A stretch of 63,869 bases of DNA, filler included, from Aduncisulcus paluster (Eukaryota), in assembly GCA_024181965.1 (NCBI GenBank). It is 4 parts of 4 records of this genome, joined end to end, with 100 filler letters (N's around TTAATTAATTAA, not from the genome) between each part and the next. Parts side by side here need not be neighbours in the genome. Positions count along the whole stretch, not along the records: positions 41,246 to 58,968 come from BQXS01009986.1; 3 more parts are not named here. One strand, 5' to 3'. A program made the translations under genes and the position numbers. The notes under the pieces were generated by a model that ran no database searches, had not been told where the DNA came from, and worked only from the letters and a program-made list of their open reading frames with translations. This document shows, piece after piece, positions 1-63,869 of this stretch (position 1 is the first letter of the stretch; each line of letters starts with the position of its first letter).

Positions 1-876
1 TGTAACGATGAACTGTGGAAATACATCTATAGAACGGTTTGCAAACACTCTGATTCACACCCTGCTACTGCTGAACTCATCCACATATACGGGGCTTCTG
101 AAGGCACATTCTTGGCTCACCAACGTGATATCTGTGGCATTAAGCCTGGGGGTGGTTATATTCCCCAAGCTGCTCAATTCCCCGCCCTATTGGATGATAC
201 AGGGAAAGAGTTAGAGGGCCCGAATGTGGAAGGTGTTCTCGTATTCAAGCGTCCTTGGTGTGGCGTTGTTGCCGGTTTTTGGGGAGATGAAGAAGCTCAA
301 GAAGCTTACTGGAAAACCTACTGGGAGCACGAACCTTACTCTGGTTATTTCTACTCTGGAGATGTTGCAAGGCGTGACGAGGATGGCCTGTACACAGTGA
401 TTGGTCGTGTCGATGATGTTATTAAGACAGGGTATGCCCATCGTATTGGGACAGGTGAGGTTGAGAGTTGTATCTCCATGCACCCTGCTGTTGCTGAAGT
501 AGCTGCTGTCGGCTGTCCACACCCTATCATGGGAAGAGGTCTGTATCTCTTTGTCCGTCTGTTCCCTCAAGTGAGTGCCAAAGTCACCCCTGCTATGCTG
601 GAGAAGTTCAAGAAGGACTTTTATGGGATGCTTGTGAAGAAGATTGGAGAGCTTGCCAAGCCTTCCCTCATCCAATGGGTTGATGCCCTTCCAAAGACTC
701 TTAGTGGGAAGATGATGAGGAGAATGCTCAGGGGTATCGCTGATGGTAAGCCCAAGGAACAATGGGGAGACATGAGTGGACTGGCCAACCCTGAAGTGCT
801 CGATGTTATCAACAAGGGAAGATTGGAGGTTACGATCGAAGAGGATTGTGAAGAAGATGAGGAAGAAGAAGAATAA
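1..876 (+). CDS. AMP-forming acetyl/acyl-CoA synthetase (ANL family), 5'-truncated by the window edge
   Basis: Frame 1 is open from base 1. Motifs YSGDVARRDEDG, IGRVDDVIK, HPAVAEVAAVG and LPKTLSGKMMRR; acidic tail. Confidence 0.9.
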   Translation, partial: CNDELWKYIYRTVCKHSDSHPATAELIHIYGASEGTFLAHQRDICGIKPGGGYIPQAAQFPALLDDTGKELEGPNVEGVLVFKRPWCGVVAGFWGDEEAQEAYWKTYWEHEPYSGYFYSGDVARRDEDGLYTVIGRVDDVIKTGYAHRIGTGEVESCISMHPAVAEVAAVGCPHPIMGRGLYLFVRLFPQVSAKVTPAMLEKFKKDFYGMLVKKIGELAKPSLIQWVDALPKTLSGKMMRRMLRGIADGKPKEQWGDMSGLANPEVLDVINKGRLEVTIEEDCEEDEEEEE

Positions 877-1847
877 TTCTTATCCTGGACTCTTTGTTGT
901 TATTTCTTAATAATTCTAGCTCAATTGTTATCGTTTATTATTATTATTATTATTATTATTTTATTATTGTTATAATTTTAGTTATTTCTCAAATGTAACT
1001 AAAATTAAGTTGATCAAATTCTCACTAATTTCATTTTTAAAGTTTCTATTTCATTCTAAATATTTGACAATGTCTTGTTTTTAATTTTGAACAAAAATCT
1101 TGTCTTGAACATCCATGTGACCTCATACATTGGTGTGATCTATATTTAGATTTGTTTTCACATTTTATTCTATTTTTAGTTCCCTTGGTTTGTTAGTTAT
1201 AATCTTATATTCCCTCGATTTCACTATTTTAATTTCAAATGGTGATATTTCAATCACCTCAACCCGTTTTTGATTTTTTTTGATTTTTTTTTCTATTGAT
1301 TCTTTTTGCTTGATGGGAAACCTTTTTTTCTCACCAGAACTATTTTAAGGTTATTCTAACATTCTATCCTTTTATGTGTTTTGAAAACATTCTTTTTTTG
1401 CTCCCCATTTTTGGCCGAGTACTGGTCGACTTCCTACATAATTCTCTTGATAGTTATCTATCTTAGGAATACGATCACAAATAAATCACAATATGATTCA
1501 CATTGCTTTAAAATTTAAATGGTGAATACCTGGTAGATTCTACCATATGACGATAACATCTCCGATAGTATCTAAAAGAGGTGAAATGAGGCTCTCATGG
1601 AGTCTATGATAGACCTTAAGGTCACCTTCGATCGCATAATGGAATGGATTTCTTGTTCATTACATACATGACTGTCATACATGACGAGAGGAATCGGCCA
1701 CGGCGATACATTATTGTATAATGATTATAATACCCAGAGAATGCGAGAAAGTAAGAGATTATGCATTGTGTTGTAGCATTTGAATATGTAAGATAGAAGA
1801 TAGAGACTCAATACTCTATGATGCCAATGATTCATCGACAATGATAA

Positions 1848-4800
1848 CTATTTTGGGTCAGCATGATGTTTAAAGCTCCTATCGCCCCAACTCTGTTCAT
1901 CACTATCCTCGTTTTCATGACCTAGAAGAGATCGAGTTCTTCTCTTGAGATTACTTCTCTCCTCCTCTCCTGTCGAAAAATATGACGAAGGATAGGAATA
2001 TCCACTTGGAGAAGGACTTCCATGCACTCCTATCTTACTTTCTGATTCAAGGATTACCTTGGGACGCTCAAGCAACTGAGATGAGGCTCGCCTATGAGAT
2101 TTAAGAACATCTGCGATCGACGGCGAAGAGTAATCATATGGGTTATACTCAGAATCAACTCTAGACCGTGGACTTGAAGCATTTTGTCTCGGACTGGGCA
2201 TTCCAAATTCGTTAATAGACAGTTCACTATCCTCCTCATCCATGGATACCATTGGATTCGGATGATGAAGAGCATGTGAAGGAGATCCCATCGTTGATGT
2301 CATATACCTTGATGTTCTTGAACCGAATCTTGACTTCATACTTGGCAGAGCAGGCTCATCAAAGGTTGTCACACCGATTTGCTGGTGTTGGGGTGCAATA
2401 TACGTATGCTCTTCAGATGAAGAGGAATAATCATCAAAAGCTTGAGAACCATGCGTAAATTGGATTGGAGATGCAATGGAGCCTTGTTCGTATGGCCCAA
2501 TCTCAGATTGAACAGCTTTTCGGAGAATTATTTGGGGAATTGAATTTGGATGCTCTTTCCTTCTCTTCATGATGATCGAAGAGAGAAGACAAAGCATACT
2601 CCCAAAAGAACCTTCTTCGAAATGTTGCTTAAAGAATACACGGTGTAGATTATCAAGGTATGTCATGACGATAGGAGAAGAGGAAACAGACAAAGAGGAT
2701 GATGATGGAAATGTTGATGATGTTGAAGGAAATTTTGTTGAGGAAGACGGAAGAATATTAACATTCGATGGAGACTCAGATGAAAATGAAGAGAGAATCG
2801 TTGATCCATGGGCAAATGGATTTGAGGCAGGTGTTTTGGGGGGAAACAAAGAAGATAGTTCAAGACTTGAGAATTGAGGAACTTCCATGTTCCCCAATAC
2901 TCTAATATATCCACTTTTCCTCTCCTTTTCCAGCATTCTCATTCTCTCTCTCCATGCTTCACGCCCGATTTCGATCAATTCATGTACCAATTGCATAGAT
3001 TCTTTGGCCGATGGCTGTGTTATCTCGAATGAAGGAAATGAAAGAAGGAGAGACAGAGAAGGATATGTAGAGTAGAGAGAAGAATCGGTGCCAAGAGAAG
3101 ATAGAGATGAAACAAGACTTGGAGGATCATCGAGTTGATTATGTTTTTTTGATGAAGAAGATTTGGCTCGTTTAGGATTGTGATCAATAGTGGTATCAAA
3201 ATCACCCGTCGATAACCCATCAAACCATTTCAAATGGCGAATTGGAGGCCGCTTTACATATACAGAGGGCTTGATACTGGTTTCTTTTTCCTTGAATGAA
3301 ATATTTGATTTCACACCATATTTGGAGCCATCGCTGGGTTTTAATGAAGGCTGCGTTTGATTGTTTTGAGAAGATTTCCTCATAGTTTTGTTTGGATAAT
3401 AATTATTTATAATTTTCTGGATTTGTTCATCTGCTTTCAATTGTGACAATTTCCCAATCTTTTGTAAGGAAATAAACATTTCAGAATCAAATTTAACTTT
3501 ATACGTGAGATATGCAAGTAAAGTTTGTTCCCTTTTCTTTACAATAGATTCCCAATGCCTTGAATCACTGAATATAATCCTACTTGATTTTACGACCTTT
3601 GATTGCTTTTGCTTCTTTATCATATCTTCTTGATCTCTGATTTTGATGATATGACTCTGGTTCTGTCTCCATGCTTGTTCCAAATCATAATACTCAACGA
3701 TATCCCTAATTAGCATATGCTCTTGCCTAGATCGAGGGATATCAGGGACCATTATATCAATCCGCTTATGAGATACTATTCCGTGAGCAGAATGAGAATG
3801 AGAAGAATGAGAATGGCTATCGAAATGTTGATGTGGTAAATATCGATCCCCTTCAGCTCTAGCTTCAACTCTTTCTCCAGCAGTAGCAGTATCTTTGGGG
3901 GTTGGATTGGGATGAGGGGTTTGAATAAGCCTTGAACTGTTCCATTGAATCGAAGGAACAATCCAAATTGGACCGATTTGTTTAAGACAATATTCCAAAC
4001 CAACATATCCCTCGGATTCTCGGGATCTTTGATCATCTCCGACAATGACATCAAGGCCTTCTGAATCTTCACTTTCGTTGCTGTGAGGTGATGGTATAGA
4101 AGAAATATCAGTTCTGCCATGTGAATCTGAGAAATGAGAACGACGAGAAGAAGAGGAATAGAAAGGGATTTCATTCTTCATGTTCGCAATTGTAAGCATA
4201 TTAAGAATGTATTTAAATAATTTATCAGCAATAAATTCATGCAAATATGTTATAGGTTTATCAGGCAGGGAGGTGATTGTGAACTTTCTTGGCATGAAAG
4301 GTTGAGAGTCGAGGAGTTGAATTGAAGATGATTGAGGGAGAGAAAGGGGTTCATATGCCTCGAAAAACATTTTAATGTTCAAATAAGATGTCGTGCTATG
4401 TGTACATGCAGTTATAGATGGCATTGAAGGATCGGAAGGATCGGGCAGAGATGATAATAGAGGTGGGGGAATTGGAATAGAACTCTCAACATTGTTATTA
4501 GAGGATAAAGAATCTCTTAATAGGTGAGCTTTCTTGATTGAGGTAGACCCAAGATAGTATTCCATGTCATCTAAAAATGACCTTTCCCCCAACATATCAG
4601 GACGACATACTTTGGATTCAGCAAATTCAAGGCATTCATGAATGGATAGACGACGTTTTACACTCGATATATGTCGAAAATGATCCATATATTGAATGAA
4701 TAAAGCCCAAGCTTTTGAATATTCACCAGATGAAAGATTAGAAAGCTTTTCTGGAAACATATCTATTTTAATATTATGATCACTCGAGAGTCTCTGAATA

Positions 4801-5466
4801 TGAATATAAATAAGAATATATGAAAATATATAGCCGATATAATCATGTAACTTCAGTGTTGCCGGACACGGAGATAATATCATGCCAGATTGTGAGATAT
4901 GGGAAAAGGANNNNNNNNNNNNNNNNNNNNTCTAAAAATGACCTTTCCCCCAACATATCAGGACGACATACTTTGGATTCAGCAAATTCAAGGCATTCAT
5001 GAATGGATAGACGACGTTTTACACTCGATATATGTCGAAAATGATCCATATATTGAATGAATAAAGCCCAAGCTTTTGAATATTCACCAGATGAAAGATT
5101 AGAAAGCTTTTCTGGAAACATATCTATTTTAATATTATGATCACTCGAGAGTCTCTGAATATGAATATAAATAAGAATATATGAAAATATATAGCCGATA
5201 TAATCATGTAACTTCAGTGTTGCCGGACACGGAGATAATATCATGCCAGATTGTGAGATATGGGAAAAGGATATTTCATCTGCTTTTCCAAAAATTAAAA
5301 GTTGCTTAATCACAGTTTCAAAGTGTTTTCTAAGAATTAAATTCGCTGTGTCGGGTGATACTTGAATCTTTTCCAATATAGTCGACTTACTATTTTTAAT
5401 CATTTTAGAAACATAAAACTCCATTAACAGGAGCTTCATGTTTCTAAATGGTTGTTTTTTATGCAT
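1848..5466 (-). CDS. Large Ser-rich hypothetical protein (~1080-1120 aa after removing the assembly duplication)
   Basis: ORFs 1848-4883 and 4843-5562 share an identical segment duplicated around the N gap (offset 361) and merge in frame. No domain recognised; start uncertain. Confidence 0.65.
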
Positions 5467-5804
5467 AAATTTCAAAAAAAGTGGAGGATAGAAATGTTTT
5501 TTTTCATATATCGAAACTGAACCACTTATTTCAAACAAAGTAATATTTTTATTAATGATCACGTGGATAAATATATTTTTCCAATATAAAAATAGTGGTC
5601 ATATTGCACTATTATGAGCAAACGAAAAACTATTTTTTGGAGCAGATTTCTCGGCACCTCACTGAATAAGAGAATTTATTTGTTTTTGTTTTATTAAGTA
5701 TGATTTCAAATTTGCTGGAATTTAATAGGGTTCTATGATAATGAGCCTCATCTGAGATGACTATGATTTTGCTTCATTGAGGGCATAAGACAGATATCAT
5801 TTTT

Positions 5805-6222
5805 ATGGAATGTATGTATCATATGACTCATAATTGTTTTTTTCTAGTCAAAGGTATCTATTTCTTCTAATTGATTCATAGTGGAGGTATATCGATGCAA
5901 AGAATGCAGACATGTGTTATTCACTGAAAAACATATTGAAGATCATATAAAAGCAACTCATTCATTTAAAGGAGAGGAAAAAGGTAAAAGTATTCAATGT
6001 AATTCTCATTTTTTATCCACAGAAGTTCCTTGGCTAGATTCCTATAAAATTACGACTTCAGCGGAAAAAGGAAAGATATATTGTCCATTTTGCAAGTGTA
6101 AAATTGGTAATTTTTGTTGGCATGGTTCAAGGTGTTCATGTGGTTCCTATGTCGCACCAGCTTTTCAGATCCAGAAAAGCAAAGTTGATTCTCAAATTGT
6201 TATTGTGACCCCTAAGGAATAG
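5805..6222 (+). CDS. Stand-alone Yvh1/DUSP12-type C-terminal zinc-binding domain protein; 3 exons (5805-5811, 5848-5853, 5882-6222)
   Basis: YRCKECRHVLF...H...C.SHFL...GKIYCPFCKCKIGNFCWHGSRCSCGSYVAPAFQIQKSKVD. Two GT-AG introns join an ATG in frame, giving MEFKVEVYRC. Confidence 0.88.
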
Positions 6223-6456
6223 ATATTAAAGTATAGTGCTTAGATTCGAATAAATCTGGTCTCAGACCAAAAAAAAAAGCCTTCTTCGAATTAAGAATTT
6301 ATAAGGGTTTTATCCGAGAATAAAAATTTATTTTATGATATATTAAATTAGAATAATAATCTCATGCTTCGATTCTTCAATATGAGAACTAATTTTGCTC
6401 AAGAATAGATGTCAACTATTTTCCATTCAATAATCGTTTTTTGCTCAACATATACC

Positions 6457-7947
6457 ATGCCTGTATTGAAAACCAAAGCTTGTCAAGAGATCATTAAACA
6501 ATTACCCGGTTGTCCAAACGTTTGGCAAATATTCTTAGCCATTCTCGAGGTTCCCAATCCTTCCCACTATTCTGAACTTATTGTGAAATTTATGGTTGAA
6601 GTTGGGAAAGAATATGGATTTGAAACTGTTGTTGATGAGACAAACAATGTTATTCTCCGTGTTCCTGCCACAGAAGGATGTGAATCATGGCCCATTGTAT
6701 GTCTTCAAGGTCACACCGATATGGTTCCCGTGAAGGCCGATGAGATTGACCATGATTTCAAGACTATGCCTATTGTTCCCCGTATCGATGGAGAATGGCT
6801 CAAGGCCACTCAGACCACTCTTGGTGCTGACAATGGAATTGGTATCGCTATGGCTGTTGCCGCTGCTATTGAGCCTGGAGCAAAGCACGGTCCCCTTGAG
6901 ATCTTGTGCACTTCCGACGAGGAGGTTGGTTTGATCGGTGCCTCTGCTATTAAGCCTGGATTCGTGAAGTCCCAATACATCATCAATCTCGATTCTGAAG
7001 ATGCTTACGCTCTTTGCTTCGGATGTGCTGGAGGTTACGCTAACCACTGGACCGGCAAGATGACCCGTGAGGCTTACGAGGGCACCGCTCTCACTCTCAC
7101 TGTCAACAAACTTACTGGTGGTCACAGTGGATGCGATATCCATCTTAGCCGTGGAAACGCCCTCAAATGGCAAGGAAGAATGTTGACTGGTCTCAGATCT
7201 GCTGGCATTGACTTCCGTGTCGTCTCCATTGATGGTGGTCAAGCTCACAATGCCATCCCTGGATCCTGTGTCGTCCAATTGGTCACCCCCGAGGCCGAGA
7301 AGCTTACTGAGCTCGTTACCAAGCTTGGAGGTGAACTCAAGAAGATGTTCAAGAAGACTGATCCCAATGCCATTGTTTCTGTAACTCCCGCTGAGGCCAA
7401 GTTCACACCCATGAACAAGGCTTGCACTGACAGTCTCATTGACTTCCTCCTTCTCGCACTTGCTGGTCCCCAACGTATGTCCCCCGTTGTTGAAGGCCTT
7501 GTTGAGACCTCTTATACGACTGCTGTCATCAAGACCACAGAAGAGGAGATCGATGTCCTCGGATCTGGTCGTTCTTCCATCGAGAGTGCCAAGTTCGGTC
7601 TCTTTGAGCGTTGTTGCGCCATCGGTCGTGGTGTTGGCTGGGAAACCTCTGAGATGCTCCAAGCTTACCCTGGTTGGGCTCCTGACCTTGACTCCAAGTT
7701 GCTTAAGACCATGAAGGTCAAGCACCTCGAGGTGTTGGGTAAAGAGGCCCATTGCTACTCCATTCACGCTGGTTTGGAAGCTGGTCTTCTTGTTGATGCT
7801 GGTATCAAGGCTGGAAGGACTATGGATGCCATCTCAATGGGTCCCACCATCAAGAACCCTCACAGTCCCGATGAAGCTCTCCTCATTGACACTGTCCCTG
7901 AGATGTACAAGCTTCTTCTCGCTACTTTGGCCGATTTCTCCATGTGA
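6457..7947 (+). CDS. pepD: Aminoacyl-histidine dipeptidase (PepD, peptidase M20C)
   Basis: LQGHTDMV, TTLGADNGIG, TSDEEVGLIGA, INLDSED, GGHSGCDIH, IHAGLE and GPTIKNPHSPDE motifs. Start may be 6409 or 6457. Confidence 0.93.
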   Translation: MPVLKTKACQEIIKQLPGCPNVWQIFLAILEVPNPSHYSELIVKFMVEVGKEYGFETVVDETNNVILRVPATEGCESWPIVCLQGHTDMVPVKADEIDHDFKTMPIVPRIDGEWLKATQTTLGADNGIGIAMAVAAAIEPGAKHGPLEILCTSDEEVGLIGASAIKPGFVKSQYIINLDSEDAYALCFGCAGGYANHWTGKMTREAYEGTALTLTVNKLTGGHSGCDIHLSRGNALKWQGRMLTGLRSAGIDFRVVSIDGGQAHNAIPGSCVVQLVTPEAEKLTELVTKLGGELKKMFKKTDPNAIVSVTPAEAKFTPMNKACTDSLIDFLLLALAGPQRMSPVVEGLVETSYTTAVIKTTEEEIDVLGSGRSSIESAKFGLFERCCAIGRGVGWETSEMLQAYPGWAPDLDSKLLKTMKVKHLEVLGKEAHCYSIHAGLEAGLLVDAGIKAGRTMDAISMGPTIKNPHSPDEALLIDTVPEMYKLLLATLADFSM

Positions 7948-8024
7948 GTTATCAAGTAAAATGGATTGGTTCAGAAATAAATATTGGAATCTATGTAGCG
8001 AAGATTGTTAATATTACATCTATT

Positions 8025-8597
8025 TTATTCTAAACCATCAACCAAATCACTCATTGAAGCTGATTTCTCTTTGTGAGCCTCATGAACAATGTAACTGAAT
8101 GGAATATCTGTATCTGTTCCACGAATACCATTAGATTCACAAAAATATAATCCATATTGGGCAGCCTTGTCTTTTCCTAATGACACATTCACCGCTGGCG
8201 TGCCTTCTCCGCTGTGAAGAGCAACGAGAGCACCACTGATCTGCTGCAAACCAACCATAGTCTGCCTCGAAAACATTGAAATCCAAGAATCAACAGCTTG
8301 AAAAGATGCTGAATTGGTGCAATCATAACATACAATTAAATATTCACATTCTGTTATACTCTTCTCTGTTATGGGTTTTAGGGCGGAATGGCCAGGACAA
8401 TCATGAATAAACATTTCTACGATTGAAGGCGCATCAGGGACACGAACTCTTTTTGATTCAACAATACATTTAGTGGTCATTTCATAATCTTCCTTCGAAA
8501 AAAGATGGGAACTTGTTCCAAGATAGCTCTCAAGAAAGAGAGATTTTCCGATGCACGGATCTCCAATTAATGCTACATTAATTCTTATTATTGACAT
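8025..8597 (-). CDS. IFT27: Intraflagellar transport protein 27 (Rab-like 4 small GTPase)
   Basis: P-loop GDPCIGKS. 'F.K.DYEMTT...KRVRVPDAPSIVEMFIHDCPG' matches the IFT27 pattern; no C-terminal prenylation cysteines. Confidence 0.78.
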   Translation of the reverse strand: MSIIRINVALIGDPCIGKSLFLESYLGTSSHLFSKEDYEMTTKCIVESKRVRVPDAPSIVEMFIHDCPGHSALKPITEKSITECEYLIVCYDCTNSASFQAVDSWISMFSRQTMVGLQQISGALVALHSGEGTPAVNVSLGKDKAAQYGLYFCESNGIRGTDTDIPFSYIVHEAHKEKSASMSDLVDGLE

Positions 8598-8882
8598 GAG
8601 TTTGGCTCAAAACAAAGAAAATAAAGTATCATTTCATGTATTCAATATTTATCTTTAAAATCTCAATATTATGTATTATCTTGTATTATTATGGAACAAA
8701 TTTCGAATAGTTTGTTTTATTTCCACTTCAATGGTTCATAAACAATTCGAGCTAAGTTTTGCCGCAGCTGTTCCATTTTATGTCTCAATTTTGTTTAAAT
8801 TTTTCAGTGTTTTGAATATTCTTTTATTTTATTCCATATTACTCTTTATATTTCAATGAAATAATCCGGTGGAAACAGCAAG

Positions 8883-9656
8883 TTAGACAAGTGTTATAGT
8901 TTCACCATCAGCTGGTACGAAAACAAATTCATCGATTTTGTTATCAATTGCGTATTTTTTCAGTTCATCACGTGTTACGAGGGTATGATTCACAGCTTCA
9001 AGATGTGTTGCCACGATTTTGGCTTCAGGCAGAGTGATGTGAGTTTTGATGATGTCTTCTTTTCCCATAATTATGGGACCGAATCCAAGAAAATGTGCCC
9101 ATCCACAATTCAAGACAACGACATCTGGTTTTTCTTTCTTCATAATTTCTTCAACGGCCGGAATCCAAATTGTATCTGAAGCGAAATAAATCTTTGGCTC
9201 CCCTGGATGTTCGAATATGATTCCATGAACTTCTCCAAGTAGATCTCCGAATTTTGAATAGAGAATATCATATCCATGTTGACATTTAGTTGGGGTGATT
9301 TTAATTCCCTCATACTCTCCAATTTCAGTGAAAATCTTAAGATTTGTAAAATCTTGTGACCGTAAAACTTCCTCATCGGCCTTGTTTTGAACGAAAATCA
9401 GAGTTTCTTTTGGGATTTTTTCAACCGCAGCAGAATCCCAATGATCAGGATGAGTGTGTGTGATGAATATGGCATCCACATCAAGAATTATCTCCATAGA
9501 TAAAGGCAATGACACAGTGGGAATTCTGATTTCAGAATGTACCGTTCCCTGAAATCCTTCGTATGCATCTTTGTCAGCAAGCATCGGATCGATTAATATC
9601 TTCTTTCCAGCATATTCAAGAATCTGGGTTGCGTTACGAATTTGAGTAATCTTCAT
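8883..9656 (-). CDS. Bacterial-type metallo-beta-lactamase-fold hydrolase
   Basis: QIRNAT...ILIDPML, THTHPDHWD, YFASDT and ATHLEAVNH motifs; intronless. Confidence 0.9.
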   Translation of the reverse strand: MKITQIRNATQILEYAGKKILIDPMLADKDAYEGFQGTVHSEIRIPTVSLPLSMEIILDVDAIFITHTHPDHWDSAAVEKIPKETLIFVQNKADEEVLRSQDFTNLKIFTEIGEYEGIKITPTKCQHGYDILYSKFGDLLGEVHGIIFEHPGEPKIYFASDTIWIPAVEEIMKKEKPDVVVLNCGWAHFLGFGPIIMGKEDIIKTHITLPEAKIVATHLEAVNHTLVTRDELKKYAIDNKIDEFVFVPADGETITLV

Positions 9657-10558
9657 TGAATTTCTTTTTTTTCTTTTGATTCAGGACGTTTTGGGGTCAA
9701 AAATGCATTTTGGATTCGGAATTCGATGACATTGATCATGAAGTGCATTTTAGCCAAGAGAAATCCGAAGAATTATCAAAGATAAAAATAAAATCAATTT
9801 TTTTACACCTTTATTGCATTATTTTTCAACATAATTGGGTAAATATTATTCATCATGGGTGATCCAAAGTATCACCATTACATCACTTTTCTCCACATAT
9901 ACCTTCTCTCTTGTGATGTACTACACTCTAATAGAGTCTTTTGCGAGAGGAAGTGAACTCTTTCTATCTAAAGAACATAGTTAAAAGAAAATATTCTATA
10001 CTATGATACTGTGAAATAAAAGCTTTTAGTTAGATAATTTTGCATCGGATTTCTTATTATCTGCGTTTCTTTGCTAATGTTCTTCTATTCTTCGCTCATG
10101 GGCACGGTTTCAGTTCAAGAGAAACATCAGTTGGGTTCAGAGGATTCATTGCAACAAGTACCCTTGGAATTGCTGATAACTTGACCTTTGGTTCATGTTT
10201 AATAACACCAGCTTTGGTCATTAGATGATACTTCGAGCATGATGAGTTATCGCTTCTTCTCCCAAGATATCAACTTGATATTCTTGAAGAATACAACTGG
10301 CGTTATGGTACAGCTAAACTCATTTATATATATGCTATATGGCAATGAATATAGCAATGATACAATGATTAACTAATTTCAATGTTTACACATATGATTG
10401 TTTCATGGATGAAACAAAAAGACGTATGGAATGTCATGTGGTCTTCATTCTACCTATTTCTAAAAAATAGGAATCAGAAAGGGATATATTATATCCGATA
10501 TAACAAAACAATCGAATAATATACAATACGATATTAATAATATTCTGTATAGATTAAG

Positions 10559-11692
10559 TCAACCAAGCAGTGGCTCGTCTTCTTCTTGTTTCCTTTCTCC
10601 CTCTTCCTGCTCAGGAGTCGCACTCTGCTCCATGTCTTCCTTGTCTTTATCTTCATTTTGAGGAGTTATGGAGACCAAAACAAACCCAAGAAGCACTAAA
10701 GCGGCCCCAGAGAAATAAATCCAGGTTCTGTCATCATTAGATGGAATGAGCATTGAGAGTGGGATGGTAAGAGAAACTCCAACAGCAGCAACCAAGGGCG
10801 ATGCAAGAACAACAGATAATCCCCAGAACAAATCACTCACAACAGTGCCAAGAAGAGCATTAATTATGAGACTAATCCATGCATTTCCACTTGGCCATGA
10901 AAAAGGTTGGAGTCCAGTCCAGTCAAGGATTAGAATACCGGGCCATAACAAAAGCAGAATCCACGCACCAGAAGCAGCCAGAATGAAATGCATTGGCGGC
11001 TCTTTTTTCCCTTTCAATCCAAAACGGAGAGTAATCGTATACATACCAAAAAGAACAGCAGCAAGCAATGCAAAAATAACCCCATAAACATAGTTTTTTT
11101 GATCACTTGAACCTGTTTGAATTACTAATATTTGGCCAATTACTGCAAAACATACGCCGAGAACAGACGTAAGAGAGAATGGAGTCTTAAGGAAAATTCT
11201 GGCAAAAATCAGAGTCCATAGACTTGAACTTGAACTCAAAATGGTATTTGTCGCGATAGACGTTGATGAAAGAGAGCAACAATACAAGAAATTTGCGGTG
11301 AAAATCAACATCGAAAAGGCTAGAGTAAACAATAGGAATTCCCGTTTGGTGAACTTTTCTGTCCTCTCACATGATTTGATATCATTTTGAGAATCATTAG
11401 ATAATTCTTCAGGGTTCAAAGCACACATATAAGGCGGAGACTGAGAAATTTGAGACTGTTGTGAGCGGACGGTTGGAGATGAAGACTTCGAAAAGAAAGA
11501 CAGATAAAAATCGGCTCGAAAAAGAACTGGAATGAAATACACAATATAAAGAGACATTTCAAAATATGTAAGGAAGAAAGGCTGAACGTTATCATTTTGT
11601 TGAAGATCCTGGATGAGAAGAGCTGCAAATACCCATAGGAAAGCGGTTAGAACAACACAAATAACTCCTAAGGCATACTTATTAATATTCAT
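10559..11692 (-). CDS. EamA/DMT-superfamily transporter (SLC35F5/Thi74-like)
   Basis: About 10 TM helices; QPFFLTY, TSIATNTILSSSSSLWTL and GTVVSDLFW...SPLVAAVGVSLTIPLSM. Confidence 0.85.
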   Translation of the reverse strand: MNINKYALGVICVVLTAFLWVFAALLIQDLQQNDNVQPFFLTYFEMSLYIVYFIPVLFRADFYLSFFSKSSSPTVRSQQSQISQSPPYMCALNPEELSNDSQNDIKSCERTEKFTKREFLLFTLAFSMLIFTANFLYCCSLSSTSIATNTILSSSSSLWTLIFARIFLKTPFSLTSVLGVCFAVIGQILVIQTGSSDQKNYVYGVIFALLAAVLFGMYTITLRFGLKGKKEPPMHFILAASGAWILLLLWPGILILDWTGLQPFSWPSGNAWISLIINALLGTVVSDLFWGLSVVLASPLVAAVGVSLTIPLSMLIPSNDDRTWIYFSGAALVLLGFVLVSITPQNEDKDKEDMEQSATPEQEEGERKQEEDEPLLG

Positions 11693-12059
11693 CTCAGGAT
11701 TTATATTTGGTGTTCGGGAGAAATCAATGATTGTTCAACTGGCTGCCTGAATTGCTGGTGTTATGATCTATTTGGTGACATTTTTTTCAATATTCTTGAC
11801 ATTAATATAAATGAATGTTTTTTTAAGAGTTTACAGTAACGGCATGATAGTAACAAATAAATATTTTATTGAATGGATAATGGAGATATGATTTTAATGA
11901 CGTTATTAACTAAATAATACTCAAACACATCAAATTAGATTGGAGATTAGAAAGAGAAGGTTCAGAAATAATGATAGACTCCAGAAAGAAGACTCTTCTT
12001 TGTTATTTTTCGGAAAAATAACAAATCAAGGCTATACACCTTGAATATTCGATAAAGAG

Positions 12060-12857
12060 CTACACAAGATCGTCACCAATATTATATTGTTCAGATATTT
12101 GCCCAGGACCCGTATGAAAATCTTGGGAATCATCGATTTCGACTTGGGGGAAAGCACTACCTCTCGAGTCCAACGGATCCACTTGTTTCCAGGCTAAAAT
12201 TATTACAATGAGAGAATAGGGAAACACTGTGCAAAATATCAATGGATAAAAAAGAATATAAAAAAATACTTTTCCAACAATTCCAGCAGAGGGAATATAA
12301 TAACAACAAATCGCTGGAACTGCAACAATTAGATTCAAAATAGCAAGAATTAATCCATTTAATAACATAGGAATCCAATTATTATGAGCACCTCCAATTT
12401 TCCACCCTTTATAGAGGGAATCTTTGAGATTATCATTCTTTTCGAGTTTAATCAAAATAGAACAACAATACATAATAATGGTGGCAAACAAACCCCAGGG
12501 CATCACAAGAGTGATAACAATTCCAAAAATAATAAGATTGAAAAATCCAATAGTTTTAGAAATATCTTTTAGAGCAAACCAAAGATGGAGTTTTGTATTT
12601 CTTAAAATTAATTCCGAGAGAACTCGAAATATGGCCATCAAAAAAGGCATGTTAAGGAAGAGAAAATAAAATAAACCCCAAATAATCCTCCAACCAAGAT
12701 TGTCGATTTCAAACAAAGCCGTGATGATATCAATAAATAGTGCATATTCAACGCCAACAGAAATTAGATGCTGGGCATTTCCTTTAAATAATAGGAACGC
12801 CTCTCCATAAATTAACCCAAAATGAACATCTTTGTAAGAACAGCTTAGACTTGGCAT
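12060..12857 (-). CDS. Multi-pass membrane hypothetical protein
   Basis: 265-aa ORF with about 5-6 hydrophobic segments and an acidic tail. Confidence 0.7.
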   Translation of the reverse strand: MPSLSCSYKDVHFGLIYGEAFLLFKGNAQHLISVGVEYALFIDIITALFEIDNLGWRIIWGLFYFLFLNMPFLMAIFRVLSELILRNTKLHLWFALKDISKTIGFFNLIIFGIVITLVMPWGLFATIIMYCCSILIKLEKNDNLKDSLYKGWKIGGAHNNWIPMLLNGLILAILNLIVAVPAICCYYIPSAGIVGKVFFYILFYPLIFCTVFPYSLIVIILAWKQVDPLDSRGSAFPQVEIDDSQDFHTGPGQISEQYNIGDDLV

Positions 12858-12976
12858 TTGAGAAAAACACTAAAATAATAAATAATCTTTCGTAATGTTG
12901 TGTTCAAATATGAAACAATTACAGATCAAAACAATTGTGAATCCAGGCAAAATCCTGACAAAACAAGAAAAGCGGA

Positions 12977-13938
12977 TGCGACTTTTTCAATATCCTAAAA
13001 ACGTTAAAATTAATATCCTATGATACCCTTATTCATTTTTTATTTTTTTATTTTTATCTCATACCAGCTTTTCTTGTTTTGGCCACTGGCCAAAACCACC
13101 ATGGTCCGACTACCTACAAGTAGGTTATCAGTACCGATGCGAAAAAATAGTTAAAAATAGTAAAAAATAGCCACCTCGAAAGGCAATGACACACACAGGG
13201 GGTGAAAAATAAATGTTCATTGATCAAGGTCAAGAATATGGCACGAAGAGCCTCCCAAAAGAAGCCTCCCGCCTGAAAAATGCGTTTTTTTAGAAACGTC
13301 AGGTTGGAGAAACATCCACTAGGATCAACGTCTCCATAATCATAATGGAAATCCATTTTGGAACAAGAGCAGGGGCTTTTTCTTAGTTTACCTGAAATAA
13401 CTCCCACCCGACCCTCCACAAAGAAGAAGAAGATCACATGGAGGGCAAAAAAAAAAAAAAAGACTCTATCATATCAAAATCATAAAACAGTTTAAATAAA
13501 ATTATAATACGTTACCGAGTATTTCATCAACAAAATAACGATAACCTTTCACAATATCGCTATATAGATCATCAATAGACTCTATTCGGAATGATTCTCA
13601 CTGCAAATCCAAACGGTCCACATGAGACTCATTTCAAACATCAAATTGATTCCATAAACACTATTCAAATACTATTTGAATTAGTAGTACTAATGGAAAA
13701 GCACAAAATTCCGTCACCAGAAGCGAATGAATAAGGGATGTAAAAATAAATAAAAAATACAGCGTATGTTTAATTGTGTATAATTATTATATTTGTTTTA
13801 TATAAATTCCAGAAAACTCAGACGCTTTTTTAATTTTCATCTCCATGGCTCTATTAAGCAAGCAGATAAAAATAAAAAATGAATAAGGGTATCATGGGAT
13901 ATTAATTTTAACGTTTTTAGAATATTGAAAAAGTCGCA
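12977..13938. mobile_element. Putative non-autonomous inverted-repeat (MITE/foldback-like) element
   Basis: ~70-bp inverted repeat TGCGACTTTTTCAATAT(C/T)CTAAAAACGTTAAAATTAATATCC(T/C)ATGATACCCTTATTCATTTTTTATTTTT at 12977-~13047 and ~13868-13938. Internal sequence has a diverged copy at 36845-37070. No TSD seen. Confidence 0.6.
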
Positions 13939-14008
13939 GTGCGACATAGTCACAAAAAAAATTCATCCAAAAATTTTCTTTGGAATCTCGCGAATCTCAC
14001 ACATAAAT

Positions 14009-14994
14009 ATGGATAAAACCCCGGCACCCTTAACAAAAAGCTTTTTAAATCCCGAAACTACATATACAATTGGAGTATGGCAACGTACTTCATATAATCC
14101 CAAGGATTTGCCACTATTTTTATGCATTGAGGAGAAAGGTGCAACTGTGTCCACCCTTGATTCAAATGGGACACTTTGGAAAGTTATTCCGGATGAATCT
14201 ATTCCGAATGGGTTATTATTACAATGTCTTGATTTCCCATCCCCAGAACATCCCATTCCAACGTATTTAACAGGTGAATTAACCAAAAGTAATGATATAA
14301 AAGATGCTGCTTTATTTAGATTTGAACCGTATAAACAATTTCGTGGAAGAACAAGCGATGTTTCATGTATTTTAGTTCTCCATGGCACAGGTGAGAGATT
14401 GACTGTCACTTGTCACGGAAAAGTAACCTTAACTCCCTTTGCGAAGATTCAAGAACAATATGCGAATGGGGAATATGCTGTTAACAAGGCATGGGAATTC
14501 TCCCCTCTTCTTGATGATATGGAACAATGTGTTGATTTTGTGGAGAGTTTTACTGGTGTGGCAGATGATCTTCGGCAGTTCCTCTCAAAGGAGGAAGAAG
14601 AAGAGGAAGNNNNNNNNNNNNNNNNNNNNGTGAATTAACCAAAAGTAATGATATAAAAGATGCTGCTTTATTTAGATTTGAACCGTATAAACAATTTCGT
14701 GGAAGAACAAGCGATGTTTCATGTATTTTAGTTCTCCATGGCACAGGTGAGAGATTGACTGTCACTTGTCACGGAAAAGTAACCTTAACTCCCTTTGCGA
14801 AGATTCAAGAACAATATGCGAATGGGGAATATGCTGTTAACAAGGCATGGGAATTCTCCCCTCTTCTTGATGATATGGAACAATGTGTTGATTTTGTGGA
14901 GAGTTTTACTGGTGTGGCAGATGATCTTCGGCAGTTCCTCTCAAAGGAGGAAGAAGAAGAGGAAGAAGAAGAGGAAGAAGAGGAAAGTCAATAA
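14009..14994 (+). CDS. Hypothetical protein (~209 aa after removing the duplication), beta-rich with an acidic tail
   Basis: 14274-14609 is duplicated from 14630 across the N gap (offset 356). The merged ORF runs MDKTPAP...EEEESQ in frame. Confidence 0.75.
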
Positions 14995-15283
14995 AATCAT
15001 TTTATTAAAATGTTAGATCTACAAGAACAGAGCTGTGACTCAATTTCCTCGCAATAGTATTTGTTTTTGTGTTCAGATGTATTCCTTAATAAAAGTTGTG
15101 GCGGATGCTTGCTTCAAGAGGCTTTCAAATTTATATTGGGGCTTTCTCTGAATAGGGGGGTAATTTCGAAATAAAAAGGTAATAACTTATTAAATTTGAA
15201 ATTTAATATTTTAAAAATATTATTTTTTGATTATTCACACAATATTTAATATTGAATATTAGCATTTCATACCATTTCTTGAA

Positions 15284-16689
15284 TTATTTCCATGGAAGTA
15301 GAGATAATCGTTCAGCTGCAATGGTTTCCTCTGACATAGCAAACAAAAGAGAGAGGGTTTCGAAATATCGACTATTCTTCTTATTCCTCATTCCTTTCCC
15401 TTCAATCTCACACAATACAACATTATCCAAATCAATAGGAAGGAAGAACCATTCAAAATAATGTTTAGGTTGTGTGAATTCATACTTCTTGAATGTCTTC
15501 TTGCCATCACAATCAGTGAAAGTGAAGAGAAGAGAGGGTGAACTATGCCAGTTATCCACACAGATATAAGCACCTTTCATTGGACTAGGTGATGGGAAAG
15601 GGATGGAAAGATGAGATAAGAGTACATAACCTTCCCCTTTTAACATTTTTTGTGCATCTGAACTCCGATCATACTCCTTAGATTCCTTACTCATCGAATC
15701 ATCCTTGCACTTAACCATTGAGAGTGAGGGATTTACAAGTTTTGGATCATCTCGTGAAATGGGAATAGAAGCTCTACCTTTAGATTCCTCATCTCCTTCC
15801 TTAATAAACTCTGGTTTCACAACTGGAGCTTCAGACCATAGTTTCTCTCTGGCTTCACGAGTCTTGATTTCTTCAGGGGTTTCTTCTCTNNNNNNNNNNN
15901 NNNNNNNNNGATGGAAAGATGAGATAAGAGTACATAACCTTCCCCTTTTAACATTTTTTGTGCATCTGAACTCCGATCATACTCCTTAGATTCCTTACTC
16001 ATCGAATCATCCTTGCACTTAACCATTGAGAGTGAGGGATTTACAAGTTTTGGATCATCTCGTGAAATGGGAATAGAAGCTCTACCTTTAGATTCCTCAT
16101 CTCCTTCCTTAATAAACTCTGGTTTCACAACTGGAGCTTCAGACCATAGTTTCTCTCTGGCTTCACGAGTTTTGATTTCTTCAGGGGTTTCTTCTCTACT
16201 AATGAAAACGAGGGAATCGATTCCAAACCACTCTTTCTCTCTTCCTTTCCCTGTAATCTCACACAGAACAACATCAGAGAGATCAACAGGAATGAAATAC
16301 CAATGATAGCCTTTAAATCCAGGAAATTCGTATTTCTTGGATGTTTTATCACCCTTTGAAGATGTGAGAGTGAAGATAAGGTGTGATGGAGGTGAAAAGC
16401 TTGATAGACAGATATAAGCCCCTTTCATAGGGGAAGATGAAGAGAAAGGAATGGAGATATGAGTAAAATATCCACAATTATTCTCTCCTTTCATCATCTT
16501 TTGTGCTTTAGAATTCTGATTGTACTTTTCATCACCTTCTCCCTTGGTTTCATCTATTGCTTCGATAGTTGGAAGCTCTGCACTCTTAATATTAGGGGCA
16601 TCTCTAGGAATTGGACAGCATCTCTCATCTCCCTCAAGAACAAACTCTGGTTCCACAGTTTGAATAACAGCATCTGTGGATGAACTCAT
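15284..16689 (-). CDS. Lineage-specific protein with two tandem ~175-aa homologous domains (~365 aa merged)
   Basis: Duplication across the gap (offset 308). Two related units: PEF..EGD...PI.RD.P...AQKM.KGE....HxSIPF.S.SPMKGAYIC...KKYEF...W.F.P.DL..VVLCEI.GKG...EET. Confidence 0.8.
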
Positions 16690-17703
16690 TTGAATATAGG
16701 TAGAATTTCTTATCTAAAAAACAAAACCAAACAGAATAACAATAGTATTTGTGAACGAACAGAATAATTGCAAATTTCAAAGAGAACAGTCCGAGAAACA
16801 AAGACAAAACAAACAAAACGAACAAGAAACGACCACACAGCACAATATAGTTAGTATAATTGAATGTATCCGGTTAAAATATTTCTTAATATACATTTAA
16901 TAATAGATGTGACATATAGTAAACATACGATTTGCTCTAAAAGCGGGAAAAGATGGCCACCAAACTTACAACTCTCAATTGACAACCTTTGAAATTGATA
17001 TCGCATAAGATATACATAAAAATATATGAACATTTTCTTTGGATTATATATTGCATGCCATCCTTGTGAATCCACTCCTGATACAAAATCGTTTCATAAG
17101 TCCCAGTTTTGTTTACATATTGGATTCTAAAGTGACATAATATGCCGATAAGTTGCAATTGAAATCTATGAATATTGTGAATATATCATCGACTTATTGG
17201 CAGAGAAGCTATACTTCTGGTTTCCTTTGGGATTCGCATTGTTCTCAACTCTTCTCTGCTTGATTGATAATTCATTTATAAGATGCTGCTCCGATTCGTC
17301 CGAGTATGATATTGAGTTGTAGAGGCATCATCCATCGGTATAGCAGTGCTTTTGATCCAGAACAGATGAGCTGGTCAGTTCTGCGGTTGTCCCATTTGCT
17401 GCTTGCGTCATTGCAGTGGTTGATTTTGCTGAGGTTTCGAATAAGGTTCATAAAGAATAATCTCTATTTTTATTTTTAATGGGATAGATATTCACAATCG
17501 AAAGGCATAGAGAAAAAGCTTACAAAATATCTGGGCTAAAAACACAATATAACTCAGAAATAAGCAAAAATAACGAGAATAAGGATTAAAAAAAAGGAGG
17601 AATCGCAGGCTGCAGCAGAGCGGCGACTACAACAGAAATCACGTAGAGTTCCATTCAACAATAGCATTTATCAGATAACCGTTCACCATTCAATACAAAT
17701 AAA

Positions 17704-19578
17704 CTACTTTTGCTGATCGATCACACCAGTTGAATCTTCTTCAATAATTTCACATTGTTCCATTTCCTCCTCATCTTTCATATCAGAAATATCTTCTCCC
17801 TTCCTTTTCTTGTATTCAATTATTCTCTCTCTTCCACGTCTTTTCCTGCCCTTTCTTCCATCTTCGACCAAACCTCCAACCCAAATTCCCAGGACACGAA
17901 CAAAGGTACGATCATCGAAGCATTGCTGAACTTCCACAGTTCCTCGACAAAGAGGTTCAGAATCGCATACAGAGGACACGGTATCAAACTTCAAAGATCT
18001 TGGGAGGACAAACATCACTTCACTGCACAAACTCAAGCAAGAATGCAAAAGACCACAGAAACCTCCGGGAAGAGGAACTGCTGTGGCCAATGGATACCCC
18101 GTCCGAGCATACATTTCTCCTCCCCAGGGTGGAGATGACAATATTGCATGAATCTTGGTGTCCATGGCAGATACTTGCCTGAGTCCAACCTCATATGAGG
18201 CAACAATGGGCATTATTTTGTGAGCAACGCCGTACACATGGGCATTGTGAACAAGACACTGGATTGTGAAGGGATCAACATCAATGCAAACGACAAGCTT
18301 CACCCTTTCATCTCTTGCGATAGAGATAGCATTACCTCCAGCACCAGCACAAACATCCACAACGACGTATCTATCCTCTCCACCGCCATAAAGAACATCC
18401 AGACGATCACAGAGTTTAGTAGTGATACTGTCTGCAATGGAATGAGGAGTAATCGAGTAAAAGGCCTCGTGAGTCAGGAGACAATCATCAAAGCGAGAAA
18501 ATAGGGCCTGACGACGCTCATACATTTTTCTCGGGGGATTGTGATCCTTCCAATCCTTTCCAAGATGCATTGCTGGAGGAAGAAGGACATTGGGCACGGA
18601 AGCAGGAGCAATATCAGTAGGTTTGAAGGACAACTGTGATGGGTCTAAAGAGGTTGTTTTGTGGGAAGAAGGAACAAAGACAGAACCTTGAAGTTTGTTG
18701 AAGTAAGCTGGATCCAAAGAAACTCCTTCGGCCCTTTGTTGGGCGAATTGTGGAGCAACTTTAGAGGATGACATCCCTAACTTGGGGGAAAACAAGAGAG
18801 TACCATTGGATACCATTGTGTAATCACGGTCTTTAACACTTTCAACACTTCCCCACACGTCTTCTATACTCAATCCACGGAGGAGAAACTCGGCAGAAAG
18901 AGAATGATAGTATGGAATGGAAGGGTATGACGAGGTCACGATTATTCTAGAATGAGGGCATCTCCAGAGAGCTGGCTCAATCTCGGAAATGGCTCCTTCT
19001 TTTGCTGTGGGATATGGAGACATTGGTGATTTGAATACACATGGGGAAACAGAAGTCTGACCTGAGGTGGCAAGAGGGGTTGAAAATAATGTTTCAGATG
19101 GTCTCTTCTGTTGTTTTTGAATCTGTTTCATTTGTTTCTTTCGGGAAGCCCGTTTGTTAAGTGTTTCAGATTCAACTGATCCAGAACTACCAAATCCTTT
19201 CGTCGATAGAGCTTTCTTCTCTTTTGTTTTTGAACTAACTCCGCCGAGATTCTTCATATTAGGGGGGAGTTCAGATGGAGGTGCAGGAACCGATGGTTTT
19301 AAAATTCGTGTTTCTGAATGGGGAGAAGTGGCATCTGTTTCCTTTGGTTCACCATGCTCTAAACTACGAGACGATGATTCACTAGATTCTGATTCTTCAT
19401 TTGACGATTCATAAGAGTAAGTGTACTCAGTTTCACTTGATTCATTATCTTCGATGATGTCAGAAACGACTTTAGTTTTGGAGGGATTCTTCCCTTTTTC
19501 TGAGACAGGATTTTCATGTTGAAGTTTATGAATAAATAATATGTCTTTTGGAATCTTGTTTGCGCTCTTTTTACCCAT
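17704..19578 (-). CDS. TGS1: Trimethylguanosine synthase (RNA cap hypermethylase)
   Basis: LFSRFD, FYSITPHSIA, SAM-binding motif VVDVCAGAGGNAI, HNAHVYGV and SPPWGG. Confidence 0.9.
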   Translation of the reverse strand: MGKKSANKIPKDILFIHKLQHENPVSEKGKNPSKTKVVSDIIEDNESSETEYTYSYESSNEESESSESSSRSLEHGEPKETDATSPHSETRILKPSVPAPPSELPPNMKNLGGVSSKTKEKKALSTKGFGSSGSVESETLNKRASRKKQMKQIQKQQKRPSETLFSTPLATSGQTSVSPCVFKSPMSPYPTAKEGAISEIEPALWRCPHSRIIVTSSYPSIPYYHSLSAEFLLRGLSIEDVWGSVESVKDRDYTMVSNGTLLFSPKLGMSSSKVAPQFAQQRAEGVSLDPAYFNKLQGSVFVPSSHKTTSLDPSQLSFKPTDIAPASVPNVLLPPAMHLGKDWKDHNPPRKMYERRQALFSRFDDCLLTHEAFYSITPHSIADSITTKLCDRLDVLYGGGEDRYVVVDVCAGAGGNAISIARDERVKLVVCIDVDPFTIQCLVHNAHVYGVAHKIMPIVASYEVGLRQVSAMDTKIHAILSSPPWGGEMYARTGYPLATAVPLPGGFCGLLHSCLSLCSEVMFVLPRSLKFDTVSSVCDSEPLCRGTVEVQQCFDDRTFVRVLGIWVGGLVEDGRKGRKRRGRERIIEYKKRKGEDISDMKDEEEMEQCEIIEEDSTGVIDQQK

Positions 19579-20065
19579 ATCTGATCACAAAATATTCAAA
19601 ATGTGTGATCCAAACTACTAGTTTATTTCTAGTAGAAATAAAACTATATGGACATTTTCTTTCTATCATATATTGCTTGACATCGTTGTGAATCTACTCC
19701 TGACAGAAGCTTCAAGTTGATGGCAATGCATCATGATCTCATTCAAATCTTGACAATAATATCATCTATAAAGATGATTTTTATACTAATAAATGTAATG
19801 AGAGGCAAATAATTATATTTATCTTCATGAATTAGTTTTATTTACTCAGCTGCTAAAAATCTTTATATATGATGGTATGGCGTCCTCGTATCAAAGAAAA
19901 AATATTTTAAATAAGATGTTTATATCAATTATTTTATTCGATGTAGTTCATATGATCTGGGATGCTTAGTTTTCAGAGATATCCAATGAGTTGCTCAAGA
20001 TCTAAAAATATATAGCCTATCACTATGCAGTAATTCCTTGTTTCGTGGATTAAGAAGATCGAAGA

Positions 20066-20973
20066 ATGGCCCATTTGAAAGTATGTGGTTATAATATTTG
20101 AAAATATATTTATTGGATGCTTGATATGAGTTCTGGATCCACGAATTTCAACATGTTTTGTTATTTACTGTTTTAAAACATTTTTAATTTATTTTAATCC
20201 CTTTTCAATTATTTTAGCGTCTTAACGCCCCAAAGCACTGGATGTTGGACAAGATGTCCGGAGTTTGGGCTCCCCGCCCTAGTTCTGGTCCTCACAAGCT
20301 CCGTGAGTGTCTTCCCCTTTCCATCATTCTTCGTAACCGTCTTAAATTCGCCCTTAGCCACCGTGAGGCTGGTATGATCTGCCGTCGTCGTCTTGTTAAG
20401 GTTGATGGAAAGATCCGCACTGACCCCGGTTTCCCTGCTGGTTTCCAGGACGTTGTTACTCTCCCCAAGTCTGGTGATTCTTACCGTCTTGTTTTTGATG
20501 TCAAGGGACGTTTCCGCCTCCACCCCATCGATGCTGCTGAGCAAACCAAGAAACTCCTCCGTGTCAAGAAAACTTTCCTTGGCCCTAAGGGTATCCCATT
20601 TGCTGCCACCCATGATGGTCGTACTATCCGTTACCCTCACCCTGATATCAAGGCCAATGACACCCTTGTCTACGATTTTGAGAAGAACGAGGTGACTAAA
20701 GTTCTCAAGTTTGAGGCTCATAAGTTTGCTGCCATCACCGGTGGAAAGAATATTGGTCGTACTGGTATCATTCACCACACTGAGAGACACCCTGGTTCCT
20801 TCACCGCTGTTCAGATCAAAGATGCTGCTGGCCACATTTTCGCCACTCGTTTGGAGAATGTGTTCATCATTGGTGATGAGAAGCCTATCTTCGATATGCC
20901 TAAGGGAGATGGTATCCGTAAGGACATCATTGCTGATCGTAAAGAGAAGATCCTCAAGGGTAGAAAGCACTAA
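20066..20973 (+). CDS. RPS4: 40S ribosomal protein S4 (eS4); exons 20066-20080 and 20218-20973
   Basis: Spliced MAHLK|RLNAPKHWMLDK...PRPSSGPHKLRECLPL. Intron GTATGT...TTTTAG at 20081-20217 (phase 0). Confidence 0.96.
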
Positions 20974-21020
20974 GTGAAATAAAATATTTACTATGACAGG
21001 GGTGTACATCTTGCAGCCGC

Positions 21021-21078
21021 TGGCTGCCAACGAGAAATTTGGCTGCAATTGGCTGCAATTGGCTGCCAAGTGGCTGCA
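21021..21078 (+). repeat. Short degenerate tandem array of TGGCTGC (10-11 nt period)
   Basis: TGGCTGCCAA..TGGCTGCAAT TGGCTGCAAT TGGCTGCCAAG TGGCTGCATT downstream of RPS4. Confidence 0.7.
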
Positions 21079-21474
21079 TTTTGCGTTTTTTTTTGAAAAT
21101 AACTCCACAAATTTCGTGATTTGAATCTCTTTTTTTTGCATCGTTTCGCAATAATTATGGGTTTATACGGCTCTATTTCATATTCTACATTGTATATACA
21201 CTTCATATGAGACATTTCTCGGATCCTTTCTTCTACTTTCTTGGATAAGAAGATGATCATTGATTGAGGTGAAATTACGAATATAAATGAAATGCCATCT
21301 CAAGAAAAAATGTTTTTAAAGATATTAATAATACAAAAAGGCCATATTAGGCAATGTTCTTTTATTATTCTGCTCAAATACGAATCAACCTAAAATTATC
21401 CTACAGCATGCTATATTAAATATTTTCTTCCAAAAGTTTACTTTTTTACTTTTAATGGACAAGTAATTTGACTA

Positions 21475-21574
21475 NNNNNNNNNNNNNNNNNNNNNNNNNN
21501 NNNNNNNNNNNNNNNNNNTTAATTAATTAANNNNNNNNNNNNNNNNNNNNNNNNNNNNNNNNNNNNNNNNNNNN
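21475..21574. other. Artificial contig junction (N-TTAATTAATTAA-N linker)
   Basis: Linker with stops in all six frames, flanked by N runs. Confidence 0.95.
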
Positions 21575-21575
21575 C

Positions 21576-21731
21576 ACGGTGTGTGTTGGGCCTGAGTACA
21601 TTACCATCATGGAATTGGAACTCACATACATGCTTACTGAAGTAATTCCGTGCTTCGTTCTTTCCATTGGATATCTGCTCCGAATGATGGATCTAAAGCG
21701 TAAATTGGAACAAAGGCAGGCCTTATTATGA
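21576..21731 (+). CDS. 3' end of a membrane-protein gene cut by the contig start
   Basis: Open frame TVCVGPEYITIMELELTYMLTEVIPCFVLSIGYLLRMMDLKRKLEQRQALL*: one TM helix followed by a basic tail. Confidence 0.5.
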   Translation, partial: TVCVGPEYITIMELELTYMLTEVIPCFVLSIGYLLRMMDLKRKLEQRQALL

Positions 21732-22340
21732 AATCATGGAAGGAACATTGTATTTTTAACCGAAAAACAGAAACAATTCCCCTTTATGTGAAAGATTTTC
21801 CTGTATTATTATTTCTTATGTTTTCACATTTTTTTTATCATTTTAAATACAATTTACCCGCTTTTTACTCTTCTCAATCTTATTGTATTTGTCCAGGTCT
21901 CTTTTCGATTGTTCTCTTTCTCAAGGTAAATAGACAAGTTACCTTTCATCCCTTCACTATTCCCGTTGGCTAGGATATCCTTCAACGCCTTATAACAGTA
22001 TAACAAGTAAAGCGATCAATTTGTCTTCTTTCGTTGCCGTCAACATAGGAAAGGAAATGCCATTTCGCATTACCAAGTTGGAAAATACATGTAGAAAAGA
22101 TGAAATAAACATTAATAAGTCGAACTCGCCCTTTTTAACTTTGTAATCCACATCTTTACGATCCTCCAAAATTCGAACCACCAAAATTTGTTCAAGTTGA
22201 ATGGTCTTTTTTCGATATTCGTCCTTGAAATGAGCTCAACATATGGATTTCTGAGACAATACTGACAAATACCCAAACTACTCTTATAATTTTGCCTTCT
22301 AATGGTGTTATCGATCAAATTGATCACATTCAAAAGAACA

Positions 22341-22597
22341 AATTCTAAAAATAGAATATCTAAAAATAGAACCCAAACTGTAAAATGTTTGAAAATAGAA
22401 TATTACAGATATAAATTGATATAAAAGTGATGTATAAACAAGATAAAGTTATTATTTTGAAGAATAGATTAAGAAGAGGGAAAAAGTGTAAAATACATTA
22501 AAAACAGACAATAAAATTAATAATAATCATCTTCTAAAGCATTTCAAAAGATATTCAAAATGTGAATTCTATTTTTAGATATTCTATTTTTAGAATT
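22341..22597. repeat. 31-bp perfect inverted repeat enclosing ~195 bp of AT-rich DNA (MITE-like)
   Basis: AATTCTAAAAATAGAATATCTAAAAATAGAA at 22341-22371; its reverse complement at 22567-22597. Confidence 0.7.
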
Positions 22598-22642
22598 CAT
22601 ATAAAATGCTATGTAAATAATTTTCATGAATCTTATTTCATC

Positions 22643-22716
22643 GGAGGGCTGGTCTAGATGGTTATGACGTCACGCTAACATCGTGAAGGTGCCGGGTTCA
22701 ATCCCCGGGTCCTCTA
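22643..22716 (+). tRNA. tRNA-Val (anticodon AAC)
   Basis: Acceptor GGAGGGC/GTCCTCT, D arm GTC..GAC, anticodon arm TCACG-CTAACAT-CGTGA, T arm CCGGG-TTCAATC-CCCGG; followed by a TTTTT Pol III terminator. Confidence 0.93.
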
Positions 22717-23265
22717 TTTTTCCAATTTGGTCTACTGCGTATTTTGACAACAAACTCTTGTTAGTTTATCTGGGATTTATGTCCGTGAACAAATTTATTA
22801 AAATAAAAGCGCAAAATCTCTTTACAATAATTTTTGGATCTCCCAGAAATGGAAGTCAAAAAAGTATTAATCTCTGCAAGGTGGCGACAATAATTAATTC
22901 GAATTATATTAATATAAAAATTAATATAATTATAATCCTAAAATAAAATAATAAAATAAACCATTGTAATATCAGTCCTGCTAACACTCTGTTTTCTTCC
23001 GAAAAACTCTTTGTTCAGCCCTAAAACAATATCTCTGTGTTTTTTTTTTAATCAAGAACCAGTTCAATAACAAATTTCTAATTGCCAAATATAAGGAACA
23101 CCATTCATGAAAACAGTTTTACTCTGTTAAATATGATAAATTTGTGAATTATCAGGCATTAATAAACTGGTAAGAATCAAACTATTAAGAATCAGTCGAA
23201 TAAGTCTTCTAGAATACAATAATGAGACATAAAGATAGGAAAACAATCATTGACATGCGCAAAAC

Positions 23266-25734
23266 TCAATCAAAAGAAGAAGCAATTGCTCCTCCAATCG
23301 CAAAAATAATAATCCATGCCACCCACGTGAAAGAAAAGAAATCAATAATGAAATAATGAACACAAAGAAACCAAGGTCCACATCTTCGAACAATTGAAGA
23401 AAACAAAAGGAAATTTGGCACATCACTTTTACCAAGGATTCCACCGGCCATTCCCAAGCTTTCAAGCAAAGGAGCGGTCCACATAACCAAGAATCTCGCA
23501 ACCGAAAAGAGAAAATGACTTCGACACGCATATTCATCTTCAAACTCATTATATTCACTATATGTATCGAATAACTCCTCATCAACTCTCCAAAATGAGA
23601 AAGTGGTCAAGAATCTGCGGTTAAAGAGCGAATAAACAACATAGGACATGGCAATGTGAATAGAAGCCGAGAAAAGAGCCGCAAACTCGACGTTATCCTC
23701 TGAGAAAAAAGTGAAAAAAAACCATTGAACAAACAAGAAAATAAGATTCAATATTATTTGAATGACAATTCGAATGGGTCCCAAGAACATGTGTGTCATC
23801 CACCCACAGTGATAGGAATTGAACAAAGCACACCCAGTATTTCCGACACATCCACAAACCATCCCAACGATCCAAAGGAAACACTCAAGAATCATAATAC
23901 GGGTGACCTTGGATTCATCCCAATCTTTGACGGGCGTTTTCAAAAGCTTTCCATAAAATCGACAACAACTCAGAGCCATCATAGCAATTCCACATGCCGC
24001 ACCAATTCCATACCATACATACCGGTAATCTATTATTAGATTTGTAAGAAATGGAAGTTTTCCTCCATTCTCCCAATATATACTTCCAACATAGATTTCG
24101 TTATTCTTATGTACATCATTATATACATAAATCATCATTGTTAACATAAAGAGAGCGAAAGGCAAGTAAATCATCAATGCTGCAAACAATTGTTTAATGC
24201 TGCTTTTCAATGAGATTGGAGGATTCCCATACCTGACAACATATCTGCACCATGCAACGAGGGAAGAGGGATAAGAAGTAGATTTCTCAGCATCAACAAA
24301 GTCATTATTAAAAGGGGCACTGAATTTAAGGGGACCAGCATAATGAATAGACTTCTTGGGAACAACTCCAGCCATGGGAGCAGAAGAGCAGACAGTTGTA
24401 TTATTCGCAGCAATTATTATTGGTTTGGCAATCGTAGTCTCAACAACAGGGGTGACAGTGGGTTTACGTGAATTTGGATAGAGAATCACACCTTTCTTTC
24501 TTTTGAAATAGTCCATTTCAAAGTGATATGGTATCAAACCTACCAATCCAAGACGCAAAGTCTCAATATCGGAACGAGTGGATGCAGAATCATATTTGTA
24601 GCAATCGTCAATGGAATAACCAAGAAGACGTGGAATACTAAAGATCCCAGGGTTAAAGTCGAGTTTAAACCGTATTCCACTCCCTGTACAATGAGAACTG
24701 GTGGCGGCACCAGGAGAGACAACATCCTCAACATCAAGCCTAACCATGGACATCTTTGCCAGGGAGTCTGACTCAACAAGGGCTTCATGACTAGCCACTT
24801 TGGCCAATGAACTCTCAGAACAACCGAGTGATGGAGCAGATGGTGTCATGGAATCGACAGAAGGAATTGATGGAGCAGAGGGAAGAGAAGACGAGTGGAT
24901 ACCAAGATAATCACTGGATCTGCTGTCCTTAGTGGATACAGGTGGAAGAATGAATATATGTTCCTGATCTTTGCCTTGGGAAATGGTGCGAATAAGAGAA
25001 GGCATAAAGGTACCAAGCAATACAAGGGAATTCATAGCATTAATGGATAGAAAAACATCATCTGGGGAAAACTCACGGAGATCAATTCCATTGTTTGAAG
25101 CGATTTCATGAGCACGGAGGAGAACCAAGGCTATTGTGGCGGCTGATCTCCTATCAATCGAATGAGGAGACTTTAAAAGTTTTAGATTCTTTAAATAATC
25201 ACTCAAACGCCCTCCTAAAGGATATTTCAAGGAGGAAGAAGACAAGTTAGGAAGGAAAGGAGGAAAATGCAATATTTTGGAAGGAGATGTCATAATATTC
25301 CCTAATATAAGAGATTTATGTGCAGAATCCCACATGAGATCGGTACGAGATGAACCAAGAGACTTCAAGACAAAAGATTGCTTAGGGGCAATACGGAACT
25401 GTAAAGGGCGAGTGAACCCTAAAACTGGATCAATCCTATTCTGATAAAATGACACAACTTCCAAATAATTAATTTCTTTTGTAGTGAGTCCACCAAATCC
25501 ACGAATAGAAGTCGAAACTGGGAGAGGAGCAGAACAACTAGGACAATTCAATTTAGAAGTTTTTCTTTTCTTAATACAATCAATATGAAATGTATGACCA
25601 CATTTAAGTTTAAAACAATCCTTTGAAGCAAGTAATTTCCCACAGATATCGCAACGGAAGAGATTATTTTCCTGTAATGAACCACAAAATGCCATATCAA
25701 TTAAATAATCATGATCATCTAATTCATGGGCCAT
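23266..25734 (-). CDS. RING-finger + degenerate kinase-like + multi-pass membrane protein
   Basis: RING-H2 CDIC...CGHTFHIDC...CPSC; kinase-like KYPLGGRL...IALVLLRAH...GIDLREFSPDDVFL; about 7-8 C-terminal TM segments. Confidence 0.75.
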   Translation of the reverse strand: MAHELDDHDYLIDMAFCGSLQENNLFRCDICGKLLASKDCFKLKCGHTFHIDCIKKRKTSKLNCPSCSAPLPVSTSIRGFGGLTTKEINYLEVVSFYQNRIDPVLGFTRPLQFRIAPKQSFVLKSLGSSRTDLMWDSAHKSLILGNIMTSPSKILHFPPFLPNLSSSSLKYPLGGRLSDYLKNLKLLKSPHSIDRRSAATIALVLLRAHEIASNNGIDLREFSPDDVFLSINAMNSLVLLGTFMPSLIRTISQGKDQEHIFILPPVSTKDSRSSDYLGIHSSSLPSAPSIPSVDSMTPSAPSLGCSESSLAKVASHEALVESDSLAKMSMVRLDVEDVVSPGAATSSHCTGSGIRFKLDFNPGIFSIPRLLGYSIDDCYKYDSASTRSDIETLRLGLVGLIPYHFEMDYFKRKKGVILYPNSRKPTVTPVVETTIAKPIIIAANNTTVCSSAPMAGVVPKKSIHYAGPLKFSAPFNNDFVDAEKSTSYPSSLVAWCRYVVRYGNPPISLKSSIKQLFAALMIYLPFALFMLTMMIYVYNDVHKNNEIYVGSIYWENGGKLPFLTNLIIDYRYVWYGIGAACGIAMMALSCCRFYGKLLKTPVKDWDESKVTRIMILECFLWIVGMVCGCVGNTGCALFNSYHCGWMTHMFLGPIRIVIQIILNLIFLFVQWFFFTFFSEDNVEFAALFSASIHIAMSYVVYSLFNRRFLTTFSFWRVDEELFDTYSEYNEFEDEYACRSHFLFSVARFLVMWTAPLLESLGMAGGILGKSDVPNFLLFSSIVRRCGPWFLCVHYFIIDFFSFTWVAWIIIFAIGGAIASSFD

Positions 25735-25920
25735 TCAACAAACAAAAAAATATCGTTTAATAAATCAAATAGCTTTCAAAACCGTGCTTTCAGCGATGAT
25801 TTCCAAGAATATTTCATTTACGGCTTTTAAAGCAATAAAATGAAAATTTTACTTGTTAAAATTGTTATATAGAAAAATTTTAGTTGAAAATATCCAAGAA
25901 GTTTTAGAATACTATCTCTA

Positions 25921-28671
25921 TTACCACCAAGTCCCTTCCCATCGATGAACATCATCTTGTGATCCATCTGTTCTCCCTTCTTCTTCCTCCTCCTCTTCTT
26001 CTCCTTCCTCCTGTCTCTGTTCTCCTTCTCTTCCAAGCCAATCATCAACATTCCATGCTCTTCCTTGTCTGGATATATCCCCAAACCCAAGGAAAGAACA
26101 AGAGCAAGAATCACAGGATGACAATGCCGGAAATGAACATTTTGAAACAATTGATTTAACCGGATATTGATCTTCTTGATCAACACCTTTGATTTCATCG
26201 GATTCTCCAAGAGAAGGACTTCCAGCAATAACTTCTGTTCCTAGTTTCTCAGATGGTCTAAAAATAGATAATATATGATCACATACATACAGACAAATAG
26301 CGTGGTATTGGTTATGATCCATTTTAACGAAGCTAATCTGTCCAGACCGATTGTTATTACCATGTTCATCACTTGCTGGGTCTGAACCATCGAGAGTAGA
26401 ATTCGATAAGAAATGCACAATCTCTTCACACAAACATACTAAATCATTTAACTTAGATTTAGATGACATAAATAATAGACTTGATGTGGTTCTAAATTCA
26501 TGTATTGATGTAATGAGCGCCGATTGAAACTTTCGTGAACCTTTTATACAAGATTTCACACCATGTCCGAGAGCAAGGCTTAATAAATTACTTTTTTCAC
26601 ACCCATTTTCAATGATAAATGTGAGTATAGAGACCATTGAGAGACATAACCGAAGCTTTTGTTTATCCTCAAGCTTTGTTCCAACTTGAACAATCGTCTC
26701 AATACCATTTTTGCCAGATTTGCTCTCTTCCCTTTGATCTTCGAAAAACTCCATGAACTCTGATAATATTTCATAAAGAGAACTATATAAACCATTCAAG
26801 AACACCGGCGTGAACTTCTCAGACAGATACCCGAGTTGACAAAGAATGATGGAAGAATAATTAAATAAATGAAAATTCGAAGCAGACACGCAGAGTAAAA
26901 CAAAGCTAGAAGCAAGATCAGACACACGCGTATGATGAATGTTATATTTTGACTCGATTGAAGGGAATAATAGTCTAGCTCTAGGACCTTTGGACGATTC
27001 AGGAGCTAACCTGGAATCAACACCTGAATACTTCTCAAGCACTCCATTCCACACAGAAAATATCGTTGAAAAGAGGACTGAACAAGGCCCATCACGAATA
27101 GAATAAAAGATGTCGTTGGAAGTACTATTGTTGACATTACAAGGGGAATTAGACGGAAGGAATTTCACACTTTCTTCATAATGATCACCATCAACTAGAT
27201 CTCCTTGATCATCTTCAGAGACAGAAGTCTGAAACCCAAGAGATTCTTCCCCTTCTTCCTCTTCTTCCTTCTCCTCCTCCTCCTCCTCCTCTTCTTCTTC
27301 TTCTTCTTCTTCTTCTTCAACAGTGGAATATTGTATTTTCCAAGCTTCGTCAGGGTATTTTCCACCCCATTCAAGAATAGAACTCAAAATCAACTCATTG
27401 CTAATTCCTTCAGACTCTTCAACACTGAGAGATCCAAAAATAGATGAGAAAGTTCTCACCTCTCCTTTAATTGGCGGAATTAAACCCAATAAAGATTGAA
27501 GGAATGAAGAAGATGATGGCAATGGGAAAGGAAGGTGGAAATGTCCAAATAGTTTATATACCAAATCAATTGAATTTCTTATCCCTGTTGAAGCGTCATT
27601 AAATATTCTTTGAAAATGTTGTTTAAATCCTTTAAGGGCACCAGAACTTGACGACACAATGTCTCGATCATCACTGATATCTCCAATTTCATCGCTATCC
27701 TCTTCTTTTCCCTCTCCTTCTTCAGAGAGATTGAGATCACCATCTTCCATAGAGAGAAAAGTTATACCAGCAGCCTCAAGACTCTTCTTCTCGTCCTCAA
27801 GTGGATCTGTTTCTATTTTTTCAGGTATAACCGTTGAGCTTTGGTTTCTTTGTTTTTTAGGTATAGATCGCTCTCGTTTCTTATTTGACGTGGATGAACT
27901 TATGAGAATATCACTACTAACACGACGTTTAGAGATATTAATATGAGCTGATTCGAATGGGAGTGTATCTCCACTTAGGGTTAAGGTTAATTCATGAGAA
28001 AGAGGCGATTCATCTGCAATGGAAGAAATCATTTCACGAACAATAGAAATCGAAGATTCTTCTCTAATCCCACACAAAAACTCCATAATTTCCCTATATT
28101 GAATGATATATCTCTTCATAATATATAATAGTACATTATACTGCCACTTAGAAACGAAATGACAGAGCACATTCTTAATGGTCTGAGCTCGTTTCAAAAG
28201 AACCGAGAATTGAGCCCGCCAATATCTGTCATATAACCATTCAATGGCGTCTGAGAGGGAATTCTTAAGGATTGATAAGGTAGGCAAGGATCCATGGACA
28301 ATGGCATGACGAAGATCGACAAATCGCTGAGGGAGTGAAATATTCCGAGCTAATGCACCAATAGACATCGCATATGCTCCTTGCTGACCAGAATCAGTAA
28401 GACCAGAAACAAAACGAACAAGAATAGCCGAAAGAGCAGATCTTTCCATATCTTGAGAAAATTCGGTAATCTGTGTTTTAGAGAAAGGAGTCATAATACT
28501 TTCAATAATAAATGCCGTTGAATCAATGGAATGCGGCAGATATGCTTTCTGTCGCCAGGAATGGATGATTGATAAACCATATTTAACTTCTTCTTCATTA
28601 TCGGAGAATAAGGCCGTCATACATTCTACCCATTCATTCCAGTCTCTCCAAGGGACATATCTATGAGACAT
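25921..28671 (-). CDS. LAS1: Las1 pre-rRNA ITS2 HEPN endoribonuclease
   Basis: VPWRDWNEW, LPHSIDSTA, RFVSGLTD, HEPN motif LRHAIVH, WLYDRYW. Confidence 0.9.
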   Translation of the reverse strand: MSHRYVPWRDWNEWVECMTALFSDNEEEVKYGLSIIHSWRQKAYLPHSIDSTAFIIESIMTPFSKTQITEFSQDMERSALSAILVRFVSGLTDSGQQGAYAMSIGALARNISLPQRFVDLRHAIVHGSLPTLSILKNSLSDAIEWLYDRYWRAQFSVLLKRAQTIKNVLCHFVSKWQYNVLLYIMKRYIIQYREIMEFLCGIREESSISIVREMISSIADESPLSHELTLTLSGDTLPFESAHINISKRRVSSDILISSSTSNKKRERSIPKKQRNQSSTVIPEKIETDPLEDEKKSLEAAGITFLSMEDGDLNLSEEGEGKEEDSDEIGDISDDRDIVSSSSGALKGFKQHFQRIFNDASTGIRNSIDLVYKLFGHFHLPFPLPSSSSFLQSLLGLIPPIKGEVRTFSSIFGSLSVEESEGISNELILSSILEWGGKYPDEAWKIQYSTVEEEEEEEEEEEEEEEEKEEEEEGEESLGFQTSVSEDDQGDLVDGDHYEESVKFLPSNSPCNVNNSTSNDIFYSIRDGPCSVLFSTIFSVWNGVLEKYSGVDSRLAPESSKGPRARLLFPSIESKYNIHHTRVSDLASSFVLLCVSASNFHLFNYSSIILCQLGYLSEKFTPVFLNGLYSSLYEILSEFMEFFEDQREESKSGKNGIETIVQVGTKLEDKQKLRLCLSMVSILTFIIENGCEKSNLLSLALGHGVKSCIKGSRKFQSALITSIHEFRTTSSLLFMSSKSKLNDLVCLCEEIVHFLSNSTLDGSDPASDEHGNNNRSGQISFVKMDHNQYHAICLYVCDHILSIFRPSEKLGTEVIAGSPSLGESDEIKGVDQEDQYPVKSIVSKCSFPALSSCDSCSCSFLGFGDISRQGRAWNVDDWLGREGEQRQEEGEEEEEEEEGRTDGSQDDVHRWEGTWW

Positions 28672-29013
28672 TATTTTGTTATCTCTCCCAACAATGGATT
28701 TTGTTCTTTTGTCTTTGTTCGAAATAAAAACAATAATTTAATAGAGAAATTTCAAAAATCTACCAATCTTATGCATAATTCTAAAAATTATTGGTAAATT
28801 TCTTTAGCAGAATCACGAGTAGAACATCTGGCTTTGTTAAAAACAAGTAAAAGGGCGTTTTGAGGCAATATCCAATTCATTTTTTGCTTGTTTATTGATT
28901 TTCAGTAAGAAATACAAAAAATATATTTTTGATGTTCATACAAACCGACCACAGCCTGTGGTCCGACCACATGTTGTGACAACATTGTTGGACGTGGCAC
29001 GTTTTTGATCACA

Positions 29014-30190
29014 ATGGAAAAATATACTGCGTATGCTGATGAGAAAACTGGTATAGTTCCCTTCTTAAATTTCGGAGTATGTATTATTCTTTTCTTTATT
29101 CTCTTTTTCATTGCTTTAAAACTGATTGATTTTTTTGTCTTGAAATAAGGCAACTGATGCCGGAACTAGCACATGGACTAAAATGATTCAAACAATATTG
29201 TTAAAAACCCCACTATTTCTCATGAGGTTTGTATTCTTTGTACCTTTTGGTATTTTCTGTCTGTTCGCCAGAATTCTCCTTGTTCTGTTTCCATTTGGTA
29301 TTGATAATCTGATTCGAGCTATGTTTTGTCGTCTTCTTCTCTGGATGTGTGGATATGGGCTAGACATTACATCCAAAAAGAAAGGTTCCTTCCACAAAAT
29401 ATATAACCCCAGGAAGAATGATCTTATCTTCTCCAACACTCTCTCTCCCCTAGATATCCTTGTTTATTCCATCATTCTTGATGATTTTAAGGTTGCCATC
29501 CCTGCCACCTATTTCTCTGATCTTGTTGCTCCTGGGTCTAATCCAAAGGCCATTTCCAAGAATCTTACCAACAAACCTCTACCAATCCACATTCCCGTTG
29601 TGATATTGTCTCCAGTTCGTGCCTTCTTCCACATTTTGTTCCAACGCTCCATCTCCCACCGTTCTCGTAGATGCAAGCCACTTTCTGTTGTTCTGAAGAA
29701 GAGTCGTGTTCCTCTCGTTGTCTTGGGTGAAGGAAAACAAACCAATGGAAAAGGAGTCATGAAGTTCTTGCCATTGTTCAGTAAGGATTACCCCTTAATT
29801 AAAAACTCCAAGTCTGGGAAATATCCTTCCATTTTTGGACTGTCTCTTCGCATCACCTCCCCCGTTGGATGTGAATCTCTTGTAGATATTGGAATGTTCT
29901 CCTTCATATGGAAAATATTCTCCCATCCCCATGCAGAGTATAAGGTGCGTTTGATATGTTCCTCTGAATACTCATTTGAGATCCCCCATGCCACCTCGAG
30001 TGATGATGAAGCCGAAGAAGAGGAGCAATACGTCAGTTCTTACCTCACTGGTTCAAATATTGCGAACGAATGGCAAGAATGGATTGATAAGGTTAGAAAA
30101 TGTACAGCCTCAAGTTTGCCTTGCATTAATTTGGATATTAGACATTACTTATTATTTAACAAAATGAAGAAAAAACTTTTGAAAAAGTAA
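29014..30190 (+). CDS. Loa1/Vps66-like lysophospholipid acyltransferase; exons 29014-29076 and 29150-30190
   Basis: Spliced N-terminus MEKYTAYADEKTGIVPFL resembles Loa1. Motifs FSNTLSPLD and GEGKQTNGKGVMKF. 73-nt GTATGT...AAG intron, phase 0. Confidence 0.82.
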
Positions 30191-30455
30191 GCATCATAAA
30201 GAAGCCCCCAAAGTTGTGTGAAATCTTGGATTCAATCAAGATAGTTTATCCATGGCATTTCTAACCAACTAAAAGTATAAACATGTATTATCCAAAAATA
30301 TTAATGTTTGATTATCCCATTCCACCCTAGCAAAGTAAATTATTAGCCATTCTATATCCTTTGGCAAAGGCGTAAAGTTTAGAATCAGTTTTGTTGTCTG
30401 TGTCAGGTATTTTCTTCGCCATCTCTCTGGTTTTGACACGATTATAGAAAAGAAT

Positions 30456-30983
30456 ATGAGTCCAAAATACGTTCCTATTGAAGATTATCCTGATAAATTG
30501 ATTCCTGATGAAGAAGCCAGTGCTAAAATGGGTGAATTAATGCTCTCCGGTCATCAGATGATGGAACAGAGTTGTGGAGGTCCAAATTGCAGATATCCAT
30601 TGATGTTAAATATTAAAGATGAGGTAGCTTACTGCTGTCATTGTGGAAGATCATTATATCCCGAAGAGGAAGTGAAATCAATTTTGGCCAAGGCTGAAAA
30701 GAAATCACAAATTCAAGAGACTGAAAAGGAACCAAAATGTACCAAAGAACCCGAAGTGACTGATTGTGATGCTCTTTCCTTGCTTGATAAAACTATTTCA
30801 GTGGCAACAATTACTCAATACTGCCTCGTTGATTCTCTTGAATCTCTAAAACAACTCGAAAAAAATGCCGATAAGATATCTCCAGTGGAGGTAAGTACCA
30901 TCACAAAGGATATTATTGGGACAAAGTTGGAAATTTTGAGGAGCTATGTTGAGTTACGTGCGGTGTTGAAAAAGAAGGAGTAA
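30456..30983 (+). CDS. SSSCA1/ZNRD2 (autoantigen p27) zinc-ribbon protein
   Basis: SAKMGELMLSGHQMMEQSC...C.YPLM...YCCHC. Confidence 0.8.
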   Translation: MSPKYVPIEDYPDKLIPDEEASAKMGELMLSGHQMMEQSCGGPNCRYPLMLNIKDEVAYCCHCGRSLYPEEEVKSILAKAEKKSQIQETEKEPKCTKEPEVTDCDALSLLDKTISVATITQYCLVDSLESLKQLEKNADKISPVEVSTITKDIIGTKLEILRSYVELRAVLKKKE

Positions 30984-31184
30984 TAAAACCTCTATTCCAG
31001 ATATAAGAAGAATTTTATTTGATTATATCACAGATCAAAATATGATTGTCGAGATTATCATAAACAAAAAACGAGGGTATATATAAATAAGAGTTAAAAA
31101 TTACGGATTAATGAAAAGGGAATGAAATACAAAAAACGATTATGGAAAATCGTCATGTTAAAAAGGGAATCGAGGAAAATGGTC

Positions 31185-31691
31185 TCACTTTTTCTGCTTC
31201 TTTTTTGAAGCATCTTTCTTTTTCATCTCCTCAAACTCCCTCAATTTTGGCCAATCACGTCTCAAAGCCTTGTCATCATTATAACCAACAAAGCAAGAAT
31301 ACTGGCTATGAGCTTGTTGCATTTTCATTGAGTGCTTGATCGGGCACCAATATCTTTCAGTTCTGCCAACAATCTCTTTAGCATAAGCCATTAAGGCGTT
31401 ATAATAGGAGCAATAAGCGCAATTAATCTTCTCAAACCAATTCAAATATGGCAAATGCTTCCTATCAAAGATGAAAAAGTCTCGAGCTCTCACAAGTGGA
31501 ATATCATACAATCTGAAACATATACTATGATATATTTCAAGCAAAATGTGGAAAGGAATCGCTGGGATGATCATCATGTAAATAAAGGGCATAGAAATGA
31601 AATAACGTAGGAGCATCATTCCCTTCGTTTTACGGGTTTTTTCCCAAACACCAAGTTTAATAAATCCAGTAGTAGCTGCACTAGCTTGCAT
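31185..31691 (-). CDS. Conserved bacterial-like hypothetical membrane/Cys protein
   Basis: YHSICFRLYDIPLV, FDRKHLPYLNWFEKINCAYCSYYN and EIVGRTERYWCPIKH: a pattern I recall from uncharacterised prokaryotic proteins. Confidence 0.75.
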   Translation of the reverse strand: MQASAATTGFIKLGVWEKTRKTKGMMLLRYFISMPFIYMMIIPAIPFHILLEIYHSICFRLYDIPLVRARDFFIFDRKHLPYLNWFEKINCAYCSYYNALMAYAKEIVGRTERYWCPIKHSMKMQQAHSQYSCFVGYNDDKALRRDWPKLREFEEMKKKDASKKKQKK

Positions 31692-31944
31692 GATTTCACA
31701 AGTTTGAGAAGAGAATTGGCTTCAAATATTACAATCTCGACAAGTGATGAGATCTAAATTTAGAACATGGTGGAAAGTTAAAACGTTAAAAAATCTTACT
31801 AATCATTTATTTCTGAAGTCCAAATTTGTAATATAAAATAAATTTTGACACACAGACACATATTCAGTAATAACAAATGAGATAGATGATATTTTTCTCA
31901 TCACATCAATCCCGACCATAAAAACATTGATTATATTACTCTTA

Positions 31945-33246
31945 TTACTGAGTTTCATCTCCAATGATATCATCATCATCCTTAGAGGCTGTGTCAGTCA
32001 TTTCTCTATCTTTCCGTTTGATTTCATCGAGCTCGGCCTTCAATTCATTTAGTTTCCGGCGAAGTTTACGTTCGAGGCCAATCTTTTCCGTTTCTTCCTC
32101 TTTCGAGTAGTGGCGTGCCATCAATGCCGTTTTCTCTCTTTCCACCATCTTAAGTTTGCTTTCCAGAATATCCTTTCGCTGCTGGACTTGTCTCAACTCC
32201 TCTTCATGTGCGGCCAGAGAAACAATTAGTTTCTCATTCTGGTTTCTCAAAGAAGCTAGTTCGACAGCGACACGACGGGATTCGACAGCGGGTCTTTGCA
32301 ATTTCTCGGCCAGTTCACGATCCTTGTGGGCCAAATCTTTCTTTTTCTCTTCAAGTTCTTGAATAAGCTTCTTATTCTTCAATTTTTCATCTTTTAATTT
32401 GGTAGAAAGGATCAAGAATCGTTTCTGAACAGCTTCTACTGCCTTTGATAGATCCCGAGAATCGATGAATTTTAACATCTCGGAACGGATGGCCTCTTCA
32501 TCAATTTCTTCCTCAAATTCGCGCATTGCCTTTAAAACAACAGCATCAACATTCGAAATAGCTGATCCAACAATGTCAAACATGATAGTCTGACGTTTTT
32601 GAAGGTGACGATGTTGTTGTTTTAATTCGAGAATTTCAGCCGACATTTTTTTCATTTTTTCAATTCTTCCACTATCTTTATCATCTTCAATGCGCTCTTT
32701 GCGGGTAATTACACCTCTTTGAAGGCGAACAATTTGTGTTTTCTGAGATTCAATTTCTTTTTCTTTAAGACGAAGTTCACGCTCAAGAACAGAGACACTA
32801 TTACGCAAACTGGCAGTAGAATCTTTGCTATATTGTTTAAGTCGGTGAGTTAAAGACTTGTTAGCATCTTCAAGGAGTTTGCGACTCTTTGATTGTTTCT
32901 CGAGTAATGCATTGAGTCTGGCAACCTCTGCCTGTAATCTATCGGTTTCAGTCCCCAAAAAACGTGAAACAAGTGGAGAAAGAGTAGATGATGGGCGAGG
33001 GGATACACGAGAGGTGTGCTTCTGAAAGCTAGGAGAACCAAGGGAGGGAGAAGAAGTTCTTTGTTTCTCAGCCTCAAGAACTTCTTTACATAATGATTCG
33101 GCATCAGTTGCCATTTGTCTCGCTTCAGCTATCCGCTTTTGCGCCTCGTGATGAACTTTTTCAACAGACTCCCTAGCATTTTGGAGTTCAGCAACAAGAC
33201 GTTTGTTTTCGGCTTTGAGTAACTCAATTTCAGATTCACACTCCAT
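31945..33246 (-). CDS. Coiled-coil protein
   Basis: 433 aa, with E/K/L/R heptads throughout. Confidence 0.75.
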   Translation of the reverse strand: MECESEIELLKAENKRLVAELQNARESVEKVHHEAQKRIAEARQMATDAESLCKEVLEAEKQRTSSPSLGSPSFQKHTSRVSPRPSSTLSPLVSRFLGTETDRLQAEVARLNALLEKQSKSRKLLEDANKSLTHRLKQYSKDSTASLRNSVSVLERELRLKEKEIESQKTQIVRLQRGVITRKERIEDDKDSGRIEKMKKMSAEILELKQQHRHLQKRQTIMFDIVGSAISNVDAVVLKAMREFEEEIDEEAIRSEMLKFIDSRDLSKAVEAVQKRFLILSTKLKDEKLKNKKLIQELEEKKKDLAHKDRELAEKLQRPAVESRRVAVELASLRNQNEKLIVSLAAHEEELRQVQQRKDILESKLKMVEREKTALMARHYSKEEETEKIGLERKLRRKLNELKAELDEIKRKDREMTDTASKDDDDIIGDETQ

Positions 33247-33715
33247 TGAAGTGGATGGAATCGTGTCCTACAAGTTGTCATAAGGCAGAAATAAAATACG
33301 CAGACAAAAAATAAGATATACTATAGATAGCGACTCAAAATAAATCTAATTGTATATGTTTAAAACATACTTGACCTGGAATACTCATCAAATAAAGAGA
33401 TTATGACAAAACTCGCGTAAACTGGAATTCTTGGTTATGCACATGAAAACGTGGTTAAATTACTTGAAAATTGGGTTAAATAATGGAATCTTTAAAAGAA
33501 CGATAATAAAAGAAATGGGGGGCGGTAGTATGAAAGGTACAAGCGTTTTTTAATTTATTTCCGAACATTCGATTAAAACAAATGCAATTCACATATACAT
33601 ACAATTCAATTGTTCCATAGGATCTTTAATTCTCGTTCCTTCAAAACAATTGAGTTGAAGCGTGGAGAAAAAGCGGAAAGCATTATTATTTATGTAATAA
33701 ATCAAGCAAATGTGA

Positions 33716-34873
33716 TTAAAAGTGGAATCCACCAGCAGGCTTGGTCTTCCCTTTTCTTTCACCTCTACTCTTTGACCTTCCACTCCTCCTCTTCTTCTTT
33801 TCGCCCTCATCTTTTTCAACCTTCTCTTCCTTTTCTTTGTGTTCCTTGTGACCACGTCTGCTCCCGCTACGGCCCTCTTTCCTCTTCTTGCTCCGTTCTC
33901 CATCAGCAGCGCCCTCTTTCTTCGTCTCCTTCTTTTCCTTTTTGGAGGGAACATCGTCAAGACGAGTTTTCATATAACGATCGATATCAAAGCCAATTAA
34001 AATCCAATCAAAACGATAATCATAACTGTATCCTTCACGAACAAAGAGTTCCCTGAATAACTTCCTAATGTAACTGTAATCAGGCTTGTCATCGAACCGG
34101 AGAGCACGACAATAATGGAGGTATGCAGTAAACTCAGCAGGGAACCCACGGCAGAGAGATTCAATGGGACTACTCATCTTCCTCTCCAGGATCTTTTCAT
34201 ACTTTTGACGCTTTGTAGCAGCACGAAGCCCTTGCCATGGGAGGGAACCACGCAAAAAGTAGATTAAAACATAACCGAGTGATTCAAGATCATCTCTACG
34301 ACTCTGCTCAATACCTAAATGTGTATTAATGGCGGCATAACGGGCAGTTCCAGTCAAATTTTTGTGTTCACGATAAGGGATGTGTTGGTGGGTCTTCGGA
34401 TCACGGTACCGTTTGGCAAGACCAAAATCGATAACATATATTGTACACTGGCGCCGCCCGAGTCCGATCAAAAAGTTATCAGGCTTTACATCACGATGAA
34501 CGAAGTTCTTGCTGTGAACAAATTCCAAACGTGATATTAATTGGTCTGCAAGCATAAGAACAGTTTTTAAGGAAAATTTTCTGTGACAAATGTTAAAAAG
34601 ATCCTCTAAAGAAGGCCCAAGAAGATCGATAACCATAACATTATATTCTCCTTCAACCCCATAGTAATGAATGTATGGAATTCCCATTCCTCCATGGAGA
34701 ATTCGATAGAGCTTTGATTCATACAATAATTGGGGATGCCGGGCATCAATTGATTCAAGTTTAATGGCCACATCTTCCCTGGTCGCGATATTCATACCAG
34801 CATAAATTTCACCAAAAGCTCCGGCTCCAATTCGCTTCCGAAGCTGGAATTTGTTTGCTACTCTTAGATCCAT
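33716..34873 (-). CDS. CK1: Casein kinase I (delta/epsilon-like)
   Basis: [39 protein letters not shown] and SRRDDLES. Confidence 0.97.
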
Positions 34874-35466
34874 AAATCTATTTCAAAGGGTAGTTGTCCA
34901 AATGATGGTCCAGGAAGAATCAACCCAAATATTCTTGCAAACCCATCAGGGCGGCTTGAAAAATGGGAAAGTGGTGATTTATCTGTATTAGACAAATAAT
35001 AAATTAAGAGATTCTAATTTGTCGTTTACATTCCTGGTCAGGGACTTTTGGCACTCTCCACATAGCAATTGAAAGAATTCGTTGAAGAAATCATAATATT
35101 TAGTTCTTAAGTCGTTAATTAATATTCATACAAGTGCTAAACTCAGAGTTTAATGCCTACACCGGTTCTGACAACTGTGATTTTGTTGTGGGCAAAATAA
35201 AGGTGTATATCGTAATATTTGAATGAAATCTCTTATTATGATATTAAAAGTATGAATTTTACTGAATTAAGCGGCTGGATCATGATCCAGTGAATGAGAA
35301 AATGACAAAATAAAATCCCAGAAGAGTTATACTCAAAGGACGAAATAAGGATTCTACAGATGTAGATCATTTAAAATATTATCTGGCAATTGAAAAAAGA
35401 GTTGCCAAACTCGTCACTAATATTACAAGAGAGAAAAAAAAACCTAACTATTGAAGAAATAGGAAA

Positions 35467-36462
35467 TTAGCGAAGTAAACCCATCACAGCAGAACTTTCA
35501 TCTTTCATTCTATCTACGATAATCCCAGTGAATCCCGTTCCAGCCCAACGTTGTGGATTGAGAGTAACAGTCACTATGCGCTGCATCTGTCTCCCACTAA
35601 CCCAAATCGATCGCCTAACACTCACTTTAACACCAGATTGTGTTTCATATGCAGTTTTTACGATGTCTCCAAGTTTGTGAAGGTTTGAACGATCAAAGAC
35701 ATCACCATATATAGTCTTCGTGATATCCCCGAAGGAAATAATCAAATCGTCGTTTTTGAGGCCGGCATAATGACCAGGAGAATTGTCATCAACACGAACA
35801 ATCCGAGCGAAAGGAACAAGATCTGCAAGAAAAGCATCAGAAGAAGAGGTTGGCAAAGTGCTGGAAGGATCTTCAATTGAATGGATGATATCTTCACTTC
35901 TAGAAGTCATTGAGTTGGATCTCTCTTCATCATCCGATTCAGACACTTCTTCCCGAATGGTACACTGTTTGAGAGAACCGATCATTGGAGATCCAGTACG
36001 AGATGGATGGGCCGACAGAATTGGATCATCATGGGAATATTCATGATTCACTGAGCCTCTGCGACTCCCAAGAGATCCTTCGAAACCTATATCTCCTTCA
36101 CTTGAAGATTCATCACTGGACTCATTTTCCGATACCGAAGAAGACTCTTCCTCCTCCATTTTTAACAAATCAGACGTTCCAGAATTCGTGGATTCTGTTT
36201 GACGATATAGATCATGTAAAATAACAAGTTTGGATTCAATTTGTTTCTTTATGGCAACATGATCGTTTTGCAGACAAGCAATAGTATTTCGAATCTTCCG
36301 AATATGAGGAATGTCAAGGGATGAAATAGGAAATCCATCAGCATCTGTCAACTTACGTGGGTAACATTTGTCCTCTTCTATCAATGATTCTAGTTTCTTT
36401 TCAATAGCGCTACATTTTGAATCTAATTGATGAAGTTCTTCTTCTACAGATGGAATATTCAT
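35467..36462 (-). CDS. PSMD9: 26S proteasome assembly chaperone Nas2/PSMD9 (p27)
   Basis: LTDADGFP..DI..IR..R..I.CLQNDH N-domain; PDZ domain PFARIVRVDDNSPG..AGL...; PQRWAGTG. Long acidic/Ser insert. Confidence 0.88.
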   Translation of the reverse strand: MNIPSVEEELHQLDSKCSAIEKKLESLIEEDKCYPRKLTDADGFPISSLDIPHIRKIRNTIACLQNDHVAIKKQIESKLVILHDLYRQTESTNSGTSDLLKMEEEESSSVSENESSDESSSEGDIGFEGSLGSRRGSVNHEYSHDDPILSAHPSRTGSPMIGSLKQCTIREEVSESDDEERSNSMTSRSEDIIHSIEDPSSTLPTSSSDAFLADLVPFARIVRVDDNSPGHYAGLKNDDLIISFGDITKTIYGDVFDRSNLHKLGDIVKTAYETQSGVKVSVRRSIWVSGRQMQRIVTVTLNPQRWAGTGFTGIIVDRMKDESSAVMGLLR

Positions 36463-36844
36463 TCGCGATTTATATTTGCGTGGCTGGTGTTGTTGTGACA
36501 AACCAAACAATGGAAAGCGGAGCCGGTGATTATTTATAGGACGAAACAGGTTCTCGCTAAATTGTTGATCGATAGGATTTTACAATAAATTGTTTCAGTA
36601 AAATTTTGGTTTAATTTGCGAGATTTTTAGGTGTTTTTTGGTTGAAAGACAAAAAGTTCAGAAAAGCTTAAGTGCTCCTTGGTTCTTTCTTTCGGATCAA
36701 ATTCCAGCTATAAGACTATACACAAGTCGCTTCTCTTATGCTTCCAAGCCCGCATAGAAGAGTAGATACCCACGTGAATCACATAATGTGATCTCTCTTA
36801 TCTAACTCTGTCCGGTTTCCTTCGCCCTAAAAATTTTCCATTAA

Positions 36845-37070
36845 TATTTGAATAATGTTTATGGAATCAATTTGATGTTTGAAATAAGTCTCATGTGGAC
36901 CGTTTCAAACGGTCAATCCAAGTTGGATTTGCACTTTCGGAATAGATGAACCAGTAAAAAACGCATTTTTCCAGGAGGTTCTATTGGGTGACTCTTCTAG
37001 CCCTGTTCTTGACCTTGATCAATGAGCATCTATTTTTCTCCCCCCTGTGTTATTTCGAGGCGGTAATATA
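36845..37070. repeat. Internally deleted, diverged inverted copy of the 13.16-13.68 kb element interior
   Basis: TATTTGAATA.TGTTTATGGAATCAATTTGATGTTTGAAAT.AGTCTCATGTGGACCGTTT and AAAAAACGCATTTTTC...TTCTTGACCTTGATCAATGA.CAT.TATTTTTC match reverse complements at ~13610-13672 and ~13165-13290. Confidence 0.8.
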
Positions 37071-37919
37071 CTTTTTGATTCGTGACAATGATATGGAGAA
37101 CTTTATTCGTCCAAAAACCAAATAGATGAAATAAGTAAAAAGGATTATTTTAGAAAACAATTCCAATGCACATATTCTCGAAGAAAAACCTAAGGGTTGT
37201 GATGAACAACAGAATGGTATGTAAAACAATAGAATTTACAATTGTTATCTCTAAACCCCATATAACAACTAAAAAGTATCAATTTGTCCGAATAGAACAC
37301 AAAGACTCAAGAAGTGCACAAGGAAGAAATTCTCGAAAGAAGCTAGTTTGCTGAAAAGAATAATAGTAATAAAATATAAAATATATTGATTGTATAAAAA
37401 GAACAACATTAGCGGAGGCAATAATGAAGTAGTAAAAAACAAAGGAAGATAAAATTAATACCATGATATTGAGAAAAAGCAAAGTGAAAAAAAATCTGGA
37501 AAAAAGTTGGGAAAAAAAAAAAAAAAAAATGATAATATTCATTATTCATTCATTTGTTTTCCACAAAAGCAACATTACATTGATTTAAAATGTATAAAGG
37601 GCCGGGAATTTATATATTGCAACAAGAGGACAAAATAATTACACTCGTTCGTCAAATATCAATAATAAGATATGGACAAATTAATAGCGAAAAAAATAAA
37701 AAATAATAGATATAAAACATTTATATTGTTTTGAAACTGAAAATAACTAAGTAGATAAAATCAAACAAAAATCTATAATCTATTTTCAAAAAAATTGAGA
37801 AAGATCGTTAACTCAACACCGATTATTGCACCTAACTTTCTCAGAAAGATTCTAAAAATAGATAGAACTATAATAAATGAATAAATAAGAATATAATCAT
37901 TCGAAAAGCAATATATTGA

Positions 37920-40412
37920 TTATTGTTTTTTGTAAGATGACTTGGAAATCCTATCACCATGTTCAAGGATAAGACTCTGAGCTCTGCGATGATGCGAACT
38001 TGGAGTCACTCTTGTTGCCATTTGGCTTGACGGGAGCTCAAGATGACTGATATGATCCCACCGAGAAGAATGATTGTGGGACCAGCCATCGGGATGCACT
38101 CCTCGAATAGGCAAAAAGGAATGAGGGCCAGTCGCAAATGAAGCAAAAGAAGAGGAAGAGGAAGAAGAGGAAGAAGAAGAGGAAGAAGAAGAGGAAGAAG
38201 AAGAGTGAACATTGATGTGAGACAGACTGTCCATATCAGCGGTACCCTCTTTTGTGGAGGCTGATGGGATGAGAATATCAGATACAATGGGATTATCAGA
38301 CGAGGGAGAACAGAATGAGCAGTCGTTAAAGCTTGTCAGGCCAATATCATCATCCTCAGAGCAAAGACTGGCACTAATACTACTGATATCTGCACTCTTC
38401 TTGATCTGACCCCAACCTCTTCGTTTCTTCCCATTCCTTCGCTTTCCAATCACAGGAACAGACGATTGTGAAGGAGAAATGAGAGGTAACATGACCATAG
38501 ACCGACTTCGATGCACACCTGCACTACGAGGGTTGATGGCATCCTCCCCCTCAGAACGAGTGATTGAGTGCGCAAAAAGTTCACCGTCGCCACGATGGTC
38601 CCTATCGACCTGCTTTATGTGCGTTGATGACGGAGACATACACCGTTGGTACTCGTTATCAACGTGGGCAATAGAGTCGTCAATGGTGAAGAAAGGAGAG
38701 ATAAGTGGTAAGAACGGAGAGAGGGAGGAAGAGAGGGGATGTGAGTCTTCCCCATAATTTGATGGATTGTTGATAACGGCGATATCAGATCCAAGATCAT
38801 TGTGAAAGGGCTTTGGGGTGGTAGAAGAAGAGGGCAATGTTGAGGTGGAAGGAACTGGAGGCAATGGAATACGTTGGAACGCTGAGATATCGTCGTCGTC
38901 ACAACCAGAGAAAGTGCTAAATGTCTCATCCGCGTCAAGTTGGTGAGATGAAAAAATGTCGTTCTTAAATGTGGCCTGAGGACCTATCATTCCGGGGTGA
39001 GGAAACAATGAAGTATTATTATTATTATTGCTAAAGAAATGAGTGATAGAAGATGAGGATGATGATGAGGACGCCTCGTGAGTTGTATCCCTTGTAGTTC
39101 CAAACTCAGATGAAACGGGGTAAAAACAAGGAGAAGACGATTGACGACGAGGACGCTTCAATCTCATGTCCTTGGTAGAAGAAGAGGGCAATGTTGAGGT
39201 GGAAGGAACTGGAGGCAATGGAATACGTTGGAACGCTGAGATATCGTCGTCGTCACAACCAGAGAAAGTGCTAAATGTCTCATCCGCGTCAAGTTGGTGA
39301 GATGAAAAAATGTCGTTCTTAAATGTGGCCTGAGGACCTATCATTCCGGGGTGAGGAAACAATGAAGTATTATTATTATTATTGCTAAAGAAATGAGTGA
39401 TAGAAGATGAGGATGATGATGAGGACGCCTCGTGAGTTGTATCCCTTGTAGTTCCAAACTCAGATGAAACGGGGTAAAAACAAGGAGAAGACGATTGACG
39501 ACGAGGACGCTTCAATCTCATGTCCTTGGTACAAGAAAGAGCCTTGGGGCGAAGAAGAACAGAGGGGGAAGGGGAAATCGAAGGTGAAGAGTGACGGGGA
39601 CCTGGATTAATCAAAGTAGGTTCATTATACCGCAGAATTGGGGTATAACTGCGTTCTCTACTATGACTTCGCTCCTTACTGCTCTGATGAAAACCCTTTG
39701 GAGGGGAAGATTTCGATAAAGCAAACACGTTATCAGCAGATCGCTCATCTTCGGTTTCTTCATCGTCAAAATATGATATTCTATCGGAAGTGTCGTTTGA
39801 AATGGCCATAAACATTCCCTTTCGAGGCGGGAGATCAACTATTGGGGAGTGGCACGAACATGTATCGGGGTGGTAGTGAGTTCTGGACAAAAGAGGAGAT
39901 ATTGGGTGATCATGAAGTGGAAAAGATGATTCAAACTCATGACTATATGCAGATCTATCATACATTCGTTGGGATTGAAGCGAAGGGGAAGTAGTTTCAT
40001 CTCGAACATCCAGATCATGATCATGCTCAAATCCATTCACATATGCCGAATGGGCCGGCCTAGAATAAATCTGTTCAGCAACATCTCCAATGATACGATC
40101 AAAGGAATCAAACTTGGGGGACAATGAACTTGAAAAGGGAAGAGGTGATGTTGGAGGTGCTGGAATAAATGATGAAGGATTAGGGGTTTCAAATTGGGTA
40201 CCATTAGTTTCAGAAAGAGTGCTTTCTACCCTGTGTAATGAATATTCTTTATCTTTTTCATGAAAATCATTGTGAGATATTGATAGGGGTGATTCTGATC
40301 GAACAATTTTAGGTGGGTATTTTGGCATATATATATTATTATTTTGGCTATTTGAAGAGGGAATTTCCTCGCTTATAGGTAAAGGAAAGCCACTAACGGG
40401 TTTCTTGTTCAT
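37920..40412 (-). CDS. Ser/Pro-rich low-complexity protein with an exact 118-aa tandem duplication
   Basis: 830-aa ORF; 354-bp direct repeat at 38819-39172 and 39173-39526. Confidence 0.7.
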   Translation of the reverse strand: MNKKPVSGFPLPISEEIPSSNSQNNNIYMPKYPPKIVRSESPLSISHNDFHEKDKEYSLHRVESTLSETNGTQFETPNPSSFIPAPPTSPLPFSSSLSPKFDSFDRIIGDVAEQIYSRPAHSAYVNGFEHDHDLDVRDETTSPSLQSQRMYDRSAYSHEFESSFPLHDHPISPLLSRTHYHPDTCSCHSPIVDLPPRKGMFMAISNDTSDRISYFDDEETEDERSADNVFALSKSSPPKGFHQSSKERSHSRERSYTPILRYNEPTLINPGPRHSSPSISPSPSVLLRPKALSCTKDMRLKRPRRQSSSPCFYPVSSEFGTTRDTTHEASSSSSSSSITHFFSNNNNNTSLFPHPGMIGPQATFKNDIFSSHQLDADETFSTFSGCDDDDISAFQRIPLPPVPSTSTLPSSSTKDMRLKRPRRQSSSPCFYPVSSEFGTTRDTTHEASSSSSSSSITHFFSNNNNNTSLFPHPGMIGPQATFKNDIFSSHQLDADETFSTFSGCDDDDISAFQRIPLPPVPSTSTLPSSSTTPKPFHNDLGSDIAVINNPSNYGEDSHPLSSSLSPFLPLISPFFTIDDSIAHVDNEYQRCMSPSSTHIKQVDRDHRGDGELFAHSITRSEGEDAINPRSAGVHRSRSMVMLPLISPSQSSVPVIGKRRNGKKRRGWGQIKKSADISSISASLCSEDDDIGLTSFNDCSFCSPSSDNPIVSDILIPSASTKEGTADMDSLSHINVHSSSSSSSSSSSSSSSSSSSFASFATGPHSFLPIRGVHPDGWSHNHSSRWDHISHLELPSSQMATRVTPSSHHRRAQSLILEHGDRISKSSYKKQ

Positions 40413-41145
40413 ATACTCGAGAATTAGTAATAAATAGAAAACTCAACGCTGATATCAGCGTAAAAGTGAAATCTAAGAATGAACAAAAAGTTTCTGAAAG
40501 TTGACTTTTGTTATTCACAGGAAAACAAGCGAGTTGAATTTATTTTAGCAATTTCAAAGATATTATCGATTTTTTTTGCATGATATTAATAAATACATTA
40601 GATGCTCATAAATATTGTTAAATAAAATCCTGGTATTACTTCCAATAATCCAAGAAATGGAAAATACTTGCGCAATTCGAGCTATTTTGGCCATTTGCAA
40701 AACTGAAATAAAACCGACATAATAAACAATTTAAAAATGCAAGTGCATATGATATTACTTTATTTTTATGACAGTTGAATAACCATTTCAGAACTTAGGA
40801 GTTTGGAAGCCCAATAAGAATCTAAACATTGATTCAACATGAATTCAAAGAACTAATGCTATTCTTAATCTTTTTTTCATCCTTTCAAACTTGATTCAAG
40901 ACTCGTTGGCAATATTGGCAAAGTGGCACTTTTCCTCATCGGGAACCGCAATAATAAGCCTATTTTTTTATGGTGAAATAAAGTATAAGAAGAATAAATA
41001 ATGTCAAAATACAATTAATTTCGACTTCATGAATGAAATAAACACGAAATGCGACCTTTTTCCATTTTATCCATAGAGCCCGCCTAGGAGACCTCTTTTT
41101 CCTTCTTGGTGTTCTTCTTCTATCCAAATGATGCTCTTCTGGGGC

Positions 41146-41244
41146 NNNNNNNNNNNNNNNNNNNNNNNNNNNNNNNNNNNNNNNNNNNNTTAATTAATTA
41201 ANNNNNNNNNNNNNNNNNNNNNNNNNNNNNNNNNNNNNNNNNNN
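41146..41244. other. Artificial contig junction
   Basis: N-TTAATTAATTAA-N linker. Confidence 0.95.
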
Positions 41245-42816
41245 NTCATATCCATCGAGATGCAACTCGGTGAGACCAATGTTATTCACTTCACTGTCGA
41301 GACCTTGAACATATTCGAGACCTTGCAGAGTCGTGATGAGCGACAGATCGGAAGATACATCACTAAGGGAAAGGGAAGTACACGTTGCAGTACTGCGTAA
41401 ACTGGCAACACTGAGAACACCGTTCGCCTCGGCACTCACACCACAGTTGGAACGAAGGTATGAGCGAAGGTACTCGTCATGGACAGTGAAACACTCACCG
41501 TTGGACCCTTCCTTGGAAATGGAGGCACATTCCTTCTCACCAGAGAGCGGATTGTACACTTCATTCAAAACAATCGAAGGGCATTGGGAACCGTAACAAT
41601 TATAGGGCTTATTTCCGATGTTACTATTCAATGAGCAATTGTTTGGGAGTATATATTCATCCTTTGAGAAATTGGGATCATGGAGGGGGAAAATATTGGA
41701 GAAATATGTCCAAAATGGTGTGTCCAATTCAAAACGACAGAGTGGGATGTAAATTGATAACGATGAATTTGACAGGGCAAATGATAGCATTCCCATCGAC
41801 TTGTAAAACACAGAGATATCAAAAATGTTCGGGTTGCCAAACAGATACACAGATGAAAATCTATTTGAATAGTTTAAATACGCATTGGAATCGGTAATAT
41901 CCATTGGATCGGCGGAAAGATCGGTAGTTTGGATATACAATTTTGAGATTTGACCAAGATTGGAGATGGGCTCAAGAGAGGTTATTTCATTGTTCGAAAT
42001 ATCAAATGAATTGATACTTATCAGATATTCAGAACCTTCGATGTCAGATATTGAGGAATTTTTGCCTGCAAAGTCAGTGATTTGAGCGAGGTCAAATTCG
42101 GATGGACTACAATCGTCTTCAGACCCAATGGATCTGCATAACGCTGCCCGCATATTGTCATCAGGAATGTCAACTGAAGAATCTGCCGGATCGAGATCAA
42201 AGTGGTCGTTTAGATCAAATTCAAATTCCTTTGAATGGAGTGACTGTTGTGCTGGAGAGAAATGAATATCATCAATCGGAAAACCAAGGGGAATAAAGCA
42301 CATAATGGAGATAAAGACACAAGTGAAGAAGAAGGAATGGTTTGATAAGCTAAGGGACCTTGAATCAGAAAAGAAACAGAGGGAAACAACAGATAGAAAC
42401 AAAATAAAAGGGATGAGAAGGTCCAAAAACCATGAAATAATGGAGTAATGTGGAGAACTATCCTTGATGTCCCGCGAATAATATGAATTAGCACCTACAT
42501 TTGAAAAGACATCGATGAAAAGAGAATACTCACTTGGGAGAGATAATATATTATCTGATAATAAATATCGATCAACAATTGCTGATTGACTTAAGAATGT
42601 GGCAAGGTGGTTGCACAAAAATGATGAGTTAGCTTGGCTCAGGCCATCATCTGGCTGAGGAAGGGGAGGAGAGTTTGGGGATGAAATGCCATATTTTGCG
42701 GATAATAATGGATTGGCCTGGATAAAATAACAAAAAACAATGGCGGTAAAAGACAAAAGCACCAGAAAATAGGGGATATAAATGAAATTATGACGAATGC
42801 AACAGATACTTATCAT
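41245..42816 (-). CDS. Leucine-rich-repeat (internalin-like), Cys-rich membrane/surface protein, 3'-truncated at the contig end
   Basis: N-terminal hydrophobic segments; IPDDNMRAALC; LRRs ISDIEGSEYLISINSFDISNNEITSLEPISNL and ITTLQGLEY...LTELHLDGY; Cys-rich spacers. Confidence 0.75.
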
Positions 42817-43125
42817 TTAGCCGTCACAATTTCTACTAAATCTAATTAAAAATATGCAATGGTCAAATAACAGCGAGATTTAGCAATATTTGTGTTGCAG
42901 ATCTCAAGAAAAGAGATATTTTGGTTTGGACGTTAGTACATGTTAGAAATAGAAAAATAAAATGTCAACATTAATTGGTTGGTTATAAAAATAAATACAG
43001 TTTATTAGAAAATTAGAAAAAACGAAAAAAAAAAAAACCTTGAAATGTTATGTGGATCCTCTCTACAAGTAAACTCATACAGGGAGAATCCGTGATAATA
43101 AATGCATGAAAATGCTAAGCTCAAC

Positions 43126-44574
43126 TTATTTTCTACTATCACGTTCATCGGCACTCAGTGGCATACACCAGGCGGGGAGATAGTCTTCATCACTATAGCA
43201 ATCTTTGACACGCGCAGGACTTAAACCCCTGTCAATAAGAACGTGGTCAAGGAACACTTCATCGTTCCCGTCTTTCCGCCAGCGTAGGGCAGTGTCGGGG
43301 GATTCGGCCCCATAAAAGGCTTCACGGCTGAGATTGGCATTCTTGACAGTGTTCCCTGGAGAACCCAGGCTTGTATATCCACGTGAATATAAAGAACAGA
43401 AAGGAACATCAAAACGGAGTAGAAACTCCCATATATCGATAATGGACCAATTCAATAATGGAATGATCCGAACAACATTCGGCCAGGACACGGACGGTGA
43501 CGAAAAGAAGGAGAGGTGCTTAGAGGGCATGTCAGTGGCACGAACACCGAGAAACACTCCATCGACATCTTTAATATTTATATAATATTCTATTAAATGT
43601 TTAAACCTTTCTACAATGGGAATATCATCAATTGGAACAACCTTCCCATCCTTCTTGACAACAGAATCGGCAGGGTAACTAACCTTATCAATATCCAAGG
43701 AGAATTTGGAAATGGTATGTTCCATAAATTCAATAATTTCATCAAATTCGGTGCTAATATCAAGAAAAAATGTTGGAATAGCGAGAGTCATCTGCTTTGC
43801 GGCTGAAAGGCTTGGATCAGATCTTAATATTACTTGAGGAGACACCAACTTTCCATCCTTATCTATCGTCTCACAATGATCAAATCCATAGCCTCGGAGG
43901 AAAGCTGCAGTACGCAATAAATGTAAGAGAACTGTACAATCCTTGCCACCATTGAAAGAGAAAGCAACTCGCTTATATTTTTCCATGGCACTAAAAATGA
44001 CACCAAGGGACTCACGCATTCGAATGGCAAGTTCAGATTCCCCATACAGGGCTAAAGAAGCCATTGCGGAACAATCTTCAAGATGTTCAGAAGAAGAATG
44101 GTGGAATAAATGGGAAGGTGATAAAAATGGTGAAATGGAGGGTTTGGGTAAAGAAAATATTTTTTTAGTGGATTTTTCGCATATTAATGGATCATTAGAT
44201 GAATATATGGACTTTGGATCCCTAATATCTTTCAACGATATAGCGGGAATGGTATGTTTTGATACAGCATCTTCATCCTGTGGAAAGCAATAAAATTTAT
44301 CAGGTTCTATCGCACAAAACTTATCAAATGGTGAAGAATGACTGATTTTTGTATCACAATGGGAGATATCTGAGCAGGAATAAGGGTTAGGTGATACCAA
44401 TGAATTAAAGTTTGAAGACGAAGAAAATAACTTAAGAGAAGAATCAAAATCAAAATTGGGTAGAACACAATAGGAGCTACAATGGGATATCATATCACAG
44501 GAAATGATAGAGGCTCCAAAAAGGAGTAAGGCGAATAGGAGAATTAGAGTTAACGATAACGACATAAAATTCAT
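43126..44574 (-). CDS. FAD synthetase (PAPS-reductase fold) with a long N-terminal extension
   Basis: AFSFNGGKDCTVLLHL, GVRATD, PLLNWS..DIWEFL, CSLYSRGYTSLG and YLPAW...ERDSR. Confidence 0.9.
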   Translation of the reverse strand: MNFMSLSLTLILLFALLLFGASIISCDMISHCSSYCVLPNFDFDSSLKLFSSSSNFNSLVSPNPYSCSDISHCDTKISHSSPFDKFCAIEPDKFYCFPQDEDAVSKHTIPAISLKDIRDPKSIYSSNDPLICEKSTKKIFSLPKPSISPFLSPSHLFHHSSSEHLEDCSAMASLALYGESELAIRMRESLGVIFSAMEKYKRVAFSFNGGKDCTVLLHLLRTAAFLRGYGFDHCETIDKDGKLVSPQVILRSDPSLSAAKQMTLAIPTFFLDISTEFDEIIEFMEHTISKFSLDIDKVSYPADSVVKKDGKVVPIDDIPIVERFKHLIEYYINIKDVDGVFLGVRATDMPSKHLSFFSSPSVSWPNVVRIIPLLNWSIIDIWEFLLRFDVPFCSLYSRGYTSLGSPGNTVKNANLSREAFYGAESPDTALRWRKDGNDEVFLDHVLIDRGLSPARVKDCYSDEDYLPAWCMPLSADERDSRK

Positions 44575-44829
44575 TAATTAACAAAAAGATGGATAAGAAA
44601 AGGAATAATGGTCCTAAAAATCAAATTGGACCATCAATTTGCGAAGAAAATTTCTCGGACCTTTTGATTCCGAGTTATGCCAGAACCTGGCGAAATAAGT
44701 ATGTTTTTTCAGTTTTAAATTTAATATTTGTTGTTGTTATCCTTTTGGATACTTTATGTGCACACTTCACTAAGTTTCTCCAATATCTTATACCCTGATC
44801 ATATTATCTTTTGATGCTAAATAGGATTA

Positions 44830-47800
44830 ATGCAATTGCATGAAGATTCTATCCCTTTGAGTTTAGCTGATCAAGATACTCATCATCTACCCGTTTCTGA
44901 TGAAGTCTCCAAACAGCAATTAAAAGAAAGAAAAGTAGATATAGATCATATATATTCTCGATTAAAGGAAATAGAAACCAAATCAAGCAATGGGTTTTCA
45001 ACTTCAAACCAGTTCTCTCCAGCTGTTTTTTCCACCCTTCAGCAATCGCCCAAACAACTTAAACAAATGAGGAAGGGAATTCATTTTTCATCAATCCCAA
45101 TTACTTCAACCATTTTATCAAATAGTTCCGTCTCTGCGAGCATTTCACATCCCCGATCTTCTCATTTTCGTTCACAGATCGATTTTGGTGGATCTGATGA
45201 TGATCCTACTCAACTCCATCAAATTAAATCTCAAACATCCTCAATAATTCCAATGACCAAATCCTCTATTGTCACAGAAAAGCATATTCTTTCCCAGAGT
45301 GAATCCAAGAACACTTCACCTTCTGTCGAGTCAAAACCCAAATATCAGGAAAAATCGACAGACTTTAGTAGTAATTCTTCACAATATTCAGATCATAGCA
45401 GCGATCATGATCAATTCTCATCCTCTAAGTTCTCTCAGCAAGTACCACATTCTCATCTCCCGAATCCTTCCTTAGAAACTCAAGAGATTGGCGATGTTGC
45501 ACTCGATTCCCATGTTGAGAGAGCTGTTGAGAGGATTCTTCAGAAATATGGACTTATTCATGGTAAATTAGGTGATATTCAATTCTCTACTTCTTCCTCC
45601 CACGTGTCACTTGCTGAATCTGAAGCCATCAAGAGAGAAAAAGAGGAGAAAGAGAAAAAAGAAAGAGAGAGGAAGAGAAAAGAAGAGGAGGAGGAGAGAG
45701 AGAGGAAGAAAAGAGAAGAAGAAGAAAAAAAGAAAGAGGGGGAAAAAAAGAGAAAAGAAGACGAAGAGAGGAGAGAAAGGGAAAGAAAAAGGAAAGAAGA
45801 GGAGGAAAGAGAGAGGAGAAGAAGAAGAAGAGAGGAAGAGGAGGAGGAGAGAAGCCGAAAAGAACGTGANNNNNNNNNNNNNNNNNNNNAAGAGATTGGC
45901 GATGTTGCACTCGATTCCCATGTTGAGAGAGCTGTTGAGAGGATTCTTCAGAAATATGGACTTATTCATGGTAAATTAGGTGATATTCAATTCTCTACTT
46001 CTTCCTCCCACGTGTCACTTGCTGAATCTGAAGCCATCAAGAGAGAAAAAGAGGAGAAAGAGAAAAAAGAAAGAGAGAGGAAGAGAAAAGAAGAGGAGGA
46101 GGAGAGAGAGAGGAAGAAAAGAGAAGATGAAGAAAAAAAGAAAGAGGGGGAAAAAAAGAGAAAAGAAGACGAAGAGAGGAGAGAAAGGGAAAGAAAAAGG
46201 AAAGAAGAGGAGGAAAGAGAGAGGAGAAGAAGAAGAAGAGAGGAAGAGGAGGAGGAGAGAAGCCGAAAAGAACGTGATATGAGAAGAAAGCAAGAAGAAG
46301 AAGAAGAGGAAAGAAAGAGGAAGAGAAGGAAAGAGGAAGAGGAGGAGGAGAGAAGAAAGAAAGAGGAAGATGCTGAGATAAAGAAAGAGAATGATTGGAT
46401 TGTTCAGCAACTTCGTGATACAATATTAGCTCTAACCAAAGAGAATGAATTCCATAAGCAAGAAGCTTTAGTTCTGAAAGATCGCATTGAGTTAATTTCT
46501 CATCAACATACTGAGAATATACAAATGATCAAGGAATCCTTTGAAGCCGAGAAGGAAAGTCTACTTGGAGAAATTGATGGGCTGAAGATATCCCTTGATG
46601 ATTCTATTAAAGATAGGGAGAAAGAGAAGAAAGAAATGGTAGAAGCTCTGACAATGTCAGAAACAAACCTTACGGAAGTCAAGAAGAGCGATTCATATGT
46701 CAGGGGGCAGTTTCAGAAGCTCAAGGATTTGTACGAACAGTTGGTGCATCGAAGCAAGATCCAGGACGAAGAAATGGTCCAAATCAAGAAAGAAAGGGCT
46801 GAGTACGAACAGATCTTGGGCGAAAGACAGGAACAATTGCGTCGGAAGGTCAAGGAAATTGATGATTTGAGGGATAGAAATATCCAGTTGATGAAAACAC
46901 ACGGGGTTGAACAAGAAATGAAGAAGAAAATGGCTTCACAAGAACAAGATCTCTCATTATTGCGGAAAACGCACAGAAGTGTCGTTGATGATGGGATGAA
47001 AAAGGGAAAAGAATTGATATCTGTTCGCTCTCAGCTTGAAAAGGAAAAGAAAGGGCTGACAAAGCTGAAAAGGAACTGAAAAAATTACAATCAATGTTGT
47101 TGAAACGATCTAAATTAATTTCCTCCCAAATTAATGCCGAACTTGTGGCTAAGAAAGCTCATTCACAGCCATCANNNNNNNNNNNNNNNNNNNNTGCGTC
47201 GGAAGGTCAAGGAAATTGATGATTTGAGGGATAGAAATATCCAGTTGATGAAAACACACGGGGTTGAACAAGAAATGAAGAAGAAAATGGCTTCACAAGA
47301 ACAAGATCTCTCATTATTGCGGAAAACGCACAGAAGTGTCGTTGATGATGGGATGAAAAAGGGAAAAGAATTGATATCTGTTCGCTCTCAGCTTGAAAAG
47401 GAAAAGAAAAGGGCTGACAAAGCTGAAAAGGAACTGAAAAAATTACAATCAATGTTGTTGAAACGATCTAAATTAATTTCCTCCCAAATTAATGCCGAAC
47501 TTGTGGCTAAGAAAGCTCATTCACAGCCATCAAGTGTTGCTTCCTCCCCTCTCAGTCGTGTTCAACGCCCAAATATCACAATATGGGAGAAAGAGAAAGA
47601 AAAGAAGGATCCAACGATTCGTGAGGACCGTAATCAAGACAGAGAAATTCCAACAAAAGATGAACAAAAGGAAAGCAAAGATAAGTATTCCTCCTCCTCT
47701 TCTTCTTCTTCTTCCTCGACTTCATATGTATTTGGACAACATTCTTACCTTCGAGATACCATAAAATTAGACAATAATGAATTCAAACCCATCTCCCATT

Positions 47801-48672
47801 CGATAAAATCTCCGACAACCTCATCATCTCAAGCTCCTTCCTCTTCTTCCTCCTCTTCCTCTTCCTCTTCCTCCTCTTCCACTCACATTGTTGATGAGCC
47901 TACCAGTTATGCAGAGAAATTTTCAAAAAAGAAAGATATGATCTGGCGAACTAAGTCTGAGAGACTTGGAAAGATTGGGAAATCTCCCCTCCCCAAAGAT
48001 AATTCCAATCCCCAATCCTCTACTATACTGTACTGTACTACTTCACAGGCTCAACCCAAGGATATTGTGGGATCTGTTTCTCCTGTATCTCCTCTTCTTG
48101 GTCACCCAGATCGAAGAAAAATGGCAGAAGAAAGGGTCAGACGTCGTGCGAATGAAGAGAAACCCTCAACAATGTCTTTGTCCAATCCGTATGTGAGCGA
48201 CGAGGCTTCTAAGCACAAAGACCAGGCTTCCTTTGATAGTTCTCAGCCTTCTCCTTCAAACCATTTCTCTTCAACGCGTCGCACAGCCTCTCCTTCTCTC
48301 TCTCCGAAGATTTCTAGTGTTCGTTCTGAGTTGCGAACTATGCTTAACGGGTTCAATAATGCAGTTGATCATAAATTGGATCATAAATTGGATCATAAAT
48401 CACCTACAAAGAGTCAAGAGAAAGGAATATCACGAAACGGAAAAGATTCTCCGATAAAACAGGTCTCAAAACAAGAGGATCAAAAGCGTGAGAAAGAAGA
48501 ATATGCTGCTGGTGATACGAAGGGTGTAGATTCTCCTGTTGGTGAATTGCATAAATACGTGCAAGGAATGTCTCCAATGGTGTCTGAAAGGAAAGATATA
48601 AAGAAAAAAGCACCTGACATTGAGATTAAAACGCCAGTATCATCTCTTCAAAGAATTCTTGATGAAATGTAA
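44830..48672 (+). CDS. Large coiled-coil / charged single-alpha-helix protein (one gene split by two assembly duplications)
   Basis: ORFs 44830-47079 and 47134-48672 share duplicated segments around two N gaps; E/R/K-rich tract. Confidence 0.7.
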
Positions 48673-49006
48673 TGTTTATAGTATAACAATATATCGATGG
48701 ATCAATCTTGGTAATTTCTTACTGAATATTTCTCTTTTGAATTGCTTCAGGGAGTAAATTTTGTACTTTTGCCTCGATTGATATATTATATATTCTTCAT
48801 TCACATTCTCTGATAAGAGATTTGACTGCCTTCCTTTCTCTGAGAGTTGGTCAGGTTTTCATTGAAGGCTTACCTTGTCTAAATGTTCATGGTATAGTAT
48901 AGTTGTAGAGTGCAGTATATCCCGAAATCAATCGCTTGAATAATTCATTGGAGCTCAATCATTTGATACCTTTTGTGGTCTCAACACAGTTATCTGACAA
49001 AATTTG

Positions 49007-49059
49007 CTATACTGTACTATACTGTACTATACTGTACTATACTGTACTGTACTATACTA
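49007..49059. repeat. Micro/minisatellite (CTATACTGTA)n
   Basis: About 5 copies of CTATACTGTA. Confidence 0.85.
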
Positions 49060-49298
49060 GACAAATTACAAAGAATACATCACATTTCTAAGTTTTATTC
49101 ATAGGTTTCGATTTTTCGGCAATGCGAATATATTATCAGTGATTCTATTTTTTAGTCTTGCCATATCCACATTATAAATAAATAAATTTCATATATTTTT
49201 ATTTTGTAGTATTTAATAAATTAATAAAAAATTGCTAAACATACAATCTTAACAGATAATAATGAAATGTGCTGCCAATAGAAATTGGACTTCGCAGC

Positions 49299-49536
49299 TG
49301 TGGTGTTAGTCACTAAATAAGCGAATAACACGGAGACGATTCGTCAACGTTAGATACAATTTATTGGTTTGCGGGAGATCAGATTGATTCTTGTGAAATC
49401 AATTACATGTCAAATTATGAGACATAGAATATAAAATAAATATATAAAATAAACATAATTCGAATAAATAATAATAAAAATGAATATTGTTCTAGAAATA
49501 TCGTGTTATAAAAAGTTTTGAGGTGGGGTCACCACA
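49299..49536 (-). repeat. 3' LTR
   Basis: Identical by eye to 58413-58650. Confidence 0.97.
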
Positions 49537-49553
49537 CCCCGATCTCACTTTTC
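49537..49553 (-). other. Putative polypurine tract (GAAAAGTGAGATCGGGG)
   Basis: Purine-rich run abutting the 3' LTR on the sense strand; 16 nt of it recur at 50903-50918. Confidence 0.7.
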
Positions 49554-51619
49554 GAGAGGTTATTTATAAGCTCGAAGCACCAAGACACCAATAAACGAAA
49601 ACAACACCGAGAAACTTGCAATCCCCCCATTACGATCTCTAGTACCCAATACAACTTCTAATACTACTTATAACCTGATCAAATTGCGTGTATTTGGTCT
49701 CCTTTAAACATTTCAGATGTCTACATACGGCAATCACCAATAATACCATTCCATTTTGCCGCGAAGACGCACAGAAGACAAGTAAAACCCTGTACATGGG
49801 ACAAAGACTCATCCTCCCTGGACACACCAGGTCCACCGCCAGCACGTGGGGAGAAAACGTGAACACCAATCACGTAAACCCCGTGAATTCACCATTATTG
49901 TCAGGGAAAGAAAAACAAAACCCTGTTATTCATCCAAAAACACCATGAGTGCAAAAACCTCATCACCAAGGACTAAAAACACCCAAAACTACACCAGCAT
50001 GAATGTAAAACCTCACACCAGAGGGAAACCATTCATCTCAGATCAGCTCCAGAGCTGATCACCATCCAAGGTCATCACCAAGACCTGCGTATGCCACCAA
50101 AAGGTCGAAATAAAACCTCACCATAGGATAAACTTTCATACCTTCACCAACACCAACCATCGAAGCAAAACCTTCACACCACGAAGGACTAAATCTCCAA
50201 CAGCACCGAACTTTCACCATCAGGAACCGGTAATACCACCAATTTTCACCGTCCTGGGCCGTCACCATCGGCTCACCACAGTTCAGTCTTAGTTACAACT
50301 CCCGGTTGTGAATATGATGGTACAGCTGGCGACAGCAGCCGTATCACCGTCCACAGACCATCGGTTCCAACCGTCACCATGCGTAACAACACCGATTCTG
50401 AGTATAATATACCACACCAAGTTGCGATCTCCAGGGAAAAGAGAATAAAACCCTGTCACCAAACACCAAACTCCAAAACCCTAGGCCTCAGCACCTTTCA
50501 GGACAAAAGAAGTTATCACCACCAAGCTCCAAAGTGTTTTATCAATATATTTCCAATGCATACGCCACCGAACACCAACACCATTGTCACTTTTAACACC
50601 AATAACACTTGAGCACCAACACCATGTATTTCCACCATATGTGGTACATATTACCACCCACCATGGAGATTGTTTCACCAAATCTCCAGCAACTGTGTTC
50701 ATCACCAATTATGAACACTTTAATTCTTCCAATGCAATACCGATATTGCATCATCACCAGTTCTCCACCAATAAGATCGTCTTTTACCATACGACACACA
50801 CCAGTTCGAACATTGAATCATGTGTTCCAGCACCACTCTGCTGACTATCTTTATCGATTCAATAATTTTGAAAACGCGATGATCATCTATACCATATACT
50901 ATCCCCGATCTCACTTTTGTTGAAGTTTTCCACGACAAACTTTAACACCAATCATACCACCCACCAAGAAGATCTGAGCATTAGTAACACCAATTTTGAA
51001 TCAATAAATATCACCAATACACACACGTTCACCTGATGTTGTATTCCAGCCTTTAACTCTCATCTGTGTCGACGTATCCTTGGAGTACCACCAACACCAT
51101 ATGCTTTCTATCCATAATAAACATCACCATGTCTGCTTGCGGACAATTACGGTCCACTCCAGTCGAATTCCACGACCTGATCGTCACCAAGACGCAAAAC
51201 GGAACTCAGTCGAGAGTTTCACCACGCGTATCACACATTCGTATGTATCAATAGAGTACTCACACATCGCTGCAGTCTCTGTCCACGATAAATCAGATTT
51301 CAAGTTTCACACTCCAATACACCACCAGAATCTTCACCAGTATCGAATATCCAACCCACCAATAGTTATATAACCACCAGTAAAACCAACACCAATCAAC
51401 ATGTAAGCCCATCCAACGACTTATATGCCACTATTAATTAAGCAAAATATCCGATTATCAGCATTGTCCATATGCTAATACACACCAATAAACACCATAG
51501 TAAACGATTTTAACCACCAAGACCACCAATAATGAAACAACACATATATACGTTTACTCTTAACGAGTAATGATCACCAAAGATATGTTCTTGTGTCGAA
51601 TTTAATAAACACCAAAAGA

Positions 51620-54600
51620 TTATTCCGTATAATCTTCATCACTCGTCTCTTCACTGGATTCAGAATCTTCTATCTGCCAGTCTTTCCTTTTTCTTTTACC
51701 TTTACCATTCTTGTTACGACTTTTCGTGAGGAAAATCTCTTTCAGTTTCTTATCTCGTTTGCAGTATTCCACAAACTGAGTCGACCCTTCGAGATTTGAC
51801 CACGGTTCCACTGTTGTTTCATCATAACCCAACCATTTCACAGTAAACCTGTATTTGTCCTTTTCACCAGACTTTCCACGAGGATTACGTGTATGGCTCA
51901 CCACTTCTTCCAATACATACTCTTCCTTATCAAGAGTAGCAGCCTCAATCATGTCATCCCATGTCGCGTGAGAATCATCAAAAGGCACCACCGCCTCAGA
52001 AGCCAACTTCCGAGTTTTACCATCCACTATACTCTTCAATGTCACCGTTTCAGTTTCCAAGTTGTGTTTTACCACCAACCATGGACCCAACAAACGAGAA
52101 GAAAACTTATGATCGATCTTCGTTCTCGGTTTCACCAATACGAAACATCCAGGAGTATACACCAATCGTGTTTTAGCAACACCACCTTCGTCCACCACAC
52201 GTTCAATTTGTACACCAGACAATAAACGTCTTTCAACCTTTTTGTTGAACTCATCAACACCAGGAGCCATCTTCTTATCTCTACGAAGAGTTGCTTCTTC
52301 GTTTGCTTTACGCATTACCACATGCACCCTTGAAACATGCTTCTTGAGCATTTTCACGTATTCAGCCATCAGATCTTTATCGTCGATGTCATCCACGTTG
52401 ACATCTGATTTCCCATCTTTAGACTTCCACTGAAGCAAACTCCCACGAGTTGGCTTGTACCAATGACCAAATAAAGCTTGATAAGGAGAAACACCAGTCA
52501 TCCTGTTCACCGTTGTGTTGATAACATATTGAGCCATGGGAATTGCACGTTCCCAGTCTTCTTTGAATCCAAGCATCGAAATTGCAATACGAATATGTCT
52601 AATCACCTCTTGATTAGCTCTTTCCACCATACCATTCGCCGTTGGGCGTGCAGCCAACACCTTGTGTTGTGATATGCCCAACCGTGTATACAATTCACGC
52701 ACGATGCCGTTCACATATTCACCACCACGGTCGCTTTGAATCACTCTCGGCAATCCAAATCGTCCAAAAACACCGTCGATGAGGGCCTGAGCTGTCACCT
52801 CTGCAGACTTGTTCTCCGTAGCCACTATTTCCGTCCACCGAGTAAACATGTCCACCATGACTACCAAATATCTGTTTCCAGAGTTGCTCACCGTGATAGG
52901 ACCCACTGTGTCCACAGCAACAGTATCAAATGGATGATCCACCGCCGTACTCTTCATCATCCGTCTCACCAAGAGTCTAGCCCTCAACCGCTGACACACC
53001 AAGCACTTGTCAACATGTTCTTTCGCATGTATATTAGCATTGCAGATATAAACACCATTATCTTTAATACTTTTCACCATTTTCGATATGCCCACATGTC
53101 CAGCCAAAGGGTCATCATGCACAGCATTCATGATTTCCGTCACCAATTTCTTGTCGACTTCCGGCACCAAAATCTTTCCATCGACCTCGAAAATAAAGTC
53201 ATCAGGCTTGTCAGTCCATACTGAGCTCGCCAAATGTTCTCTTTGACTCTTTCTGATCTTTTCTATCCACTTTTCCTTCGAGTCATGAGCACCAGGTTCC
53301 ACCAAAGATTCACCAGCCTTCAGGAACATCACCACTTTCGGTTCTAAGTCTTCACCAGGTTTTGGATGCACCAATGAGTCACGTACTATGATCTCAGGAT
53401 ATTCACCACGGAGTGGAGTGGCCCTAGCCTTCACATGGCTTGGTCTCCAATCCATAATCTCAGCATCCGCTTCGTCATTTGACATCACCTTACATTTCTC
53501 ACCACGTTGAAGTTTCTTTTCTCGATGTCCAATTCGAGATAGCGTATCCGCTACAATATTCTTCTTCCCAGCGATATACTCCAGTTTAAAATCAAAATCA
53601 CTTAAGTATGTCCGCCAACGTTCCACCTTTGCGCTCTTTGTGTTCTGTATCCACTTCAGATTCTTATGATCCGTATGGATCCAGAATTTCCGACCACGCA
53701 GATGAAATTCACACTTACAGATACAAAAGAACACCGCCAGAGCTTCACGTTCTGTCGTTGTTTGTGTCTGTTCTTGAGCAGATAACGTTCGACTAAGAAA
53801 CTCAATCACACCAGGATTCTCACGTTTCTTATCACCAGGGTCGAACTGCATCAACACACCACCAATTCCACATAAACTAGCATCAGTAAATAAATGTAGT
53901 TCAGCACCAGGACGAGGAAATTCCAAACATAAGCCTTTTTCCAAGTCATTCACCACCGTATCAATAGCAGTCTGCACTTCGTCTGACCACTTAAACACCG
54001 CATTTTTACCCACCATAGAAGTTAAAGGCTTCACCTTATCAGAATACTTATGAATAAACTTTTTCAAATAGTTAGCTGTACCAAGAAAACTTCTGACATC
54101 ACTGACATTCTTTAACTTCTTAAATTTCTTTAAAGCAGCCAATTTCTTGGGACTACGTCTTATTCCATCACCACTAATCATAAATCCCAGGAATTCTACT
54201 TCCTTAGCACCAATAACAGTCTTTTCCAAATTCACCTTTAGATTGAACATGTCCAACCTCAATAACACCGCGAAAAGACTCACCAAAAGACCAGGCATTG
54301 TATCAGAAAACACTATTATGTCATCCAAGTAAACACAACACACCATACCAATCAAACCAGTCAATACACGGTTCATACATTCTTGAAAGAACGGAGGAGC
54401 ATTCTTTAAACCAAAGGGGAGTCTATTAAACTCATATTGTCCAAATTGAGTCACGAAACTAGTGAATTTCTTACTGCTCTCCTCGACTTCAAGCTGCCAA
54501 TAACCGCTCGTGAGATCTAACACCGCATAATACTTTGTTCCACCAAGAAGTTGGAATAAATCATCGATAACAGGAAGTACCTGTCCCATACCTTTCGTCA

Positions 54601-57600
54601 CTTTGTTGAGAGGTCTATAATCGACACACAAACGAAGTTTTCCATTCTTCTTTGGCACGATCACCGTAGCACAATGGTATTCCGTCGTGCTTGGCCTGAT
54701 CACCTTTTTATCCACCATTTCCACCAATTGATTGTATATTTCTTTGGCCCAATCTCGCCGAATTCGCCTGTACGGTTCACTGATTACCACGTCAGGATCC
54801 GTCAGTTCGATCTTAAACTTACCCACGTTCGCTGGCACCACATCCAGCCCATCAAATAAATTAGAAACCACCATAAGCATCGCAATAATCACCGAAAAAT
54901 AACCAGATACATCATTTACTCCACCACTATCCTTAGCAATAGAGTTTTTATATTTTTCTACATCACCAGGGGTTATTTCATCCAATGTATCAATTACAGT
55001 CTTCAAGCCATCCACCAGTTCGTCACCCATGGTATTTACAATGGCGTCAATACGAGGATCACGTGTGACTTGATCAGCTGTAACTATTTCACCACTCTTA
55101 TCACCAACACCAGGTTTTAAATCGCCAGAAATAAAACTTTCACAACCTGTTCTGTCGGCTAATTGCTTTAATACCAACTCGATTTCCTTTCTTTGGTCTA
55201 CAGGACTTCGATAACCACGAACATCCGTTACACCAACACTCAGACGCATAGCTTCCATTCCATCACGTCCTACAATCATTGGAACATCTTTCTGCAACCA
55301 TGGAGAAAGCCAAAATGTAATAAAACCACGAGTCGTTGTTGTTTGATTCCTCTTTCTTCCATCACCACGACAAACAGCAATTTTCAACACCACGTAATGC
55401 GTACATATTATTTTACCACCACCAAAGACAGTAAACACCAAAGGTTTATCAGCCTTGCGTATCATGTCACCAAAAAGCTTCTTTTGTTTCCAAACAGGCA
55501 GTTCACCAGTTTTCATACCCACAGAGTATCCACAGTGATCCAACCATGAAGTACTAATCAAAGAAATGTCAGCACCAGTGTCAAAAAGACATTTCACGCT
55601 CCGAGTTCCTGTCTTGAAACAATAAACTGTCACAGTCACCACTCCAGCTTTAGGATCGTCACCAGTATCCATCGTCATGCATTTACAGTCTTTTCTAGCT
55701 GTAAGAGCCATTACATGAGCATTCACCGTGTCCAAATTGAAGTCTCGAACACTGTTAGCCTTCAAGGGAGCCACAGGTTTATAATCCACCGGTCCAGTAC
55801 AGCCAGGTTTCCAATTAGACTCCATGAGGGGTTTAGAAGCATTAAAAGGAGTTTTTCCAGCCAAGATTTCCACAGGAATCTGCTCTAACACCGTACCACC
55901 AGCTCCTTTTTCCAATCTCAACGCTTCCAATTGTTCACCAACACCAGGGACGTTACTGAGATCCTCTATCTCTTTTCTGACTTTTTTATCAATTGTNNNN
56001 NNNNNNNNNNNNNNNNAAGGGAGCCACAGGTTTATAATCCACCGGTCCAGTACAGCCAGGTTTCCAATTAGACTCCATGAGGGGTTTAGAAGCATTAAAA
56101 GGAGTTTTTCCAGCCAAGATTTCCACAGGAATCTGCTCTAACACCGTACCACCAGCTCCTTTTTCCAATCTCAACGCTTCCAATTGTTCACCAACACCAG
56201 GGACGTTACTGAGATCCTCTATCTCTTTTCTGACTTTTTTATCAATTGTTAAGTCATCTACGTCATCCACCCAAGGTCCACCACCTTCTCTTGGATCTTG
56301 GTATTGCGTCACGTCACGTTCCAACGGACACAATCTTTTTGGGATTGTTACACCATCAATAGCTTCCGAATAAAGCACCCTATGACGCCTTTTATCACCA
56401 CCAGCGTCATTTCTTTTTTTATCAACAGCGGTTGTGTCACCAACAACGGCTTTATCTTTCACCATCACCATTACACCGCGTTCACGTTCAGGTTCATCAG
56501 CAGTTTTCTCAGCATTCACCTTTTCATGTAAATACATATTAAAAGCACGTCTATATGCTTCTATCCACCAGTCTTTAGTACCTCTGAGAATCAGCTCACC
56601 ATCAAAGTATTTCAACACCAATTCACCACGATCGCACGCTTCTATGATCATTTCCTTATATCTAGCGATACGTTTACTCCTCTTCTCCACTTCTGCCTTA
56701 ATCTTCCGCTGTTCTTCGATGGGGAGGGGAGTTCCGGTACACACACGTGAGAAGTGACCAAATTCACCGCATTTGAAACACTGAACATGACTATACGGTT
56801 GCCAGTTGGAGGAAGCATAGTCACCAGAGCCTCTTCCACCGTCACGAACACCACCATGATCACGTCTACCGCGATCTCGATATCCACCACCGCGATATCC
56901 TCTATAACCACCACCACCAGATTGTCTTCGACCACCATCGTGTCTCGAACTACGTTCTTGATGTGCTTTAACGGCACTGTCGACAAAGGACTTCTTTTTC
57001 GACCATTCCTCTTCAGGTTTGCACATCTCCCTGAATTTAATAAACGTAGCCACCAATCCAGAATAATCAGAGCTTATCAAAGCCTGTTTATACACCGTCC
57101 AACGCTCATCATCAATAATGCGTCGTTTTCCATCACCGTCACCACAGGATTTGCATTTCCATGCAAAGTGATCGCTTGACCCACAATAAGGACACATTGG
57201 TCTTAAAGAATCACTTGAAGAGCACATTGAACTGCTTGAACTTCCACGTTTGTGTTCAAAAGCACCAAAAGTTCGTTCCATAGTAAAACCTCGATCCAGT
57301 TCACTTACAGCATCACTAGACCTCCGTTTTAAATCACCAATAGATGCTCTTCCTACTTGAGCTTCACCAAGAGCTCGATTCTTGTCTGCTTCGCTCACCA
57401 AACGAAGAGTGTAACGAATGATACCATTCATATCGTCCACTTCATACACCAAACCACCACTGCTTCCGCTGCTTACTTGACCACCAAATAAACGGAAATC
57501 TCTTACGTCTGTTTTGATTTTGCTTCCCAATTCCGTCGGACGAAGGCCTTCCACGAAAATATCCACTGCACGTTTCATTTGGATCATTGTCCATGATTCC

Positions 57601-58307
57601 GAGCCACTGCGTTTCATCAAAGCCTTCCACGCCACCACATAGTCGCTAACAGAGTTAACATCAGCTTCCTCGCGACCCTCCACCACGGAACACTCACACA
57701 CCAAGCTTGCTGAGTTTCTGACAAAGACTTCGAATAAATTAGTCGACATATAATACTTTAGAATTGCATTTAATGTCTCCAGAACGTATTCATGATCACC
57801 ACAAGACACGTCGAACTCAATACCAGATAGCGAGCTTATCACCGACAAAACACCATCATCCATGAGCGTACCCATGGAAGGAAGCACCACCACACTATCA
57901 GACTTCACCATATCCAATACCTTGTGACAAAAGTCAATAACTTCATCACAGTGAGCACGAGCCAACTGATATATGAAATTACCACGAGGAGGTTGTCCAA
58001 CCTTTTCTTTTATCACCGGAAGCACCTTTTTTCTGACACCAGACTCAGTAAATAGTGCTGTAGAGCCCAAATCACCACGGCTCAGCGTGTTGTTGCGAAC
58101 ACCATCGGAAAAAGTTGATCCCGTCACCTCACTGCCCAATTCGTGACTTTTTGTTTCGCTATGTTCTTGTTCCACCAACAAGTCATCACTAGGAACGTCA
58201 GCAATTACACCAGATTTCTTTGTTCCGAGTTTTAATTTTCCCTTAGTAGTTTCACTAATAGAAACGTCCGTAAGTTTCGTTGTTTTTGGTTTGGAACTTT
58301 TTCCCAT
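51620..58307 (-). CDS. Single Gag-Pol polyprotein (~2144 aa): 2 CCHC knuckles, aspartic protease, RT, RNase H, integrase, chromodomain
   Basis: CPYCGSSDHFAWKC, CFKCGEFGHFSRVC, LFDTGA, RLCVDYR, LPFGLKNAP, YLDD, TDAS, HDDPLAGH..CLVCQ, SDRG, GMVER, KWLGYDETTVEPWSNL. Removing the 253-nt gap duplication gives 6435 nt in one frame. Confidence 0.93.
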
Positions 58308-58412
58308 AATAAAACAACAATATCTCCTAATAGATTTGCACACCGAGCAAAAAGAAGAAACACCGAATTACTAAACAGTAATTAAAAAAAATTCTCTAAA
58401 ATTTGATCAAAT

Positions 58413-58650
58413 TGTGGTGTTAGTCACTAAATAAGCGAATAACACGGAGACGATTCGTCAACGTTAGATACAATTTATTGGTTTGCGGGAGATCAGATTG
58501 ATTCTTGTGAAATCAATTACATGTCAAATTATGAGACATAGAATATAAAATAAATATATAAAATAAACATAATTCGAATAAATAATAATAAAAATGAATA
58601 TTGTTCTAGAAATATCGTGTTATAAAAAGTTTTGAGGTGGGGTCACCACA
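58413..58650 (-). repeat. 5' LTR
   Basis: Identical by eye to 49299-49536. Confidence 0.97.
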
Positions 58651-58968
58651 CAGCTTCAAAATATCTTTGTTTTGCTTCACATTAACAATAAAGAACATTA
58701 GTTATTACTATTAATTTATTTTTATTTGATTATTGGATTATATTATCCTGTATTTCATTATTTAATTTTGAATTAAAAATATACATAGATCGTTGCATCA
58801 ACACTGAAATACTTTGTCCTTCTCGCATTGGCACATTATTACGATGAACGATTGAGAAAAATCTTTCAATTGCTGCTCCGGTCATGGGAATACTAAGGAT
58901 ATATTTCCTCGCAGAATCAAGCTGATAATATTCTTTTTCGATATTAACTGATTCATCTTTGTTTAGTC

Positions 58969-59068
58969 NNNNNNNNNNNNNNNNNNNNNNNNNNNNNNNN
59001 NNNNNNNNNNNNTTAATTAATTAANNNNNNNNNNNNNNNNNNNNNNNNNNNNNNNNNNNNNNNNNNNN
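58969..59068. other. Artificial contig junction
   Basis: N-TTAATTAATTAA-N linker. Confidence 0.95.
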
Positions 59069-59070
59069 AC

Positions 59071-59535
59071 ACCAAGTTCTCCAAGACCGCCAAGTACTTC
59101 GCTGGTGAGCGTCCATGGAACGCTGCCAAGGCTGACCTTGCCTTCCCCTCTGCCACCCAGAACGAGATCAACAAGGAGAATGCCGAGCAACTCGTTGCCA
59201 ACGGTGTCTTCCTTGTTTCTGAGGGTGCCAACATGCCTTCCACCAACGAGGCCATCGAGATCTACCACGCCAACAAGTTCTTGTACGGTCCCGCCAAGGC
59301 TGCCAACGCTGGTGGTGTTGCCGTTTCTGGTCTCGAGATGAGTCAGAACTCCATGCGTCTCTCCTGGACTCGTGAAGAGGTTGATGCCAAGCTCCTCGGA
59401 ATCATGCAGAACATCTTCAAGAACTGTGCTGAGACCGCTGAGGAATTCGGTGCCAAGGGTAACTTCCAACTCGGAGCCAACATTGCTGGTTTCAAGAAGG
59501 TTGCTGACTCCATGCTCGACCAAGGTTGCTGTTAA
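59071..59535 (+). CDS. gdhA: NADP-specific glutamate dehydrogenase, C-terminal part (5'-truncated)
   Basis: AFPSATQNEI, VSEGANMPST, PAKAANAGGVAVSGLEMSQN and GANIAGFKKVADSML. Confidence 0.95.
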   Translation, partial: TKFSKTAKYFAGERPWNAAKADLAFPSATQNEINKENAEQLVANGVFLVSEGANMPSTNEAIEIYHANKFLYGPAKAANAGGVAVSGLEMSQNSMRLSWTREEVDAKLLGIMQNIFKNCAETAEEFGAKGNFQLGANIAGFKKVADSMLDQGCC

Positions 59536-60194
59536 TCTTCTCGTATCATATCTTTTGAATATCCCTCGAGCGAGATGACATTTTGATTTCTCTTTTGTCA
59601 TGTAATCCTTTTTTATATATTGGTCAGGCATTTTTATCCGTAAGGTTTTTATTTCGCTGTTTGTTCATGTATTTTGGCCTGGACTTTCTTCTTGCAATTC
59701 GTTTGGTCGTTTGGGGAGGTGGTCATTGAGTGGACAAGCATCTTTCAACAATAAAGAATTTCGTTTTCCAAGAAACTTCTAGTTGTTCATCGTATCATCA
59801 TGGAAATACATAAATATTTGACATATTCCGAAATTCGGAATCCGAATAATTCGGTGAGGAATTCTGGTGGGGAGATTCAAAGTTTTGAATTGTGTGAAGA
59901 AACAACTTATGGATTTTGTTGCCAACAAACACAGGGTGGCAAGGGATGTTGTAAAGAAAGACAATATAAATGTAAAATAAAGTTTACTGCACCTTTCATC
60001 TTAATTATCATCATAAAAATACTGTCACGGTCCATAACGAATGTGGAATATAAAGAAACAGATGCTTTTAATGATAAATACGTTCAAAGAGGAAAAATAA
60101 TGAGCAAACAGTTGAAATATAACAGAAAATTAAATAATATAAATTATATTCTAGTAAGCCTCAGTACTATACGATGGTTAAATATAGTCAAAAC

Positions 60195-62726
60195 CTACTT
60201 CATTGCAACGACCTTACAAAATACATTGGCCAACGACAGCCTCTGAATGTCAAAATCATAAAATACATTATCTTTCCTCATATTAATACACAATCCAAGG
60301 AGCTTAGAAATAGAAATATGTTTGAAAGACACAGCGAGCTGAACAACACAACACGATGAAGATTCAAACATTTTCTCCACCTTTACATGCTGGATTCCTC
60401 TTGCTTGGAAAGCCTCAACAACAGTTTGTCCCTTCCCACTGTCACATCTGACCTCAACAGTGAGGGTATCACAGAATTGACGAAGCATATCATTACGATT
60501 CCCAACCACATGAACACGTCCATCGTTCATGATTACAACATCATCAGCATATTGGGTTTCATCCAGGTGATGAGTCGTGAAACATATACTCCGGCCTTCA
60601 CGCAATTTAGACAAGAGTTTCCATATTCCACACCTCGAGGCAACATCAATTCCAGTTGATAATTCGTCGAGTAAAAGAACCTCAGGATTCATGCACATGG
60701 CGATAGCCACACTCACTCGCCTCCGATAACCTCCACTGAGCTGTCCAGACCGAGATCCCATATAAGGTTCGAGAGCAAGAATGGGCACGATATCCTCGTA
60801 TGCCTCTTCGAAAGTGTCATAACTCCCTCCAAATGCGGTGAAGAATTTCATCATCTCTCCAACAGTGAGCACAGCAAAGTGATGGGAATCGTGTTGGGGA
60901 CATAATGATATCCTTCCAGAACGACCAAGCACTCCCTCATCCAATTCCATGAACCCTGTTAAACAGTTGAATAAAGTCGTCTTTCCAGCTCCGTTCTTAC
61001 CCAAGATAACACGAATCTTTCCACGTTCTAGTCCCACGGTGATATCATCGAGTGCAGGTTGTGTCTTTCCAGGGAAACACTTCCTTCCACGGTACACATA
61101 TAAAGGCAGAGAAGAGGAATTATTTGAAGGGCTAAGTCTATTTTGCTTCAGACGTTCAACATGTTTATGAACCTTTGAGTATTCTTTCTCAACGCTGGAT
61201 GGATCAAAGGCGTAATCAAATGCCTCAGAAGATGACAAGTATGGGATGGTATCCGAGGTCATCCTTGATACCTCCAAGGAAGAATGGACAGTGTCAAGAC
61301 CCACCACATTCTCCTCAGTCATTGTGCCCAAGAGACTAGAATGCTCACCTTCTTCGTCATCTTTTGGAAGACCCATTTTATGCATCCTCCTTGCCATTTC
61401 CATGTTAAGTCTCTTCTCTTTCCGGCGTTCAACACCGTAGAACAGAGCAAACCACCATCCAAAAGAAATACATCCGACAATGAAATGTAAGTAGAACCAA
61501 CCATTGGTGAAGAGATCCGTCACCATTGAATCTACACGCATGCCTTCCTTGACAACCATCTCAAACATCCAATAGGGAGAGAAGAAAGGGGCTGCCAATC
61601 CCATGAGACACAAAGACCATTCGGGAAGGATGACAACAGATGAAAACAACCAAGGAAGAAGAGAGATGGGCAAAACCAATTGGTAGAACAACCTCCAAAA
61701 TAATTGTCCATGATTCATTCTATAACTCACCACAAACATAGAAAATGCAAAGGTGAAGATCAGGAAAACGGAGGTAATGAGTAGAAATAGGATGTTAGAG
61801 TGGATAACAAATCCCAACGAAACAGTCATCATCACCAATCCAAACACAAAAGGAACAGTGGCAAAAATAAGGATAAGGGCGATCTGGTATGAGATAAAGG
61901 TGAGCTTTCTTCCAGTAACCAAGACAAGATACTCTTCTTGTTTGGTCTGTCTCATCCCCACAAAGCTTCCAAGGGAGACTGTCATGGCAAAGAACATCGC
62001 TGCAAGGAAGAAAAGAGCCTCCAAACCCTCAAATATCTCGGAGGAGTCGCTGGTCGGTTCAGGAAGATAACTAAATGTGAAATCAGACACAGGAAATGGA
62101 GAAACTCCACATGCACTGTCAGTTGGGAAATCAGGGCATTGGGTAAGAGCTGCGATGAACTGCATGTAAGTTCTAAATTTAGATCCAACTAAAAGGTCGT
62201 CTTGCTCATCAGGAATATAGATAGGAACACTATAAGCATGATTAATTTCGATTCTATCGGAATTGAACTCCACAAAATCGAAAACATGAGTAATATTAGT
62301 GTTCTGATCTTCAAAATAATTCTCATGAATATCATTGTATGATTGAAAATCAACAGTGAACGGAAGATAACCAGGATCCACGAAAGTTTGATCCATTTGT
62401 CCAAAAATACCTGTGTTGAGGAGAGGATTGGAATAACTCAGAGCTCCAAATTCTCCAGAAACAGGAGCAGTAACGGCAATTTCCCAAGATTCAGCCAATC
62501 CAGGCAAATTTGTCACTAAATGAGTGTCAAGAACATCCAAATTGACTTTAGGATCTGAATGATGATAGAGAACAAATTCAGTTATAGGCATCATCGCCAA
62601 GCAAGCGAGAAAGATGATAATAAATATTAATGCCAATCCTTTGGGCATATTTTTTGCTCCAGTCACCTGAAGAGATAACAAAGCTTTCACACGACGAACA
62701 AAAAGATTTTCACTGTAATCACCCAT
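60195..62726 (-). CDS. ABCA-like half transporter (TMD + one NBD)
   Basis: TM1, exoplasmic loop, then about 5 TM. Walker A GKNGAGKTT, CPQHD, signature LSGGYRRR, LLLDELSTGID, TTHHLDE. Confidence 0.92.
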   Translation of the reverse strand: MGDYSENLFVRRVKALLSLQVTGAKNMPKGLALIFIIIFLACLAMMPITEFVLYHHSDPKVNLDVLDTHLVTNLPGLAESWEIAVTAPVSGEFGALSYSNPLLNTGIFGQMDQTFVDPGYLPFTVDFQSYNDIHENYFEDQNTNITHVFDFVEFNSDRIEINHAYSVPIYIPDEQDDLLVGSKFRTYMQFIAALTQCPDFPTDSACGVSPFPVSDFTFSYLPEPTSDSSEIFEGLEALFFLAAMFFAMTVSLGSFVGMRQTKQEEYLVLVTGRKLTFISYQIALILIFATVPFVFGLVMMTVSLGFVIHSNILFLLITSVFLIFTFAFSMFVVSYRMNHGQLFWRLFYQLVLPISLLPWLFSSVVILPEWSLCLMGLAAPFFSPYWMFEMVVKEGMRVDSMVTDLFTNGWFYLHFIVGCISFGWWFALFYGVERRKEKRLNMEMARRMHKMGLPKDDEEGEHSSLLGTMTEENVVGLDTVHSSLEVSRMTSDTIPYLSSSEAFDYAFDPSSVEKEYSKVHKHVERLKQNRLSPSNNSSSLPLYVYRGRKCFPGKTQPALDDITVGLERGKIRVILGKNGAGKTTLFNCLTGFMELDEGVLGRSGRISLCPQHDSHHFAVLTVGEMMKFFTAFGGSYDTFEEAYEDIVPILALEPYMGSRSGQLSGGYRRRVSVAIAMCMNPEVLLLDELSTGIDVASRCGIWKLLSKLREGRSICFTTHHLDETQYADDVVIMNDGRVHVVGNRNDMLRQFCDTLTVEVRCDSGKGQTVVEAFQARGIQHVKVEKMFESSSCCVVQLAVSFKHISISKLLGLCINMRKDNVFYDFDIQRLSLANVFCKVVAMK

Positions 62727-63062
62727 AATAAATTAGTAATTTATAAATATTTATAAAATAATGGAAAAGGATGAAATTTATCGAAACAAAAAGAAAAGAA
62801 GATGAGAATAAATGCTCAGGATATACAAGAAAACGTCAAAAAATGGCTTGAACAATTCATCAACCATTTTTCGAGAGCGTTTCAGGCTAATCCAAAGTAA
62901 AATGAGGTCATTATGGAGATAAAAATAGCATTTAATAATTTTTATCCGCAAGTTTATTCAAAAAATTGCTTAATTATACCGGTAGGAAAAATTTAACATA
63001 ATGATTTCCTTCTAGCTTCTTTTGAAAATCATACCAAACTTTTCTTGTTTGGATCTCAAAAA

Positions 63063-63869
63063 ATGGTATCCAATGCCTTTAAAATCCAATTAAAAAACTA
63101 TGCTTCAATTCAATGTAGCGATCAGTATGTAATATTTTGTTTCATCATAATTCATAACTTTATTCAAGGGTTGTGAATTTTTTTTTAAAAATTCTCTATT
63201 GGATTTCCTGTTTACTGATCTTATTTCTTTCTTAAAGCTTCCGTTCTGGAGTTGTAATCATTCTAAGTCTTGTCGCATTCCTCTGTGCTTCCTCGTTTAT
63301 GTCAACCTCAATATATTTTGAGAAGCATGACATCAAGTTCTCTGCCTCCAAATCTCAAAATAATTTTGCAAAGTTTTGTGATGGAAAAGACGAATGTTAT
63401 CACCTCGTATATTGTCCTGATGATGTAAATACCCAATCAATTGCGGATTCGATCAAAAATCACATTCTTAAACATACCAGTGAACCCTCTATTAAAGCTT
63501 TCTCTTGCAGTGATCTTAACAACTGGCTTCTTGACACTTCCAATTCTTCAAAGGCTGCTGCAGGCTTCCAAGTCACCCCGAATGCCGATTCAACATATTC
63601 TGTGAGTATTATGGCCCCTTATCTCGGTAGTGATACTTGGAGATCGACAAAGCCGGAATATGCTGAAGATATTCAGCAACAAGTGACCCAGGGTGTTATA
63701 AGCCTGGCTTCCCCTGGCCTTGAAGTTGTTTCATCCTTTGGAGAAGTTCCTAGTCTTGGAATTAATTCTGATGCCTTTATTCCTGTTGCTGTATCTGAGA
63801 TGTCTGTCATTTTTGGTGCAATCTTTTGTGCCATCGGACTTGTCTCCGATCGTTCGAACGGAATGAAGC
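63063..63869 (+). CDS. Second ABCA-like transporter, N-terminal part (runs off the window); predicted intron 63125-63237
   Basis: Spliced MVSNAFKIQLKNYASIQCSDH|FRSGVVIILSLVAFLC..., exoplasmic loop, ...IFGAIFCAIGLVSDRSNGMK (ABCA 'V.EK..G.K'-like). Frame is open to the window end; not in the supplied ORF track. Confidence 0.72.

Follow-up and report, generated by a model that had tools for sequence, protein, structure and literature searches.

A strand-specific UGGUG word spread over a young Ty3/gypsy retrotransposon of Aduncisulcus paluster, and its possible reading by Gag

The window, by which we mean the whole 63,869-nt stretch of Aduncisulcus paluster DNA that was analysed, contains on its minus strand a Ty3/gypsy (Metaviridae) retrotransposon of 9.35 kb (9353 nt), the features of which are collected in Table 1. 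The element is young and intact; its two LTRs are 100% identical (239-nt exact direct repeats with TG...CA ends), and a 4-bp target duplication, CAGC, is present on both flanks. The Pfam domains of pol follow in the expected order, with RVT_1 at 432-592, RT_RNaseH at 682-786, Integrase_H2C2 at 932-991 and rve at 1006-1095, and are followed by a weak C-terminal match to Chromo (E 0.0013; 19.1 bits, under the 25.1-bit cut-off), the domain that characterises chromoviruses; PF00385 is present in several distant homologues. The initial annotation had attributed CCHC knuckles to the Gag protein, and two of the form CX2CX4HX4C were indeed found, about 120 residues apart with the RGG tract between them. 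The gag/pol joint contains a gap of 20 N together with an exact duplication of 233 nt.

Table 1. Features of the retrotransposon, in window coordinates
Feature	Position	Strand	Remarks
5' LTR	58413-58651	-	exact match of 3' LTR
gag ORF	55989-58367	-	two CX2CX4HX4C knuckles flanking RGG-rich tract
pol ORF	51620-56137	-	protease region, RT, RNase H, integrase, weak chromodomain; 65 TGGTG
3' untranslated region (tail)	49538-51619	-	2082 nt; 61 sense TGGTG; without ORF or tandem array
Second exact 16-nt copy of polypurine tract core	50903-50918	-	1366 nt upstream of the first; from repeat search
Three 8-bp hairpins (50664-88, 50695-718, 50732-51)	50630-50760	-	sole part with clearly low folding energy
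Repeated small modules (sense ...CCT-TGGTG..-AGGTTTT...)	49940-50200	-	put UGGUG in short hairpin loops
Polypurine tract	49537-49553	-	adjoins 3' LTR; sense GAAAAGTGAGATCGGGG; read in sequence
3' LTR	49299-49537	-	about 238-239 bp; ends TGTGGTG...CACCACA; exact repeat of 58413-58651
Hairpins with perfect stems of at least 5 bp	49819-35, 50041-60, 50069-86, 50171-87, 50664-88, 50695-718, 50732-51		recovered by script
Hairpins with stems of 3-4 bp or composite	49958-71, 49999-50036, ~50107-37, 51182-94		by eye

The leader is 65 nt long and carries no TGGTG, and no internal copy of the word occurs in the first 440 nt of the element. A TGG-type, tRNA-complementary primer-binding site is absent after the 5' LTR; the expected position is taken by a 14-nt palindrome, AATTTGATCAAATT, whose initial A still belongs to the LTR as its final base, and the post-LTR sequence, ATTTGATCAAATT, has no TGG. 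Self-priming of the Tf1 type was considered and rejected, as the complement of the post-LTR sequence was not found in the LTR. Searches with blastn and tblastx detected no further copy or fragment of the element elsewhere in the window. For DNA of relatives, viral contigs gave none and metagenome contigs gave one 28%-identical fragment (L001). That the insertion had broken a glutamate dehydrogenase gene was also rejected, because the fragment of that gene at 59017-59535 begins at a scaffold gap.

The tail between pol and the 3' LTR is non-coding, as the initial annotation had maintained. Its sense strand (49538-51619) holds 31-41 stops per frame and a longest open stretch of 73-77 codons; no frame is open under the standard, the TGA=sense or the TAR=sense reading, and the TGGTG copies of the tail are without phase bias. 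Pfam gave no family for the antisense ORFs (0 of 4 passed, the best match being to DUF7025 at E 0.044). With all frames closed, a decayed or alternative-code ORF was rejected as the origin of the tail, and an extension of pol into the tail was rejected because its relative P0003 (GKT35895.1) stops at the same place. The accompanying suggestion that the hairpins did not arise by tandem duplication agrees with the repeat searches, in which TRF returned only two tiny arrays of 21 nt (7-nt x3 and 10-nt x2) and the repeat families were short and weak; a tandem-repeat origin was discarded accordingly. A search of Rfam 15 over 49200-58700 on both strands returned no match at E<=1.

The word TGGTG occurs 172 times on the sense strand of the 9353-nt element, compared with about one copy per kb in the remaining window. 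Seen as CACCA, 172 of the 227 copies in the window fall within the element and are spread over all of it, at densities of 19.9 per kb in gag, 14.4 in pol and, the highest, 29.3 in the tail; on the gag side, 44 lie upstream of the start of the pol ORF. The complementary word CACCA is absent from the internal sense strand. The initial annotation had described TGGT/ACCA as a feature of the 3' region; the enrichment and its strand specificity are real, but they belong to the element as a whole and are not special to that region. The spacing of the copies is random, with no lattice-like period. A reading of the motif as a U1-type 5' splice site was rejected, since the flanks do not match: two bases past the motif, G is found in just 23 of 171 cases, and T at position 1 is strict.

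Within the genes, the synonymous opportunities for TGGTG are nearly saturated. In gag and pol, 105 of 123 opportunities (85%) are used, as opposed to 29 of 169 in 12 neighbouring host ORFs. The 65 copies in pol compare with 27.6±3.7 expected from codon shuffles (maximum 39 in 500), and the 41 copies in the tested gag stretch (56259-58367) with 18.1±3.2, whereas TGGTG counts in the host ORFs of the window equal those of their own codon shuffles. Codon preferences differ between the two, with GGA and GTT in host ORFs and GGT and GTG in the element. The choice of glycine codon in the element depends on context, GGT being used in 64 of 67 T_G contexts and in 23 of 57 otherwise. The protein itself is also rich in places where the word can be written: at 50.7 opportunities per 1000 amino acids, pol exceeds all others in a comparison of 120 pol proteins; P0003, its nearest relative, has 43.4 and most of the rest 10-30.

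Predicted folding indicated that the word is more accessible than controls would have it, as had been anticipated. In the sense-strand MFE structure of the tail, 7 of the 61 UGGUG copies lie wholly in hairpin loops (1.46±1.14 in shuffles) and 13 place 3 nt or more in one (6.1±2.3), neither value being reached in any of 70 shuffles; 48-54 copies are outside predicted hairpin loops. The probability that the 5-mer is unpaired was 0.146 in the sense tail, compared with 0.077±0.012 in motif-preserving shuffles (0/100 reach it), with more than half of the motif nucleotides (0.55) still predicted to be paired. In pol it was 0.107 as compared with 0.056±0.007 in synonymous shuffles that left the motif codons untouched (0/43), the claim being one of comparison with shuffles, as the absolute value is not above that of the average 5-mer (0.119). 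The corresponding effect on the antisense strand was weaker (0.661 vs 0.536, and 0.520 vs 0.445), such that the gain of about twofold over controls on the sense strand is about twice as strong. Overall foldedness of the tail equals that of shuffles (per-base unpaired 0.416 vs 0.416), and its whole-length MFE is only marginally low (reached by 1 of 70 shuffles). Depletion of the wobble-partner words (YAYYA) was tried as the cause of the accessibility and rejected, as 16 are present and 12.1±3.3 expected.

It is against these data that a functionless word has to be judged, whether it stems from a G+T-rich composition, from foreign codon usage or from context-dependent mutation bias, or is left over from a decayed ORF. 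A strong G-over-C skew runs along the whole sense strand and a single copy was examined, both of which would suit such an origin. Permutations of the same composition, however, occur 6-17 times each as compared with 167 for TGGTG (10-25 times rarer), while one-letter variants are 5-20 times rarer and at ordinary levels. The context-dependent glycine codons, the accessibility above synonymous shuffles, and a tail that is closed under three code readings and carries the motif without phase bias count against it as well, and decay after insertion fits poorly with identical LTRs and with gag and pol still open. We hold a functionless word to be very improbable.

The initial annotation had drawn attention to hairpins in the tail with a common ACCA loop. 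Seven of the 11 hairpins that it listed were recovered with perfectly paired stems of 5 bp or more, and the other four are readable, with shorter or composite stems (Table 1). Their number was evaluated against 300 dinucleotide shuffles in which each CACCA was kept as a block. Hairpins with a stem of at least 5 bp and a loop of 3-10 nt numbered 24, compared with 12.2±3.6 in shuffles (reached by 1/300), and those with a stem of at least 6 bp numbered 9, compared with 2.7±1.6 (0/300). ACCA in or touching the loop was counted 7 times, against 2.4±1.6 (3/300). Perfect hairpins and ACCA in their loops are thus both about 2-3 times commoner than in shuffles; as a fraction of all hairpins, those with ACCA in the loop (7 of 24, against about 20% in shuffles) are barely raised, and the excess is mainly one of hairpin number. 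Hairpins per kb in the tail are not above the remaining window. The cluster at 50630-50760 is locally stable, with an MFE of -39 compared with -27.9±3.1 kcal/mol (z -3.57, 0/200 shuffles), whereas the folding energy of the modules at 49940-50200 is unremarkable (z -1.16, 27 of 200 shuffles being as stable). The claim that the stems differ is partly true, although four of the listed hairpins share a CCT(C)/(G)AGG module beside AAAACC. Moreover, ACCA is barred from perfect stems because its complementary word is absent from that strand, and the pattern of constant loop and varied stem thus largely reflects strand asymmetry. The hairpins are real but minor, a side effect of the element-wide UGGUG.

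We consider it quite improbable that hairpins selected for their structure, arrayed in the 3' region alone, are the functional unit and serve either as a sponge of the Csr kind or as a structured antisense RNA, the narrow form of the initial annotation's proposal. The excess of perfect hairpins, the stable cluster and the raised loop display of the word (7 vs 1.46) are what such an array would produce. Confinement to the tail did not survive, because gag and pol carry the word equally (85% of opportunities) and most tail copies lie outside loops; ordinary overall foldedness, a marginal whole-tail MFE, modules of usual stability and the lack of an Rfam match weigh on the same side. As for the antisense option, 22 AATAAA signals are present on the antisense strand, with none inside the sense strand, and accessibility is the stronger on the sense strand, which makes an antisense RNA unlikely.

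The strand comparison also bears on whether the word acts on DNA as CACCA, in minus-strand cDNA or duplex, through plus-strand priming, RNase H cutting or integrase contacts. In its favour are the LTR termini, which contain the word (TGTGGTG...CACCACA), the second exact polypurine tract in the tail, suggestive of unusual plus-strand priming, and the fact that antisense accessibility is raised too. The sense-strand effect is nevertheless about double that on the antisense strand, the internal copies differ from the LTR-end flanks (position -1 is G in 41 and T in 65 of 171), and internal att-like sites would presumably favour suicidal autointegration; a DNA-level role is accordingly improbable.

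UGGUG exactly complements the CACCA-3' end of mature tRNAs (C72-A73-CCA), so that some 170 copies might in principle serve as mini primer-binding-site seeds gathering tRNAs. UGGN/GGU motifs are used to bind tRNA CCA ends by T-box RNAs and RNase P, an ordinary TGG-type primer-binding site is missing after the 5' LTR, and the start of the LTR, TGGTGACCCC, presumably resembles the beginning of the avian retroviral tRNA-Trp primer site. Pairing over 5 bp is weak, however, the sole tRNA gene of the window (Val) would end in UACCA, and internal priming would lead to dead-end cDNA, leaving this the most remote of the readings considered.

The interpretation that we tentatively prefer, while holding it somewhat short of probable, is that UGGUG is a selected single-stranded RNA word which forms a distributed packaging or assembly signal, with Gag as its most likely reader. 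Both an action of the word at the RNA level and Gag as its binding partner are inferences. Since Gag carries CCHC knuckles, the tail is non-coding, and the motif is strand-specific and predicted to be unpaired more often than in motif-preserving shuffles, the feature can fairly be read as a multivalent protein-binding RNA; the scaffold proposed in the initial annotation is retained to that extent, but its unit is not a hairpin array confined to the tail. According to this model, UGGUG would be placed on the sense genomic RNA wherever the protein code permits and preferentially unpaired, and the tail would provide an untranslated reservoir of 61 extra copies, part of them in small hairpin loops. 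The two CCHC zinc knuckles on either side of the RGG tract would make the element's own Gag the probable reader; many medium-affinity sites on one RNA could give an avidity edge over cellular mRNAs during Gag assembly, and the distributed word may thereby replace a compact packaging signal in the leader. CCHC knuckles are known from the HIV-1 and Lin28 literature to prefer GGUG/GGAG. Both cytosolic HIV-1 Gag and mature NC are reported to favour GU-rich RNA, and selective packaging may be driven by genome-wide composition (PMC5930818). Counting against the preferred interpretation are the random spacing of the copies, the share of motif nucleotides predicted to be paired, the small number of copies in hairpin loops, an absolute accessibility no higher than the average 5-mer's, and the wide separation of the knuckles, which is unlike retroviral NC.

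Whatever speaks for selection of UGGUG as a single-stranded RNA word would fit a host RNA-binding protein equally well, one that reads it for export of the long intron-less RNA, for protection from decay or silencing, or for localisation, with the tail as a multivalent docking platform. The antisense AATAAA signals, missing from the internal sense strand, would be another instance of host-directed engineering. No candidate host protein emerged, and the word is not used by the host ORFs of the window, so that no cellular regulon is visible; we regard it as possible but rather unlikely.

The proposed Gag signal has partial counterparts among known systems. Many dispersed stem-loops with a common loop motif are described as assembly signals in ssRNA viruses and HBV (PMC6281560, PMC5431903, PMC7612645). 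The element resembles MS2, parechovirus (GxU) and HBV (RGAG loops) in having many genome-wide sites, coding sequence included, with varied stems and one short motif, and, by analogy with packaging-signal-mediated assembly, in having a capsid protein or Gag as the proposed reader. It differs from these signals in being an LTR retrotransposon with a strict pentamer in about 170 copies, near-saturated synonymous sites and most copies outside predicted loops. In the tail, loop presentation is above shuffles and ranges from 7 copies (the whole word) to 13 (3 nt or more) among the 61. Like retroviral psi and NC, the element combines a G/U word predicted to be preferentially unpaired with CCHC knuckles in its Gag; unlike psi, it has no discrete leader element, the signal extending over 9 kb with its concentration in the 3' tail, and the knuckles are separated by the RGG tract over about 120 residues, as they are not in NC. 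In plant Ty3/gypsy elements (Ogre and kin), pol and the 3' LTR are likewise set apart by a long non-coding sequence, which is variable and contains tandem repeats (PMC7004042), whereas the present tail is without a tandem array.

Two further groups offer a likeness of form. Multivalent protein-sponge RNAs, such as CsrB/RsmZ with GGA loops, fission-yeast meiRNA with DSR repeats and NORAD, likewise carry many copies of a short motif on a non-coding stretch, some in loops, but are separate regulator-titrating transcripts, whereas this tail belongs to the 3' portion of a genomic RNA that codes for protein and whose genes contain the word as well. The oriented words of bacteria (Chi, uptake sequences and KOPS) are short, strand-specific and over-represented in coding sequence through synonymous choice; they act on duplex chromosomal DNA, and here a single mobile element and apparently single-stranded RNA are concerned. 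Among the papers searched, none was found that describes a pentamer-saturated LTR element.

To our knowledge, the selection of their own RNA by LTR retrotransposons is poorly understood beyond yeast Ty elements and retroviruses. The account as a whole is a well-supported lead and not an established mechanism, drawn as it is from one copy and from predicted folding. It is plausible, though somewhat short of probable, that the element has been recoded around one RNA pentamer that it keeps unpaired, with amino acids bent towards Gly/Val dipeptides and a 2-kb tail grown that adds a third more copies, and that its transcript thereby labels itself, for Gag or for a host factor, in place of a classical packaging signal; with the antisense poly(A) signals that run through the genes this would amount to genome-wide engineering for RNA-level recognition. 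If true, the element would be a clean natural system for comparing avidity over many weak sites with one structured signal, and one with an experimental handle, as the word can be recoded in or out. It would further indicate that selection on the synonymous sites, and even the amino-acid usage, of a mobile element can be strong, with relevance for models of retroelement evolution and for the annotation of 'non-coding tails'. As a separate observation, the AATAAA signals on the antisense strand appear to have been planted by the element in such a way as to block antisense transcription, which bears on the evasion of RNA silencing.

The window carries on its minus strand a full-length LTR retrotransposon, whose true LTR termini read TGTGGTG...CACCACA and whose target duplication is CAGC (4 bp). 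A chromodomain match in pol was sub-threshold (E 0.0013), scoring 19.1 bits where the cut-off is 25.1. The gap-flanking duplication at the gag/pol joint, which gives the two ORFs 77 residues in common, is probably an assembly artefact, and gag and pol may therefore form a single frame. Among the 5.8 billion proteins searched, the closest pol relative was a single protein of Aduncisulcus paluster (GKT35895.1, here P0003), with an identity of 69% (over 1427 residues) or, in another comparison, 79%, and all remaining relatives were at ~43% or below. Aduncisulcus paluster, a fornicate protist, is free-living, and the ORFs of the window are long and intron-poor. The G+C content of the window (38%) agrees with the 39.1% of the species (PMC9933649); transposons are not mentioned in that paper.

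Positions of the element's parts and of other features in the window
Feature	Position	Strand	Remarks
LTR repeats	49299-49537 and 58413-58651	minus	exact, 239 nt
Expected primer-binding site	58399-58413	minus	14-nt palindrome AATTTGATCAAATT; TGG absent
gag ORF	58367..55989	minus	two CX2CX4HX4C knuckles, RGG-rich tract between
Gag N-terminus	58307-58290	minus	MGKSSKPKTTK
gag/pol joint	55764-56249		20-N gap between copies of a 233-nt exact duplication
pol ORF	56137..51620	minus	RT, RNase H, integrase; Ty3/gypsy order
Tail	49538-51619		2082 nt from pol stop to 3' LTR, non-coding
Duplicate polypurine tract	50903-50918		exact, 16 nt, in tail
Tail hairpin cluster	50630-50760		predicted folding clearly better than shuffles (z -3.57, 0/200)
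Tail segment	49940-50200		predicted folding not clearly better than shuffles (z -1.16)
Near-copy of palindrome	~49672-49690		10-11 nt, CAATTTGATCA, near tail 3' end
Polypurine-tract core	49537-49553		
tRNA-Val(AAC)	22643-22716		single tRNA gene; mature 3' end would be UACCA, not CACCA
Host ORFs	44821-47079 and 47119-48672		each with an exact duplication, of 300 nt and 218 nt (45482-46290 and 46838-47532)
Glutamate dehydrogenase fragment	59017-59535		C-terminal two-thirds of domain (Pfam ELFV_dehydrog, E 5.8e-54)

The word TGGTG on the element's sense strand (UGGUG in its RNA, CACCA on the plus strand of the window) occurs 172 times in 9353 nt, against ~1 per kb across the other 54 kb, and the complementary CACCA is absent internally from the sense strand. 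Its density per kb is 4 in the LTR, 14.4 in pol, 19.9 in gag and 29.3 in the tail, whose 22% share of the element's length accounts for 35% of all copies; the 65-nt leader has none. One-letter variants are 5-20 times rarer. When all hexamers of pol were compared, without prior selection, with codon shuffles, the top ranks went only to TGGTG-containing words and TTTATT. The word is not confined to the tail; it is element-wide and strand-specific.

Coding-sequence copies are restricted to the frames nnT-GGT-Gnn and nTG-GTG, with one third-frame exception in gag, and exceed the expectation from codon shuffles both in pol (65 against 27.6+-3.7) and in gag (41 against 18.1+-3.2). Synonymous opportunities for the word were filled in 105 of 123 cases (37/41 and 28/35 in pol, 27/33 and 13/14 in gag), compared with 29 of 169 in 12 neighbouring host ORFs, where TGGTG counts agree with those of the ORFs' own codon shuffles. 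Host ORFs prefer GGA and GTT, the element GGT and GTG at the corresponding choices, and Gly is GGT in 64 of the element's 67 T_G contexts versus 23/57 after a T without a following G. That the word is a functionless by-product of composition or mutation is highly improbable given the host comparison and this context dependence, as well as the nine other G3T2 permutations (6-17 each, clear of the motif, versus 167 for TGGTG) and an accessibility in pol above that of synonymous shuffles. The pol protein offers 50.7 word opportunities per 1000 residues, the most among 120 pol proteins compared; P0003 ranked fourth with 43.4, most others having 10-30, an indirect hint from the protein sequence that its element may share the trait.

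In predicted sense folds, the probability of the 5-mer being unpaired was 0.146 in the tail (controls 0.077+-0.012, reached by 0/100) and 0.107 in pol (0.056+-0.007, 0/43); the antisense values were 0.661 (0.536+-0.034, 0/70) and 0.520 (0.445+-0.028, 0/33). Controls were motif-preserving shuffles for the tail and synonymous shuffles with motif codons frozen for pol. Since overall foldedness of the tail equals that of its shuffles (0.416 in both), the surroundings are predicted to hold the word unpaired, in genes and tail, with an effect about twice as strong on sense RNA as on antisense. Wobble-pairing partner words of TGGTG were not depleted, so the effect lies in arrangement. Its strand asymmetry makes it improbable that the word acts on cDNA or duplex DNA, as do the flanks of internal copies, which are unlike the LTR end; such a role is suggested by the occurrence of the word at the LTR termini and by the exact duplicate of the polypurine tract. 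This duplicate lies 1366 nt upstream of the core and might serve as an additional site of plus-strand priming.

The initial annotation had described the tail as an array of hairpins with different stems and a constant ACCA loop. All those listed exist, 7 of 11 having perfect stems 5 bp long or longer and the remainder 3-4-bp or composite stems; four stems, however, are one CCT(C)/(G)AGG module. Against dinucleotide shuffles retaining each CACCA as a block (n=300), perfect hairpins with stems of at least 5 numbered 24 (shuffles 12.2+-3.6, reached by 1/300), and those with ACCA in or at the loop numbered 7 (2.4+-1.6, 3/300). The count of loop-placed ACCA is raised, but its share (7/24 versus ~20%) barely so, and hairpins per kb are similar in the remainder of the window. 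As the plus strand lacks TGGTG, CACCA can never join a perfect stem there, and any nearby hairpin therefore appears to combine a varied stem with a constant loop. A sole tail cluster is predicted to fold clearly better than shuffles. In the tail's minimum-free-energy fold, UGGUG lay wholly inside hairpin loops in 7 of 61 copies (1.46+-1.14 expected) and with at least 3 nt in a loop in 13 (6.1+-2.3 expected), its mean paired fraction being 0.55 versus 0.67 in shuffles. Predicted hairpin display of UGGUG is real, yet concerns a minority of copies; the earlier observation holds in part, and its interpretation, while partly supported, took tail hairpins rather than the element-wide word as the unit.

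The absence of a long ORF from the tail was borne out: each sense frame contains 31-41 stops, with longest open stretches of 73-77 codons, no frame opened when TGA, or TAA/TAG, was read as sense, and the pol of P0003 stops at the same place. The four longest antisense ORFs of the tail matched no Pfam family. The identical LTRs and the open gag and pol argue against post-insertion decay and mark the tail as belonging to the active state of the element.

A strict pentamer, near-saturated synonymous sites, shaped amino-acid usage and predicted single-stranded display together point to a sequence-specific reader of the sense RNA. The most economical candidate is the element's own Gag, with its two CCHC knuckles and RGG tract; in HIV-1 and Lin28, such knuckles favour GGUG/GGAG. 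UGGUG would then be a distributed recognition or packaging signal replacing a compact one in the leader, whose small size and want of the word leave no room for a classical signal, and the tail would be an untranslated reservoir of copies free of coding constraint. We propose this tentatively, at somewhat less than even chances. In HIV-1, both cytosolic Gag and mature NC are reported to favour GU-rich RNA, and genome-wide composition may drive selective packaging (PMC5930818); for ssRNA viruses and HBV, dispersed stem-loops with a common loop motif are described as signals for assembly (PMC6281560, PMC5431903, PMC7612645), whereas most word copies in the tail here lie outside predicted hairpin loops. 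A host protein acting in export, stability or anti-silencing would fit the same data as Gag, and is an unlikely though serious candidate. Pairing of UGGUG with tRNA ends is a speculative lead of the slightest probability, drawn from its exact complementarity to the common tRNA end CACCA-3' and from the lack of an ordinary primer-binding site. This one copy appears to carry an element-wide, strand-specific, accessibility-tuned RNA word concentrated by an untranslated tail; no LTR retrotransposon with such a distributed word was found described in the open-access literature searched, within which a signal of this type would be new.

The start of Gag looks like a putative N-myristoylation signal with a basic patch behind it, as in retroviral matrix and Src. 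Dimerisation or 5'-3' cyclisation is a possible role for the palindrome and its near-copy. Disruption of the glutamate dehydrogenase gene by the element was rejected, the fragment starting directly at a scaffold gap. Neither tabulated host ORF matched a Pfam family; both contain long purine-rich, low-complexity tracts coding for Glu/Lys/Arg, and N runs. Sense TTTATT (antisense AATAAA) is over-represented in pol (10 versus 2.5+-1.4 in codon shuffles, 0/500), gag (5 versus 1.5 expected, 2/500) and the tail (7 versus 1.5 expected, 1/300), at one per few hundred nt across the element. On the sense strand no internal AATAAA exists, each LTR having a single copy (element position 173), and the antisense copies look like poly(A) signals planted against antisense transcription.
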